NCBI RefSeq assembly: GCF_003790525.1
Contig: NZ_CP033635.1
Length of the DNA: 64,000 bases
Reading direction: 5' to 3' (one strand)
Source of the DNA: Escherichia coli
GTDB taxonomy: Bacteria; Pseudomonadota; Gammaproteobacteria; Enterobacterales; Enterobacteriaceae
In this document: positions 1-64,000 of the stretch, piece after piece
Layout of the letters: every line of letters starts with the position of its first letter
How positions within the stretch are numbered: the first letter of the stretch is position 1
Position numbers and translations under genes: made by a program
Notes under the pieces: model-generated
The model's input: only the letters and a program-made list of their open reading frames with translations
Told to the model about the DNA's origin: nothing
Database searches by the model: none

Positions 1-21198: not shown

Positions 21199-21585
21199 TC
21201 ACTTGGCGATATGCGCAATTGTGGCGATTTCCACCAGTGCGTCAGGTTTTACCAGTCCGCACTGAATGCAGAATCGCGCCGGTTTATCACCCGGAAAAAA
21301 CTCGGCGTAGATTTCGTTAATCGCGGCGTAATTTTTCCAGTCGGTAATAAAGATGCTGTTGAAGGTCACATCCGCCATTGTGCCACCCGCCGTCTCGATC
21401 ACCTTGCGGATGGTTTCCAGAACGTGGCGGGTTTGCGCCTTTGGGTCATCGGCAAACAGCACGTTATTATGTTGATCAAAAGCCAGCGTACCGGAGACAT
21501 ACACCACGCCATCAGCCAGCGTGCCGGGAACGAAGGGGGCCAGCGGTGCGCTGCTGCCAGCGGGAATAATTACGGATTTTGGCAT
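21199..21585 (-). CDS. rutC: Aminoacrylate peracid reductase RutC (RidA/YjgF family)
   Basis: 128-aa [40 protein letters not shown]... Confidence 0.9.
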
Positions 21586-21596
21586 CGTTAAACTCC

Positions 21597-23436
<1,840 letters not shown>

Positions 23437-23464
23437 ATCCTTTTCAGCCGCGTAATGGCTTGTT

Positions 23465-23480
23465 TGCAAAGCGGATGCCA
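23465..23480 (-). promoter_or_regulatory. Sigma54 (-24/-12) promoter element for the rut operon
   Basis: Minus-strand TGGCAT-ccgct-TTGCA with consensus GG/GC spacing, about 30 bp upstream of the rutA ATG. Confidence 0.55.
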
Positions 23481-23544
23481 GTTTTTAAAAAGCGAATGTT
23501 ATTAATGTGTTAATGTTTGGTTGTCTGAAATATCTGGAAAAAAG

Positions 23545-23560
23545 TGGACTAAACGGTCAA
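23545..23560. promoter_or_regulatory. Candidate RutR operator in the rutR-rutA intergenic region
   Basis: TGGACTAAACGGTCAA resembles the RutR palindrome TTGACCAnnTGGTCAA (imperfect). Confidence 0.35.
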
Positions 23561-23666
23561 AACAGTTGCACATAAAACATGCATCCGTGCGCGATGAGAG
23601 TGCAGAAGGTCGAGGCCGGGCGGGGGTTTTGCTATCCTGTTGCCAATCTACAAGAGGGGAGAGCGC

Positions 23667-24305
23667 ATGACGCAAGGCGCAGTGAAAATAACGGGTAAAC
23701 GTTCGCGCGCAGTAAGCGCGAAGAAAAAAGCGATTCTTAGCGCAGCACTGGACACTTTTTCACAATTCGGTTTTCACGGCACAAGGCTGGAGCAGATCGC
23801 AGAGTTGGCAGGCGTTTCAAAAACCAATCTGCTGTATTACTTCCCGTCAAAAGAGGCGCTGTATATAGCCGTACTGCGGCAGATTCTCGATATCTGGCTG
23901 GCACCGTTAAAAGCGTTTCGTGAAGATTTCGCCCCGCTGGCGGCGATCAAAGAGTACATCCGTCTGAAGCTGGAAGTCTCACGCGATTATCCGCAGGCTT
24001 CACGTCTGTTTTGTATGGAGATGCTGGCAGGCGCGCCGTTGTTAATGGATGAACTGACGGGCGATTTGAAGGCATTAATTGATGAGAAATCGGCGCTGAT
24101 TGCCGGTTGGGTAAAAAGCGGCAAACTCGCGCCGATTGATCCGCAGCATTTGATTTTTATGATTTGGGCTTCCACTCAACATTACGCCGATTTCGCCCCT
24201 CAGGTGGAGGCGGTGACAGGCGCGACGTTGCGCGATGAGGTATTTTTCAATCAAACGGTTGAAAACGTGCAGCGGATTATTATTGAGGGGATTCGACCAC
24301 GTTAA
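23667..24305 (+). CDS. rutR: TetR-family pyrimidine utilisation regulator RutR
   Basis: ATG 23667 (MTQGAVKITGKRSRAVSAKKKAILSAALDTFSQFGFHGTRLEQIAELAGVSKTNLLYYF...), TetR HTH, 212 aa. Confidence 0.9.
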   Translation: MTQGAVKITGKRSRAVSAKKKAILSAALDTFSQFGFHGTRLEQIAELAGVSKTNLLYYFPSKEALYIAVLRQILDIWLAPLKAFREDFAPLAAIKEYIRLKLEVSRDYPQASRLFCMEMLAGAPLLMDELTGDLKALIDEKSALIAGWVKSGKLAPIDPQHLIFMIWASTQHYADFAPQVEAVTGATLRDEVFFNQTVENVQRIIIEGIRPR

Positions 24306-24344
24306 AGATGCCGGAGGAGGTTGTAACATCCTCCGGCTACCTGT

Positions 24345-27300
24345 TTAACCGATCGTCATTAAACTGGCGTTACCGCCAGCGGCAGCGGTATTCACACTCA
24401 GCGAACGCTCGATATACAGCCGTTCCAGAAGGATATTGCTTTCGCCACGGGCAAAACCCTGCACCGAAACAATTGCACCATCCCGCGCGGCAACGGCTTC
24501 ACACAATGCGCGAAGCTGATCCGAATCACCGTGGAAGATCACCGCATCAAAGGGTTGAGCGGTTATATTTTCCGCTTTCGCCAGTTGAATACGTTCGCTG
24601 ACTGCCGATGGCAATGCCTTCACTAACTGATGATGCAGCGTGTCATCCGGCCACAGTACCTGGCTGCCCACCGCCAGCACGGCGGCGAGCTGAGTCAGCG
24701 CATCCTGTTCATCATCCGCGATACACAATACGCGCTCACGCGGCAGCAGCGTCCAGGTGTTGCGTTCACCCGTCGGCCCTGGCAGCAATCGTTGTGTTCC
24801 TGCCTGCGCCAGCTCGCCATATTGCGTACATAACGCCTGCAATTCTGGACGGTTTGCCGCCCATTCCCGCAGTGCATTTAGCGGCTGAGTCAATGCGGCT
24901 TTCAACTGCGCATCGACCGGATACTCTGCGTCCTGACGCGCGAGCGTCACTGCCAGCGCACTTTCTGGGCGATTCGCCAGCAGACGGTAGAGATAGAGCG
25001 GACCGCCTGCTTTCGGCCCGGTGCCGGACAACCCTTCGCCGCCGAATGGTTGCACCCCAACCACTGCGCCCACCATATTACGGTTAACGTACAGATTACC
25101 GACATGCGCCGAGCCAGTGACCTGGGCGATGGTTTCATCAATGCGCGTATGGACGCCAAGCGTCAGACCATAACCGGAAGCGTTAATCTGCTCGATCAGC
25201 GCCGGCAGCTGGTTACGGTTGTAACGCACCACATGCAGCACCGGACCAAAGACCTCTTTTTGTAATTCGGCAAAGTCATCCAGTTCGATCAGCGTCGGAG
25301 CGACAAAGGTGCCGCTTTGCCATTCACGGGTATCTTCGCTGTTTTCCCGCACCGCCTGGAACACCTGACGGCCTTTACTACGCATGGTCTGAATATGACG
25401 CTCGATATTGGCTTTCGCTTCGCTATCAATCACCGGACCGATATCGGTGGTCAGGCGACCCGGATTACCCATCCGGCATTCGGCCATTGCGCCGCGCAGC
25501 ATTTTCAGCGTGTGGTCGGCAATCTCATCTTGCAGGCACAGCACGCGCAGTGCCGAACAACGCTGACCTGCACTGTCGAACGCCGAGGCCAGCACATCTA
25601 TTACGACTTGTTCGGTCAGTGCTGAAGAATCGACAATCATCGCGTTCATGCCGCCGGTTTCAGCGATGAGCGGAATAGGGCGACCCTGAGCGTCCAGGCG
25701 GCTGGCGATATTGCGCTGCAGTAACGTAGCGACTTCGGTTGAACCGGTAAACATCACCCCGCGCACGCGATCATCACCCGTCAGTTGCGCGCCCACGGTT
25801 TCACCCCGACCGGGCAGCAATTGCACCACGCCTGGCGGTACACCCGCTTCCAGCAAAATGGCGATCCCTTGCGCGGCAATCAGCGGCGTTTGTTCTGCCG
25901 GTTTTGCCAGCACGCTGTTACCTGCCGCCAGTGCGGCAGCGATCTGTCCGGTGAAAATCGCCAGCGGGAAGTTCCACGGACTGATACATACCACAGGCCC
26001 TAATGGACGGTGGGTTTCGTTAGCGAAATCATCCCGCACCTGTCCGGCATAGTAGTGGAGAAAATCGACCGCTTCGCGCACTTCGGCAATGGCGTTACTG
26101 AAGGTTTTTCCGGCTTCACGCACCAGAATACCAATCAGTTGCTGCATCTGGCTTTCCATTAGCACGGCAGCGCGATGCAAAATTGCCGCGCGTTCAGCCG
26201 GAGGCGTGGCAAACCAGATTGGCGCGTTATTAACCGCACTTTCCAGCGCCTGTTCTACTTCACGCGGCGTGGCTTCACGCACATAGCCCACAATATCTTT
26301 CGGTTCCGCAGGGTTAATAACGGGCGACATCTCACCTGCCGCTACCGGTTGTTCCAGCATTGGCAAGGACTGCCATTTTTGCAGTGCACTATTGAGCAGG
26401 GCTGAAGAGAGCGAGGCCAGACGGTGTTCGTTAGCGAGATCCAGCCCTGCCGAGTTGTCGCGCCCGTGACCGTAAAGATCGCGCGGCAGGGGAATTTTCG
26501 GATGCGGTAATCCAGTTTGCCCTTCCTGTTGTGCCAGTTTTTCTACAGCAGTGACTGGATCGGCGACCAGTTCATCCAGTGGCAAAGAGGTGTCGGCAAT
26601 ACGGTTAACAAACGAGGTGTTAGCACCGTTTTCCAGCAGGCGGCGCACCAGATACGCCAGCAGCGTTTCATGTGTACCGACCGGAGCATAAATACGACAC
26701 GGACGGTTAAGTTTGCCGTCGGCAACTTTCCCGGTGACCTGCTCATACAGTGGTTCGCCCATACCATGCAGGCACTGGAACTCGTACTGACCCGGGTAGT
26801 AGTTTTGACCCGCCAGTTGATAAATCGCTGCCAGCGTATGGGCGTTGTGCGTCGCGAACTGCGGGTAGATTAAATTCGGCACCGCCAGCAGTTTTTTCGC
26901 ACAGGCAAGATAAGAAACGTCGGTATACACCTTGCGGGTATAAACCGGATAACCTTCAAGGCCGTCCATCTGTGCACGCTTGATTTCACTATCCCAGTAC
27001 GCGCCTTTCACCAGGCGAATCATCAGACGGCGACGGCTGCGGGTGGCGAGATCAATCAGGTAATCGATCACCAACGGGCAGCGTTTTTGATAAGCCTGAA
27101 TAACAAAACCGATGCCGTTCCAGCCTGCCAGTTCCGGCTCGAAACAGAGTTTTTCCAGCAGATCGAGGGAGATCTCCAGACGATCGGCCTCTTCGGCATC
27201 GATGTTAATACCAATATCGTACTGACGCGCCAGCAGGGTGAGTGATTTCAGACGTGGGTAAAGCTCTTCCATTACCCGGTCATACTGGGCGCGGCTGTAA

Positions 27301-28307
27301 CGCGGATGCAGCGCCGACAGCTTGATTGAAATGCCTGGACCTTCATAGATGCCACGACCATTGGACGCTTTACCAATGGCGTGAATCGCCTGTTGATAGG
27401 AAACCATATACGCCTGTGCATCTGCGGCAGTCAGCGCGGCTTCGCCCAGCATATCGTAAGAGTAACGGAAACCTTTCTCTTCCAGCTTGCGGGCATTGGC
27501 TAACGCTTCCGCGATGGTTTCGCCAGTGACGAACTGCTCTCCCATCAGGCGCATCGCCATATCCACACCTTTGCGGATCAGCGGTTCACCGCTCTTACCG
27601 ATAATGCGGTTCAGCGAGCGGGAGAGACTGGCTTCGTTATGGGTGGAAACCAGTTTGCCGGTAAACAGCAGCCCCCAGGTGGCGGCATTAACAAACAAAG
27701 ACGGGCTACGACCAATGTGTGACTGCCAGTTACCGTTGCTGATTTTGTCGCGAATTAACGCGTCCCGGGTGGCTTTGTCGGGAATACGCAACAACGCTTC
27801 TGCCAGACACATCAGCGCCACGCCTTCCTGCGATGACAGCGAAAACTCCTGCAATAACCCCTGGACCATACCTGCGCGACCACTGGCATTTTTTTGATTA
27901 CGCAGTTTATCGGCCAGTTGATACGCCAGTTTATGCGCCTGTTCAGCAACTGGTTGCGGCAGGCGGGCTTGTTCCAGCAGCATCGAAACCGCTTCGGTTT
28001 CCGGGCGGCGATAGGCCGCGGTGATCGCGGCGCGGGAAACCGACTGGGGCAAAATTTGCTCGGCAAAGTCGAGGAATGGCTGGTGTGGTTCCTCTGCCGG
28101 AGTCGGTGCTTCATCGCTCTCATTGGCCGCGCCAGAAAGCAGCGCAGGTAGCTCCGGCAGAGTATCGCTGTTTTCCAGTTGTTCAAGATAAGAAAAAATC
28201 GCCTGCTTAATTAACCAGTGTGGCGTGCGATCGATACGTGTCGCGGCAGACTTAATACGCTCACGCGTCGCGTCGTCCAGCTTAACCCCCATGGTGGTGG
28301 TTCCCAT
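24345..28307 (-). CDS. putA: Bifunctional proline dehydrogenase / P5C dehydrogenase and transcriptional repressor PutA
   Basis: ATG at 28305-28307 (MGTTTMGVKLDDATRERIKSAA...), 1320 aa; RHH DNA-binding N-terminus, PRODH and aldehyde dehydrogenase domains. Confidence 0.95.
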   Translation of the reverse strand: MGTTTMGVKLDDATRERIKSAATRIDRTPHWLIKQAIFSYLEQLENSDTLPELPALLSGAANESDEAPTPAEEPHQPFLDFAEQILPQSVSRAAITAAYRRPETEAVSMLLEQARLPQPVAEQAHKLAYQLADKLRNQKNASGRAGMVQGLLQEFSLSSQEGVALMCLAEALLRIPDKATRDALIRDKISNGNWQSHIGRSPSLFVNAATWGLLFTGKLVSTHNEASLSRSLNRIIGKSGEPLIRKGVDMAMRLMGEQFVTGETIAEALANARKLEEKGFRYSYDMLGEAALTAADAQAYMVSYQQAIHAIGKASNGRGIYEGPGISIKLSALHPRYSRAQYDRVMEELYPRLKSLTLLARQYDIGINIDAEEADRLEISLDLLEKLCFEPELAGWNGIGFVIQAYQKRCPLVIDYLIDLATRSRRRLMIRLVKGAYWDSEIKRAQMDGLEGYPVYTRKVYTDVSYLACAKKLLAVPNLIYPQFATHNAHTLAAIYQLAGQNYYPGQYEFQCLHGMGEPLYEQVTGKVADGKLNRPCRIYAPVGTHETLLAYLVRRLLENGANTSFVNRIADTSLPLDELVADPVTAVEKLAQQEGQTGLPHPKIPLPRDLYGHGRDNSAGLDLANEHRLASLSSALLNSALQKWQSLPMLEQPVAAGEMSPVINPAEPKDIVGYVREATPREVEQALESAVNNAPIWFATPPAERAAILHRAAVLMESQMQQLIGILVREAGKTFSNAIAEVREAVDFLHYYAGQVRDDFANETHRPLGPVVCISPWNFPLAIFTGQIAAALAAGNSVLAKPAEQTPLIAAQGIAILLEAGVPPGVVQLLPGRGETVGAQLTGDDRVRGVMFTGSTEVATLLQRNIASRLDAQGRPIPLIAETGGMNAMIVDSSALTEQVVIDVLASAFDSAGQRCSALRVLCLQDEIADHTLKMLRGAMAECRMGNPGRLTTDIGPVIDSEAKANIERHIQTMRSKGRQVFQAVRENSEDTREWQSGTFVAPTLIELDDFAELQKEVFGPVLHVVRYNRNQLPALIEQINASGYGLTLGVHTRIDETIAQVTGSAHVGNLYVNRNMVGAVVGVQPFGGEGLSGTGPKAGGPLYLYRLLANRPESALAVTLARQDAEYPVDAQLKAALTQPLNALREWAANRPELQALCTQYGELAQAGTQRLLPGPTGERNTWTLLPRERVLCIADDEQDALTQLAAVLAVGSQVLWPDDTLHHQLVKALPSAVSERIQLAKAENITAQPFDAVIFHGDSDQLRALCEAVAARDGAIVSVQGFARGESNILLERLYIERSLSVNTAAAGGNASLMTIG

Positions 28308-28729
28308 GCCATTACTCCTGTTGTTCTGAAAGGTGCAACTTAACGTTATCGTGAAATATCCATGATGTTGCAACTTTGTGCAACCATGTTAAATGTGACC
28401 TGCGTAGCAAGCTTAAAAATGAATGAAATGTTAATAAAAGAAATCGATATGACAGGGATTAAAAAAATAACTCAGACTTTTTCTCTGCGGCAGTTAACAT
28501 TTTTGAAAGGTGCAACCGCAAAAAATGTGAGAGAGTGCAACCTGATGAAAAATAGTGTCGCTGAGCACTAAAATTTAATGTAAATGGTGTGTTAAATCGA
28601 TTGTGAATAACCAGCGCTTCCGGCAGGATACGGTCGCCCTGGTAAAACATAAACTCTGTTACCCCGTTCCGGTGGCAGATATAACGGCAAGTTTCGACAT
28701 TGCCGATAATAATTTTTTGGAGACTTTAG
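28308..28729. promoter_or_regulatory. put control region (divergent putA/putP promoters) with multiple PutA operator motifs
   Basis: GTTGCA/TGCAAC motifs at about 28332-28339, 28367-28374, 28378-28385, 28509-28517 and 28545-28552. Confidence 0.7.
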
Positions 28730-30238
<1,509 letters not shown>

Positions 30239-30282
30239 GAGAAGGCGTTTTACCGAAAATTTCACGTCATAACAGGAAGCAG

Positions 30283-30319
30283 GCAGAGGGCAATCAGTGA
30301 TTGCCCTCTGCGTTTTTTC
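30283..30319 (+). terminator. Rho-independent terminator of putP
   Basis: CAGAGGGCAATCA-g-TGATTGCCCTCTG perfect inverted repeat followed by CGTTTTTTCT. Confidence 0.65.
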
Positions 30320-30378
30320 TCAAAATATTTTTACATCTTCTCATCATTATCACTACATTCCACTTGTATTTTTCTTCA

Positions 30379-30397
30379 TCGTAATGATAATCGATAT
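30379..30397. promoter_or_regulatory. Fur-box-like motif upstream of efeU
   Basis: tcGTAATGATAATCGATAT resembles Fur consensus GATAATGATAATCATTATC; efeUOB is iron-regulated. Confidence 0.45.
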
Positions 30398-30457
30398 CAC
30401 TGCGATTTACTTTTCTTTGCATAGATTGACTCAGAAAAACGTTTAAGGGTGGGTGGC

Positions 30458-31288
30458 ATGTTTGTTCCGTTTCTCATTATGTTGCGCGAAGGACTTGAAG
30501 CCGCGCTGATTGTCAGTTTGATTGCCAGCTATCTTAAGCGTACCCAGCGAGGCCGATGGATTGGTGTGATGTGGATTGGCGTGTTGCTTGCCGCTGCGTT
30601 GTGCCTGGGCTTGGGTATCTTCATTAACGAAACCACCGGCGAATTTCCGCAAAAAGAACAGGAACTGTTTGAAGGTATCGTGGCGGTGATCGCCGTGGTG
30701 ATCCTTACCTGGATGGTTTTCTGGATGCGCAAAGTGTCGCGCAACGTCAAAGTACAACTGGAGCAGGCAGTCGACAGCGCATTGCAGCGTGGAAATCATC
30801 ATGGCTGGGCGCTGGTGATGATGGTCTTTTTTGCCGTTGCAAGGGAGGGGCTGGAGTCGGTCTTTTTCCTGCTGGCGGCGTTTCAACAAGATGTCGGGAT
30901 CTGGCCGCCGCTGGGTGCAATGCTCGGTCTTGCTACAGCCGTGGTGCTCGGCTTCCTGCTCTACTGGGGCGGTATTCGCCTCAATCTTGGTGCATTTTTT
31001 AAATGGACCAGCCTGTTTATTCTCTTCGTCGCCGCAGGGCTGGCGGCTGGTGCCATTCGCGCATTTCATGAAGCCGGATTGTGGAACCACTTTCAGGAAA
31101 TCGCCTTCGATATGAGTGCGGTGCTCTCAACTCACTCGCTGTTTGGCACGCTGATGGAAGGGATTTTTGGCTATCAGGAAGCGCCGAGTGTCAGCGAAGT
31201 CGCCGTCTGGTTTATTTATCTCATCCCGGCGCTGGTGGCATTTGTTCTGCCACCACGCGCAGGGGCGACTGCGTCCCGCTCCGTGTAG
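30458..31288 (+). CDS. efeU: Ferrous iron permease EfeU (FTR1 family), apparently intact
   Basis: ATG 30458 (MFVPFLIMLREGLEAALIVSLIASYLKRT...), uninterrupted 276 codons with two REGLE motifs. Confidence 0.85.
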   Translation: MFVPFLIMLREGLEAALIVSLIASYLKRTQRGRWIGVMWIGVLLAAALCLGLGIFINETTGEFPQKEQELFEGIVAVIAVVILTWMVFWMRKVSRNVKVQLEQAVDSALQRGNHHGWALVMMVFFAVAREGLESVFFLLAAFQQDVGIWPPLGAMLGLATAVVLGFLLYWGGIRLNLGAFFKWTSLFILFVAAGLAAGAIRAFHEAGLWNHFQEIAFDMSAVLSTHSLFGTLMEGIFGYQEAPSVSEVAVWFIYLIPALVAFVLPPRAGATASRSV

Positions 31289-31345
31289 CAAATACGACGC
31301 AAACTCTTGCTTAGTTACAACATACTTTAAAGGGATAGTCTCGTC

Positions 31346-32473
31346 ATGACCATTAACTTCCGCCGTAACGCATTGCAGTTGAGCGTGGCTGCGCTGTTCT
31401 CTTCTGCTTTTATGGCTAACGCCGCTGATATTCCGCAAGTCAAAGTGACCGTAACGGATAAGCAGTGCGAACCGATGACCATTACGGTTAACGCCGGGAA
31501 AACACAGTTCATTATTCAGAACCACAGCCAGAAGGCGCTGGAGTGGGAGATCCTGAAAGGCGTGATGGTGGTGGAAGAGCGGGAAAATATCGCCCCTGGC
31601 TTTAGCCAGAAAATGACGGCGAATTTACAGCCTGGCGAATACGATATGACCTGCGGTCTGCTGACTAACCCGAAAGGGAAGTTGATCGTCAAAGGTGAGG
31701 CAACGGCGGATGCGGCGCAAAGTGATGCGCTGTTAAGTCTTGGTGGTGCAATTACTGCATATAAAGCGTATGTCATGGCGGAAACCACGCAGCTGGTGAC
31801 CGACACCAAAGCCTTTACCGACGCGATTAAAGCAGGCGATATCGAAAAAGCGAAAGCACTGTATGCGCCGACGCGCCAGCACTATGAGCGCATTGAACCG
31901 ATTGCTGAACTGTTCTCCGATCTGGATGGCAGCATTGACGCCCGTGAAGATGATTACGAGCAAAAAGCCGCCGATCCAAAATTCACCGGTTTCCACCGTC
32001 TGGAAAAAGCATTGTTTGGCGACAACACCACCAAAGGGATGGATAAGTACGCTGACCAGCTTTATACCGATGTGGTCGATTTGCAAAAACGCATCAGTGA
32101 ACTGGCTTTCCCACCTTCAAAAGTGGTCGGCGGTGCAGCCGGACTGATTGAGGAAGTGGCAGCCAGCAAAATCAGCGGTGAAGAAGATCGCTACAGCCAC
32201 ACCGATCTGTGGGATTTCCAGGCTAACGTTGAAGGCTCGCAGAAAATTGTCGATCTGCTGCGTCCACAACTACAAAAAGCGAATCCGGAACTGCTGGCAA
32301 AAGTCGATGCCAATTTCAAAAAGGTCGATACCATTCTGGCGAAATACCGTACTAAAGACGGTTTTGAAACCTACGACAAATTGACCGATGCTGACCGTAA
32401 TGCGCTGAAAGGGCCGATTACTGCGCTGGCGGAAGATCTGGCGCAACTTCGCGGTGTGCTGGGGCTGGACTAA
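31346..32473 (+). CDS. efeO: Periplasmic iron uptake protein EfeO (cupredoxin / M75 peptidase-like)
   Basis: 375-aa ORF with signal peptide [26 protein letters not shown]. Confidence 0.9.
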
Positions 32474-32478
32474 GCGTT

Positions 32479-33750
32479 ATGCAGTATGAAGATGAAAACG
32501 GCGTGAATGAACCGTCACGCCGACGTTTACTGAAAGGGATTGGTGCGTTGGCGCTGGCGGGAAGTTGTCCGGTCGCTCATGCACAAAAAACGCAAAGTGC
32601 ACCGGGCACGCTTTCACCGGATGCGCGCAGTGAAGCGCAGCCGTTTTATGGCGAACATCAGGCGGGTATTCTGACGCCGCAGCAGGCGGCAATGATGCTG
32701 GTGGCGTTTGATGTGCTTGCCAGCGATAAAACCGATCTTGAACGGTTGTTTCGCTTGTTGACTCAGCGTTTTGCTTTTCTGACTCAGGGCGGAGCGGCAC
32801 CAGAAACGCCAAATCCGCGCCTGCCACCACTCGATTCCGGCATTCTTGGCGGCTACATTGCGTCCGATAATCTCACCATAACGTTATCGGTGGGCCATTC
32901 ATTGTTTGATGAGCGGTTTGGCCTTACACCGCAGATGCCGAAAAAGTTGCAGAAAATGACGCGTTTCCCCAACGACTCGCTGGATGCGGCGTTATGTCAT
33001 GGTGATGTGTTGCTACAAATTTGCGCCAACACCCAGGACACGGTGATCCATGCGCTGCGCGATATCATCAAACACACGCCGGATTTGCTCAGCGTGCGCT
33101 GGAAGCGGGAAGGGTTTATTTCCGATCACGCAGCGCGTAGTAAAGGCAAAGAGACGCCGATAAATTTGCTGGGTTTTAAAGACGGCACAGCCAATCCCGA
33201 TAGCCAGAATGCGAAGTTGATGCAAAAAGTGGTGTGGGTGACGGCAGATCAGCAGGAGCCTGCGTGGACAATCGGTGGCAGCTATCAGGCGGTGCGGTTG
33301 ATTCAGTTTCGGGTGGAGTTTTGGGACAGAACGCCACTGAAAGAACAGCAGACGATTTTTGGTCGCGACAAACAAACTGGTGCGCCGCTGGGCATGCAGC
33401 ACGAGCATGATGTTCCCGATTACGCCAGCGATCCGGAAGGGAAGGTGATCGCGCTGGACAGCCATATTCGGCTGGCGAATCCCCGCACGCCAGAGAGTGA
33501 GTCAAGTCTGATGCTGCGTCGTGGCTACAGTTATTCACTGGGCGTCACCAACTCCGGGCAACTCGATATGGGGCTACTGTTTGTCTGCTACCAACACGAT
33601 CTGGAAAAGGGCTTCCTGACAGTACAAAAAAGGTTGAATGGCGAGGCGCTGGAGGAATATGTCAAACCTATCGGTGGCGGCTATTTCTTTGCGCTGCCGG
33701 GTGTGAAGGACGCGAACGATTATCTCGGAAGCGCATTATTGCGGGTTTAA
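32479..33750 (+). CDS. efeB: Dye-decolorising (DyP-type) peroxidase EfeB, Tat-secreted
   Basis: 423-aa ORF with twin-arginine motif [16 protein letters not shown]. Confidence 0.9.
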
Positions 33751-33759
33751 TGTTTTTAG

Positions 33760-33905
33760 GCGTATAAGGCATTCGTGCGCAGATGCCTGATGCGACGCTT
33801 GCGCGTCTTATCATGCCTACAATCGGTGCGGGTTCGGTAGGCTGAATAAGGCGGTCACGCCGCATCCGGCGTTCGTGCGTTGATGCCTGATGCGAATCCT
33901 GCTGA
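33760..33905. repeat. REP/BIME cluster between efeB and phoH
   Basis: gcctgatgcgacgcttgcgcgtcttatcatgcctac and ggcggtcacgccgcatccggcg...gatgcctgatgcg units. Confidence 0.55.
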
Positions 33906-33927
33906 AAGCACACAGCTTTTTTCATCA

Positions 33928-33945
33928 CTGTCATCACTCTGTCAT
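33928..33945 (+). promoter_or_regulatory. Pho box (PhoB binding site) upstream of phoH
   Basis: Direct repeats CTGTCAT at 33928-33934 and 33939-33945 with 11-bp periodicity. Confidence 0.55.
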
Positions 33946-34094
33946 CTTTCCAGTAGAAACTAATGTCACTGAAATGGTGTTTTATAGTTAAATATAAGTG
34001 AATATATTGTTGCAATGAATGCGAGATCTGTTGTACTTATTAAGTAGCAGCGGAAGTTCCCGGCAGTGATAGTCAGTCACTATGGAGATCGCGG

Positions 34095-45287: not shown

Positions 45288-46710
45288 TTTGCCCCGGCTG
45301 GCGAGCGCGGTGCTGCCACTGTGTTCGCAACATCCCGGTCAGTGTGGCCTTTTTCCTCTGGAGAAAAGTCTGGATGCGTTTGCCGCCCGGTATCGTCTGG
45401 CCGAAATGGCAGAGCATACGCTGGATGTTCAGTATTACATCTGGCAGGACGATATGTCGGGTCGGTTACTGTTTTCCGCCCTGTTAGCCGCAGCAAAGCG
45501 TGGCGTTCGCGTCCGTTTGTTGCTGGACGACAACAATACGCCCGGACTTGACGACATTTTACGCTTGCTTGACAGTCATCCACGCATTGAAGTCCGGCTT
45601 TTTAATCCTTTCTCGTTTCGCTTGCTACGTCCGCTTGGTTATATCACCGACTTTTCCCGTCTCAATCGCCGTATGCACAATAAAAGTTTCACTGTCGATG
45701 GCGTGGTTACCCTGGTGGGAGGACGAAATATTGGTGATGCCTATTTTGGGGCAGGGGAAGAGCCACTTTTTTCGGATTTAGATGTCATGGCAATAGGACC
45801 GGTGGTAGAGGACGTTGCCGATGATTTCGCCCGCTACTGGTATTGCAAATCGGTTTCACCCTTACAGCAGGTGCTGGATGTCACGGAAGGTGAAATGGCG
45901 GATCGCATCGAGTTACCCGCCTCCTGGCATAACGATGCCATGACGCATCGTTATTTACGCAAAATGGAATCCAGTCCGTTTATAAATCATCTGGTTGATG
46001 GAACGTTGCCGCTTATCTGGGCGAAGACACGTTTATTAAGTGATGATCCGGCGAAAGGGGAGGGCAAGGCAAAACGGCATTCACTGTTACCGCAGCGCCT
46101 GTTCGATATCATGGGCTCACCCAGTGAACGCATCGATATTATCTCTTCCTATTTTGTACCGACACGCGCAGGTGTGGCGCAACTCTTACGTATGGTGAGA
46201 AAAGGGGTAAAGATTGCGATCCTAACCAATTCTCTTGCCGCTAACGATGTTGCTGTCGTCCATGCCGGATACGCACGCTGGCGCAAAAAATTGCTCCGCT
46301 ACGGCGTGGAATTATATGAACTCAAGCCGACGCGTGAACAAAGTAGTACGTTACACGATCGCGGCATCACCGGTAATTCCGGTGCCAGCCTGCATGCTAA
46401 AACCTTTAGCATCGATGGTAAAACGGTGTTTATCGGCTCTTTCAATTTCGATCCGCGTTCGACATTGCTCAATACTGAAATGGGCTTCGTGATAGAGAGC
46501 GAAACGCTGGCACAGTTAATTGATAAACGCTTTATTCAGAGCCAGTATGATGCGGCCTGGCAGCTCCGTCTGGACAGGTGGGGACGGATCAACTGGGTTG
46601 ATCGTCATGCAAAGAAAGAGATTGTTCTCAAAAAAGAACCCGCCACCAGTTTCTGGAAGCGGGTTATGGTCAGACTGGCGTCGATATTGCCCGTGGAATG
46701 GTTATTATAA
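45280..46710 (+). CDS. clsC: Cardiolipin synthase C (phospholipase D family)
   Basis: ATG 45280 preceded by AGGAG, overlapping ymdB 3' end; two HxK(x)4D PLD motifs. Confidence 0.85.
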
Positions 46711-46717
46711 GCATGGC

Positions 46718-47875
46718 TTAACGGGCTGGTGCTTTATCGTTCTCACGCTTAACAACCGGTTTACCAGAGAACAAAAACTTCAGTAACGGGATGCGTAAAT
46801 GAATTTCATACAGAATTATCGCAATCCCTACTACGAATATCAGGCCACAGAGAAAACCAAGCCAGTTGGAGGTGATGTGCGGTGTAATGTACGCGCCGAA
46901 AAACAGCGTTAACGGGTGGTGAACCAGATAGATAAACAGCGATGCATTAACAAAGTAAGTCACCCGCGCTGACTGGAAGTTAAGCAAACGGTGGCCGAAG
47001 GAGAAGACCACATTCACCATCCACAGACCGAGGACCATGGTGATCACAGACTCGGTTTCGTACATCCAGGCATCGCCACTGCCATAGCGCTGGTTGAGTA
47101 AGTAAGCGACAAATGCCAATGCTGCTGCAAGGGTACAGCCACGAGACGGCGTGGTAAACAAGGCTTTAAGATGAGGGAAAATGAAAGCCAGTGCGCCGAG
47201 GATAAAGAACGGCAAATAAAATAGCGTTTGCATGACAATAAAATTGAACATGCCGTTACTCAGAATGGGCGGATACACAATAAAAATCGTTCTTCTTATT
47301 ACCGCATAACCGATGCCGAGGCACAAAAAAATCACCGATAGTTTTACCATCGAGAATTTTTTATTCGTTTTATCAGAATTTTCTAAATTATTTCTGATGC
47401 GTTTAAATATCCATACGCACAGCGTCGTCATGACTACTAACACCAGTAAAAACCACAGGTGTGATATTAATTCCCAGGCCAACGTATTATATTTGTCATA
47501 CAATGACAGTCCAGGCCAACTTTCCGCTTTCCCTTTGACGTATTGCAGCATAATAAATTGCGGCAATGTCAGTAGGGGGATGGCTGTTAACATCGGGATC
47601 CCTACACGTTTGACACGTACTTTCCACCATTTTTTCAAGGGATAGCGTAAAAAAAGCATGTAGGAAAAGTACCCGGATATAACGAAAAATACCTGCATGC
47701 GGAACGAGTGGATGAAGTCATTAAAAAGGGTCAGCCATAATGACGGTTCGGCGCTATTCACATGCCATGTATGGCTCGAATAGATTAAAGAAATATGAAA
47801 AGGGATCCCTAACAACATCAGCCAGGCGCGGATGGAGTCGAGGAAATATTCACGTTGCGCGGGTACTGGGTTCAT
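46718..47875 (-). CDS. opgC: Osmoregulated periplasmic glucan succinyltransferase OpgC
   Basis: 385-aa multi-TM acyltransferase-family [37 protein letters not shown]... Confidence 0.9.
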
Positions 47876-48157
47876 ATATGGTTAACTAATCTCGGATTTT
47901 TCGTCTTATCCCTGTCGGGTTATGCCTTTAGGCTTGTTGCCATAGCGACACCGACCTGACCGCGCCAGGCGCAGGCTTCAAGGTTTTTATGCATAGCATC
48001 ATCGCTACCACTAACCAGAATGGAAGCGTCTGTAAGACGGTTGATAAATAAATTTGCTGGCAAACCCTACACGAAGTCGATGCTTCTGTCTTTAGGAGAA
48101 GCACGGAAAGTGAAAACGGTTGCAATCAGGTGCTTAATCCATGAGCCAGCGTGCTGA

Positions 48158-52340
<4,183 letters not shown>

Positions 52341-52349
52341 AAACGTAGT

Positions 52350-52450
52350 TGCCTGATGCGCTACGCTTATCAGGCCTACATCGCTCCTGCAATGTATTGA
52401 TTTTGCAAGATTTTGTGGGTCGGATAAGGCGTTCACGCCACATCTGGCAA
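52350..52450. repeat. REP/BIME elements downstream of opgH
   Basis: gcctgatgcgctacgcttatcaggcctaca and gtcggataaggcgttcacgccacatctggc units. Confidence 0.55.
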
Positions 52451-52465
52451 AAACAACGAGCCAAT

Positions 52466-52497
52466 AAAAATACCGGCGTTATGCCGGTATTTTTTTA
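52466..52497 (+). terminator. Rho-independent terminator between opgH and yceK
   Basis: TACCGGC-gttat-GCCGGTA followed by T7. Confidence 0.55.
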
Positions 52498-52512
52498 CGG
52501 AAGAGGTATCAA

Positions 52513-52740
52513 ATGCGTTTAATTGTGGTGAGCATCATGGTGACCTTGCTGAGTGGCTGTGGCAGCATTATTAGTCGCACTATACCGGGGCAGGGGCATG
52601 GCAACCAATATTATCCCGGTGTGCAATGGGATGTGCGTGACTCCGCCTGGCGTTATGTCACGATCCTTGATCTGCCATTCTCCCTGGTTTTTGATACTTT
52701 ACTGCTGCCGATCGACATTCATCATGGCCCGTATGAGTAA
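52513..52740 (+). CDS. yceK: Lipoprotein YceK
   Basis: 75-aa ORF MRLIVVSIMVTLLSGCGSIISR... with lipobox LSGC. Confidence 0.85.
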   Translation: MRLIVVSIMVTLLSGCGSIISRTIPGQGHGNQYYPGVQWDVRDSAWRYVTILDLPFSLVFDTLLLPIDIHHGPYE

Positions 52741-53115
52741 TTAACGTTCATCCCACTCATCAGCTGCTGCGCGTCCTTCCTCGGTATCCAGCGGTGGCTC
52801 AAGCTGAAATTCCCCCTCGTCCCATTCATGTAATGTATTCTCTTCCTGCCACTCCTGGCGGATCTCTATCTCATCATAGTCGCCGTCAAAGACACTTTGC
52901 GCAGCTTCACCGCTAAGCATGGGTAAACATTCACCTTCTTCCCCTTCGTCGGCAAAAAACTCAACTTGCCACATGATGTCGCCGTCCTGCAAAACGTATT
53001 TTTGGGCATTGAACTGTTGCACATTCGCGTTTTCGGCGTCGATGCCGGGGTTGTCTGCAAGAAATTCTTCGCGTGCAGCGTCAATGGCTTCTTCAAGCGT
53101 TGCGTACATGGTCAT
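52741..53115 (-). CDS. msyB: Acidic protein MsyB
   Basis: 124-aa highly acidic ORF MTMYATLEEAIDAAREEFLADNPGIDAENANVQQFNAQ... Confidence 0.85.
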   Translation of the reverse strand: MTMYATLEEAIDAAREEFLADNPGIDAENANVQQFNAQKYVLQDGDIMWQVEFFADEGEEGECLPMLSGEAAQSVFDGDYDEIEIRQEWQEENTLHEWDEGEFQLEPPLDTEEGRAAADEWDER

Positions 53116-53197
53116 CACGATTCTCCCTTTGAGTTGATGAGGTTTCAGGGAAAAGGATAGCTGATTCTCCGCTTTTGCAAGTATGAAAGGCGAAAAA

Positions 53198-54424
53198 TCA
53201 GTTCGATACCTGGGGTATTCGACGACGACGTAGACTGTTCCATGAATAGACTGCGTTGAATAACACTACGCCAGCGGTGACGAGAAATACCGCTCTGAAA
53301 CCGTAGTTCGCTGAAATCGCGGCTCCCATCAATGGTCCGGTAACGTTTCCAATATCACGAAACGACTGGTTATAGCTGAAGATACGCCCGGCGATTTGGT
53401 TGCTCGAGTTGTAAACCAACAGTGTCTGTACGGCGGGGAGTAGTGCACCATCGGCGGCACCGAGCAAAAAACGTAAAATCCCAAGTTGTAATGGCGTCTG
53501 AACGTATGACATTGGGATCAACAGCAGTACAGAAAAGATCAGCGCCGTAATCAGGATCTTTTCGGGGCCGATTCGATCGCCAAGTTTGCCGAGTCGTGGT
53601 GCACTCAGCAGAGCCGCCACGCCTGGCACCGAGGCGATCATGCCACTGATAAAAGCGACGTTACTGACGTTACCCGCCAGTTCGCGGACATACAGCGTCA
53701 GAATGGGGGCAATTGAGCCCGTCGCCACCTGGATGATTAACGTGGTGACAAACAGGCTGAGTATCAGTTTCGGGTTTTTAAGTGATGTCACCACTTCCCG
53801 CATATGCAGCATCTCTTTTTTGCTGACCGGCTGGAATTTTTCTCTGATGCAAAACAGGGTGACGAAAAAGCAGAGTATGAGCACACTGGCGGTAATAAAG
53901 AATACCGGACGTAAGCCGTAGCTATCAGCGAGCAAACCGCCAGCCATTGGGCCGAGCAACGCGCCGCTAACGCCGCCTGTGGAGAGCGTACCCAGCGCCC
54001 AGCCGCTTTTATTACGCGGTACTTGTGTGGCGATAAGAGCATTAGCGTTGGGGACAAATCCGCCAAGTAAACCAAGAAGCGCCCGCAGGATCAAAAACTG
54101 CCAGATATTTTGTGCCAGTCCCATCAACACCATCACGATGCCCATGCCGAGAGCAGAGCGTAATAGCATGAGTTTTCGGCCTTTACGGTCGGCGAGTCCA
54201 CCCCAAAACGGTGAGGCGATGGCCGAAAATAAAAATGTAATGCTGAAGACAATACCGGACCACATATTCAGGGCGGAGTGACCGGTAACGCCAAGCTGCT
54301 CAACGTAGAGGGGTAAGAAGGGCATTACCAGACTGAAGGCGGCACCGGTAAGAAAACAGCCTAGCCAGGCGACGATCAGGTTTCGTTTCCAGTTTATAGG
54401 GGTGTCATTTTCACAGGGTGACAT
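53198..54424 (-). CDS. mdtG: MFS multidrug efflux transporter MdtG
   Basis: 408-aa 12-[54 protein letters not shown]... Confidence 0.9.
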
Positions 54425-54595
54425 AGCAATCCGCTGTTGGTGCGCCAGGCGCGGTGAACATAAGAAGAAAAGATAAGCACACTAATTATGCGCCCGACTT
54501 CCAGGGGGCGCAATCCAGAGAGCTTTTATCGCTAAATCAGGGGGATTTGCTGTGGTAATGCCGGATGCCATTCTGAAGCATCCAGCATGGAAGAT

Positions 54596-55516
54596 TTAAT
54601 AGCGTGAAGGAACGCCTTCCGGGCGTGTTTTAAAGCGACGGTGTAACCACATATACTGCTCTGGTGCCATCATGATGCATTTTTCGACCACTTTGTTCAT
54701 CCACGCGGCGGTGGTTTCGGCATCATCCAGCGGCGGAGAACACTCTGGCGGCAGTATAATCAACTGATACCCTTTGCCATCTGGCTTACGGCATGGAACG
54801 AAGGGCACCAGACATGCGCCGGACATCCGTGCCAGCATCCAGGTTCCGGTCGTGGTCGCAGCCTGCTCAACGGCAAACAACGGGACGAAAACGCTTGAGC
54901 GCGGGCCGTAATCATGATCCGGTGCGTACCAGACCACTTCGCCTTTTTTCAGGGCTTTAATCATGCCTTTTAAATCTTTGCGGTCGAGCATCGATTTATT
55001 TGAGCGTAAACGGCCCCAGGTTTGTAGCCAGTCAATCAGTGGATTATCGTTCGGGCGGTAAACGCCAATCCCCGGTTCCTGCATACCAAACTGCCGCGCA
55101 CCAAGCTCCAGTGTCAGAAAATGGATGCCAACTAACAGGATGCCGCGTTTTTGCGCCTGCACGTCACGAATGTGTTCCATGCCGATCACTTCCGTCCAGC
55201 GGGCGATTCTGCGGTCCGACCAGAACCACGCCATGCCAGTTTCCATCAGTCCCATGCCAACGGATTCGAAATTCTTCACCACCATTTTACGGCGTTCTTG
55301 TTCGCTCATTTCCGGGAAGCACAGTTCCAGGTTGCGATGCACAATTTTTGCGCGTCGTTTCATAAAACGTAACGCAAGTTTTCCTAATCCACAACCGAGG
55401 CGGTAGATAACCGGGTAGGGCAATTGCACGACTAACCAAAGTACGCCAATACCCAACCAGGTTAACCAATAACGCGGATGAAGCAGTGCGGTGGAGAACT
55501 TGGGTAGATTCGTCAT
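54596..55516 (-). CDS. lpxL: Lipid A biosynthesis lauroyltransferase LpxL
   Basis: ATG at 55514-55516 ([36 protein letters not shown]...), 306 aa. Confidence 0.9.
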
Positions 55517-55740
55517 ATCAATCCTGTTTTTCAACCTATACGGGCAATTGTATGTATTGTCGCATTTTTTCGTCCGCAACCAAAATTTGTGACTGAAGAC
55601 TGGGCGAAATTGCCGCGATTGTAAATAACAAATAATTTTTAATGCGCAAATGTAGCGTAAAATGTGTGGATGTTAATTATCGATAATTGCTATATCATGC
55701 CGCGGATTTTTACTTTCCCATCTCGCAGGAACCGTACACC

Positions 55741-56793
55741 ATGCCAGTGTTACACAACCGCATTTCCAACGACGCGTTAAAAGCCAAAATGTTGGCTGAG
55801 AGCGAACCGCGAACCACCATTTCGTTTTATAAGTATTTCCACATCGCCGATCCTAAGGCGACCCGTGACGCTTTATATCAGCTGTTTACCGCGCTGAATG
55901 TTTTTGGGCGAGTGTATCTGGCGCATGAGGGCATTAACGCGCAAATCAGCGTACCTGCGAGCAATGTTGAAACATTTCGCGCGCAGCTTTATGCCTTCGA
56001 CCCGGCTTTAGAGGGCTTACGCCTGAATATCGCGTTGGAAGATGACGGGAAATCCTTCTGGGTACTGCGCATGAAGGTCCGCGATCGTATCGTTGCCGAC
56101 GGTATTGACGATCCTCACTTTGATGCCAGCAATGTGGGTGAGTATCTGCAAGCGGCGGAAGTGAACGCCATGCTTGACGATCCCGATGCATTGTTTATCG
56201 ACATGCGTAACCACTATGAGTATGAAGTGGGGCACTTTGAAAACGCGCTGGAAATTCCGGCAGATACCTTCCGTGAGCAGCTGCCAAAAGCAGTTGAGAT
56301 GATGCAGGCACATAAAGATAAAAAAATCGTCATGTACTGCACCGGCGGCATTCGTTGTGAAAAAGCCAGTGCCTGGATGAAACATAACGGATTCAATAAA
56401 GTCTGGCATATCGAGGGTGGAATTATTGAATACGCCCGTAAGGCGCGCGAGCAGGGCTTGCCGGTGCGTTTTATTGGCAAAAATTTTGTTTTTGACGAGC
56501 GGATGGGCGAACGTATATCTGATGAGATTATCGCGCATTGCCACCAGTGCGGTGCGCCGTGCGACAGCCATACCAACTGTAAAAATGATGGCTGCCATCT
56601 GCTTTTTATTCAGTGTCCAGTATGTGCGGAAAAATACAAAGGTTGTTGTAGTGAGATTTGCTGCGAAGAAAGCGCGTTACCGCCAGAGGAACAGCGACGC
56701 CGTCGGGCAGGACGTGAAAATGGCAATAAGATCTTTAATAAGTCTCGTGGACGTCTGAATACAACACTGGGCATTCCTGATCCAACAGAGTAA
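55741..56793 (+). CDS. trhO: tRNA uridine(34) hydroxylase TrhO (rhodanese-domain protein YceA)
   Basis: ATG 55741 ([43 protein letters not shown]...), 350 aa, rhodanese active-site Cys ([12 protein letters not shown]). Confidence 0.88.
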
Positions 56794-56834
56794 ATATCAT
56801 TGCCGGATGCGTGCCATCCGGCAACATTTCACTC

Positions 56835-57410
56835 TTACTTCTGCTGTACGCCTTCCACTGAAATAATCAGATCCACTTCCTGAGAAGCTGGACCTAAATC
56901 TGTTTTGATATTGAAGTCCTTGAGCTTAATTTTGCCTTCGGCCTCGAAGCCTGCACGTTTACCACCCCACGGGTCGTCGCCTTGACCAATTAATTTCGCT
57001 TCCAGCGTGACGGGTTTGGTTACGCCATTCAGCGTCAGATCGCCGGTAATATCCAGTTCGTCACCGTCTTTCTTCACGCTGGTGGAGGTGAATGTTGCCT
57101 GTGGATATTTTGCAGTATTGAGGAAATCTGCACTGCGAAGATGTTTATCGCGTTCGGCGTGATTAGTATCGACGCTGGTGGTGTTAATTGTCACATTCAC
57201 TTTATCGGCAGCCGGATTTTTTTCATCAAAGGTAAAAGTACCGTCGAAATCTTTAAAGGTGCCATATAACCAGCTATAGCCAAGATGCTGGATGCGGAAG
57301 TTAACAAAGGCGTGCTGACCTTCTTTGTCAATTTTGTAATCGGCGGCAACCGCTGAACCGGCAGAGAACATCAGGGAAGCGAAGGTTAAACCAAGCAGGC
57401 TTTTTTTCAT
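56835..57410 (-). CDS. yceI: Periplasmic polyisoprenoid-binding protein YceI
   Basis: 191-aa ORF with signal peptide [47 protein letters not shown]... Confidence 0.9.
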
Positions 57411-57413
57411 TTT

Positions 57414-57980
57414 TTATACTCCATAGTCAGATGACGACTTTCCCAGCATGCGCTTCAGAGTGTCGTCTTTATCGATGAAATGATGCTTCAGGGCCATAAA
57501 TCCATGCATAACGGACAGTACTACGACGCTCCACGCGAGCCAAAAATGCAGGGCACCGGCAAAGTCAGCCTGTGCGCCAGCGTCGGCGAGGGTCGCGGGG
57601 ACGTCAAACCAGCCAAAAACGCTGATCGGTTTACCATCGGCAGTTGAGATCAGATAGCCGCTGATGCCGATGGCGAACAGCAATAGGTACAATGCGAGAT
57701 GTCCAGCCTTTGCGCCAAGACGAGTCATTGACGAATAACTTTGCAGCGGACCCGGCGGTGGAGATATGACGCGCCACAGAACGCGAATAACCAGCCCCAT
57801 CATTAACAAAATACCGATGCTTTTATGCAGTTCGGGTGCTTTGTGATACCAGCCATCGTAATAACTGAGCGTGACCATCCACAGACCTAAAGCAAACATG
57901 CCGTAGACAATAATTGCGCTTATCCAATGTAAGGCCGCAGATATAACACCATAGCGTTCAGGGGTATTTGTGAATGACAT
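57414..57980 (-). CDS. yceJ: Cytochrome b561 homologue YceJ
   Basis: ATG at 57978-57980 (MSFTNTPERYGVISAALHWISAIIVYGMFALGLWMVTLSYY...), 188 aa. Confidence 0.85.
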   Translation of the reverse strand: MSFTNTPERYGVISAALHWISAIIVYGMFALGLWMVTLSYYDGWYHKAPELHKSIGILLMMGLVIRVLWRVISPPPGPLQSYSSMTRLGAKAGHLALYLLLFAIGISGYLISTADGKPISVFGWFDVPATLADAGAQADFAGALHFWLAWSVVVLSVMHGFMALKHHFIDKDDTLKRMLGKSSSDYGV

Positions 57981-58240
57981 AAGTGCATCCAAAACGAATT
58001 TGCGAGAGAAAGAAAATGGCGTGTCGGAGAATGAATTGCAACACAAAAATAACAAATCGAATGATATTTATTTTTATTTCAATAATTTTGAATTAATAAT
58101 GAAAGAATCTTCATAAGTTTAGTGGGTTCAGCATCAGAGATGTCTGGTGAGTGCTGTTGAAGCAGGAATAATCTCATTCAATTTTTCACGCTAAATGAAA
58201 GGGAGATTAAATATTTGTCAGTTTATGTCAGTGCGGAAAA

Positions 58241-58354
58241 CTAAAAATAAAACACATAGATCAGATCCATAATTGCCAACAATCCCCAGAGAAAAAGATA
58301 AAGCATCAGATGCTCGCGAATATTATTGATGAGATAGTGCAACAGCCGACGCAT
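58241..58354 (-). CDS. yceO: Small hydrophobic protein, likely YceO (37 codons here); below the ORF-track size cutoff
   Basis: Hand translation [45 protein letters not shown] 7 nt upstream of ATG (58352-58354); stop TAG (58241-58243). Confidence 0.5.
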
Positions 58355-58401
58355 TAAATACTCCTGTAAAAACGGCCTCATTCTGGAGGCCGTAATGATG
58401 A

Positions 58402-59520
58402 TTATTGGAAGCGGGAAAGCCTGAATGGCGTCAAATCAAAATCGCTTTTTTTGTCTTGCGCAAAATCGGCAGCTATTTCCCCTAAAACTGACGCAAATTT
58501 AAAACCGTGCCCACTCAGGCCGGTAATGAGCAGTGTATTATCGTGGGCGGGTAGAGTATCGATAATAAAATCCTCGTCAGGAGAATTATCATAGGTGCAG
58601 GCAGCGCCGTACAGGCAGCAACCGATACCCGGCAACACATTGCGCAAGAACGGGAAGGCTTCCGAACCATCGCTGACCACTTCCGCAAACGGAACACGTT
58701 CATCCGCTGAATGGATAACCTGGCCTCCGTTATGTTTGCCAATCTTCAACGCGTCGTTTTCTGCCGGAAAACCATAATATTGATCGCCATTGGGCAGTTC
58801 ACCGGTAAACGCCGGGAATTTATTCTTCACGCTATAGCGACCATCGGCCTGATACCAGGCAAATACTTTGCGTACGGGCTGGACAGGCAGCTCCGGGAGT
58901 AGGTCTTTTACCCATGTTCCCGCGCAGACAATCGCTTTTTTCGCCTGATACTCACCGTCTGCCGTTTCAATAGTTACGCCATCATCGTCATGACGAATTT
59001 CGGTGACCGGGCAGTTGAACAGCTGCGCACAGCCCGCTTCCTTCGCCAGTTGGATCCAGGTTTTAATCGCCAGTTCGCTGCGCAAAAAACCGGAATCAGT
59101 TTCAAATAAACCGATGTAGTTGTCCGGGACGCGTATTTCTGGCCAGCGGGCCATAATCCCTTGCGCGTCGAGCTGTTCAACGTTGAGTTGCCACTGTTCG
59201 GCGCTGTGGGCGACGTTGGCGAGAAATGCTGAGTCAGCCGGACCGAGGTTAATGACACCAGAGCGTACAAAAATGGGATCATCTTCGTTGTGGCGGGAAA
59301 GTTCATCCCACAGCATTTGCGCGCGGAGGACCAGCGGGACATACTTTTCGCCTTCACCATAAGCATGGCGAATTAATCGCGTATCGCCGTGGTGGCTGCC
59401 GTGTTGATGCGGTGGCATATGGGCGTCGGTCATTAGCACGTTTAAACCGGCGCGGGTTGCATAATACCCGGCGGCAGCGCCTACGGAACCGCTGCCAATA
59501 ATGATGAGATCGTATTTCAT
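58402..59520 (-). CDS. solA: N-methyl-L-tryptophan oxidase SolA
   Basis: 372-aa [37 protein letters not shown]... with FAD-binding GxGxxG. Confidence 0.9.
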
Positions 59521-59634
59521 TTTTTTCTCTCTGCTCTCATGGTTTAAGCAGAGTAATTAACTGAATGCAGATATACAACCCAGAAATGGTAAAGGCACCG
59601 GTGAGGTGCCTTTTGGGTGGATGGTCATGTCATG

Positions 59635-59889
59635 TTAATGACGCCGATACTCGTTTACCGGGAAATCACCGGATTCAATTTTGGCGATTCCTGCTTCTAA
59701 TATCGAAATAAATTGTCTGGCAACATCAGTGGTTAACCAGAGCGTCTGACCAACTTCAGTCCCTTCCTGCTCGGACTTATTTGGGGTCTGGTAGTGCAAA
59801 CGCAACATCAGCGCATCATAGCTATCAACGGTGCTGATGTCCCACCCTACGAGCGGATGAGTCTGAATGACTTCATTATTTTTTTCCAT
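59635..59889 (-). CDS. bssS: Biofilm regulator BssS
   Basis: 84-aa ORF MEKNNEVIQTHPLVGWDISTVDSYDALMLRLHYQTPNKSEQEG... Confidence 0.85.
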   Translation of the reverse strand: MEKNNEVIQTHPLVGWDISTVDSYDALMLRLHYQTPNKSEQEGTEVGQTLWLTTDVARQFISILEAGIAKIESGDFPVNEYRRH

Positions 59890-60130
59890 CATGGCCCCCT
59901 AATTCGTGTTACTAGACAACGTTATTCGAGGTTCAATGCGTTTTTATCTGAAGCAACTTCAGTATACCAATAAGTAAGGGTATTCACCGAATTTTTAAAG
60001 GGGGGAACAGATAAATTTCTGCTTTTAAGATTTATATGAACAATAAAACAGCATGTCATTCATATTTTTTTAGCATATTGTGCAATTATTTTGAGGAAGT
60101 GTAGAAATTTTGTACTCACAATTCGCAAGT

Positions 60131-60157
60131 AAAATAAAAAAGCCGGGGCGACCCGGC
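60131..60157 (-). terminator. Rho-independent terminator of dinI
   Basis: Minus strand: GCCGGGTCGCCCCGGC hairpin followed by T-run. Confidence 0.5.
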
Positions 60158-60178
60158 AAAAACAAAAATCACTGCATA

Positions 60179-60424
60179 TTATTCGCTGACAAACCAGTCA
60201 TCGGCGCTTTCCCACGTTTCCTGGAGAATTTCGCTAATGCGCTGTTTATCTTCTTTTGTTGCGCCAATAACCGATAAATTATTCGCTGCGGCATAACGTA
60301 CCGATACGTGGCCTTCATTATCAGGAAACGCATACTGAATACGGCGGGAAAGTTCGCCAGCCAGGGCGTCAATAGCCCCAGCTGGCAATGGAGAAGTTTT
60401 CGCTATGGTGACTTCAATTCGCAT
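60179..60424 (-). CDS. dinI: DNA damage-inducible protein DinI
   Basis: ATG at 60422-60424 (MRIEVTIAKTSPLPAGAIDALAGELSRRIQYAFPDNEGHVSVRYAAANNLSVIGATKEDKQRISEILQETWESADDWFVSE), 81 aa. Confidence 0.9.
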   Translation of the reverse strand: MRIEVTIAKTSPLPAGAIDALAGELSRRIQYAFPDNEGHVSVRYAAANNLSVIGATKEDKQRISEILQETWESADDWFVSE

Positions 60425-60443
60425 AATAGCCCCCTGTTGAATA

Positions 60444-60462
60444 TACTGGTTATTTATACAGG
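60444..60462 (-). promoter_or_regulatory. LexA (SOS) box in the dinI promoter
   Basis: Minus strand CCTGTATAAATAACCAGTA, matching CTGT-N8-ACAG-type SOS box, about 20 bp upstream of the dinI ATG. Confidence 0.65.
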
Positions 60463-60497
60463 CAAAATAACCTAATGACAACAGGAAGCTACGATTT

Positions 60498-61544
60498 TTA
60501 TTGTTTAACGGACCAGCGTACCGTTTCCCCAGCGAGGAATGGCACCAGGGTGTCATCAGTCAGTGCGATGCTTTCAGCAACCTGTTGCTCTTCACGTACC
60601 AGTTCGATGAATGTGTCGTTGACCGGCAAGCCATAGAACTGCGGGCCGTTTACAGAACAGAATGCTTCAAAGTGCTGCAAAGCATTCATCTCTTCAAAGA
60701 CGGTAGCGTAACTGCCCAGCGCGGTTGGGGCGTTGAAACAGCCCGCGCAGCCGCAGCTGCTCTCTTTGCGATGACGTGCATGTGGCGCAGAATCCGTTCC
60801 GAGGAATACACGATTAAAACCGCTGGCGACCAGTTCACGCAATGCCTGTTGGTGGATATTGCGTTTGAGGATGGGTAGACAATACAGGTGCGGACGCACG
60901 CCACCAACCAGCATATGGTTGCGGTTAAACATCAGATGCTGCGGAGTGATGGTGGCAGCCAGCCGTTCATTTCCGTCACGGACATAGTCGGCAGCATCTT
61001 TGGTGGTGATGTGCTCAAAAACGACTTTCAGCGCAGTCAGACGCTGGCGTAGCGGTTCCATCACGCTTTCTATAAAGCGCGCTTCACGATCAAAAATGTC
61101 GATATCTGCATGTGTCACTTCACCATGCACCAGTAGCGGCATACCGATTTTTTCCATGCGCTCAAGTACCGGCATGATTGCGTCAACTGACGTAACGCCG
61201 TGGCTGGAGTTAGTGGTTGCGTTTGCCGGATAAAGTTTTGCAGCGGTGAACACGCCTTCGTTAAATCCGCGCTCCAGCTCATTAGGATCCAGCGAATCTG
61301 TTAAATAACAGGTCATCAGCGGGGTGAAATCGTGCCCGGCAGGTACGGCGTCAAGAATGCGCTGGCGATACGCCACGGCAGCCTCAACGGTGGTCACGGG
61401 CGGAGCCAGATTGGGCATTACGATAGCCCGTCCATAAATTTCGCTGGTATACGGCACGACAGTTTTTAACATGTCGCCATCGCGGAGGTGAAGGTGCCAG
61501 TCGTCTGGGCGGCGGATCTTTAATACCTGGGATGGTGCAGTCAT
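60498..61544 (-). CDS. pyrC: Dihydroorotase PyrC
   Basis: 348-aa [49 protein letters not shown]... Confidence 0.95.
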
Positions 61545-61649
61545 TAATCTCTATGCTCCGGCTGAAGGGATGTTTTTGCCGGACACAAAGGATAAGCGGA
61601 AACGTTTTCCTTTGCACGAAAAATAAAGGGCGCGAATGCGCCCTCGTGA

Positions 61650-64000: not shown

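Follow-up and report, generated by a model that had tools for sequence, protein, structure and literature searches.

Sigma-54 promoters of the glnAp2 and glnHp2 type are built on a GG-N10-GC core with tandem NtrC dyads ∼100–140 bp upstream, and glnHp2 has an IHF site between enhancer and promoter. The promoter of the rutABCDEFG operon of Escherichia coli shares this core, has putative NtrC dyads at this distance, and likewise shows a conserved IHF-like site between enhancer and promoter. It differs from these relatives in that its putative NtrC dyads are weak matches to the consensus, in that the site of a TetR-family repressor lies between enhancer and promoter, and in that the same region also serves a divergent sigma-70 promoter.

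That repressor, RutR, also binds elsewhere in the genome. The RutR box of carAB P1 belongs to the same 16-bp dyad family as the box upstream of rutA and is likewise bound by RutR and released by uracil (PMC4325133, PMC2475637). However, the carA site is the better match to the consensus (13/14 vs 11/14 for the rutA box) and lies far upstream (−184.5), where the effect of RutR is positive, by anti-repression, as opposed to negative at rut (PMC4325133). The rut operon itself has been described as sigma-54 and NtrC dependent (Nguyen Le Minh 2015, PMC4325133; also a 2024 paper).

Organization of the rutR–rutA control region

We analysed a 64,000-base stretch of E. coli DNA (the window). Over all 64,000 bases the window is 99.994% identical to E. 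coli SMS-3-5 (NC_010498.1), from which it differs by three substitutions and one single-base deletion, and its rut region aligns to that genome at full length. The genes run rutG-F-E-D-C-B-A (minus strand), rutR (plus strand) and then putA; K-12 has the same order, with divergent rutR and rutABCDEFG next to putA. The segment 23437–23666 is exactly the 230-bp gap between a K-12-type rutA ATG (23436) and the rutR ATG (23667). The features of the region are as follows:

22289–23379, minus strand: rutA, disrupted by the loss of one T from a T4 run (AAA at 22772–22774 on the plus strand)
23377–23391, minus strand: Shine-Dalgarno GAGAGG (23391–23386) and rutA ATG (23379–23377), beginning MKIGVF...; the PGAP start in SMS-3-5
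23434–23436, minus strand: legacy K-12-type rutA ATG (382-aa annotation; b1012 = 1149 bp)
23465–23481, minus strand: sigma-54 (RpoN) promoter of rutABCDEFG, CTGGCATCCGCTTTGCA, identified by exact match, position weight matrix (PWM), K-12 identity and conservation
23498–23513, no strand assigned: AT-rich conserved block between the RutR box and −24, TTAACnnAnTGATAA on the rutA strand
23545–23560, no strand assigned: RutR box (operator), TGGACTAAACGGTCAA, identical to the published box, top PWM site and conserved
23567–23583, no strand assigned: putative NtrC-like dyad, proximal (site B), TGCATGTTTTATGTGCA on the rutA strand, centre about −121
23588–23604, no strand assigned: putative NtrC-like dyad, distal (site A), TGCACTCTCATCGCGCA on the rutA strand, centre about −142
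23667–24305, plus strand: rutR, intact, 212 aa, divergent from rutA, its DNA identical to SMS-3-5 RutR; the product is a TetR-family repressor sensing uracil/thymine

The region is almost certainly the divergent rutR/rutABCDEFG control region of E. coli, a two-input switch governed by NtrC/sigma-54 and by RutR. An earlier note, made from the letters of the window, had read it as an NtrC/sigma-54 and RutR control region, and this reading holds: both motifs are identical to their K-12 counterparts, are published as bound and are conserved across the Enterobacterales. The control region has already been well studied; the element is known and there is nothing new in it. It offers textbook-level dual control, by nitrogen status (NtrC/sigma-54) and by pyrimidine availability (RutR), and its recovery here matters little beyond correct annotation. 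What the comparison below contributes is a footprint that pins two putative NtrC dyads and an IHF-like block, whose sequences we did not find in the literature on the region, and a correction of the rutA start, the downstream ATG (23379) being the conserved one.

Relative to K-12, the −24/−12 17-mer, the 16-bp RutR box, the Shine-Dalgarno sequence, both candidate rutA ATGs and both NtrC-like dyads are identical, with one substitution between the two dyads at 23587. The differences are ∼ten substitutions in the AT-rich spacer 23485–23540, between the RutR box and −24, and a −1 frameshift in rutA that is private to the window. Nearly all intergenic differences between the window and K-12 cluster in this spacer.

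We scanned species-representative genomes with RutA, which returned 80 loci, 78 of them with enough upstream sequence. The genera include Escherichia, Klebsiella, Raoultella, Enterobacter, Kosakonia and Buttiauxella, as well as Erwinia, Pantoea, Serratia, Yersinia, Rahnella and others. In the window the intact rutR adjoins the RutR box, and of the 78 other loci, 74 likewise have a divergent rutR upstream of their rutA.

A conserved sigma-54 promoter upstream of rutA

The earlier note had pointed to TGGCAT-N5-TTGCA with textbook spacing on the rutA strand. We find it as TGGCATCCGCTTTGCA at 23480–23465 on the minus (rutA) strand, where it reads TGGCAT-CCGCT-TTGCA, with the −24 GG at 23479–23478 and the −12 GC at 23467–23466 in the GG-N10-GC spacing. 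This is the single exact TGGCAY-N5-TTGCW in the 64 kb, against 0.23 expected by chance. The identical 17-mer of K-12, CTGGCATCCGCTTTGCA, is the sigma-54 ChIP-seq site OS10, which is assigned to rutA (Bonocora 2015, PMC4591121); the same source gives it a PSSM score of 9.96, a distance to the K-12 ATG of 18 nt and an EcoCyc status of ‘P’ (predicted). In addition, a gSELEX peak of the RpoN holoenzyme lies in the rutA/rutR spacer (1073268), both with and without NtrC. Among the other loci analysed, −24/−12 is exact in 78 of 78, and the spacer N5 varies freely.

The earlier note had also proposed scanning with position weight matrices. We built a leave-one-out sigma-54 PWM from the 41 other ‘intergenic sense’ ChIP-seq motifs (Bonocora 2015, PMC4591121). 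The rutA site scores 14.4 bits, inside the training range of bound sites (8.6–21.7 bits; rank 32/42 among real sites), and this is the second-best score among the ∼128,000 positions of the window. A random sequence of 64 kb would contain ∼1.9 sites scoring this well or better, so the score by itself cannot decide the matter, and the sigma-54 call rests on identity to the K-12 ChIP-seq site.

The top sigma-54 PWM match in the window is TTGGCAAAAATTTTGTT at 56474–56490 on the plus strand (14.9 bits), which falls inside trhO/yceA and is without the −12 GC. It may be an intragenic sigma-54-like site or a chance match. Bonocora 2015 also tabulates an antisense site, OA02, beside rutR; its exact string does not occur in the window.

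A literature search turned up no mapped transcription start for rutA. The listed OS10 distance of 18 nt fits a start ∼12 nt after the GC, so transcription is predicted to begin at ∼23454, 18 nt before the ATG at 23436.

The RutR box

Upstream of this promoter the earlier note had placed an imperfect RutR-type palindrome as a candidate, about 80 bp away. The position is right: on the rutA strand the box starts 80 bp upstream of the T of TGGCAT, and its centre lies 114.5 bp ahead of the rutR ATG and, counted from the predicted rutA start, at about −98. The word ‘candidate’ understates the case, because the box is letter for letter the published one and thus an established operator. It is identical in K-12, and the same 16-mer appears in Table 1 of Shimada 2008 as the rutA/rutR intergenic target (11/14, −114.5; PMC2475637), where the rutA ChIP-chip target was reported to match the previously known RutR-binding site. 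Four substitutions in the box abolish uracil-sensitive autorepression of rutR (Nguyen Le Minh 2015, PMC4325133), and the box has been located downstream of the rutR start and upstream of the sigma-54, NtrC-regulated rutA promoter (PMC4325133). Binding of RutR to this box (boxrutA) was also followed by EMSA and ITC (2024 paper).

How well the box stands out depends on how it is scored. It matches the RutR consensus at 11/14 positions, with the key positions A4 and T13 present, and has three mismatches to TTGACCAnnTGGTCAA. Three such sites occur in the window against 2.8 expected, and mismatch counting, which at three mismatches performs no better than chance, was dropped as a test in favour of a PWM. 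The leave-one-out RutR PWM, trained on the 18 other RutR ChIP-chip sites (Shimada 2008, PMC2475637), puts the box at 15.8 bits, the top score in the window, with the runner-up at 11.8 bits and 0.1 sites of this quality expected by chance per 64 kb.

A RutR-like box is found upstream of the rutA promoter in 78 of 78 loci, 77–90 bp away. The distance from the start of the box to −24 falls into two classes, 77–81 bp (35 sequences) and 88–90 bp (44 sequences), which differ by about one helical turn.

In Serratia, Yersinia and some Erwinia/Pantoea (loci L050, L051, L058, L062, L066, L072, L076 and others), another RutR-like box, with ≤3 mismatches, follows the first one ∼19 bp closer to the promoter. 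E. coli has one RutR box only.

NtrC-like dyads and the AT-rich block

A search of the intergenic region for the NtrC consensus TGCACCAnnnTGGTGCA with ≤3 mismatches found no match. Two NtrC-like dyads surfaced only via a relaxed core search combined with conservation. Site A has four and site B five mismatches to the consensus, so that both are weak matches; they nevertheless retain the terminal TGCA/GCA cores, and site B is the sole TGCA-N9-TGCA in the window. Their centres are 21 bp apart. In nearly all loci the two sites keep fixed offsets from the RutR box, −23/−24 for site B (consensus TGCCTGnTTTnTGTGCA) and −44/−45 for site A (consensus TGCACCnTnnTnGCnCA). The spacing between the RutR box and the proximal dyad is 6 bp here and is kept at 6–7 bp across Enterobacterales families.

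Published data support binding of NtrC at the locus. An NtrC ChIP-seq peak of 94-fold was assigned to ycdMLKJIHG (= rut), under ‘pyrimidine degradation’ (Brown 2014, PMC4066584). By our own coordinate conversion its interval maps to ∼23423–23503, over the promoter and not over the dyads; it lies within ChIP resolution of the dyads and does not pinpoint them. The tables of the gSELEX paper list rutA for the RpoN holoenzyme only, not for NtrC alone, and NtrC sites are drawn in the rutAG panel of the 2024 paper according to its figure legend. We infer that the exact NtrC dyads are those at 23567–23583 and 23588–23604.

Between the RutR box and −24, the AT-rich block at 23498–23513 is conserved and partly palindromic. 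It contains an IHF-like 13-mer, TATTAATGTGTTA, at 23500–23512 on the plus strand, with one mismatch to WATCAANNNNTTR; of the 79 sequences, 59 have a best match with no more than 1 mismatch, and its offset is mostly the same. The block is a putative IHF site, and it may instead, or also, be the −35 region of rutR. A sigma-70 scan of 23300–23800 on both strands found no promoter-like site. As a guess, the rutR promoter might consist of TTAATG, 18 bp and TGAAAT at 23526–23531.

The stretch that would hold the rutR −10 reads TAAAAT in K-12 and TGAAAT here. Because the differences from K-12 include this would-be −10, the strength of the rutR promoter may differ between lineages.

A proposed mechanism and its alternatives

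Together, these elements suggest how the switch may work. Sigma-54 RNA polymerase would sit on −24/−12 (23481–23465) as a closed complex, and its firing would need phosphorylated NtrC, which is made under nitrogen limitation. NtrC~P would assemble on the two tandem dyads ∼120 and ∼140 bp upstream (23567–23604) and contact the polymerase via DNA looping, with a bend at the AT-rich IHF-like block (23498–23513) probably aiding the loop. In the absence of uracil and thymine, a RutR dimer would occupy its single site at 23545–23560, 6 bp from the proximal NtrC dyad. From this position, just downstream of the rutR sigma-70 start, bound RutR would repress rutR and dampen the activation of rutA, and uracil would release it. 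In exponential phase and without nitrogen limitation, rutA mRNA does not rise when RutR is lost or acetylated (2024 paper). The effect of RutR on rutA is therefore either conditional on activation by NtrC or weak, and AND-type logic fits this result.

The most economical guess as to how RutR interferes with rutA activation comes from the juxtaposition of RutR box and NtrC dyad, conserved in all lineages examined, and from the conserved helical phasing: RutR would repress rutA by anti-activation, acting at the enhancer and not at the promoter. A TetR-family dimer at this place could block assembly of the NtrC oligomer or the IHF-assisted loop, for which an unannotated IHF-like block lies between box and promoter, and its occupancy of the same site would in addition put a roadblock in the way of the divergent rutR promoter. 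We put this forward tentatively, as a reading that has a reasonable chance of being right and a larger one of being wrong.

A less likely alternative is that the box is an autoregulatory operator of rutR and nothing else, with rutA under NtrC and sigma-54 alone and the box lying ahead of the rutA promoter just because the two genes happen to be divergent. The location of the box downstream of the rutR start and the loss of autorepression when it is mutated (PMC4325133) would be expected of such an operator, rutA mRNA was unchanged in exponential phase when RutR was absent or acetylated (2024 paper), and the mechanism by which RutR acts on the sigma-54 promoter was stated to be unknown (PMC4325133), repression of rutA never having been worked out. 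The mRNA observation was made without nitrogen limitation, however, when the promoter is off anyway, and published statements have RutR repressing both wings (PMC4325133; 2024 paper). An incidental box is also at odds with its 6–7 bp spacing to the proximal dyad, conserved across Enterobacterales families, and with a phased distance to −24 that is conserved in two classes one helical turn apart. Further removed still, and very improbable in our judgement, is the idea that −24/−12 marks non-productive sigma-54 binding or a chance match and that rutA is transcribed from a sigma-70 promoter. In its favour, the PWM score of the site taken by itself is at chance level, numerous sigma-54 sites seen by ChIP are not known to be productive (PMC4591121), and the literature search yielded no mapped rutA start. 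Yet no sigma-70-like promoter appears in 23300–23800 on either strand, −24/−12 has stayed exact in 78 of 78 other loci while N5 drifted, an NtrC ChIP peak lies at rut (PMC4066584) and the operon is reported to be NtrC dependent (PMC4325133; 2024 paper).

Start codon and leader of rutA

The distance from the promoter to the gene depends on which rutA start is used. The earlier note had set the promoter about 30 bp upstream of the rutA ATG; this is correct for the legacy ATG at 23436, which is separated from TTGCA by 28 nt, and incorrect for the conserved start at 23379. From the latter, PGAP annotates a rutA of 363 aa, beginning 57 bp further on than the legacy ATG. The Shine-Dalgarno GAGG and the ATG of the MKIGVF start are kept in all genera examined. 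Outside Escherichia the in-frame ATG upstream is not conserved, and even within this genus, at locus L004, the extension is broken after 18 nt. With the conserved start at 23379, the leader transcribed from the promoter most likely measures ∼75 nt instead of 18 nt. Across genera the length of this leader ranges from 30 to 159 nt. An Rfam scan of 23300–23720 gave no family match, and hence no known RNA element in the rutA leader.

A private frameshift in rutA

The earlier note had reported a frameshift in rutA, and both alignment and translation bear this out. Compared with SMS-3-5, one nucleotide is deleted (AAAA to AAA on the plus strand); RutA goes out of frame after residue 202 of its 363, and a premature stop follows at 22749–22747. 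If induced, the operon would yield a truncated RutA with 202 native residues. We searched 5,426 complete E. coli genomes with a 61-bp query spanning the deletion and obtained no exact match. Among the three other differences from SMS-3-5, a silent change in wrbA (17094, I72) and ghrA G174S (37340) are likewise private to the window among these 5,426 genomes. At cbpA codon 110 (13049), by contrast, it is SMS-3-5 that has a rare allele, His, and the window carries the common Arg. The presence of the common cbpA allele argues that the window comes from a very close relative of SMS-3-5 and is not a corrupted copy of it.

The lesion would thus be either very recent or a homopolymer miscount or other sequencing error. 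The same two options had been raised in the earlier note, and they agree with the homopolymer context, with 0 of 5,426 genomes sharing the deletion and with only three other differences from SMS-3-5. That the strain has a working rut operon, the frameshift being an error of sequencing or assembly, strikes us as nearly an even bet, if slightly on the losing side. A single base is missing from a 4-base homopolymer, the deletion is private among the 5,426 genomes, and two of the three other differences from SMS-3-5 are private too. These other private differences are substitutions, however, not homopolymer indels, a run of four is short for systematic homopolymer error, and a close relative of SMS-3-5, as the common allele at 13049 marks the window to be, could carry real recent mutations. 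We therefore flag the private frameshift as a possible sequencing error, to be considered before the strain is called Rut-negative.

The promoter beside the lesion is indeed intact, as the earlier note had said in calling it conserved despite the disrupted gene, but this is no sign of selection. With a lesion so recent there has been no time for decay, so intactness says nothing about selection on the promoter; an intact promoter is expected here whether the cause is a recent mutation or a miscount.

Elsewhere in the window lies torS (TMAO sensor kinase; ∼3037–5780, minus strand), which the RefSeq record of SMS-3-5 annotates as a pseudogene with a frameshift. Since the window is identical to SMS-3-5 at torS, it carries the same lesion.

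Follow-up and report, generated by a model that had tools for sequence, protein, structure and literature searches.

The 422-bp spacer between putA and putP, positions 28308-28729 of the 64-kb stretch of Escherichia coli DNA analysed here (the window), is almost certainly the E. coli put control region, and the five GTTGCA hexamers in it are, with the same high confidence, operators of PutA. What is shown here is that the motifs exist and exceed chance, which two genes flank them and which DNA-binding domain PutA has, and that the motif accompanies putA genes encoding a ribbon-helix-helix (RHH) domain and is conserved in position; direct binding, repression and the redox switch are taken from the literature. 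We found nothing that contradicts the PutA-operator explanation.

A PutA operator array at this locus is already known, and biologically the result adds little. Its use is as a clean positive control, in which a characterised operator array was found from raw sequence at exact coordinates and was confirmed both statistically and against 111 further loci. The sequence-only reading that singled out the spacer had proposed it as a good internal control, and it is valid as such. A conserved hairpin in the putP leader is a separate lead and the one item here that is worth bench work.

Five GTTGCA sites on the putA side of the spacer

The gene putA (24345-28307, minus strand) was identified from its open reading frame, NCBIfam and the RefSeq annotation of an identical region. 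It encodes a trifunctional PutA of 1320 amino acid residues (repressor, proline dehydrogenase and P5C dehydrogenase), whose sequence matches the NCBIfam equivalog NF008772 (trifunctional PutA) over its full length, residues 1-1320, with 2658 bits. On the other side, putP (28730-30238, plus strand) encodes a sodium/proline symporter of 502 residues (NCBIfam NF011948, 1143 bits). Both matches are at the equivalog level, and the two genes are transcribed divergently from the spacer. On the minus strand the putA start codon ends at 28307, and putP begins with an ATG at 28730; the boundaries that the sequence-only reading gave for a divergent putA-putP intergenic region were therefore exact.

Of 5426 complete E. 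coli genomes, 5420 contain the spacer with at least 95% identity, and O157:H7 and many other E. coli chromosomes have it 100% identical. It shares 420 of its 422 positions with K-12 MG1655; at 28327 it has T for A and at 28400 C for A, in neither case within a hexamer, and all five GTTGCA sites are identical in K-12, where they occupy 1078909-1078914, 1078942-1078959, 1079086-1079091 and 1079111-1079116. As a side observation, the region downstream of putP (30239-33750) holds plus-strand open reading frames of 279, 375 and 423 aa, the first of them about 210 nt past the putP stop. The O157:H7 record, with its 100% identical spacer, has a hypothetical coding sequence of 447 aa between putP and efeU; the window therefore derives from a strain that lacks this insertion.

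Searching both strands of the spacer for GTTGCA gave six matches: 28334-28339 (minus), 28367-28372 (plus), 28369-28374 (minus), 28379-28384 (minus), 28511-28516 (minus) and 28536-28541 (minus). These correspond to five non-overlapping sites, because the matches starting at 28367 on the plus strand and at 28369 on the minus strand are the two strands of one palindrome, GTTGCAAC. Thus the number of motifs originally noticed, five, was correct. So was their description as partly near-palindromic: besides the palindrome there is an inverted pair within the 19-mer GTTGCAACTTTGTGCAACC, which was quoted in that reading and has an exact match at 28367-28385. The accompanying statement that the motifs occupy the intergenic region needs to be narrowed. 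All of them lie within 28334-28541, the 208 bp nearest putA, and neither strand of the 188 bp adjoining putP contains a GTTGCA.

In the rest of the 64-kb window GTTGCA occurs 0.74 times per kb, which gives an expectation of 0.31 in 422 bp. Under a Poisson model, the probability of at least six matches in the spacer is 1e-6 and that of at least five is 2e-5. Similarly, 20,000 dinucleotide-preserving shuffles of the spacer gave a mean of 0.38 matches; none of them reached six and two reached five. The observed count thus stands against an expectation of 0.3-0.4 by either approach. With the cluster excluded, no other 422-bp stretch of the window has more than a few copies. The window as a whole has 53 copies against 56 expected, hence no overall enrichment, and the enrichment is local to the spacer.

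The put control region of K-12 (putC) is the same locus, with the same PutA DNA-binding domain, the same sites, the same ymdG and the same putP starts. It is reportedly the region in which Nakao et al. (1987-88) and Zhou et al. (2008) described the PutA operators O1-O5. The latter work (J Mol Biol 381:174) is said to have defined five operators, each with a GTTGCA, three of them needed for repression of putA and two for that of putP. As the spacer has exactly five GTTGCA sites, the assignment of the five reported operators to them is dictated by count.

Nearest to putA, 27 nt from its ATG, is the minus-strand site at 28334-28339 (extended aaGTTGCAcc), presumably O5. It lies within a 16-nt direct repeat, TT(C/T)TGAAAGGTGCAAC, the other copy of which is at 28501-28516. 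The palindromic site at 28367-28374, with GTTGCA on both strands, and the minus-strand site at 28379-28384 (extended tgGTTGCAca) are what we take to be O4 and O3, respectively. The minus-strand site at 28511-28516 has the best fit to the published consensus (cgGGTTGCACCt). We assume it to be O2, and the reverse complement of 28503-28523, TTTGCGGTTGCACCTTTCAAA, to be the O2 oligonucleotide crystallised in 2RBF. The last site, at 28536-28541 on the minus strand (agGTTGCAct), would then be O1, centred about 55 nt ahead of the putP transcription start p1. The 8-mer GGTTGCAC is matched at three of the sites (28378-28385, 28510-28517 and 28535-28542), and the 9-mer GGTTGCACC is matched once in the spacer, at 28509-28517.

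PutA and its sites across genomes

Codons 1-52 of putA (28152-28307, minus strand) encode the RHH DNA-binding domain (PutA52). Residues 1-52 of PutA are 100% identical to the RHH domain whose structure was solved alone (PDB 2GPE) and on operator DNA (2RBF), and the next-best structure matches are to the CopG family. The PutA site from 2RBF is given as cGGTTGCACc, attributed to Zhou et al. 2008 (PMC4655474). Published work further shows that PutA represses both putA and putP via operators in the spacer, and that reduction of its flavin by proline makes PutA quit DNA for the membrane (PMC5879082, PMC5293562). The gel shifts in PMC5293562 were run with a put control fragment of 420 bp; for wild-type PutA that paper quotes, from earlier work, a Kd of 45 nM.

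Put together, these data fit the standard model, by which the region most likely works. When proline is scarce, PutA would be cytoplasmic, and its N-terminal RHH dimers would read each GTTGCA by inserting a two-stranded beta-sheet in the major groove, with an extended contact of roughly GGTTGCACC. Occupancy of the sites at 28334, 28367 and 28379, which cover the putative putA promoter and the stretch just past it, would turn putA off, and occupancy of those at 28511 and 28536 would lower putP transcription. When proline is present, its oxidation would reduce the PutA flavin, PutA would move to the membrane and off the DNA, and putA and putP would be derepressed. PutA shares with the RHH repressors Arc, MetJ, CopG, NikR and antitoxins a small dimeric domain whose beta-sheet recognises the major groove, and a set of several short sites distributed over the promoters under control. 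Unlike in those proteins, the RHH domain of PutA is fused to a 1300-residue membrane-binding flavoenzyme.

We scanned one genome per species for a DNA pattern encoding HWLIKQAIF, a sequence conserved in the PutA DNA-binding domain, and obtained 120 loci, among them loci of Enterobacterales, Pseudomonas, Aeromonas and Burkholderiales. All 120 encode an RHH PutA N-terminus, M-x-T-T-(M/L)-G-V-K...RTPHWLIKQAIF, and the DNA-reading strand T-T-(M/L)-G-V-K is kept in 120 of 120. Enrichment was counted in the 111 loci with enough sequence upstream of putA. These upstream regions contain 506 copies of GTTGCA in 49.9 kb (10.1 per kb), compared to 0.62 per kb over 1.03 Mb in the flanks of the same loci, a 16-fold enrichment. 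The minimum per locus is two and the median is five (n = 111). Copies per spacer range from 2 to 8, in both orientations, with the exception of one locus with 15, a tandem hexamer repeat. In Silvimonas terrae, a tandem hexanucleotide repeat, (TGCAAC)x12, is located about 180-250 nt upstream of putA, beyond three ordinary operator sites.

The site logo derived from these loci reads GTTGCA(C/A)C for the Enterobacterales and GGTTGCACC for the remaining loci, Pseudomonas included, in agreement with the published 2RBF consensus cGGTTGCACc. In Pseudomonas (P. putida PutA45, PDB 2JXG-2JXI) the hexamer is the same and its extended consensus, GGTTGCACC, is stronger; there too putA and putP are divergent, with five or six sites in most spacers. 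The layout is a different one, with a tandem direct pair, GGTGCAACCGGGTGCAACC, close to putA, and with an inverted pair and a single site near putP. Copy number and layout of GTTGCA vary by lineage, and the DNA-reading strand of PutA is fixed.

For positional comparison, the spacer of the window was aligned with those of 15 other Enterobacteriaceae genera (16 in total). Salmonella typhimurium, reportedly the classical put control region (Hahn et al. 1988; Ostrovsky de Spicer and Maloy 1993), belongs to a genus outside this sample. In the other Enterobacteriaceae, putA and putP are likewise divergent, with spacers of about 390-480 bp, and the inverted pair GTTGCAACTTTGTGCAAC and two putP-side TGCAAC sites occupy the same aligned positions as in the window. 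All 16 genera have the inverted pair at 28367-28385 unchanged. Positional conservation holds for four of the five sites: those at 28367-28374 and 28379-28384 in 16/16 genera each, and those at 28511-28516 and 28536-28541 in 14/16 each. These four are therefore ancestral within Enterobacteriaceae.

The fifth site, at 28334-28339, is found in the window sequence alone among the 16 genera, and seems to have been gained recently. The corresponding sequence of E. albertii is TATAGC; as the site is unconserved even in this close comparison, comparative support for it is nil, and the case for its function comes entirely from the K-12 experiments. At 28404-28409 the situation is reversed: the window has GTAGCA, and E. 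albertii, Kluyvera and Mangrovibacter carry a GTTGCA at this place. The alignment points to a turnover of weaker operators around a fixed core of four. Both this pattern of four ancestral sites and the lineage-dependent copy number may be unstated in the literature that we reached. Autoregulation by the PutA RHH domain, with which the sequence-only reading had considered the array consistent, is supported by the identity of the domain to 2GPE and 2RBF, the 16-fold enrichment and the positional conservation.

Probable promoters and small reading frames around the sites

A putative putA promoter can be placed at 28353-28381 on the minus strand, with TTGCAC as the -35 element (reverse complement of 28376-28381), a 17-nt spacer and GATATT as the -10 element (reverse complement of 28353-28358). 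It was read by eye, not mapped, and its sole support is conservation: the -10 block, aATATCc, is nearly invariant in the 16 genera. A simple sigma-70 scan returned nothing convincing for putA, and the proposed promoter is under its thresholds. Two operators would lie inside this promoter, the one at 28367 in its spacer and the one at 28379 overlapping the -35 element, and the site at 28334-28339 would fall at about +8 to +13 of the predicted transcript.

For putP, starts have been published at -137 (p1), -95/-94 (p4) and -13/-17 (p5), corresponding to window positions 28593, 28635/28636 and 28717/28713, respectively (PMC2760140, Table 1 and Fig. 8). The leader from the most upstream of these starts therefore covers 28593-28729 on the plus strand. 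The operators at 28511 and 28536 are 50-80 bp upstream of p1, hence upstream of every published putP start, so that simple occlusion of the core promoter is not obviously the mode of putP repression. Upstream of p4 there are two conserved blocks, TTGTGA (28601-28606) and CAGGAT (28624-28629), separated by a 17-nt spacer, and their fit suggests that they are the -35 and -10 elements of p4. A CsrA-type GGA hairpin at 28620-28633 (CCGgcAGGAtaCGG) had also been considered for this region and was dropped, since the published p4 start makes the -35/-10 reading better and simpler; no title or abstract linking putP with CsrA in E. coli was found.

Another feature of the spacer is a composite direct repeat, GTGCAACC-N5-AAATGTGA, at 28378-28398 and 28510-28530. 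Its second element is conserved, at a fixed spacing after the operator at 28379 and likewise on the putP side, and the TGTGA in it resembles a CRP half-site. In the putP-side CRP-like candidate the second half would overlap the operator at 28536-28541. Competition between PutA and an activator at these CRP-like sites is a possibility.

Such features bear on the view that the GTTGCA blocks are mainly promoter elements, or sites of another factor such as CRP, and not PutA operators. The resemblance of TTGCA to the -35 sequence TTGACA, the overlap of one hexamer with the putative putA -35 element (28376-28381) and the presence of AAATGTGA at the same spacing after two operators all speak in its favour. 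However, a spacer has 2 to 8 copies of the motif (15 at one locus), and these are found in either orientation; it tracks RHH-bearing PutA across distant lineages with different promoters, and the flanking G and CC of the logo fit the protein-DNA contacts in 2RBF and not a -35 element. Moreover, in genomic SELEX purified PutA selected this spacer alone from the whole genome, as a single genome-wide peak (PMC8249747). We therefore consider this explanation very improbable.

Even less credence can be given to the idea that the repeats reflect coding constraint. RefSeq/PGAP calls a 69-aa "hypothetical protein", WP_000979516.1, at 28362-28571 on the plus strand in O157:H7 and many other E. coli genomes, and this reading frame covers four of the five sites. 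Unlike the hexamers, its start codon and frame are kept in no other genus, and the hexamers themselves are in both orientations and in different frames. K-12 annotates just the last 8 codons of it, as ymdG (b4737, MKNSVAEH; 28545-28571, plus strand), in identical sequence. The 69-aa frame was rejected as a real gene, and its annotation looks like an over-call. The ymdG frame starts 4 nt past the operator at 28536-28541 and is among the experimentally validated small ORFs (PMC7815308); in the 16-genera alignment it is not conserved outside Escherichia.

Finally, the suggestion that the cluster is a functionless product of chance or of an AT-rich spacer, for which one could cite the unusual composition of the spacer (39% G+C vs 50% for the 64-kb window) and the lack of GTTGCA enrichment across the whole window, is refuted by the shuffles of the spacer itself, by the four sites that hold their position in 16 genera while their surroundings diverge, and by the 16-fold enrichment ahead of putA at 111 loci with an RHH-encoding putA, which include Enterobacterales, Pseudomonas, Aeromonas and Burkholderiales.

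A covarying hairpin in the putP leader

In the spacer alignment we noticed conserved blocks other than the PutA sites, and the arms of one of them change compensatorily between genera. This block forms a hairpin at 28655-28679 on the plus strand, with a stem of 7-9 bp (arms TCTGTTACC and GGTGGCAGA) and the loop C-CGUUCC (CCGTTCC in DNA). The hairpin is located inside the leaders transcribed from p1 and p4 and is separate from the PutA operator array.

The test for covariation used 30 Enterobacterales species, aligned without gaps with CGTTCC as the anchor, and 500 shuffles for comparison. The loop CGUUCC is invariant in all 30 species. Pairing was observed for 78.5% of stem cells, compared to 57.2 +/- 2.0% in the shuffled alignments, none of which was as high (0/500), and 78 cells were changed on both sides, compared to 28.8 +/- 6.2 (0/500). 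The covariation score was 0.627, as opposed to 0.245 for shuffled alignments and 0.12-0.17 when the partner column was slid. RNAalifold retained the inner five pairs, all of them with compensatory changes, and the hairpin of the window has a folding energy of -11.5 kcal/mol (z = -3.2). Its T-G pairs are permitted on the plus strand only, which is the sense of the putP mRNA. These data provide good support for a real conserved RNA structure at 28655-28679.

Searches of 27800-29300 against Rfam 15 gave no match at E <= 1 on either strand. A covariance model built for the hairpin (R1) found it nowhere but in putP leaders of Enterobacterales, with none in Pseudomonas; its next-best match in the window, at 1844-1882 (17 bits), is an unrelated hairpin. 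In contrast to the enterobacterial leader, the putP leader of Pseudomonas is without the CGUUCC hairpin. It has a conserved hairpin of its own (CTGATGGCTTTCCTGGGGAAACATCAG, then TCATAAA), the sequence of which is unrelated to the enterobacterial one.

Term-seq has located an RNA 3' end at K-12 position 1079260, classed as not Rho-dependent (PMC7815308, supplementary file 3). This position corresponds to 28685 in the window, 6 nt past the hairpin stem, and points to premature termination or else to a stable fragment of the leader. The hairpin nevertheless lacks the form of an intrinsic (Rho-independent) terminator: its stem is followed by AUAUAACGG, without a U run, and a terminator scan did not list it. 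An upstream open reading frame with proline codons was considered and rejected. The frame in question, 45 codons from a GTG (28603-28740), reads Pro-Val-Pro across the hairpin loop and overlaps the putP start; it is absent in E. albertii, Pseudocitrobacter, Pantoea and others, and no conserved reading frame across the hairpin was found in the relatives compared.

That the loop sequence is invariant and the stem covaries implies that some partner, protein or RNA, recognises the element. GcvB is a small RNA that controls many amino-acid transporters, and its nucleotides 11-18, CCGGAACG, are the exact complement of the invariant CGUUCCGG (28665-28672 in the window). These nucleotides sit in a predicted GcvB stem, and the energy of the GcvB-leader duplex was no better than that obtained with shuffled leaders (48 of 300 as good). 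Pairing of GcvB with the putP-leader hairpin may thus be regarded as a weak lead. Overall, we propose only tentatively, and with some doubt, that the putP leader carries an undescribed cis-acting regulatory RNA element at 28655-28679; if this is true, putP would have post-transcriptional control on top of repression by PutA.

A second stem-loop, CGGCAAGT...ATTGCCG, is located at 28685-28705 on the plus strand, past the first hairpin and ahead of the ribosome-binding site of putP. It is less conserved: 12 of the 16 Enterobacteriaceae genera have a hairpin of different sequence in the same place.

Follow-up and report, generated by a model that had tools for sequence, protein, structure and literature searches.

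A previously documented Fur operator in the promoter of an intact efeUOB operon of Escherichia coli

The efeUOB genes and the mapped promoter

The window analysed here, a stretch of 64,000 nucleotides of Escherichia coli DNA (contig NZ_CP033635.1), carries the three genes of the efeUOB operon on its plus strand. The first of them, efeU (30458..31288), codes for a protein of 276 aa that is annotated as EfeU by RefSeq, matches the Pfam FTR1 domain with E = 3e-89 over profile positions 1-283 of 284 and displays two REXXE motifs, both of the form REGLE, at residues 10 and 129. The efeU gene of K-12 is a pseudogene with a 1-nt deletion at the place of window position 30563, and this deletion is absent in the window. 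The first-pass annotation of this DNA had described efeU as intact, which is borne out by the full-length FTR1 domain, the presence of both REGLE motifs and the lack of the K-12 frameshift. The second gene, efeO (31346..32473, plus strand), encodes a protein with full-length Cupredoxin_1 and Peptidase_M75 domains (cupredoxin plus imelysin domains), and the third, efeB (32479..33750, plus strand), encodes full-length N- and C-terminal domains of a Dyp-type peroxidase. As judged from the reading frames, the efeUOB gene set is thus complete for what is predicted to be a functional transporter operon.

The coding sequence of putP, the gene upstream, stops at 30238. Beyond it, an intrinsic terminator hairpin (30283..30311, plus strand) with a 13-bp stem, a 3-nt loop and a T-run delimits the regulatory region of efeU on its upstream side. 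The putP-efeU spacer is present in its short form of about 219 bp, in which the putP terminator runs directly into the efeU promoter, and it has an A+T content of 62%. It is 100% identical to the spacer of E. coli SMS-3-5 (NC_010498.1), whose RefSeq gene order is putA, putP, efeU, efeO, efeB, phoH, whereas the K-12 spacer is 542 bp long and includes REP-like sequence. No more than 1205 of 5417 E. coli genomes cover the short form over at least 80% of its length, and the part of the spacer from about 30330 onward is common to all E. coli genomes compared.

The transcription start of efeU has been mapped in K-12 to NC_000913.2 position 1080520, giving a 5'UTR of 59 nt and a promoter string that ends in ...GATAATCGCTATCA (Kim et al. 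2012, PMC3415461 supplement). Since the K-12 sequence corresponds to that of the window from the Fur box, in which 18 of 19 bases are shared, down to the ATG, with an identical downstream 5'UTR, this start can be transferred to the A at 30399 (plus strand). The -10 hexamer GATAAT (30386..30391, -13..-8, plus strand) agrees with TATAAT at 5 of 6 positions, ends 7 nt upstream of the start and is located inside the Fur box. The element TTGTAT (30364..30369, -35..-30, plus strand), separated from GATAAT by a spacer of 16 nt, fits the K-12 start as its -35 element. The mapped promoter was missing from the output of a consensus promoter scan because this -35 element matches the consensus at just 3 of 6 positions. 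Further downstream, the Shine-Dalgarno sequence AAGGG (30445..30449, plus strand) lies 8 nt upstream of the ATG, and TAAGG is conserved in the alignments. Base-resolution coordinates were in this way obtained for the promoter, the operator and the elements of the 5'UTR in the window.

The consensus promoter scan returned a single candidate, TTTACA (30330..30335), an 18-nt spacer and TACATT (30354..30359), which matches the consensus at 9 of 12 positions and would start transcription near 30366. If this upstream promoter drove the operon, Fur bound downstream of it would act as a roadblock to the elongating polymerase and promoter occlusion would play no part; the conservation of TTTACAT in about 95% of the loci compared across genera could be taken to favour such an arrangement. 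However, the only experimentally mapped K-12 efeU start is the equivalent of 30399, so that the candidate from the scan is unsupported by a published transcription start. Moreover, the upstream -10 sequence is poorly conserved, reading AACATT in K-12 and missing from Erwinia, Winslowiella and Cedecea, whereas CTTGT-n16-GATAAT does not vary across the aligned genera. We regard the roadblock as very improbable, and the promoter that starts at 30399 is taken as the efeU promoter in what follows.

Register, score and chance level of the Fur operator

The first-pass annotation had pointed to a Fur-box-like 19-mer in front of efeU. The 19-mer tcgtaatgataatcgatat is found letter for letter at 30379..30397, 61-79 bp upstream of the efeU ATG (30458), and the coordinates of the box proved good to within 1-4 bases, depending on the model of the site. 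Against the classical 19-bp box GATAATGATAATCATTATC, the best register is 30380..30398, one base to the right of the earlier frame, with 15 of 19 matches. A search of both strands of the 64-kb window for GATAATGATAATCATTATC with up to 4 mismatches returned the efeU site as its sole match, where shuffled sequences would be expected to give 0.2. With up to 3 mismatches allowed, the same search of the window gave zero matches, as the efeU site departs from the classical consensus at 4 positions and is missed at this threshold; the analysis therefore turned to a weight matrix and to a search for the 7-1-7 motif. The 7-1-7 motif TGATAATnATTATCA was found at 30385..30399 with 2 mismatches, and this is the only match with up to 2 mismatches in the window.

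The weight matrix was built as a symmetric 19-bp model from 16 experimentally supported MG1655 sites, either footprinted or gel-shifted, with the efeU site excluded. The training sites were rebuilt on MG1655 from the coordinates in Table 4 of Chen et al. 2007 (PMC2189734), those of cir and exbB being corrected by 2 bases. With this matrix, the sequence AATGATAATCGATATCACT at 30383..30401, centred on 30392, reached 21.3 bits and ranked second in the window, and the training sites themselves, scored by leave-one-out, ranged from 16.4 to 28.5 bits with a mean of 22.0. The Fur scan by which the first-pass annotation had proposed to examine its box therefore gave a high score, one that falls within the range of validated sites, and the K-12 orthologue that differs from it by one base is bound by Fur in ChIP experiments. 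Based on the matrix score, the orthology and the conservation described below, the element is listed as a single-dimer 19-bp Fur operator at 30383..30401 without assigned strand.

The highest-ranking match of the window, AATGATATTTATTTTTATT (58060..58078, 22.4 bits), is located 89 bp upstream of yceJ (ATG at 57980, minus strand), a gene of the cytochrome b561 family in the yceJ-yceI operon. Chen et al. reported a Fur cluster of 20.6 bits at yceJ (PMC2189734), and a Fur peak at yceIJ is known from ChIP-exo in E. coli W. The coincidence of the top match with the published yceJ cluster indicates that the matrix works as intended. A moderate match, GATGATATCTATTCTCGCT (17518..17536), was observed in the intergenic region of the divergent genes wrbA and ymdF; its score of 12.6 bits is above the cutoff of 10 bits applied to Fur sites by Chen et al. 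(PMC2189734).

A resemblance to the Fur box could come about by chance, since GATAAT or TATAAT is common to the Fur box and to the -10 hexamer of sigma-70 promoters, and an AT-rich -10 region within intergenic DNA of 62% A+T might mimic the box, with its 4 mismatches to the classical consensus, while Fur does not act there at all. The exact tail probability of 21.3 bits is about 4e-8 per position under a uniform background, and even under an AT-rich background it amounts to only 8e-7 per position and to 1.6e-4 over the 219-bp spacer; when the whole window was shuffled 200 times with its dinucleotides preserved, 2 of the shuffled sequences attained this score. Furthermore, conservation across genera extends to all 15 core positions, beyond the hexamer alone, and ChIP peaks as well as derepression in fur mutants have been reported for other strains with a near-identical site. 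A chance likeness is thus extremely unlikely, and the agreement of the three tests (consensus, 7-1-7 and matrix) places the efeU motif far beyond chance, in favour of a genuine Fur operator.

Relative to the transferred start, the operator covers -16..+3 and overlaps both the -10 hexamer and +1, so that the assignment of the box to the efeU promoter by the first-pass annotation agrees with the mapped K-12 start (PMC3415461 supplement). The classical Fur boxes, among them those of entC, fhuF, fecI, fepA-fes, cirA and fhuA, show the same 9-1-9 / 7-1-7 inverted repeat TGATAATnATTATCA and likewise overlap the -10 and +1 of a sigma-70 promoter, and the efeU score lies in their range. With our matrix, two positive walkers were obtained, at 30392 and 30408, with a span of 35 bp. 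At the efeU operator, a single strong dimer site is accompanied by walkers that are only weak (1.2 bits at +16, below 0 at -6). This differs from many siderophore promoters, in which arrays of 3-6 overlapping Fur sites are found.

Conservation of the operator and of the neighbouring blocks

Conservation was assessed by footprinting on the GTDB species representatives with EfeU, which provided 80 loci distributed over some 20 genera of enterobacteria. These included Escherichia, Citrobacter, Kosakonia, Enterobacter, Klebsiella, Raoultella, Kluyvera, Leclercia and Lelliottia, and further Trabulsiella, Yokenella, Pluralibacter, Buttiauxella, Cedecea, Erwinia, Winslowiella and others. In every one of the 80 loci, the highest-scoring matrix site among the 300 bp preceding efeU was placed 63-69 bp before the ATG; its score was at least 15 bits in 79 of them, and the left half of the site, AATGATAATC, was invariant. 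Accordingly, the efeU sites of other Enterobacteriaceae and Erwiniaceae, such as Citrobacter, Klebsiella, Enterobacter, Kosakonia and Erwinia, share both the place at -63..-69 and the half-site AATGATAATC with the operator of the window. When the 80 distinct upstream regions were aligned, the Fur core emerged as the most conserved intergenic block (1.90 bits per column), compared with averages of 1.14 bits per column for the whole 160 bp and 0.77 upstream of 30363. Other conserved blocks were CTTGT, TTTAC..TCTTTGC..TTGAC (30406..30431), the Shine-Dalgarno sequence and TTTACAT (30330..30336). CTTGT (30363-30367), which extends into the -35 element, hardly varies among the 80 loci (1.80 bits per column), and the -10 hexamer GATAAT is unchanged in every aligned genus.

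Variation was noted at two neighbouring positions of the operator. At 30393, the consensus base A, present in most other genera, is replaced by G in Escherichia, a difference that costs about 2.7 bits. Most other genera accordingly read CAC at the centre and to its right, within AATGATAATCACTATCACT, and reach 24.0 bits, whereas Escherichia reads CGC or CGA and reaches 21.3 bits, which makes for a slightly weaker predicted site. At 30394, the A of the present window is a minor allele (56 of 5426 complete E. coli genomes), C being present in 5160 of the genomes; the predicted Fur scores of the two alleles, obtained with our own matrix, are equal (21.33 vs 21.31 bits). K-12, O157 and CFT073 all have C where the window has A. 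The K-12 site of efeU (ycdN), AATGATAATCGCTATCACT, has the same matrix score and occupies the orthologous place, centred 66 bp before the ATG and covering -16..+3, and AATGATAATCGCTATCACT is carried by CFT073 as well. The strains differ, however, in the gene that follows: the K-12 operator precedes an efeU with a 1-nt deletion and that of CFT073 an efeU (NC_004431.1 1114528..1115359) flagged as frameshifted by RefSeq, as in K-12, whereas the operator of the window precedes an intact efeU.

Directly downstream of the operator, the conserved stretch 30406..30431 (+8..+33) holds on its minus strand three putative CpxR-like tandem pentamers, GTCAA-n5-GCAAA-n5-GTAAA, with a phasing of 10 bp. The sequence GCAAAGAAAAGTAAA differs from GTAAAn5GTAAA by 1 mismatch, and the CpxR-like blocks are conserved across genera at 1.73 and 1.70 bits per column. 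Over the whole window, the CpxR consensus showed no enrichment (6 matches vs 3.75 expected), and the assignment to CpxR is therefore based on conservation and on the literature, not on statistics. As negative control of efeU by CpxR has been reported in the literature, the pentamers at 30406..30431 may be the sequences through which it is exerted.

With such repeats adjacent to the box, the conserved block might be seen chiefly as the operator of CpxR or of another metalloregulator, with Fur in a secondary role; in addition to the negative CpxR control, deletion of MtnR is also reported to raise efeU expression. The CpxR-like repeats nevertheless form a separate conserved block that does not overlap 30383..30401, and the block at 30383..30401 scores like footprinted Fur sites and is bound by Fur in ChIP experiments on other strains. 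It is hardly conceivable, in our estimation, that Fur is the secondary regulator at this block, and the identification of 30383..30401 as the Fur operator is retained.

On the upstream side, TTTACAT (30330..30336, -69..-63 from the start) is conserved in about 95% of the 80 loci and is followed in many genera by TCATCATT, the two together spanning about -69..-50 (window 30330..30350). By the matrix, no conserved Fur site was found in the TTTACAT block, which lies outside the mapped promoter. The neighbouring sequence TTCTCATCATTATCA (30338..30352), a 7-1-7 match with 3 mismatches, was considered as an upstream Fur operator and discarded, with a score of 0.6 bits and more than 3 bits at the offset in only 5 of 81 loci. 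It may be speculated, as a rather unlikely proposal, that TTTACAT is the operator of a further regulator of efeUOB, for which MtnR could be a candidate in view of the effect of its deletion on efeU expression, and that the G of Escherichia at 30393 and the rare A at 30394 tune the affinity for Fur and thereby the iron threshold of derepression.

Fur binding in other strains and expected regulation of the intact operon

The regulation of efeU has reportedly been treated in primary papers by Cao et al. in 2007 and by Price and Raivio in 2009. The match, its significance, its conservation, the promoter geometry and the intactness of the genes were established in the sequence analysed here, and the transcription start, the occupancy by Fur and the derepression in fur mutants are drawn from the literature on other strains. 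Chen et al. list the ycdN (efeU) site at NC_000913.2 position 1080513 with 20.1 bits, 2 walkers and a length of 35 bp (PMC2189734, Table 4). After coordinate conversion, the centre of this site coincides with the counterpart of window position 30392, and the pattern of two walkers over 35 bp is reproduced by our matrix. In MG1655 under iron-replete conditions, the Fur ChIP-exo peak P28 covers 1080516-1080528 (Gao et al. 2023, PMC10164565 supplement), which maps to window 30395..30407. In CFT073, Fur ChIP-seq gave a strong peak with an enrichment of 1620 and its centre at 1114470 (PMC7157518 supplement), 58 bp upstream of the efeU ATG and thus at about window 30400. The retention of the Fur site and its strong ChIP signal in CFT073 and K-12, in spite of their efeU pseudogenes, imply that the operator is maintained without an intact first gene.

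The consequences of Fur loss for expression have been described as well. In a fur mutant of CFT073, efeO was derepressed 56-fold and efeB 37-fold (PMC7157518 supplement), and both genes are derepressed in the fur mutants of nine E. coli strains, whose Fur core regulon includes them, by log2 changes of 1.06-7.67 (PMC10164565). In the ExPEC strain O78-9, a Fur box at efeU was identified with the PRODORIC matrix (PMC4145685), and efeU is induced by serum. The site is thus already known, having been described in both K-12 and CFT073 and predicted in further strains, and the motif in the efeU promoter of the window is this already documented Fur operator, an ordinary part of the well-understood iron regulation of E. 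coli. Occupancy by Fur and iron- or Fur-dependent expression would be expected in the present strain and for its allele by extension from these other E. coli strains, nine of them in the case of expression.

Taken as a whole, the motif most probably serves as the Fur operator of the efeUOB promoter and mediates repression by promoter occlusion when iron is sufficient, a reading to which we assign a probability of roughly 0.93. When iron is plentiful, the Fe2+-Fur dimer would bind the 19-bp site at 30383..30401. As the operator contains both the -10 hexamer GATAAT and the start at 30399, bound Fur is expected to exclude RNA polymerase and so to repress efeUOB; we infer occlusion as the mechanism, and its transfer to the present strain and allele, from this geometry and from the strains discussed above. 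When iron becomes scarce, Fur would lose its metal and dissociate, allowing efeUOB to be transcribed, and the products of the operon would be EfeU, a permease of the FTR1 type, EfeO, a periplasmic protein, and EfeB, a Dyp peroxidase.

With efeU, efeO and efeB all intact in this strain, the Fur switch should control a working transporter, and an intact EfeUOB system behind a Fur-controlled promoter is expected to be switched on under iron limitation. This ferrous-iron uptake system would accordingly behave as in O157:H7 and would not be cryptic as it is in K-12. Beyond the correct annotation of the locus, the significance of the operator is small: the promoter is a canonical Fur-controlled one and is probably controlled by CpxR too.

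Two further observations concern genes elsewhere in the window. According to the annotation of SMS-3-5, a DUF2726 gene and a tRNA-Ser gene are located at about 35720..36590, between phoH and ghrA; expression and peak tables show that in K-12-type strains pgaD, pgaC and pgaB come right after phoH, with ycdT and ghrA further on. The phoH-ghrA interval has the look of a strain-specific replacement at a tRNA gene. The gene of the TMAO sensor kinase TorS (about 3036..5779, minus strand) is a frameshifted pseudogene according to the RefSeq annotation of SMS-3-5.

Follow-up and report, generated by a model that had tools for sequence, protein, structure and literature searches.

Iron permeases of the FTR1/oxidase-dependent iron transporter family include Ftr1p of Saccharomyces cerevisiae, FtrC, cFtr1, YwbL/EfeU of Bacillus subtilis and FepC of Staphylococcus aureus. 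Like EfeU of Escherichia coli, they contain the PF03239 domain and a pair of REXXE motifs, and seven helices are predicted for them. The E. coli protein has been described as a 276-residue homologue of Ftr1p with seven transmembrane regions (PMC9174327), and its similarity to Ftr1p is about 25% (PMC3577903). Each of these FTR1/OFeT permeases, EfeU included, is coupled to an extracytoplasmic partner that oxidises or binds. The partner of Ftr1p is the multicopper oxidase Fet3p, and those of EfeU are EfeO and the haem peroxidase EfeB. EfeU is a predicted seven-helix permease of the inner membrane, and in the established family model its REGLE motifs would take hold of iron and conduct it through the membrane. 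EfeO, exported by the Sec route, and EfeB, exported by the Tat route, would oxidise iron in the periplasm and hand it over. According to the literature, Fur represses the efeUOB genes when iron is present and acid pH induces them; it also describes the acid-induced uptake of Fe2+ as dependent on a whole EfeU protein (PMC3577903 among others).

EfeU has been studied in two E. coli strains, O157:H7 (Cao et al. 2007, Mol Microbiol 65:857) and Nissle 1917 (EcN; Grosse et al. 2006, Mol Microbiol 62:120). Both proteins are reported as functional in these papers, and the frameshift of the K-12 gene and the function of the intact gene have been published since 2006-2007. Here we describe efeU and its surroundings in a 64-kb stretch of E. 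coli DNA, referred to as the window, whose coordinates are used throughout. The features of the locus are collected in Table 1.

Table 1. Coordinates of the features at the efeUOB locus of the window
Feature	Position	Strand	Description
Terminator-like hairpin with T-run, 3' of putP	30283..30321	+	13-pair stem, 8 G-C pairs, 3-nt loop, tail GTTTTTTCTC
Weak sigma-70-like promoter match	30330..30359	+	TTTACA, 18 nt, TACATT; 9/12 hexamer positions
Fur-box-like site	30380..30398	+	CGTAATGATAATCGATATC; 60-78 nt before the efeU start codon
CpxR-box-like direct repeat	30406..30420	-	GCAAA-N5-GTAAA; 9/10 against GTAAA-N5-GTAAA
efeU (ycdN)	30458..31288	+	Uninterrupted gene for an FTR1-family iron permease of the inner membrane, 276 aa; matches the FTR1 and EfeU models over their whole length
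GG at the first and second positions of efeU codon 36 (GGT)	30563..30564	+	K-12 keeps one G only
efeO	31346..32473	+	Intact 375-aa periplasmic protein; cupredoxin and M75 (imelysin) domains
efeB	32479..33750	+	Intact 423-aa Tat-exported DyP-type haem peroxidase/deferrochelatase

The window contains a full-length EfeU reading frame

In the list of open reading frames of the 64-kb window, efeU is held by a single plus-strand open frame that extends from a GTG at 30449 to 31288. Counted from the ATG at 30458, which is the start chosen by RefSeq for the identical gene of SMS-3-5, the gene has 276 codons and a stop (831 nt); RefSeq names that gene 'iron uptake transporter permease EfeU'. The translation starts MFVPFLIMLREGLE. 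No hidden frameshift or internal stop was found in efeU by inspection of the frame and by full-length profile alignments. Pfam FTR1 (PF03239) aligned to residues 1-275 over profile positions 1-283 of 284, with an E value of 3e-89 and a score of 299.5 bits (cut-off 25.3). Scores above cut-off were also obtained with TIGR00145 (349 bits; cut-off 303.8) and with the NCBIfam EfeU equivalog NF041756 (331.4 bits; cut-off 255). The family assignment of EfeU is unambiguous. A Pfam MFS_1 match to the same protein, at 26.9 bits and under the cut-off of 33.4, was dismissed as hydrophobic-segment noise.

A reading made from the sequence only had called efeU an intact ORF of 276 codons with both REGLE iron-binding motifs. 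Its coordinates and codon count proved exact, the frame is unbroken, and the two motifs are present at residues 10-14 and 129-133. A Kyte-Doolittle 19-residue scan, a crude method, outlined seven hydrophobic segments in the protein (residues 1-24, 32-61, 68-94, 118-141, 146-175, 177-204 and 242-268), and the REGLE motifs sit inside the first and the fourth of these. A sequence search returned no solved structure of an EfeU/Ftr1 relative at E <= 0.01; the role ascribed to the motifs therefore rests on published mutagenesis in homologues.

Alignment with the EfeU proteins of O157:H7 and Nissle 1917, which the sequence-only reading had proposed as a check, gave 274 of 276 identical residues in each case. 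Both proteins are 276 aa long and have the same REGLE motifs as the window protein, and O157:H7 also has the same efeU-efeO-efeB order and the same annotation. Where the window protein has V263 and V276, that of O157:H7 has A263 and A276; compared with M8 and V276 of the window, the Nissle protein has I8 and M276. All of these substitutions are conservative and lie outside the REGLE motifs, M8 being two residues before the first of them. Because of this near identity to both proteins, a functional low-pH Fe2+ uptake system in the window strain is strongly favoured.

K-12 efeU carries a one-base deletion in codon 36

The MG1655 annotation lists efeU (b4490) as an 830-nt pseudogene. Like the window gene, to which it is 98% identical at the nucleotide level, it is located between putP and efeO, but unlike the window gene it terminates after residue 36. 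Global alignment of the two sequences gave 14 substitutions and a single indel, a G that is missing from the K-12 gene at nt 106, in codon 36. The K-12 frame ends '...RWIV*', with the stop two codons past the deletion. With GG at 30563-30564 as against a single G, the window gene is not the K-12 cryptic allele. The position of the deletion agrees with the lesion described in PMC3577903 and PMC2808357, both of which refer to Grosse et al. 2006 and Cao et al. 2007, and the one-G deletion and early stop bear out the earlier claim that K-12 efeU is frameshifted.

When the G was restored in silico, the K-12 protein differed from the window protein at two residues only (V263A and V276A), and at both of these it matches EfeU of O157:H7. 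Between the window gene and the repaired K-12 gene, 12 codons differ synonymously and 2 non-synonymously, and because of these numbers the inactivation in K-12 looks recent. The 1-bp deletion in codon 36 very probably cost K-12 the EfeUOB system, and the window gene represents the undeleted, ancestral form.

Intact efeO and efeB follow efeU

The three genes of the efeUOB operon are co-oriented in the window, with a gap of 57 nt between efeU and efeO and of 5 nt between efeO and efeB. The NCBIfam EfeO model (NF041757) matched the efeO product over residues 1-375 of 375 with 774 bits; the protein has a signal-peptide-like N-terminus and an HRLE (HxxE) motif at residue 217. EfeB matched TIGR01412 over the full length (613 bits; cut-off 428) as well as the Pfam DyP N- and C-terminal domains. 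It bears the twin-arginine motif SRRRLLKG, and D235, H329 and R347 are all present. Compared with the K-12 proteins, EfeO has 3 amino acid differences and EfeB has 10. The window efeUOB is very probably the ordinary complete operon of a non-K-12 E. coli, identical in sequence to that of SMS-3-5.

The presence of a complete EfeB bears on what such an operon mainly does. Its chief role could be to strip iron from periplasmic haem, with EfeB acting as a deferrochelatase and EfeU importing the iron, and not primarily to take up free Fe2+. In O157:H7, EfeUOB with a complete efeU uses periplasmic haem iron without the Dpp haem permease, EfeB freeing the iron and leaving the protoporphyrin intact (PMC3577903), and the window EfeB keeps both the Tat signal and the three residues named above. 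Such a role is, however, compatible with Fe2+ uptake, the same publications report an acid-induced import of Fe2+ for which the whole EfeU is needed, and the sequence does not separate the two roles. We consider it rather unlikely that haem iron is the main substrate, and prefer low-pH Fe2+ uptake as the function of the window operon.

The window derives from an SMS-3-5-like background

Positions 20000-44000 of the window are 100% identical over 24 kb to SMS-3-5 (NC_010498.1). The same 24 kb are 100% identical in at least 11 further complete genomes, with sources that include humans, dogs, chickens, a pangolin and surface water. Compared with K-12, the window shows 96.7-98.4% identity in collinear blocks, and two large K-12 segments are missing. 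A non-K-12 lineage had been named as the source from the letters of the window, and the 24-kb identity to SMS-3-5 together with the 96.7-98.4% identity to K-12 confirms it.

The first missing segment, at 557-565 of the window, comprises the ~9 kb that lie between appA and cspH in K-12 (K-12 1,041,907-1,050,961) and that contain the group-4 capsule genes etk-etp-gfcEDCBA and an IS1D; the window passes from the appA side to the cspH side within a few bases. The second, at 35203-36414, is the 11.4-kb pgaABCD-dgcT-IS3D-ymdE-ycdU segment that is found in K-12 between phoH and the tRNA-Ser gene serX. It is replaced by 1.2 kb without a K-12 match, which holds a DUF2726 ORF of 228 aa (35722-36408; Pfam E = 1.9e-18) and adjoins a tRNA-Ser(GGA) gene on the minus strand (36500-36587). 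Since the pgaABCD segment is missing from the window, the lineage would be without the genes for the PGA biofilm polysaccharide at the phoH-serX locus. The neighbouring phoH (34095-35159) has an open frame of 354 aa when an upstream ATG is taken as the start, which is the choice made in the K-12 annotation (1,065 nt). The identical gene of SMS-3-5 is annotated by RefSeq as 789 nt (262 aa), a start-site discrepancy between annotations.

The intact allele is the rule in E. coli

A 1.1-kb efeU/efeO region was present in 5,417 of 5,426 complete E. coli genomes. The remaining nine had no match to it, and 7 of 5,419 matches fell on records labelled as plasmids. Alleles were counted by 61-mers centred on the codon-36 site. 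Among 5,379 complete genomes with a match, 368 contain the exact K-12 deletion 61-mer and 5,011 align to it with a gap or mismatches; the exact intact 61-mer of the window was found in 3,637 genomes. The 60 deletion carriers that were listed, out of the 368, are all laboratory derivatives of K-12; MG1655, DH5alpha, C600, J53, DH1, NCM3722 and evolved MG1655 lines are among them. The notion that the deletion is widespread in natural isolates was rejected on the basis of these 60 carriers. By the allele counts across genomes, the frameshift is a mark of the K-12 laboratory lineage: an intact efeU is the normal state of E. coli, in roughly 93% of complete genomes (about 5,000 without the deletion), and it says nothing special about the window strain.

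These counts also bear on whether the intactness of the window gene could be an error of sequencing or assembly that masks a frameshift. The site is a GG dinucleotide only and no long homopolymer, at least 12 complete genomes, each sequenced independently, agree at 100% identity over the surrounding 24 kb, and the intact 61-mer recurs exactly in the thousands of genomes counted above. The probability of such an error is very small, and this explanation is effectively refuted.

Two genomes stood apart in the survey. SF10 (NZ_CP079767.1, L005:1426-2255), labelled as a duck cloacal isolate from China, is the one apparent exception; its efeU is nucleotide-identical to the K-12 pseudogene, has the codon-36 deletion and is annotated 'frameshifted'. 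SF10 may be a close kin of K-12 from nature, or else a strain of laboratory origin. In the pig isolate F2_81 (NZ_CP043542.1, L008:2926-3741), efeU is 816 nt long instead of 831 nt and is annotated as an intact CDS, and the 61-mers around codon 36 align to it in part only, which suggests that 15 nt have been lost in frame close to where the K-12 lesion lies.

The spacer between putP and efeU is conserved next to efeU and variable beyond

The putP-efeU spacer measures 219 nt in the window versus 542 nt in K-12, where it includes REP-like sequence. About 115 nt next to the efeU ATG are nearly identical to K-12, and the distal part (30243-30341) is unrelated to K-12 sequence. The strong terminator-like hairpin lies in the part that differs from K-12 and parts putP from the efeUOB promoter region. 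The conserved part includes the Fur-box-like site, which matches the consensus GATAATGATAATCATTATC at 15 of 19 positions, is the best match on both strands of the 64-kb window and is the same in K-12 bar one base. This site would fit the repression of efeUOB by Fur and iron reported in PMC3577903 and PMC4746246. The CpxR-box-like repeat may be a chance match, because the window has six sites that reach 9/10; its location is in keeping with control by CpxAR, which Cao et al. 2007 mention in their title. The promoter-like match is one site observed against 0.6 expected from shuffles and is not significant alone. We claim no promoter position for efeU, as this sole match is weak and not above the shuffle expectation.

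Structurally, the distal spacer is a hot spot: for the majority of genomes, the alignment with the window starts only at about 30327-30357. F2_81 has an opposite-strand hypothetical gene of 1,344 nt between putP and efeU, and O157:H7 strain PV15-279 has an opposite-strand hypothetical gene of 1,344 nt upstream of efeU. That the structural forms of the spacer, of which there are at least three, might give efeUOB a lineage-specific expression, with intact operons put to different use, is a long shot.

Alternatively, efeU could be intact as an ORF and the system silent or inactive in this lineage on other grounds, for instance through V263 and V276 or through a regulation altered by the different spacer. 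The two amino acid differences from each tested EfeU homologue and the distal spacer without relation to K-12 are what this explanation builds on. The differences from O157:H7 are, however, conservative and located in the C-terminal tail, away from the REGLE motifs, and the ~115 nt nearest the ATG, with the Fur-box-like site, are nearly K-12-identical. The excess of synonymous over non-synonymous codons relative to the repaired K-12 gene (12 versus 2) is what would be expected under purifying selection, and efeO and efeB are intact as well. We judge a silent system very improbable, and a working low-pH Fe2+ uptake system is retained as the preferred reading of the locus.

Discussion

The finding that efeU is intact in the window is correct but already known: publications from 2006-2007 onwards cover both the frameshift of K-12 and the functional intact allele, and the RefSeq annotation reflects them. 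The result serves as a consistency check, in that the window comes from a wild-type, non-K-12, SMS-3-5-like E. coli with the standard genes for Fe2+ uptake. Results on iron uptake that were obtained in K-12 should not be extrapolated to SMS-3-5-like strains.

Follow-up and report, generated by a model that had tools for sequence, protein, structure and literature searches.

The 64-kb stretch of Escherichia coli DNA analyzed here, referred to below as the window, contains three operon ends at which the intergenic DNA carries clusters of palindromic repeats. The first lies between torCAD and the convergent cbpAM operon, the second between efeUOB and phoH, and the third between opgGH and yceK (sites 1, 2 and 3; Table 1). 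Over its full 64 kb the window is the reverse complement of positions 2082231–2146230 of E. coli SMS-3-5 (NC_010498.1), differing only by 3 SNPs and a deletion of 1 bp, and gene coordinates are those of the PGAP annotation of the SMS-3-5 record carried over to the window. A 901-bp query around the efeB–phoH cluster is matched at 100% in SMS-3-5 and in about 20 further strains. The 1-bp deletion relative to SMS-3-5 falls in an A4 run at 22775 and splits rutA into two ORFs (22289–22867 and 22747–23469, minus strand), reflecting either a real frameshift in the strain or a sequencing error. The torS gene (3037–5780) is annotated as frameshifted in SMS-3-5, and in the window its ORF stops at 3048, falling short of the annotation by 11 nt. 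The efeU gene (30458–31288), a pseudogene in K-12, is intact in the window, so the efeUOB operon that ends at site 2 is presumably functional here.

Table 1. Gene borders and repeat features at the three operon ends, in window coordinates (CM, covariance model score).
Site	Feature	Coordinates	Strand	Evidence
1	torCAD, torD stop codon	11998..12000	+	transferred annotation
1	Z2-type REP, foot GTGC	12009..12046	-	CM 39.8 bits; alignment; Z2 half of naRNA4 match; hairpin -18.8 kcal/mol
1	Y-type REP, foot GTGA	12060..12093	+	4/34 mismatches to Y consensus; CM 49.3 bits
1	diverged REP, Y-like head, in Z2 position of 101-bp BIME-2 period	12109..12143	-	CM 39.9 bits
1	cbpAM (convergent to torCAD), cbpM stop codon	12152..12154	-	transferred annotation
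2	efeUOB, efeB stop codon	33748..33750	+	transferred annotation
2	half REP, GTAG-side arm of Y unit TAGGCGTATAAGGC	33757..33770	-	sequence; other-strain alleles; Rfam naRNA4 alignment with broken pairs
2	short head-to-head linker ATTCGTGCGCAGAT	33771..33784		recurs at 33871-33884 in direct repeat
2	complete Z2-type REP GCCTGATGCGACGCTTGCGCGTCTTATCATGCCTAC, canonical CTAC foot	33785..33820	+	2/36 mismatches to Z2 consensus; CM 45.7 bits
2	16-nt tail-to-tail linker, Z2 to Y	33821..33836		sequence; repeat search
2	complete Y-type REP, canonical GTAG foot	33837..33870	-	3 mismatches to published Y consensus; CM 48.7 bits
2	half REP, Z-unit head arm only GCCTGATGCG	33885..33894	+	sequence; repeat search; fold
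2	phoH	start 34095 (K-12 start) or 34371 (PGAP, short form)	+	
3	opgGH, opgH stop codon	52338..52340	+	transferred annotation
3	Z1-type short REP, CTAC foot	52350..52379	+	0/29 mismatches (52351-52379); hairpin -13.2 kcal/mol, z=-4.6
3	35-nt L linker of BIME-1	52380..52414		Rfam ES036/CssrF (RF02751) 49.9 bits vs gathering score 37.6
3	Y-type REP, foot GTGG	52415..52448	-	4 mismatches to Y consensus; CM 48.8 bits
3	intrinsic terminator after BIME-1, perfect 12-bp stem AAAAATACCGGC/GCCGGTATTTTT, then T run	52466..52497	+	inverted-repeat search; fold
3	yceK	from 52513	+	transferred annotation

These three clusters contain all the REP units of the window, seven complete and two half ones, and every unit is extragenic, located between annotated CDSs at 8–34 nt past the stop codons of torD, cbpM, efeB and opgH. 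The initial annotation had reported REP/BIME clusters after torD, efeB and opgH; their position just past the three stop codons agrees with the transferred annotation, and their presence is confirmed by consensus matches with 0–4 mismatches and by a covariance model. The three locations it gave were correct, whereas the end of site 1 was not: this cluster runs to 12143 rather than to 12090, a third unit having been missed. Minor adjustments change the approximate limits after efeB from 33760–33905 to 33757–33894 and those after opgH from 52350–52450 to 52350–52448.

At all three sites the sequence can be read as the REP head GCC(G/T)GATGCG and the tail CTTATC(C/A)GGCCTAC. An ungapped (Hamming) scan of the window with three consensus sequences, Y, Z2 and Z1, the last in what we take to be its standard form, gave significant matches at each site and retrieved five units with 0–4 mismatches over 29–36 nt; in 200 control sequences generated from the window with a first-order Markov model, the closest chance matches had 10, 8 and 12 mismatches. 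The Y consensus was that quoted in PMC12306157, and both Y and Z2 also appear in Table 1 of Nunvar 2010. Two minus-strand units at site 1 (12009–12046 and 12109–12143) differ in loop length and were found by alignment and by the covariance model. This model was trained on the seven window units and three K-12 units, and its recovery of precisely the seven training units in the window (E from 3e-12 to 1e-8) holds by construction; it also picks up two K-12 REPs outside the training set (1985–2018 and 543–578 in K-12 sequence L005). No further match was obtained in the 64-kb window at E<0.1. The next best hit (56802–56825, E=0.16) falls in a perfect hairpin, TTGCCGGATG-CGTGC-CATCCGGCAA, at 56800–56825 between the convergent genes trhO and yceI, which consists of two REP heads placed head-to-head without a REP tail. 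A similar fused hairpin at torD–cbpM in strain RM9387 (GCCGGATGCGTCATCACATCCGGC) looks like the product of a 59-bp deletion between two GATGCG microhomologies, and the trhO–yceI hairpin is therefore probably a REP remnant.

Folded singly, the seven units reach -9 to -19 kcal/mol, and each shows the internal loop expected of a REP. In comparisons with shuffled sequences four of them have z of -2.9 or lower, the rest being weaker (z about -1.2 to -1.8), while the whole clusters fold with -75.2, -63.7 and -58.8 kcal/mol (z of -3.5, -4.6 and -4.7). Hairpin folding and location at operon ends are also what one would expect if each palindrome were simply an intrinsic terminator of its own, or a G+C-rich inverted repeat that arose by chance, and belonged to no repeat family. 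However, such sequences would not match a consensus of 29–36 nt with 0–4 mismatches when the best among 200 controls have at least 8–12, the hairpins are not followed by a T tract, and the same sequences occur at many other chromosomal places. Megablast searches with the loci found 3–20 (site 2) and 3–40 (site 3) places per genome, and these are lower bounds because an exact word of 28 nt is needed. We exclude this explanation for all practical purposes and consider it virtually certain that the clusters at torD, efeB and opgH are genuine E. coli REP/BIME repeats, with Y, Z1 and Z2 units that alternate in orientation. Curated REP features were looked for in the RefSeq record of K-12, which lists none.

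The foot of the repeat is canonical (GTAG/CTAC) in three of the seven units, namely the Z2 unit at 33785, the Y unit at 33837 and the Z1 unit at 52351, and degenerate in the other four: GTGG at 12109 and 52415, GTGC at 12009 and GTGA at 12060. A GT(A/G)G foot is permitted in REPs by Nunvar 2010, and the GTAG foot is required by the TnpA_REP transposase for binding and cleavage (Ton-Hoang 2012); the four copies without it are probably immobile relics.

The three clusters differ in type. BIME-1 elements are defined as single-copy combinations of a Z1 and a Y unit around a long L linker with an IHF site, and BIME-2 elements as tandem Z2 and Y units with short linkers and a copy number that varies among strains (Ton-Hoang 2012). 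Site 1 is a three-unit BIME-2 array (Z2 on the minus, Y on the plus and the diverged Y-like unit on the minus strand; 12009–12143) common to the ends of the convergent torCAD and cbpAM operons. Its Z2 unit starts 8 nt past the torD stop codon and its third unit lies 8 nt from that of cbpM. The periodicity of the array is reflected in a direct repeat (12006–12028 and 12107–12129) with a spacing of 101. In strains EC958 and SCU-123 a canonical Z2 occupies the position of the diverged third unit, which retains a GTAG foot in K-12 and has GTGG in the window.

Site 2 (33757–33894) consists of a half-Y (minus), Z2 (plus), Y (minus) and half-Z (plus). The half-Y lacks the apical part and the second arm, and is complete in B2/ST131 strains. 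A 42-nt direct repeat (33761–33802 versus 33861–33902, 79% identity) at a spacing of 100 bp identifies the site as about 1.4 units of a BIME-2-type repeat. It is truncated at both ends and is better termed an atypical BIME-2. The Z2 unit by itself folds with -14.8 kcal/mol (z=-5.1), and the RNA of the whole site is predicted to form one long composite hairpin in which Z2 pairs with Y and the half-Y with the half-Z, accounting for the -75.2 kcal/mol (z=-3.5) cited above. Starting 34 nt downstream of the BIME, at 33928–33945, is the sequence CTGTCAT-CACT-CTGTCAT (CTGTCATCACTCTGTCAT), which we take to be the Pho box of the phoH promoter. Two other candidate features around this site were rejected. 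A terminator-like hairpin at 33901–33925 (GCTG...CAGC followed by T6) is weak, with -4.9 kcal/mol reached by 38 of 200 shuffled sequences and no response in a pattern scan, and an ORF of 115 aa across the BIME (33668–34015, minus strand) is unannotated in K-12 and SMS-3-5, overlaps the repeats and was not accepted as a gene.

Site 3 (52350–52448) is a BIME-1, or RIP, with a Z1 unit on the plus strand that begins 10 nt past the opgH stop codon, the L linker and a Y unit on the minus strand. The linker, which resembles that of a BIME-1 at ymdF–rutG in K-12, contains a match to the IHF consensus by the sequence criterion (AATCAATACATTG at 52390–52402, minus strand, fitting WATCAANNNNTTR). Over the window as a whole the IHF consensus is not significantly enriched, with 7 occurrences found and 2.8 expected. 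The intrinsic terminator that follows the BIME-1 (Table 1) is separate from the REP family.

Apart from the linker of site 3, Rfam matches were obtained with naRNA4 (RF02564), a model whose consensus is Y-S-Z2. On the minus strand of site 1 it scores 64.3 bits, above its gathering score of 59.5, and at site 2 it stays below with 39.8 bits because the Y half of the Y-S-Z2 junction is truncated there. These matches raise the possibility that the clusters are genes for trans-acting sRNAs, naRNA4/CssrE-like at sites 1 and 2 and ES036/CssrF at site 3, with a function such as HU-aided nucleoid compaction. Qian 2015 reports transcription of approximately 80% of REPs and gives the REP325 locus as the origin of naRNA4. 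However, the Rfam models were built from the repeat itself, ES036 representing the BIME-1 L linker, so that any BIME will score and the matches to our clusters are to be expected. Neither site 1 nor site 3 showed a promoter-like sequence, and the role of naRNA4 in HU-dependent compaction of the nucleoid is disputed in a recent preprint (bioRxiv 10.64898/2026.03.23.713779). Moreover, the naRNA4 gene is located between yjdM and yjdN, and the match at torD–cbpM reflects the BIME-2 unit that the two loci share. We regard the sRNA explanation as very improbable, and the clusters are better masked as repeats than mined for novel RNAs.

The initial annotation credited REP units with most of the DNA between genes that is otherwise unannotated, and this turned out to be false. 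Based on the SMS-3-5 annotation there are 7,748 bp of intergenic DNA in 56 gaps, of which the clusters make up approximately 372 bp or 4.8% (374 bp with slightly wider cluster spans). They dominate only their own gaps: at torD–cbpM 135 of 151 bp belong to the cluster, and at opgH–yceK 99 of 172 bp; at site 2 the cluster accounts for about 138 of the 344 bp between efeB and phoH, taking phoH at its K-12 start. The greater part of the intergenic DNA is located elsewhere, including the gaps csgD–csgB (754 bp), phoH–DUF2726 (562 bp), opgC–opgG (393 bp) and wrbA–ymdF (372 bp), and this remainder contains promoters, 5' UTRs (for example of cspG and csgD) and terminators. Four other Rfam models score above their gathering scores in the window: the cspA-type thermoregulator upstream of and overlapping cspG (908–1330), Ysr251 antisense inside the 3' end of phoH (34961–35154), the ES056 sRNA in the csgD–csgB intergenic region (42187–42278) and the PyrC leader (61545–61594).

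Each of the three clusters has an orthologous, collinear counterpart in K-12, to which it aligns base for base with equal unit number and orientation, which supports the description of these repeats in the initial annotation as typical of the E. coli core genome. The syntenic stretch of K-12 contains four extra REPs, which form a BIME-1 at ymdF–rutG, a lone Y at putP–efeU and a Y after appA. The lower number in the window agrees with a published survey in which SMS-3-5, a member of clade F, counts as poor in REPs (fewer than 310, compared to an average of about 546 in clade A). At ymdF–rutG (window 17856–17937, L005 28255–28510) K-12 has about 174 bp more, comprising a complete BIME-1 (Z1-L-Y) flanked by a diverged duplicate of a terminator hairpin of about 25 bp (CACCGCCGGTAACCCCGGCGGTT), and the window represents the empty site with a single hairpin. 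This flanking duplication is not as expected from IS200/IS605-like mobilization.

Other differences from K-12 concern larger segments. At about 557–565 a 9-kb K-12 segment with etk-etp-gfcEDCBA (group 4 capsule) and IS1D is absent, and appA abuts cspH in the window, the annotated CDSs overlapping by 13 bp. At 35202–36415 the window has only one gene, encoding a DUF2726 protein (35722–36408) and next to a tRNA-Ser gene, where K-12 carries an 11.4-kb segment (pgaABCD-dgcT-IS3D-ymdE-ycdU). The adjacent 104 bp (36415–36518, the tRNA 3' end and its flank) are present three more times in K-12 and resemble att-type repeats such as accompany islands inserted at serX.

Comparisons among strains show that the three sites vary to different extents. 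The locus of site 3 is present in 5,389 of 5,426 complete E. coli genomes, and its length is 547–551 bp in all 39 chromosomal rows of an evenly spaced sample. Site 1, by contrast with this single-copy locus, changes in steps of about 101 bp and carries 1, 3, 5 or 7 REPs. Rough shares, assigned by length in 40 evenly spaced rows from the 5,426 genomes, are about 35% for the allele with one REP and a head-to-head fused hairpin (RM9387), 43% for three REPs (the window, K-12), 12% for five (EC958) and 8% for seven (SCU-123). At site 2 there are at least four alleles with 0, 1, 2 or 3 complete REPs, and their shares are likewise rough, resting on 60 evenly spaced rows mostly assigned by length. Allele A, with the arrangement found in the window (half-Y, Z2, Y, half-Z), also occurs in K-12, O157:H7, SCEC020026 and AR_0006 (about 70%). 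Allele B has Y, Z2 and Y without the half-Z (O25:H4 strain 18044 and B1.H1.1; about 22%), allele C has the half-Y and half-Z only, is exactly 100 bp shorter and contains no complete REP (82.0311 and O145:H28 RM13514; about 3%), and in allele D a linker joins a small palindrome of unrelated sequence to a single Y (S1-IND-02-A and AST240; about 5%). This population pattern fits the published classes, in which BIME-1 elements are single and stable and BIME-2 elements vary in copy number (Ton-Hoang 2012).

Strain differences of this kind could arise if the clusters were currently active mobile elements (REPINs or BIMEs moved by TnpA_REP/RAYT) and the alleles products of fresh excision or insertion. 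In 82.0311 and O145:H28 the 100-bp unit is missing exactly, with endpoints inside a 13-nt block, GATGCCTGATGCG, that includes the TnpA_REP type-I cleavage site TGCC^TGAT (Ton-Hoang 2012). The 101-bp steps of the torD array and the occupied and empty sites at ymdF–rutG in K-12 and in the window point the same way, and TnpA_REP recombines REPs and linkers in vitro (Ton-Hoang 2012). However, the same endpoints would be just as likely if the 42-nt direct repeats had undergone replication slippage or homologous recombination, the GTAG foot is missing from four of the seven units, and the literature examined contains no demonstrated in vivo transposition of E. coli REPs. Current activity appears improbable to us, though less so than the sRNA reading. 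It is conceivable but still less probable than mobility in general that the REP-less allele C, which is seen in two unrelated backgrounds, is the footprint of in vivo excision by TnpA_REP. If so, the four alleles of site 2 would tune how far transcription of efeUOB, which responds to iron and acid, reads through into the promoter of phoH, which responds to phosphate, and they would provide a natural series for tests of REP function.

We favor ordinary REP/BIME repeats, non-coding and non-autonomous according to the literature, which would have spread and been rearranged through TnpA_REP/RAYT (a REP-associated Y1/HUH transposase) and through recombination or slippage between repeats. By analogy with other REPs we propose, with somewhat better than even confidence, that at these particular loci they play a dual role as terminators and mRNA stabilizers. 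In the transcript of the upstream operon each cluster would make up the 3' UTR and fold into stable hairpins, which may block 3'-to-5' exonucleases and so stabilize the upstream mRNA, and may at the same time attenuate read-through, partly through Rho. A pattern scan for canonical intrinsic terminators found none at sites 1 and 2, leaving the REPs as the only strong 3' structures there. The preprint on REP325 (bioRxiv 10.64898/2026.03.23.713779) describes this locus as a partly Rho-dependent terminator and mRNA stabilizer, and reports upstream-biased expression for REP-bearing tandem gene pairs and raised expression for convergent pairs; site 1 would fit the convergent case and sites 2 and 3 the tandem case. 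The same source also describes REP effects as context-dependent, with terminal REPs not generally tied to longer mRNA half-lives. Because site 2 is located directly upstream of the phosphate-regulated phoH Pho box, it is a plausible insulator of this promoter from iron- and acid-regulated transcription of efeUOB. Natural strains without a complete REP at efeB–phoH (82.0311 and O145:H28 RM13514) indicate that the element is dispensable there.

A further possible effect concerns translation. Ribosomes are reported to stall when a REP follows the stop codon at a distance of up to 15 nt (Liang 2015, as summarized in PMC12306157), and the REP hairpins at torD, cbpM and opgH, 8–10 nt past the stop codon, fall inside this distance. 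At sites 1 and 3 no more than 15 nt separate the stop codon from the hairpin foot, which is the case at site 2 only if the half-Y pairs. At the DNA level the clusters may act as gyrase (BIME-2) and IHF (BIME-1) sites, again by analogy: binding of gyrase, IHF and Pol I is listed among the properties of the REP/BIME family in a published summary, and binding and cleavage by DNA gyrase are known for BIME-2 (Espeli and Boccard 1997, as reported in a citing paper). The genes efeB, phoH, torD, cbpM, opgH and yceK are not mentioned in the RepRanger paper or in the 2026 REP325 preprint.

Taken as a whole, BIME identity of the three sites together with the origin and role proposed above is the best explanation of the data, to which we assign a probability of roughly 0.9. 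Its significance is limited mainly to correct annotation, all three loci being orthologous to K-12 positions. The variation at efeB–phoH (0–3 REPs) and torD–cbpM (1–7 REPs) nevertheless offers a natural allelic series for testing the terminator and stabilizer model.

The clusters can be compared with several known systems. Site 2 resembles the REPINs of Pseudomonas in having two inverted REPs within one long predicted hairpin (-75 kcal/mol), whereas the REP sequence family is a different one and a RAYT gene is absent from the window; REPINs and RAYTs were reportedly characterized by Bertels and Rainey in 2011. Sites 1 and 2 share Y and Z2 units, short linkers, a period of about 100 bp and variable copy number with REP325, the source of naRNA4 at yjdM–yjdN, but REP325 has 12 units compared with three at site 1 (the third diverged) and two plus two half units at site 2. 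Site 3 corresponds to the BIME-1 (RIP or RIB) elements said to have been described by Boccard and Prentki and by Oppenheim in 1993. Like these it is single-copy and stable across strains, with tail-to-tail Z1 and Y units around a conserved 35-nt L linker that contains WATCAANNNNTTR, although its IHF site is a predicted one and the foot of its Y unit is GTGG rather than GTAG.

The closest likeness is to the REP (PU) sequences of E. coli itself, arranged as Y, Z1 and Z2 units in BIMEs. REP/BIME elements have been described since 1984, and the family is said to go back to work by Stern in that year and by Gilson, Bachellier and Hofnung. The repeats in the window agree with it in consensus, in the imperfect hairpin with an internal mismatch, in alternating orientation, in extragenic position at the 3' ends of operons, in multiple copies and, in three of seven units, in the GTAG/CTAC foot. 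Nothing essential differs, the peculiarities of the window being four degenerate feet and the two half units of site 2, and the REP/BIME repeats at these loci are of an ordinary, already described kind.

Follow-up and report, generated by a model that had tools for sequence, protein, structure and literature searches.

The Pho box of the phoH gene of Escherichia coli is already known, having been described in 1993 and reconfirmed on a genome-wide scale in 2023. In 1993, Kim et al. are said to have mapped two phoH promoters with S1 nuclease, an upstream P1 and a constitutive P2, and P1 reportedly contains a pho box, is protected by PhoB and is phoB-dependent. As cited in later work, the same study assigns PhoB a positive role in the control of phoH under phosphate limitation. 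More recently, TGTCATCACTCTGTCATC was assigned to phoH as a PhoB ChIP-seq site in K-12, with a ChIP score of 11 that stands fifth-equal of 65 and is tied with that of the phoB site (PMC10294691). Deletion of phoB lowers phoH RNA in K-12 2.8-fold, from 37,076 in the wild type to 13,375 in the mutant (log2 1.5, q<0.01), which is a modest effect on total RNA, and the same RNA-seq table gives an induction of ~200-fold for phoA and ~770-fold for pstS (PMC10294691). In addition, sigma-70 occupancy at the phoH site is more than 2-fold lower without PhoB (PMC10294691). A second regulator of the OmpR/PhoB family, ArcA, also acts on this gene, and mutation of arcA derepresses it 25-fold (PMC3798270). 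A literature search for data on PhoB affinity or activation order at the phoH promoter returned none that were usable, and one paper found by that search lists phoH among the RegulonDB targets of PhoB; phoH is absent from the main text of the 2012 PhoB ChIP-chip paper.

The phoH Pho box in the window

The locus considered here lies in a window of 64 kb, the whole stretch of E. coli DNA that was analysed, in the intergenic region between efeB and phoH. Two exact copies of the heptamer CTGTCAT, located on the + strand at 33928-33934 and 33939-33945 and spaced 11 bp from start to start, make up the sequence CTGTCATCACTCTGTCAT (Table 1). The sequence-only reading had described two such repeats with 11-bp periodicity, about 150 bp upstream of the phoH long-form start, and both particulars are borne out, with the long-form ATG at 34095 lying 150 bp from the end and 167 bp from the start of the box. 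The heptamer alone occurs 12 times on the two strands of the window (6.6 +/- 2.5 in shuffles), and the paired motif CTGTCATN4CTGTCAT has a single match with no mismatch, all other matches needing three. From base composition, perfect matches to these 14 specified bases are estimated at about 5e-4 per 128,000 strand positions.

Table 1. Coordinates of the phoH control region and reading frames in the window.
Feature	Position	Strand	Remarks
Pho box	33928..33945	+	as 11-bp units: 33928-33938, 33939-33949
Predicted -10 hexamer GAAACT of P1	33956..33961	+	10 nt after the box; putative
ArcA-P binding region	33963..34016	+	four direct repeats; overlaps the predicted P1 start and the P2 -35
Predicted P1 transcription start	33967..33970 (near 33968; ~MG1655 1084864-1084867)	+	6-8 nt downstream of the -10
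Constitutive P2 core	34010..34039	+	TTGCAA 34010-34015, conserved TGnTGTAcTTA 34029-34039; putative hexamer assignment
P2 transcription start	34046..34046	+	mapped; 49-nt leader to the long-form ATG
phoH long-form ORF	34095..35159	+	354 aa, K-12 b1020 annotation; GGAG Shine-Dalgarno 34085-34088
phoH short form	34371..35159	+	262 aa; internal in-frame start, the only form that PGAP annotates (SMS-3-5 RefSeq)

A PhoB weight matrix was derived from 58 ChIP-seq motif instances (Fitzgerald et al. 2023, PMC10294691, Table 1 of that paper), with the phoH site left out. On this matrix, the 18-mer at 33929-33946 scores 18.8 bits and would rank sixth among the 58 training sites, whose median score is 15.1 bits and whose highest is 23.4 bits. 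A score of 18.8 bits was reached anywhere in only one of 200 random 64-kb sequences. Within the window, this 18-mer comes second, and the only site above it, that of agp, is itself a member of the training set. A PhoB matrix scan had been proposed as a check with the sequence-only reading, and on a matrix independent of the site the outcome is clear, the next independent match in the window having 13.7 bits. Two other matches to published PhoB ChIP-seq sites were noted in the window, namely the agp site AGTCATATTTCTGTCACA (15133-15150), which is separated by 36 nt from the agp ATG at 15186, and GATAAAAAAATCGTCATG at 56317-56334, inside yceA/trhO.

The region is nearly the same as that studied in K-12. 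Over 701 bp around the site, the window is 100% identical to E. coli SMS-3-5 and several other genomes, and the alignment of 33742-34110 with K-12 MG1655 contains no indels, with 33897-33999 identical throughout. The box corresponds to MG1655 1084825-1084842 (constant offset +1,050,897), and the centre of the K-12 PhoB peak, 1084845, falls at window position 33948, 3 bp from the box. PhoB occupancy and PhoB-dependent expression would be carried over to the present strain by this identity, all experimental data being those of K-12. The control of phoH by PhoB through a Pho box, as put forward in the sequence-only reading, is thereby supported by the K-12-identical region, the ChIP-seq peak and the loss of phoH RNA and of sigma-70 occupancy in the phoB deletion. 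All of the defining features of a Pho box that were tested are present. Taken together, the two repeats are assigned, with a probability of about 0.95, to the Pho box of the upstream, phosphate-starvation-inducible phoH promoter P1. The case is of value as a positive control, in which a true transcription-factor site was recognised from raw sequence in another E. coli strain.

Two further hexamers near the box were considered as additional half-sites and rejected. TTTCAT at 33920 is out of phase because it lies 9 bp upstream of the first repeat, and it is unconserved even in E. whittamii. TGTCAC at 33964-33969, 24 bp after the second repeat, is likewise out of phase and is conserved within Escherichia only; it forms part of the weak DR-1 of the ArcA site. 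On the other side, the box follows two REP-type elements by about 28 bp. These elements, between efeB and the box, are seen both as a direct repeat of 42 nt (33761 and 33861) and as weak naRNA4/REP Rfam matches (33744-33817 and 33840-33887).

Promoters P1 and P2 and the ArcA operator

A hexamer that could serve as the -10 element of P1, GAAACT, follows the box after exactly 10 nt and matches the -10 consensus at three of six positions. The box stands in place of the -35 element, and the sequence at the -35 position, ATCACT, matches TTGACA at three of six positions. When the boxes of phoA, pstS (proximal box) and phoB of MG1655 were aligned in the same manner, each was followed by a 10-nt gap and then by the -10 element (TATAGT, TATTTT and CATAAT, respectively). 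The P1 start in Table 1 is predicted from this geometry of box, 10-nt gap and GAAACT, and a start near 33968 would place the box at about -41 to -24. Such a canonical arrangement is consistent with P1, the upstream promoter under PhoB control in Kim et al. 1993.

The second promoter can be placed from published mapping. One phoH transcription start was recorded in phosphate-replete K-12, at 1084166 (NC_000913.2) with 221 reads and the upstream sequence ...TGTTGTACTTATTAAGTA (PMC3415461, Table S1), and it translates to window position 34046. This position is identified as P2, give or take a few nucleotides, because the numbering of the ArcA footprint relative to P2 agrees with it: the DNase I footprint extends from -80 to -21 relative to P2 (PMC3798270), which, numbered from 34046, corresponds to 33966-34025. 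The conserved blocks of the P2 core are also correctly placed for the mapped start. A generic sigma-70 scan returned only TTTATA-16-TATATT (33981-34008), which is no more than chance would give and misfits the mapped start. Folding of the 49-nt P2 leader (34042-34115) gave z = -0.68 against shuffled sequences with no favourable covariation, and an Rfam search of the promoter and leader returned no family apart from the weak REP-derived naRNA4 matches upstream. As to the alignment of the motif with a mapped promoter, which the sequence-only reading had singled out as the point on which it could fail, the mapped start at 34046 belongs to the constitutive P2, and the box has the canonical geometry relative to a -10 of its own.

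The P2 start lies about 100 bp downstream of the box, and the box is unable to substitute for the -35 element of P2 because its centre, some 109 bp upstream of 34046, is too far away. The same distance bears on the possibility that PhoB bound at the box acts from afar on P2, with no separate PhoB-dependent promoter directly downstream, which would agree with the recovery of 34046 as the only start and with the weakness of the predicted P1 -10. However, the cultures of the start-site dataset were phosphate-replete, so that a PhoB-dependent start is not expected in it, and PhoB boxes stand 10 nt from the -10 in phoA, pstS and phoB. Across genera, the hexamer that follows the phoH box is moreover conserved, and its 10-nt spacing invariant, and the ArcA paper, citing Kim 1993, describes P2 as the second of two promoters (PMC3798270). 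Action at a distance on P2 is accordingly considered very unlikely, and a PhoB-dependent P1 directly downstream of the box is preferred.

The ArcA-P site between the promoters has been given as ATGTCACTG...TTGCAAT (supplement of PMC3798270), and its GTT, GT.AA and TGTTGCA blocks are conserved across genera in a 20-genus alignment. The box repeat itself was examined as an ArcA operator and rejected in that role, since its heptamers are CTGTCAT and not of the TGTTA type, and since it lies upstream of both the ArcA site and the footprint, which begin at about 33963-33966. More broadly, the direct repeat might serve mainly another regulator of the OmpR/PhoB family, whether ArcA or a cross-talking one, with PhoB binding being incidental; ArcA-P does bind direct repeats immediately downstream, and many PhoB ChIP sites are transcriptionally inert according to the ChIP-seq paper (PMC10294691). 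This explanation is extremely improbable in view of the position of the box outside the mapped ArcA site with its TGTTA-type repeat, the perfect match of both half-sites to the PhoB consensus, and the drop in phoH RNA and sigma-70 occupancy upon deletion of phoB. PhoB is therefore retained as the regulator that the repeat serves.

Conservation of the box

Of 5426 complete E. coli genomes, 5417 carry the 200-bp control region. The 61 bp surrounding the box are unchanged in 2970 genomes and have one to three substituted positions in 2411, and the box is intact in all of the variants inspected (O157:H7 and the strains M00057 and 1919D62). A minority of E. coli genomes have an E. albertii-like flank, unrelated to the window, where the REP elements would be upstream of the box; for strains 1919D62 and YZ22PE165, the homologous sequence sets in precisely with the first base of the box, 33928.

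Beyond E. coli, 80 phoH loci were fetched from species-representative genomes, 72 of them with an aligned long-form ATG. In 70 of these 72 orthologous loci, the best + strand PhoB match within 400 bp of upstream sequence falls between -172 and -148, and it reaches at least 10 bits in 68 of the 70 (shuffled 400-bp null: mean 4.3, 95th percentile 9.7). Across loci, the + strand has a median score of 14.2 bits, against 6.8 bits for the - strand. This conservation upstream of orthologues agrees with Fig. 9 of PMC10294691. The box sequence itself varies by genus; Enterobacter, for instance, has CTGTTATATTTCTGTAAT and Citrobacter CTGAAATAATTCTGTCAT. In the 20-genus alignment, which has 63% mean identity, there is little or no variation in TG..AT of unit one, in TGT.AT of unit two and in A.ACT of the hexamer. 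Within the hexamer at 33956-33961, A2, C5 and T6 are invariant and A4 is conserved in at least 90%, with no indels from box to hexamer, and a hexamer of the form nA.[AT]CT occurs at offset 10 in 61 of 70 loci. The invariance of the spacing between box and -10 across Enterobacteriaceae and the coordinate-level map of the phoH control region are modestly useful by-products of the analysis.

The number of units differs in some lineages. A third in-phase unit, CTGTAA or CTGTCA, is found in four loci, from Pseudocitrobacter, Pluralibacter and relatives (L023, L026, L029 and L038), where it fills the gap from the two-unit box to the ACT of the -10, as in TTGATATAATT CTGTAATATTT CTGTCAGAAACT. Conversely, exactly one 11-bp unit, CTGTCATCACT, is missing in E. 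albertii (locus L011, ~2334-2352) and in Escherichia sp. MOD1-EC7003 (locus L003), which belongs to a cryptic Escherichia clade. E. albertii reads ...GCTCGCCA followed directly by CTGTCATCTTTCC, whereas E. coli 1919D62 (locus L091; YZ22PE165 is H50), with the same upstream flank, reads ...GCTCGCCT, then CTGTCATCACT, then CTGTCATCTTTCC. The single half-sites that are left score 3.7 bits (E. albertii) and 5.8 bits (MOD1-EC7003) on the PhoB matrix, against 18.8 bits for the complete box. From the deletion of one unit, loss of the PhoB control of phoH is predicted for E. albertii and the MOD1-EC7003 lineage.

A perfect 7-of-11 repeat can arise or vanish by slippage, and the absence of one unit in E. 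albertii and Escherichia sp. MOD1-EC7003 would suit an origin of the repeat by chance or by slippage-made tandem duplication, with no regulatory role. Against this origin stand the expectation of only ~5e-4 perfect matches per window, the retention of both half-sites at the same position in genera with differing box sequences, and the presence of PhoB on the site in vivo in the K-12 ChIP-seq data. For practical purposes, ChIP-seq and conservation refute it, and the probability left to it is negligible. The repeat is thus kept as the PhoB site of P1.

Reading frames and leader of phoH

Translation of phoH may start at either of two in-frame ATG codons (Table 1). The Shine-Dalgarno sequence and ATG of the long form at 34085-34097, GGAGATCGC..ATG, are invariant across genera, and AAGGTG followed by the ATG of the short form is invariant in 63 distinct orthologue sequences. 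By Ribo-RET, Meydan et al. identified the internal in-frame phoH start and found that both starts are used; they also observed enhanced synonymous conservation in phoH, the cause of which they left open.

The 92-codon N-terminal extension (34095-34370) varies between genera to a similar degree at each codon position, with differences of about 0.3, 0.3 and 0.35 at codon positions 1, 2 and 3, against 0.05, 0.03 and 0.43 in the PhoH domain. Moreover, Citrobacter, E. albertii, E. whittamii and 'E. coli' E69 have a 1-nt deletion at a T-run (~34247-34251) that puts the extension out of frame. The frameshifted ORF that begins at the conserved ATG has 98 codons and stops at the equivalent of 34390-34392, some 20 nt beyond the internal ATG (34371). 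A frameshifted long-form ORF in part of the E. coli population was considered and rejected, the E69-type allele being unmatched in 5,426 complete genomes. Among the matches listed, E. coli genomes span the T-run without an indel, and the long ORF appears to be intact in E. coli proper.

Nucleotide conservation amounts to 0.93-0.99 over most of 34270-34510, with a dip to ~0.85 near 34300-34345, and this interval shows a 2- to 4-fold suppression of synonymous changes that spans the internal start codon. The conserved block runs about 110 nt past the stop of the overlapping +1 ORF. As a whole, the block at 34265-34510 folds no better than shuffles on either strand (+, z = -1.0; -, z = +0.8). Two local hairpins are present in it, both ahead of the internal start of phoH. 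In the one at 34320-34337 (+), CGCGCUG-CCAA-CGGCGCG, five of the seven pairs show compensatory changes among the 63 distinct orthologue sequences, with 97.7% of cells paired, and its covariation score was reached by none of 500 shuffles. Sliding the partners cuts pairing to 19-54%, and G.U pairs occur in the + sense only. An invariant hairpin, UGGCUU-ACAAGG-AAGCCA at 34277-34294, lies 26 nt upstream of it. Rfam has no family over either hairpin, and the covarying one is, as far as could be found, previously undescribed. This covarying hairpin may account for the constraint on synonymous sites observed by Meydan et al.

A translated, structured leader is a possible reading of this segment, because it has no codon-position bias and suffers frameshifts, yet keeps an invariant start codon and the hairpins. 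By a wider and decidedly tentative proposal, which is judged doubtful at present, PhoB would be the first of two layers of control: an undescribed translated, structured leader of ~275 nt on the P1 and P2 transcripts would gate synthesis of the 262-aa PhoH. Independently of this leader, loss of a half-site may have unplugged phoH from the Pho regulon in E. albertii and the cryptic clade.

Genomic surroundings

Several other features of the window were recorded. Downstream of phoH, a DUF2726-domain gene (35722-36408) is followed by tRNA-Ser, whereas K-12 has pgaD and pgaC directly at this place; no pga gene is annotated anywhere in the 64-kb window. Rfam Ysr251, a Yersinia antisense sRNA, has a full-length match at 34961-35154 (-), antisense to the 3' end of phoH, with 192 bits against a gathering score of 100. 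Farther away, the matching SMS-3-5 record lists torS, at ~3036-5779 (-), as a pseudogene with a frameshift; these coordinates are approximate because the mapping of the window to the record is off by 1 nt at agp.

Proposed mechanism of phoH control

The following mechanism for the phosphate-dependent expression of phoH is the one best supported by these observations. Under phosphate limitation, PhoB~P would bind head-to-tail as a dimer on the two 11-bp units, each composed of CTGTCAT and 4 bp. With the box standing where a -35 element would be, PhoB could recruit sigma-70 RNA polymerase to the weak GAAACT -10 (33956-33961), and transcription from P1 would then start near 33968. The exact P1 start, the -10 element and the contact with sigma-70 region 4 are predicted by analogy with pstS and phoA. 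The PhoB-independent P2 (34046), about 80 bp downstream of P1, would provide basal expression, and this supply would account for the only ~3-fold dependence of total phoH mRNA on PhoB. ArcA-P, located between and over both promoters (33963-34016), represses phoH 25-fold under anaerobic conditions.

Comparison with known systems

The closest described system is the P1 Pho box of K-12 phoH (Kim et al. 1993, J Bacteriol 175:1316; PMC10294691), which has the same 18-bp sequence, the same efeB-phoH context and the same distance to the phoH start. No functional difference from it is seen, and the host strain belongs to a different, SMS-3-5-like lineage. Compared with K-12, the REP elements upstream carry a few substitutions, the ArcA/P2 region has G for A at 34000 and 34017, and the pga operon is missing downstream of phoH.

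The boxes of phoA, pstS and phoB resemble that of phoH in possessing two direct 11-bp units with CTGTCAT-like heptamers, in replacing the -35 element and in the 10-nt gap. In contrast, the spacers of the phoH box, CACT and CTTT, are less A/T-rich than those of pstS or phoA, and the -10 GAAACT is weaker than TATAGT of phoA, TATTTT of pstS and CATAAT of phoB. There is a single box at phoH, whereas pstS and ugpB have several. Unlike phoA, pstS and phoB, phoH also possesses an ArcA operator that overlaps and, some 80 bp downstream, a second promoter that is constitutive, which is why the induction of total phoH RNA is only ~3-fold. ArcA operators, as sites of the OmpR/PhoB family, follow the same 11-bp direct-repeat logic, and one of them adjoins the phoH box at 33963-34016. 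They are nonetheless distinct from the Pho box in their TGTTA-type repeat; ArcA acts here as a repressor, and its footprint leaves the Pho box uncovered.

Follow-up and report, generated by a model that had tools for sequence, protein, structure and literature searches.

Comparative sequence analysis of yceO, a small gene behind solA in Escherichia coli with a predicted membrane product and a probable internal start codon

A reading frame of 37 codons is found on the minus strand between solA and yceJ in the window, the 64,000-nt stretch of Escherichia coli DNA analyzed here. The locus raises three questions: whether the frame is a gene, where its translation starts, and what its hydrophobic product might do. 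A sequence-only reading of this DNA had described it as an unlisted hydrophobic ORF with a ribosome-binding site. It had proposed the name yceO, suspected a C terminus different from that of the K-12 protein, and suggested a regulatory or toxic peptide. Read directly on the minus strand from position 58354, the frame runs ATG CGT CGG ... TTT TAG, and the hand translation is reproduced exactly. Upstream, the frame stays open for nine more codons up to a second ATG, and a mechanical ORF list gives it as 46 aa (58241..58381). The frame was unlisted in the sense that it fell below the size cutoff of the first ORF track; the word means nothing beyond that cutoff. The neighbors are solA upstream and yceJ-yceI downstream, all on the same strand (Table 1).

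The identity of the frame is clear. The RefSeq PGAP annotation has a 114-nt CDS for a 'YceO family protein', WP_001253418.1, which is identical to the window ORF in its 37-aa sequence and in its coordinates. The Pfam family DUF2770 (PF10968) matches the 37-aa protein with 79.9 bits against a cutoff of 25 (E 1.3e-22). All 36 positions of the profile are aligned, positions 1-36 falling on residues 1-36 of the 37-aa form, which are residues 10-45 of the 46-aa form. The family signature, consisting of the NNxREH motif, Trp23 and Asp30, is present in full in the window protein. Searches of NCBIfam, PADLOC and PDB sequences with YceO gave zero matches.

In E. coli K-12 MG1655 the gene is b1058 (NP_415576.1, 'DUF2770 domain-containing protein YceO'), annotated as 141 nt and 46 aa. 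The comparison with K-12, which the sequence-only reading had named as a check, gave 100% nucleotide identity over the whole ORF, including the stop codon, and over the upstream region. Just two differences were found in the 501 nt compared, both in the yceO-yceJ spacer. The name yceO thus stands, on the nucleotide identity with MG1655, the DUF2770 match and the RefSeq product name. The suspected difference at the C terminus does not exist: the C terminus and the stop codon are identical, and the discrepancy is N-terminal, b1058 being 27 nt longer. The two loci are alike in position, ORF nucleotides, stop codon and the neighbors solA and yceJ, and differ in the annotated start alone, the upstream ATG in K-12 (46 aa) versus the internal ATG in the window (37 aa). 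On the minus strand of MG1655 the two codons are at 1119447 and 1119420, respectively. A 421-nt query covering the yceO region has a match in 5414 of 5426 complete E. coli genomes, with a median of one copy. The annotations under this match read "YceO family protein" or "DUF2770 family protein" and adjoin solA. The gene is already known, being annotated in RefSeq at exactly these coordinates, assigned to a Pfam family and treated in some published work.

Table 1. Coordinates of features in the solA-yceO-yceJ region of the window
Feature	Coordinates	Strand	Basis and remarks
solA (N-methyl-L-tryptophan oxidase)	58402..59520	minus	Annotation; upstream neighbor in 80/80 loci
GC-rich hairpin ACGGCCTC-CAGAAT-GAGGCCGT (58393-58372) plus T-run	58368..58393	minus	-14.0 kcal/mol fold and hairpin search
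ATG of the K-12 46-aa form	58379..58381	minus	b1058 annotation; A and T end the loop, G opens the 3' arm of the hairpin
Shine-Dalgarno (SD) AGGAG	58361..58365	minus	6-nt spacer TATTTA to the ATG at 58354; last G at -7
yceO CDS	58241..58354	minus	37 codons plus TAG stop (58243-58241); translation equal to PGAP WP_001253418.1; DUF2770 match
ATG of the 37-codon frame	58352..58354	minus	
Direct repeat cTGACAtaaaCTGACA (TGAC[AG]-N5-TGAC[AG])	58216..58230	minus	11-25 nt past the yceO stop
32-aa ORF in the spacer	58079..58177	minus	Appears unconserved in the alignment
TTGCAAT-N13-CGCCATTTT	58013..58041	minus	About 35-60 nt upstream of the yceJ ATG; near-invariant across genera (spacer alignment)
yceJ	57414..57980	minus	

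The orthologue set was assembled by a pattern scan with one genome per species, which resulted in 80 confirmed loci or, together with the window, 81 sequences. The loci belong to about 20 enterobacterial genera (Enterobacteriaceae), including Escherichia, Citrobacter, Enterobacter, Lelliottia, Leclercia, Kosakonia, the Klebsiella oxytoca group, Raoultella, Cedecea and Buttiauxella; Salmonella is represented by arizonae and diarizonae. Relatives at 50-70% identity came out of an exhaustive search without a profile; some of them are over-extended gene calls fused to the C terminus of SolA. Over the 81 sequences, pN/pS is 0.285 in the yceO frame versus 0.85 and 2.6 in the two other frames, and the column entropy at codon positions 1, 2 and 3 is 0.78, 0.26 and 1.31, respectively. 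The ORF is 37 aa long in 71 of the 81 sequences and 38 aa long in another 7. The codon aligned to Met1 of the 37-aa form is ATG in 74 sequences and GTG in 5 (79/81 together). Purifying selection acts on yceO in this frame only, along its whole length.

A frame that is short, lies under the usual gene-calling cutoffs and directly follows a hairpin could be an untranslated chance ORF in the AT-rich spacer and terminator region of solA. The probability of this explanation is practically negligible, however, given that purifying selection is confined to this frame, that length and start codon are conserved, that SD sequences are enriched in front of it and that chromosomally tagged YceO is detected by immunoblot (PMC12529367). 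With orthologues in 80 loci and a clear coding signature, yceO is far more than a product of chance. The window ORF is a genuine protein gene, the already catalogued yceO.

The immunoblot band of the chromosomal YceO-SPA fusion corresponds to a very low level of protein, at least 10,000-fold below that obtained from pBAD with 0.002% arabinose (PMC12529367). The same study also lists YceO among the proteins detected by top-down mass spectrometry (PMC12529367). YceO is called an acid-stress small protein in secondary sources only; an acid-stress Ribo-seq/RNA-seq data set lists yceO as a known sORF with no significant regulation. In a Tn-seq table, yceO is weakly linked to gallium fitness.

The second question concerns the start codon. 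The AGGAG that had been noticed ahead of the internal ATG is indeed there, six nucleotides before it. Its predicted duplex with the 3' end of 16S rRNA has an energy of -6.9 kcal/mol, compared to -1.7 kcal/mol upstream of the ATG of the 46-aa form, where no SD can be read in the sequence. Among the orthologues, the duplex at the conserved start has a median energy of -4.8 kcal/mol versus -2.0 kcal/mol at random positions, and 69% of them reach -4 kcal/mol or better at this start versus 17% of random positions.

The nine additional codons of the 46-aa form behave differently from the rest of the gene. The sequence MRPFLQEYL is found in no genus other than Escherichia among the 81 sequences, and 24 of the 81 have an in-frame stop within the nine codons upstream of the 37-aa start. 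Inside Escherichia, the extension carries the changes Q6E (ETEC H10407), E7G, Y8L and Y8I, and the codon at -9 is TTG in E. whittamii, Escherichia sp. E1V33 and two divergent E. coli. Furthermore, the codons of the extension overlap non-coding signals, namely the 3' arm of the hairpin (AGG CCG), the T-run (TTT TTA), the SD (CAG GAG) and the spacer (TAT TTA).

Sequence comparison thus makes it highly probable that native YceO is the 37-aa protein that starts at the ATG at 58354. The ATG at 58381 probably contributes little to initiation, and the 46-aa start of the K-12 reference is probably wrong. That the 46-aa product, MRPFLQEYL followed by the 37 residues, is nevertheless the main one in E. 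coli is quite unlikely. In that case translation would start at 58381 and AGGAG would merely be codons 6-7 (Gln-Glu). This start is the one of NC_000913.3, where b1058 has 141 nt, and many older E. coli and Shigella records list the 46-aa form. The ATG is in frame, and about 75% of E. coli genomes match the start region without a single difference. The 46-aa ORF can also be translated from a plasmid, as an 11-residue peptide was detected with pBAD24 (PMC12529367), but that peptide reflects the construct and not the native site. Against the longer form stand the absence of an SD, the overlap of its ATG with a -14 kcal/mol hairpin, in loop and 3' arm, the TTG codon of several Escherichia lineages and the missing or stop-interrupted extension in other genera. 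The Pfam profile, moreover, starts exactly at Met10 of the 46-aa form, and PGAP picked the 37-aa start. Since E. coli proper has the upstream ATG in frame and about 75% of its genomes are 100% identical over the 61 nt of the yceO start region, a minor 46-aa isoform may be made in E. coli alongside the 37-aa protein.

In small-protein papers on Ribo-RET/Onc112, TetRP, PIRT-seq and Mg starvation, as far as their main text and supplements were available, no entry for yceO was found, and thus no start site of it determined by Ribo-RET, Onc112, TetRP or N-terminal MS. The value added by the present comparison is evidence that favors the 37-aa start over the 46-aa model of K-12. The choice alters the expected mass of YceO, which is 4719 Da for 37 aa versus 5897 Da for 46 aa or, if formylated, 4747 versus 5925 Da, and it affects the peptides used in targeted proteomics as well as expression constructs. 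In a small-protein proteomics study of 2025, the YceO plasmid and one of the two PRM peptides, of 11 residues, were built on the 46-aa model (PMC12529367). The 37-aa protein yields essentially one usable tryptic peptide, of 10 residues, and the 11-residue peptide is absent from it. If the native start is Met10 of the 46-aa model, the 11-residue PRM peptide of that study (PMC12529367) is impossible in wild-type cells. Reagents built on the K-12 start, both the 46-aa constructs and the PRM peptide, would then misrepresent the native protein.

The expression of yceO appears to be tied to solA. In all 80 loci solA is on the same strand and ends 50-116 nt before the yceO start, with one exception at 11 nt (L078). 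The linkage also holds in the 13 loci that have no yceJ match; in two of these the downstream sequence is not long enough for a decision on yceJ. Between the two genes is a GC-rich hairpin with a stem of 8 bp, which starts 9 nt past the solA stop codon and is followed by a run of five T (58372-58368), the first of which also closes the stem. In most of the 81 sequences the yceO start is preceded, at 15-30 nt, by a hairpin of -8 kcal/mol or better. The stems vary by genus (GGCCTC/GAGGCC, GGCTCCG/CGGAGCC, GTGGCGG/CCGCCAC and others), so that the structure, not the sequence, is kept. A T-rich tail follows the hairpin in 60 of the 81 sequences and is missing in Klebsiella, Raoultella and E. cloacae.

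A scan of 57900-58700 with a consensus terminator model did not call the hairpin and found no terminator; we suspect that the hairpin was missed because one T is taken up by the A-T pair that closes the stem, which reduces the tail to four T. A scan of both strands of the same interval for sigma-70-like promoters found nothing. With no such promoter found, and with too little space to hold one from the hairpin to the SD, yceO is probably transcribed from further upstream, with solA as the probable source. The hairpin, which yceO transcripts would have to read through, probably acts as a leaky terminator of solA or as a 3' stabilizer. The label of terminator is uncertain because the U-tract is absent in several genera. 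The 3'-end mapping data of the PMC7815308 supplement contain a sole solA 3' end, which is internal to the ORF (1120419), and none at the solA-yceO hairpin; they are uninformative on termination efficiency. The gene yceO would then come second in a solA-yceO unit and be poorly expressed, being reached by read-through of the hairpin, and ribosomes would initiate at the AGGAG-N6-ATG site. Such read-through fits the very low chromosomal level of YceO-SPA (PMC12529367).

For E. coli, folding predicts a pairing of the yceO SD (GGAGU, 58361-58365) with GCUUCC (58406-58414), within the last codons of solA, at a probability of about 0.6; the pairing would create an outer stem that encloses the hairpin on the minus-strand transcript. 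Similar outer stems are predicted in E. albertii, E. cloacae and Cedecea. According to these fold predictions, translation of yceO is possibly coupled to that of solA in E. coli and would then require ribosomes that complete solA. Sequestration of the SD as a conserved feature of the family was considered and dropped, because the SD region is predicted to be mostly paired in only about 30% of the loci. A natural disruption of the solA-yceO junction is found in E. coli S9 (NZ_CP107122.1, 1748-2574; L003), in which an IS1 lies between the two genes, the 3' end of solA is truncated and the yceO remnant is annotated as 'missing N-terminus'.

On its other side, yceO is separated from yceJI by a spacer (57981-58240) and no terminator is called in between. 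A gene upstream of yceJI on the same strand could be a leader peptide or an upstream regulatory ORF for yceJ-yceI, but this role is extremely improbable. A distance of 260 nt, with a conserved promoter-like motif in it, separates the yceO stop from the yceJ ATG, and yceO is kept next to solA in 11 loci without yceJI (two more loci are too short downstream to tell). The conservation, moreover, extends to the amino acid sequence itself and is not limited to the act of translation.

The spacer has several features of its own. The distance between the yceO and yceJ starts is 370-377 nt in Escherichia, Citrobacter, Leclercia, most Lelliottia, Kosakonia and Salmonella arizonae, and 361 nt in S. diarizonae, and is constant despite the low identity in the middle of the spacer; it is about 35-50 nt shorter in Enterobacter species. 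Loci of the Klebsiella and Raoultella type have no yceJI; in them the convergent gene trhO directly adjoins the yceO stop. The TGAC[AG] direct repeat close to the yceO stop occurs in 60 of the 80 loci, in none of the 13 loci without a yceJ match, and is missing in 7 loci with yceJI. The repeat was rejected as a 3' element of yceO, because it is found only where yceJI is present, and was assigned to the yceJI regulatory region for the same reason. Judged by its sequence, it could be a -35 element, a direct-repeat site for a transcription factor with a 10-bp spacing, or both; a weak TAATCT is located 16 nt downstream of it in E. coli. The near-invariant TTGCAAT-N13-CGCCATTTT in front of yceJ resembles a heat-shock sigma-32 promoter (CTTGAAA...CCCCATNT).

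The third question is what YceO does. AlphaFold2, given the family alignment, predicts YceO to be one continuous helix comprising residues 2-36, with a mean pLDDT of 94.9. The first 15 residues are polar and basic, with a net charge of +2 and a mean KD hydropathy of -0.63; the following 22 residues (16-37) are hydrophobic, with a mean KD of +2.05. By both hydropathy and the predicted structure, the hydrophobic helix is long enough to span a membrane. In 62 distinct orthologues, N10, N11, R13, E14, H15 and D30 are invariant, whereas R3, L8, Y19, L22, W23, A27 and Y33 are near-invariant. Conservation is periodic along the chain, with a peak at 100 degrees per residue that is reached in 191 of 10000 permutations. 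The six invariant residues and Y19, L22, W23, A27 and Y33 run along one face of the helix.

On hydropathy and the positive-inside rule, the basic N-terminal third (residues 1-15) would remain cytoplasmic. The part that crosses the inner membrane would be residues 16-37, with the C terminus at the periplasmic face and essentially no periplasmic tail. An invariant acidic residue within the hydrophobic segment and a conserved stripe on one face suggest a helix that packs against a partner. YceO is thus most likely, as far as the model goes, a single-pass inner-membrane protein that binds a larger partner; it would serve as a regulatory or accessory subunit packed onto a membrane protein larger than itself. 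Small single-pass inner-membrane proteins of E. coli are known to act as regulators or subunits in this manner, namely MgrB with PhoQ, MgtS with MgtA, AcrZ with AcrB and CydX with cytochrome bd. YceO shares with them the size class of 30-50 aa, a low abundance, a single predicted transmembrane helix and a conserved face of that helix, which suggests helix-helix packing. In sequence it is unrelated to these proteins, and the resemblance is limited to the likely mode of action. Overall, the joint explanation, in which the frame is yceO, starts at the 37-aa ATG, is transcribed by read-through from solA and encodes a single inner-membrane helix that binds a partner, is considered quite likely.

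A short hydrophobic peptide at a very low expression level also recalls the type I toxins (Hok, Ldr, Ibs, TisB and ShoB), small membrane-damaging peptides whose translation is repressed by a small RNA, antisense or nearby, and the SD of yceO is predicted to be partly paired in E. coli. The likeness ends with the short hydrophobic chain: YceO, unlike these toxins, has no detected antitoxin RNA and is a single-copy gene with strict synteny and conservation across genera. It is syntenic over about 20 genera and under purifying selection over its full length. No meaningful Rfam score was obtained on either strand of 57000-59600, where no match had E < 0.7; the only two matches are to eukaryotic families at E of about 0.7-0.8 and were taken as chance, although an antitoxin RNA not yet described may exist. 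No promoter-like site was found on either strand of 57900-58700 and there is no PADLOC match. The gene has been deleted, and pBAD24-yceO has been induced for 2 h with toxicity unreported, in work that was not a dedicated toxicity test (PMC12529367). The invariant NNxREH motif and the Asp in the hydrophobic segment point to a specific interface rather than to a generic pore-former. A type I toxin is therefore very improbable. Of the earlier suggestion of a regulatory or toxic peptide, the first half is plausible in the form of a regulatory or accessory membrane peptide, while the hallmarks of a type I toxin that were tested were not found.

As for the partner of the putative membrane subunit, genomic linkage points to SolA first and to YceJ second. 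In the more specific form of this idea, YceO would be a dedicated partner of SolA, translationally coupled to it and tethering or modulating this soluble flavoenzyme at the inner membrane. The idea derives from the position of yceO 11-116 nt after solA in all 80 loci, behind the hairpin, with or without yceJI, and from the predicted pairing of the yceO SD with the end of solA in E. coli. It is rather unlikely; if true, it would be the first physiological handle on both YceO and SolA. More generally, the strict solA-yceO linkage and the invariant polar face provide concrete hypotheses for the function of YceO.

A number of variant copies were encountered. In E. coli 'clone D i2' (NC_017651.1, 197-307; L087, proteins P0065 and P0067), an in-frame deletion of 3 nt changes YLINNIREH to YLINIREH. 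The resulting protein of 36 aa, WP_001253737.1, loses one of the two otherwise invariant Asn residues, and the SD of this lineage is GGGG instead of AGGAG. The gene may be undergoing functional decay there. Other E. coli variants (P0036, P0052, P0018, P0029 and P0085-P0098) have in-frame expansions or contractions of LY/LF codons, a missing F, or frameshifted C termini. All variants of this second group are located at the CTTTATCTTTTTCTC tract, and this clustering suggests a slippage-prone sequence or assembly errors. In Salmonella enterica subsp. arizonae (L059) the orthologue is truncated to 22 aa, whereas that of diarizonae has the canonical 37 aa. Another protein, P0105, which resembles the Salmonella orthologues, has an altered and extended C terminus (…YLLSSDCFSLTLTDTS). 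The gene yceO may be decaying in parts of Salmonella.

Follow-up and report, generated by a model that had tools for sequence, protein, structure and literature searches.

The window analysed here is a 64,000-nucleotide stretch of Escherichia coli DNA (contig NZ_CP033635.1), the minus strand of which carries the genes pyrC, dinI and bssS in that order; in the RefSeq annotation, yceB, pyrC, dinI, bssS and solA all lie on this strand. The small gene that the sequence-only reading had called dinI is correctly named. It appears in the list of open reading frames as a coding sequence of 81 amino acids (60179-60424, minus strand), its product matches the Pfam DinI family PF06183 with an E-value of 2e-29 and 102.1 bits (curated cut-off 24.2), and it is annotated in RefSeq as WP_001217754.1, the accession that is also given to the DinI protein of a K-12-like strain. 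A gap of 73 nt separates the pyrC stop codon (60498-60500) from the dinI ATG (60422-60424) on the minus strand, and dinI itself is followed by an intrinsic terminator, a GC-rich hairpin and then a T-run (60142-60157, minus strand). Directly upstream of pyrC lies the PyrC leader (Rfam RF02372, 68.7 bits; 61545-61594, minus strand), a known translational-control hairpin.

The window shares 100% identity with E. coli SMS-3-5 from 59900 to 60700 and 99.992% identity over its first 50 kb. Against the RefSeq sequence of SMS-3-5, one nucleotide of rutA is missing at about position 22774, as a result of which the gene is read as two minus-strand ORFs (22747-23469 and 22289-22867); this could be a genuine frameshift or a sequencing difference. 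Three more single-base differences from SMS-3-5 are found at 13049, 17094 and 37340. The torS gene (approximately 3036-5779) is a frameshifted pseudogene in the SMS-3-5 RefSeq record, which the window matches exactly throughout the interval.

The dinI locus is carried by nearly all of 5,426 complete E. coli genomes. In E. coli ST2747 (NZ_CP007394.1, 1445-1540), bssS adjoins pyrC, dinI and its operator having been deleted and, of the intergenic region, only the half nearer to pyrC left in place. Homologues of dinI also occur in phages, where we counted 162 records.

The dinI operator and promoter

Between pyrC and dinI, the sequence-only reading had reported a 19-nt LexA-type site on the minus strand. 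The sequence is present exactly as described: positions 60444-60462 read TACTGGTTATTTATACAGG on the plus strand and CCTGTATAAATAACCAGTA as the reverse complement. The 19-mer is correct as far as it goes; the full operator, however, is 20 bp long, and the outermost base had been omitted. Read directly from the minus strand, the complete SOS box is GCCTGTATAAATAACCAGTA (60444-60463), which ends 19 nt from the dinI ATG. At its centre is a dyad of the form CTG-N10-CAG, CTGTATAAATAACCAG (16 bp; 60446-60461, minus strand), the spacer of which, TATAAATAAC, has A or T at 9 of its 10 positions and is (TA)n-like. The published K-12 dinI box, ACCTGTATAAATAACCAGTA (PMC3009722 Table 4), equals the window operator at 19 of 20 positions, and the single difference falls on the outermost base, that is, outside the 19-mer originally reported.

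The operator lies over the predicted promoter. A -10 hexamer TATAAA (60453-60458, minus strand) can be read within the operator, where it is near-invariant among orthologues, and a -35 hexamer TTGTCA (60476-60481, minus strand) is predicted upstream of it across a 17-nt spacer and is kept as TTGTCA or TTGTAA in most orthologues. From promoter geometry, transcription would begin 6-7 nt past the -10 hexamer, at about 60446-60447 (minus strand), which places the start in the CAG half-site. A Shine-Dalgarno sequence, GGGGG (60430-60434, minus strand), follows and is near-invariant in the orthologues. The promoter scan tool that we applied did not report the dinI promoter; the tool demands a T at position 6 of the -10 hexamer, and the promoter, with its TATAAA, was therefore identified by eye. 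An operator placed over both the -10 hexamer and the inferred start is the classic geometry of promoter occlusion.

To place the site on a quantitative scale, we rebuilt a Berg-von Hippel matrix from 17 K-12 SOS boxes other than that of dinI (PMC3009722 Table 4). The resulting heterology index (HI-like) is 5.8 for the window site and 4.95 for the K-12 dinI allele, values that are a re-derivation and do not come from the original Lewis 1994 / Fernandez de Henestrosa matrix, but were checked against the published HI of 4.8 for the K-12 dinI box (PMC11228462), with which the figure of 4.95 agrees. Both are well below the accepted cut-off for LexA sites of HI < 15 (PMC11002266). The matrix scan that the sequence-only reading had suggested, for which a poor index was to count against the site, thus returned a strong one: of the 127,962 positions scanned across the 64 kb, the dinI site ranks first, ahead of the next independent site at 10.5.

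The intergenic DNA here is AT-rich, and one might ask whether the site could be a chance palindrome with no regulatory role. In favour of this reading, the window holds 7 copies of the loose pattern CTGT-N9-CAG where 5.08 are expected, which is not above chance, and weak LexA-like matches are also found inside genes, for example at 19560-19579 in rutF. The loose pattern being unenriched, a weighted score is required, and on such a score the picture is different: among 300 dinucleotide-preserving shuffles of the window, none reached 5.8 or lower (mean best score 11.3, lowest 6.55). Together with a core that does not vary among the 80 orthologues and keeps a fixed spacing, a published site that is identical save for one outer base, and published LexA-dependent induction, this leaves a chance origin next to impossible.

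A search of the window for the perfect consensus TACTGTATATATATACAGTA with up to three mismatches found nothing, because the dinI site has five mismatches to TACTG(TA)5CAGTA; this number of departures from the perfect palindrome is normal for genuine SOS boxes, for which a search of this kind says little. The weak LexA-like matches in the window, with HI-like values of 10.5-13.8, include 19560-19579 (in rutF, the best of them), 47864-47883, 35138-35157, 10697-10716 and 9090-9109. We judged these to be chance matches; those of them that score best lack an intact CTG or CAG half-site.

Conservation of the operator and a polymorphism at its outermost base

Orthologous loci were collected by taking one genome per species, which gave 80 loci from about 25 enterobacterial genera, among them Escherichia, Citrobacter, Salmonella, Enterobacter, Lelliottia, Kosakonia, Kluyvera, Atlantibacter, Cedecea, Buttiauxella and Trabulsiella. 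Synteny is close to complete, with pyrC upstream in 80 of 80 loci and bssS downstream in 78, the other two contigs ending earlier. All 80 loci keep NNCTG-N10-CAGNN, and their common pattern is CTGTATA.A....CAG: the species representatives have the same base at each of box positions 3-9, 11 and 16-18 and vary at positions 1, 2, 14 and 15, within an intergenic alignment around the box that has a mean column identity of 73%. The distance to the gene is likewise maintained, the gap between box and ATG being 19 nt in 65 of the 80 loci and 18-21 nt in 76.

The remaining four loci are exceptions in spacing, produced by insertions between the box and the Shine-Dalgarno sequence, and the box is retained in every one of them. 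In two Buttiauxella loci (approximately 1365-1490), an insertion of about 125 nt puts the operator 145 nt from the ATG; the inserted sequence appears to be similar to an enterobacterial repetitive intergenic consensus (ERIC)/IRU repeat. In two Trabulsiella loci (approximately 1455-1497), an insertion of about 40 nt brings with it a new Shine-Dalgarno sequence, and the operator is 60-62 nt from the ATG.

As the operator and the promoter overlap, such conservation might in principle reflect the core promoter of dinI only, that is, the -10 hexamer and the start site, with no repressor site involved. TATAAA does form part of the box and should be kept regardless: the hexamer corresponds to box positions 6-11, five of which are invariant, with A at position 10 in 73 of 80 orthologues. 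The invariant CTG (positions 3-5) and CAG (positions 16-18), however, form the dyad that defines a LexA site, are unchanged in 80 of 80 loci and fall outside the -10 hexamer, so promoter conservation alone is insufficient to explain the footprint. Positions 14-15, which lie between the -10 hexamer and the CAG, vary freely. Published experiments point the same way, in that LexA occupies the Klebsiella box by ChIP, and in that AZT raises expression of E. coli dinI 49-fold, with a 39-fold dependence on LexA cleavage, as measured with lexA3 (PMC11228462). We consider a promoter without a repressor site highly improbable.

Two further studies place dinI in the damage response: dinI is among the UV-induced genes that have a common upstream LexA motif (PMC3009722), and ciprofloxacin raises its expression by a log2 fold change of 3.7 (PMC11002266). 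The link to the SOS regulon that had been drawn from the sequence is thus sound, given the 19/20 match to K-12, a box in 80 of 80 orthologues and published LexA-dependent induction. We conclude that 60444-60463 (minus strand) is almost certainly the LexA operator of chromosomal E. coli dinI. Sequence, score, position relative to promoter and ATG, and conservation were all observed here; for LexA binding and damage induction we rely on published work. This operator is already known, and is ordinary, textbook SOS biology. The K-12 site was reportedly first defined, and its binding by LexA in vitro demonstrated, in the studies of Lewis et al. (1994) and Yasuda et al. (1996). Its confirmation mainly validates the sequence-only reading and the annotation of the window.

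Under the familiar scheme, a LexA dimer on the CTG-N10-CAG dyad covers the -10 hexamer and the inferred start site and so blocks RNA polymerase in undamaged cells. Upon DNA damage, filaments of RecA on ssDNA trigger self-cleavage of LexA; the operator is then vacated and dinI strongly transcribed, and the DinI made in turn modulates RecA filaments, an activity that is documented for the protein (PMC6590174).

The one base at which the window departs from K-12 is box position 1 (60463, minus strand), which is G here and A in K-12 (C and T, respectively, on the plus strand). In an alignment with a K-12-like strain, this position is the sole difference in the entire interval from the pyrC stop to dinI. 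Among approximately 5420 complete E. coli genomes, exact matching of a 76-mer recovered the G allele in 227 and the K-12 allele in 3741, which puts the share of G at about 4%.

Could the G allele weaken LexA binding and raise basal dinI expression, and so constitute a functionally distinct operator variant? The direction of the predicted change agrees with this: G costs 0.85 HI units on our matrix, the range of the increase being 0.85-1.1, and it is the minority allele in E. coli by the counts above. Yet no other position of the box is as little constrained as position 1 (A in 65 of the 80 species, G in 12, T in 3), variation there extends to the bona fide K-12 operators of the training set, among which the polB box begins with G, and an HI of 5.8 remains well inside the range of strong sites. 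A distinct variant is on these grounds unlikely, and the replacement of A by G at the outermost base probably has little effect. What the comparison adds to knowledge of the operator is modest, namely a natural G/A polymorphism at its outermost base, with G recurring in other genera.

A predicted hairpin that may mask the dinI Shine-Dalgarno sequence

The interval that holds the operator also has a marked predicted RNA structure. When RNA of 60415-60505 (minus strand) is folded, an outer stem of 14 bp and an inner one of 8 bp form, with a free energy of -27.7 kcal/mol and a z of -4.99. The 5' arm of the predicted fold, an anti-Shine-Dalgarno segment, is GUAGCUUCCUGUUG (60479-60492, minus strand) and overlaps the -35 hexamer; the 3' arm, CAACAGGGGGCUAU (60426-60439, minus strand), holds the dinI Shine-Dalgarno sequence. 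The palindrome of the operator sits in the loop of this long-range hairpin. Among the 55 gene starts in the window, that of dinI has both the lowest z and the lowest Shine-Dalgarno accessibility, with a P(unpaired) of 0.001, and the structure upstream of dinI is more extreme than that of pyrC, for which a leader hairpin is known.

Because the 5' arm overlaps the -35 hexamer, both arms can occur together only in pyrC read-through RNA. We scanned the interval from the pyrC stop to dinI (60425-60500) for intrinsic terminators and found none that was terminator-like, the sole one on the same strand being that after dinI, so transcription of pyrC may continue into dinI. This raises the possibility of a second role for the region, at the RNA level and compatible with the operator, in which the C-rich segment at the -35 hexamer would pair with the Shine-Dalgarno sequence and start of dinI in pyrC read-through transcripts.

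Several observations besides stability and the open path from pyrC favour such a role. Of 81 orthologous sequences, 70 have at least four guanines of the Shine-Dalgarno sequence paired to bases that lie 5' of the box and 10 more have three, and the C-run of the 5' arm is conserved in the orthologues. Median P(unpaired) of the Shine-Dalgarno sequence is 0.02 in RNA of the read-through type (-85 to +40) against 0.34 in RNA that begins at the inferred transcription start. Variation in the 5' arm includes C-to-U changes that preserve G-U pairs, and two outer pairs of the stem have compensatory changes.

Other observations weigh against it. Covariation is weak: in an explicit test of the stem, 74% of cells were paired and only those two of 13 pairs had changed on both sides; 0 of 500 shuffles reached the covariation score, but most columns are simply conserved, and RNAalifold run on a 75-sequence alignment did not predict the long-range stem. 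With the 5' arm sharing bases with the -35 hexamer and the 3' arm being the Shine-Dalgarno sequence, each could owe its conservation to that fact alone. Searches of the literature for pyrC-dinI read-through or for a terminator returned nothing relevant, the hairpin being undescribed in the searchable literature, and no Rfam family matches the dinI 5' region. On balance, we regard a role at the RNA level as possible, though rather doubtful.

If the role is real, the hairpin might serve as a translational insulator: transcripts reading through from pyrC would carry both arms and have translation of dinI blocked, and transcripts from the LexA-controlled promoter would lack the 5' arm and be translatable, so that dinI would be masked in the former and translated only from the latter. 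We offer this model of the fold tentatively, and would sooner question it than assert it. The hairpin is the only element of the dinI region that might be new. Were the model correct, synthesis of DinI would be strictly SOS-dependent despite the lack of a terminator after pyrC, and a hairpin of this kind would be a simple and general means by which a gene under tight repression could stay unaffected when transcription runs in from an upstream gene that lacks a terminator.

Comparison with known systems

The nearest counterpart to the locus described here is that of K-12, with which it shares gene order, the DinI protein, 19 of 20 operator bases, the -35 and -10 hexamers and the spacer between them, and the Shine-Dalgarno sequence. 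The two differ at operator position 1, where K-12 has A and the window has the G that is a minority allele in E. coli.

In Salmonella enterica, a spacing of 19 bp between box and ATG is found for dinI and for each of the three copies of dinI on the Gifsy prophages (PMC8072944). These loci resemble the window in their single strong box at this spacing and in being strongly induced by DNA damage (PMC8072944). The Salmonella box, AACTGTATATATATACAGTA, is however nearer to the consensus than that of the window, and the Gifsy-1/2/3 prophage copies are paralogues at other loci. In our own sample, the box of the S. enterica arizonae orthologue has a score of 0.94 and the same spacing.

The dinI gene of Klebsiella pneumoniae likewise has a LexA box that overlaps the transcription start, which has been mapped in that species, and occupancy of the box by LexA in ChIP falls upon treatment with mitomycin C; damage induction has been demonstrated there as well (PMC10907235). 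The 3' end of the Klebsiella gene also yields an sRNA, DinR, that arises by processing of a longer, genus-specific 3' UTR and targets ftsZ (PMC10907235). In the window, by contrast, the 3' UTR of dinI extends only about 20 nt to the terminator hairpin, so no seed region like that of DinR is to be expected.

For the proposed hairpin, the PyrC leader (RF02372) offers an analogue, and an analogue only. It too has a hairpin that occludes the Shine-Dalgarno sequence, and whether this hairpin forms depends on the position at which transcription starts, as would be the case at dinI. The PyrC leader, however, chooses between starts a few nucleotides apart within one promoter, whereas the choice proposed for dinI would lie between read-through from upstream and transcription from its own promoter.
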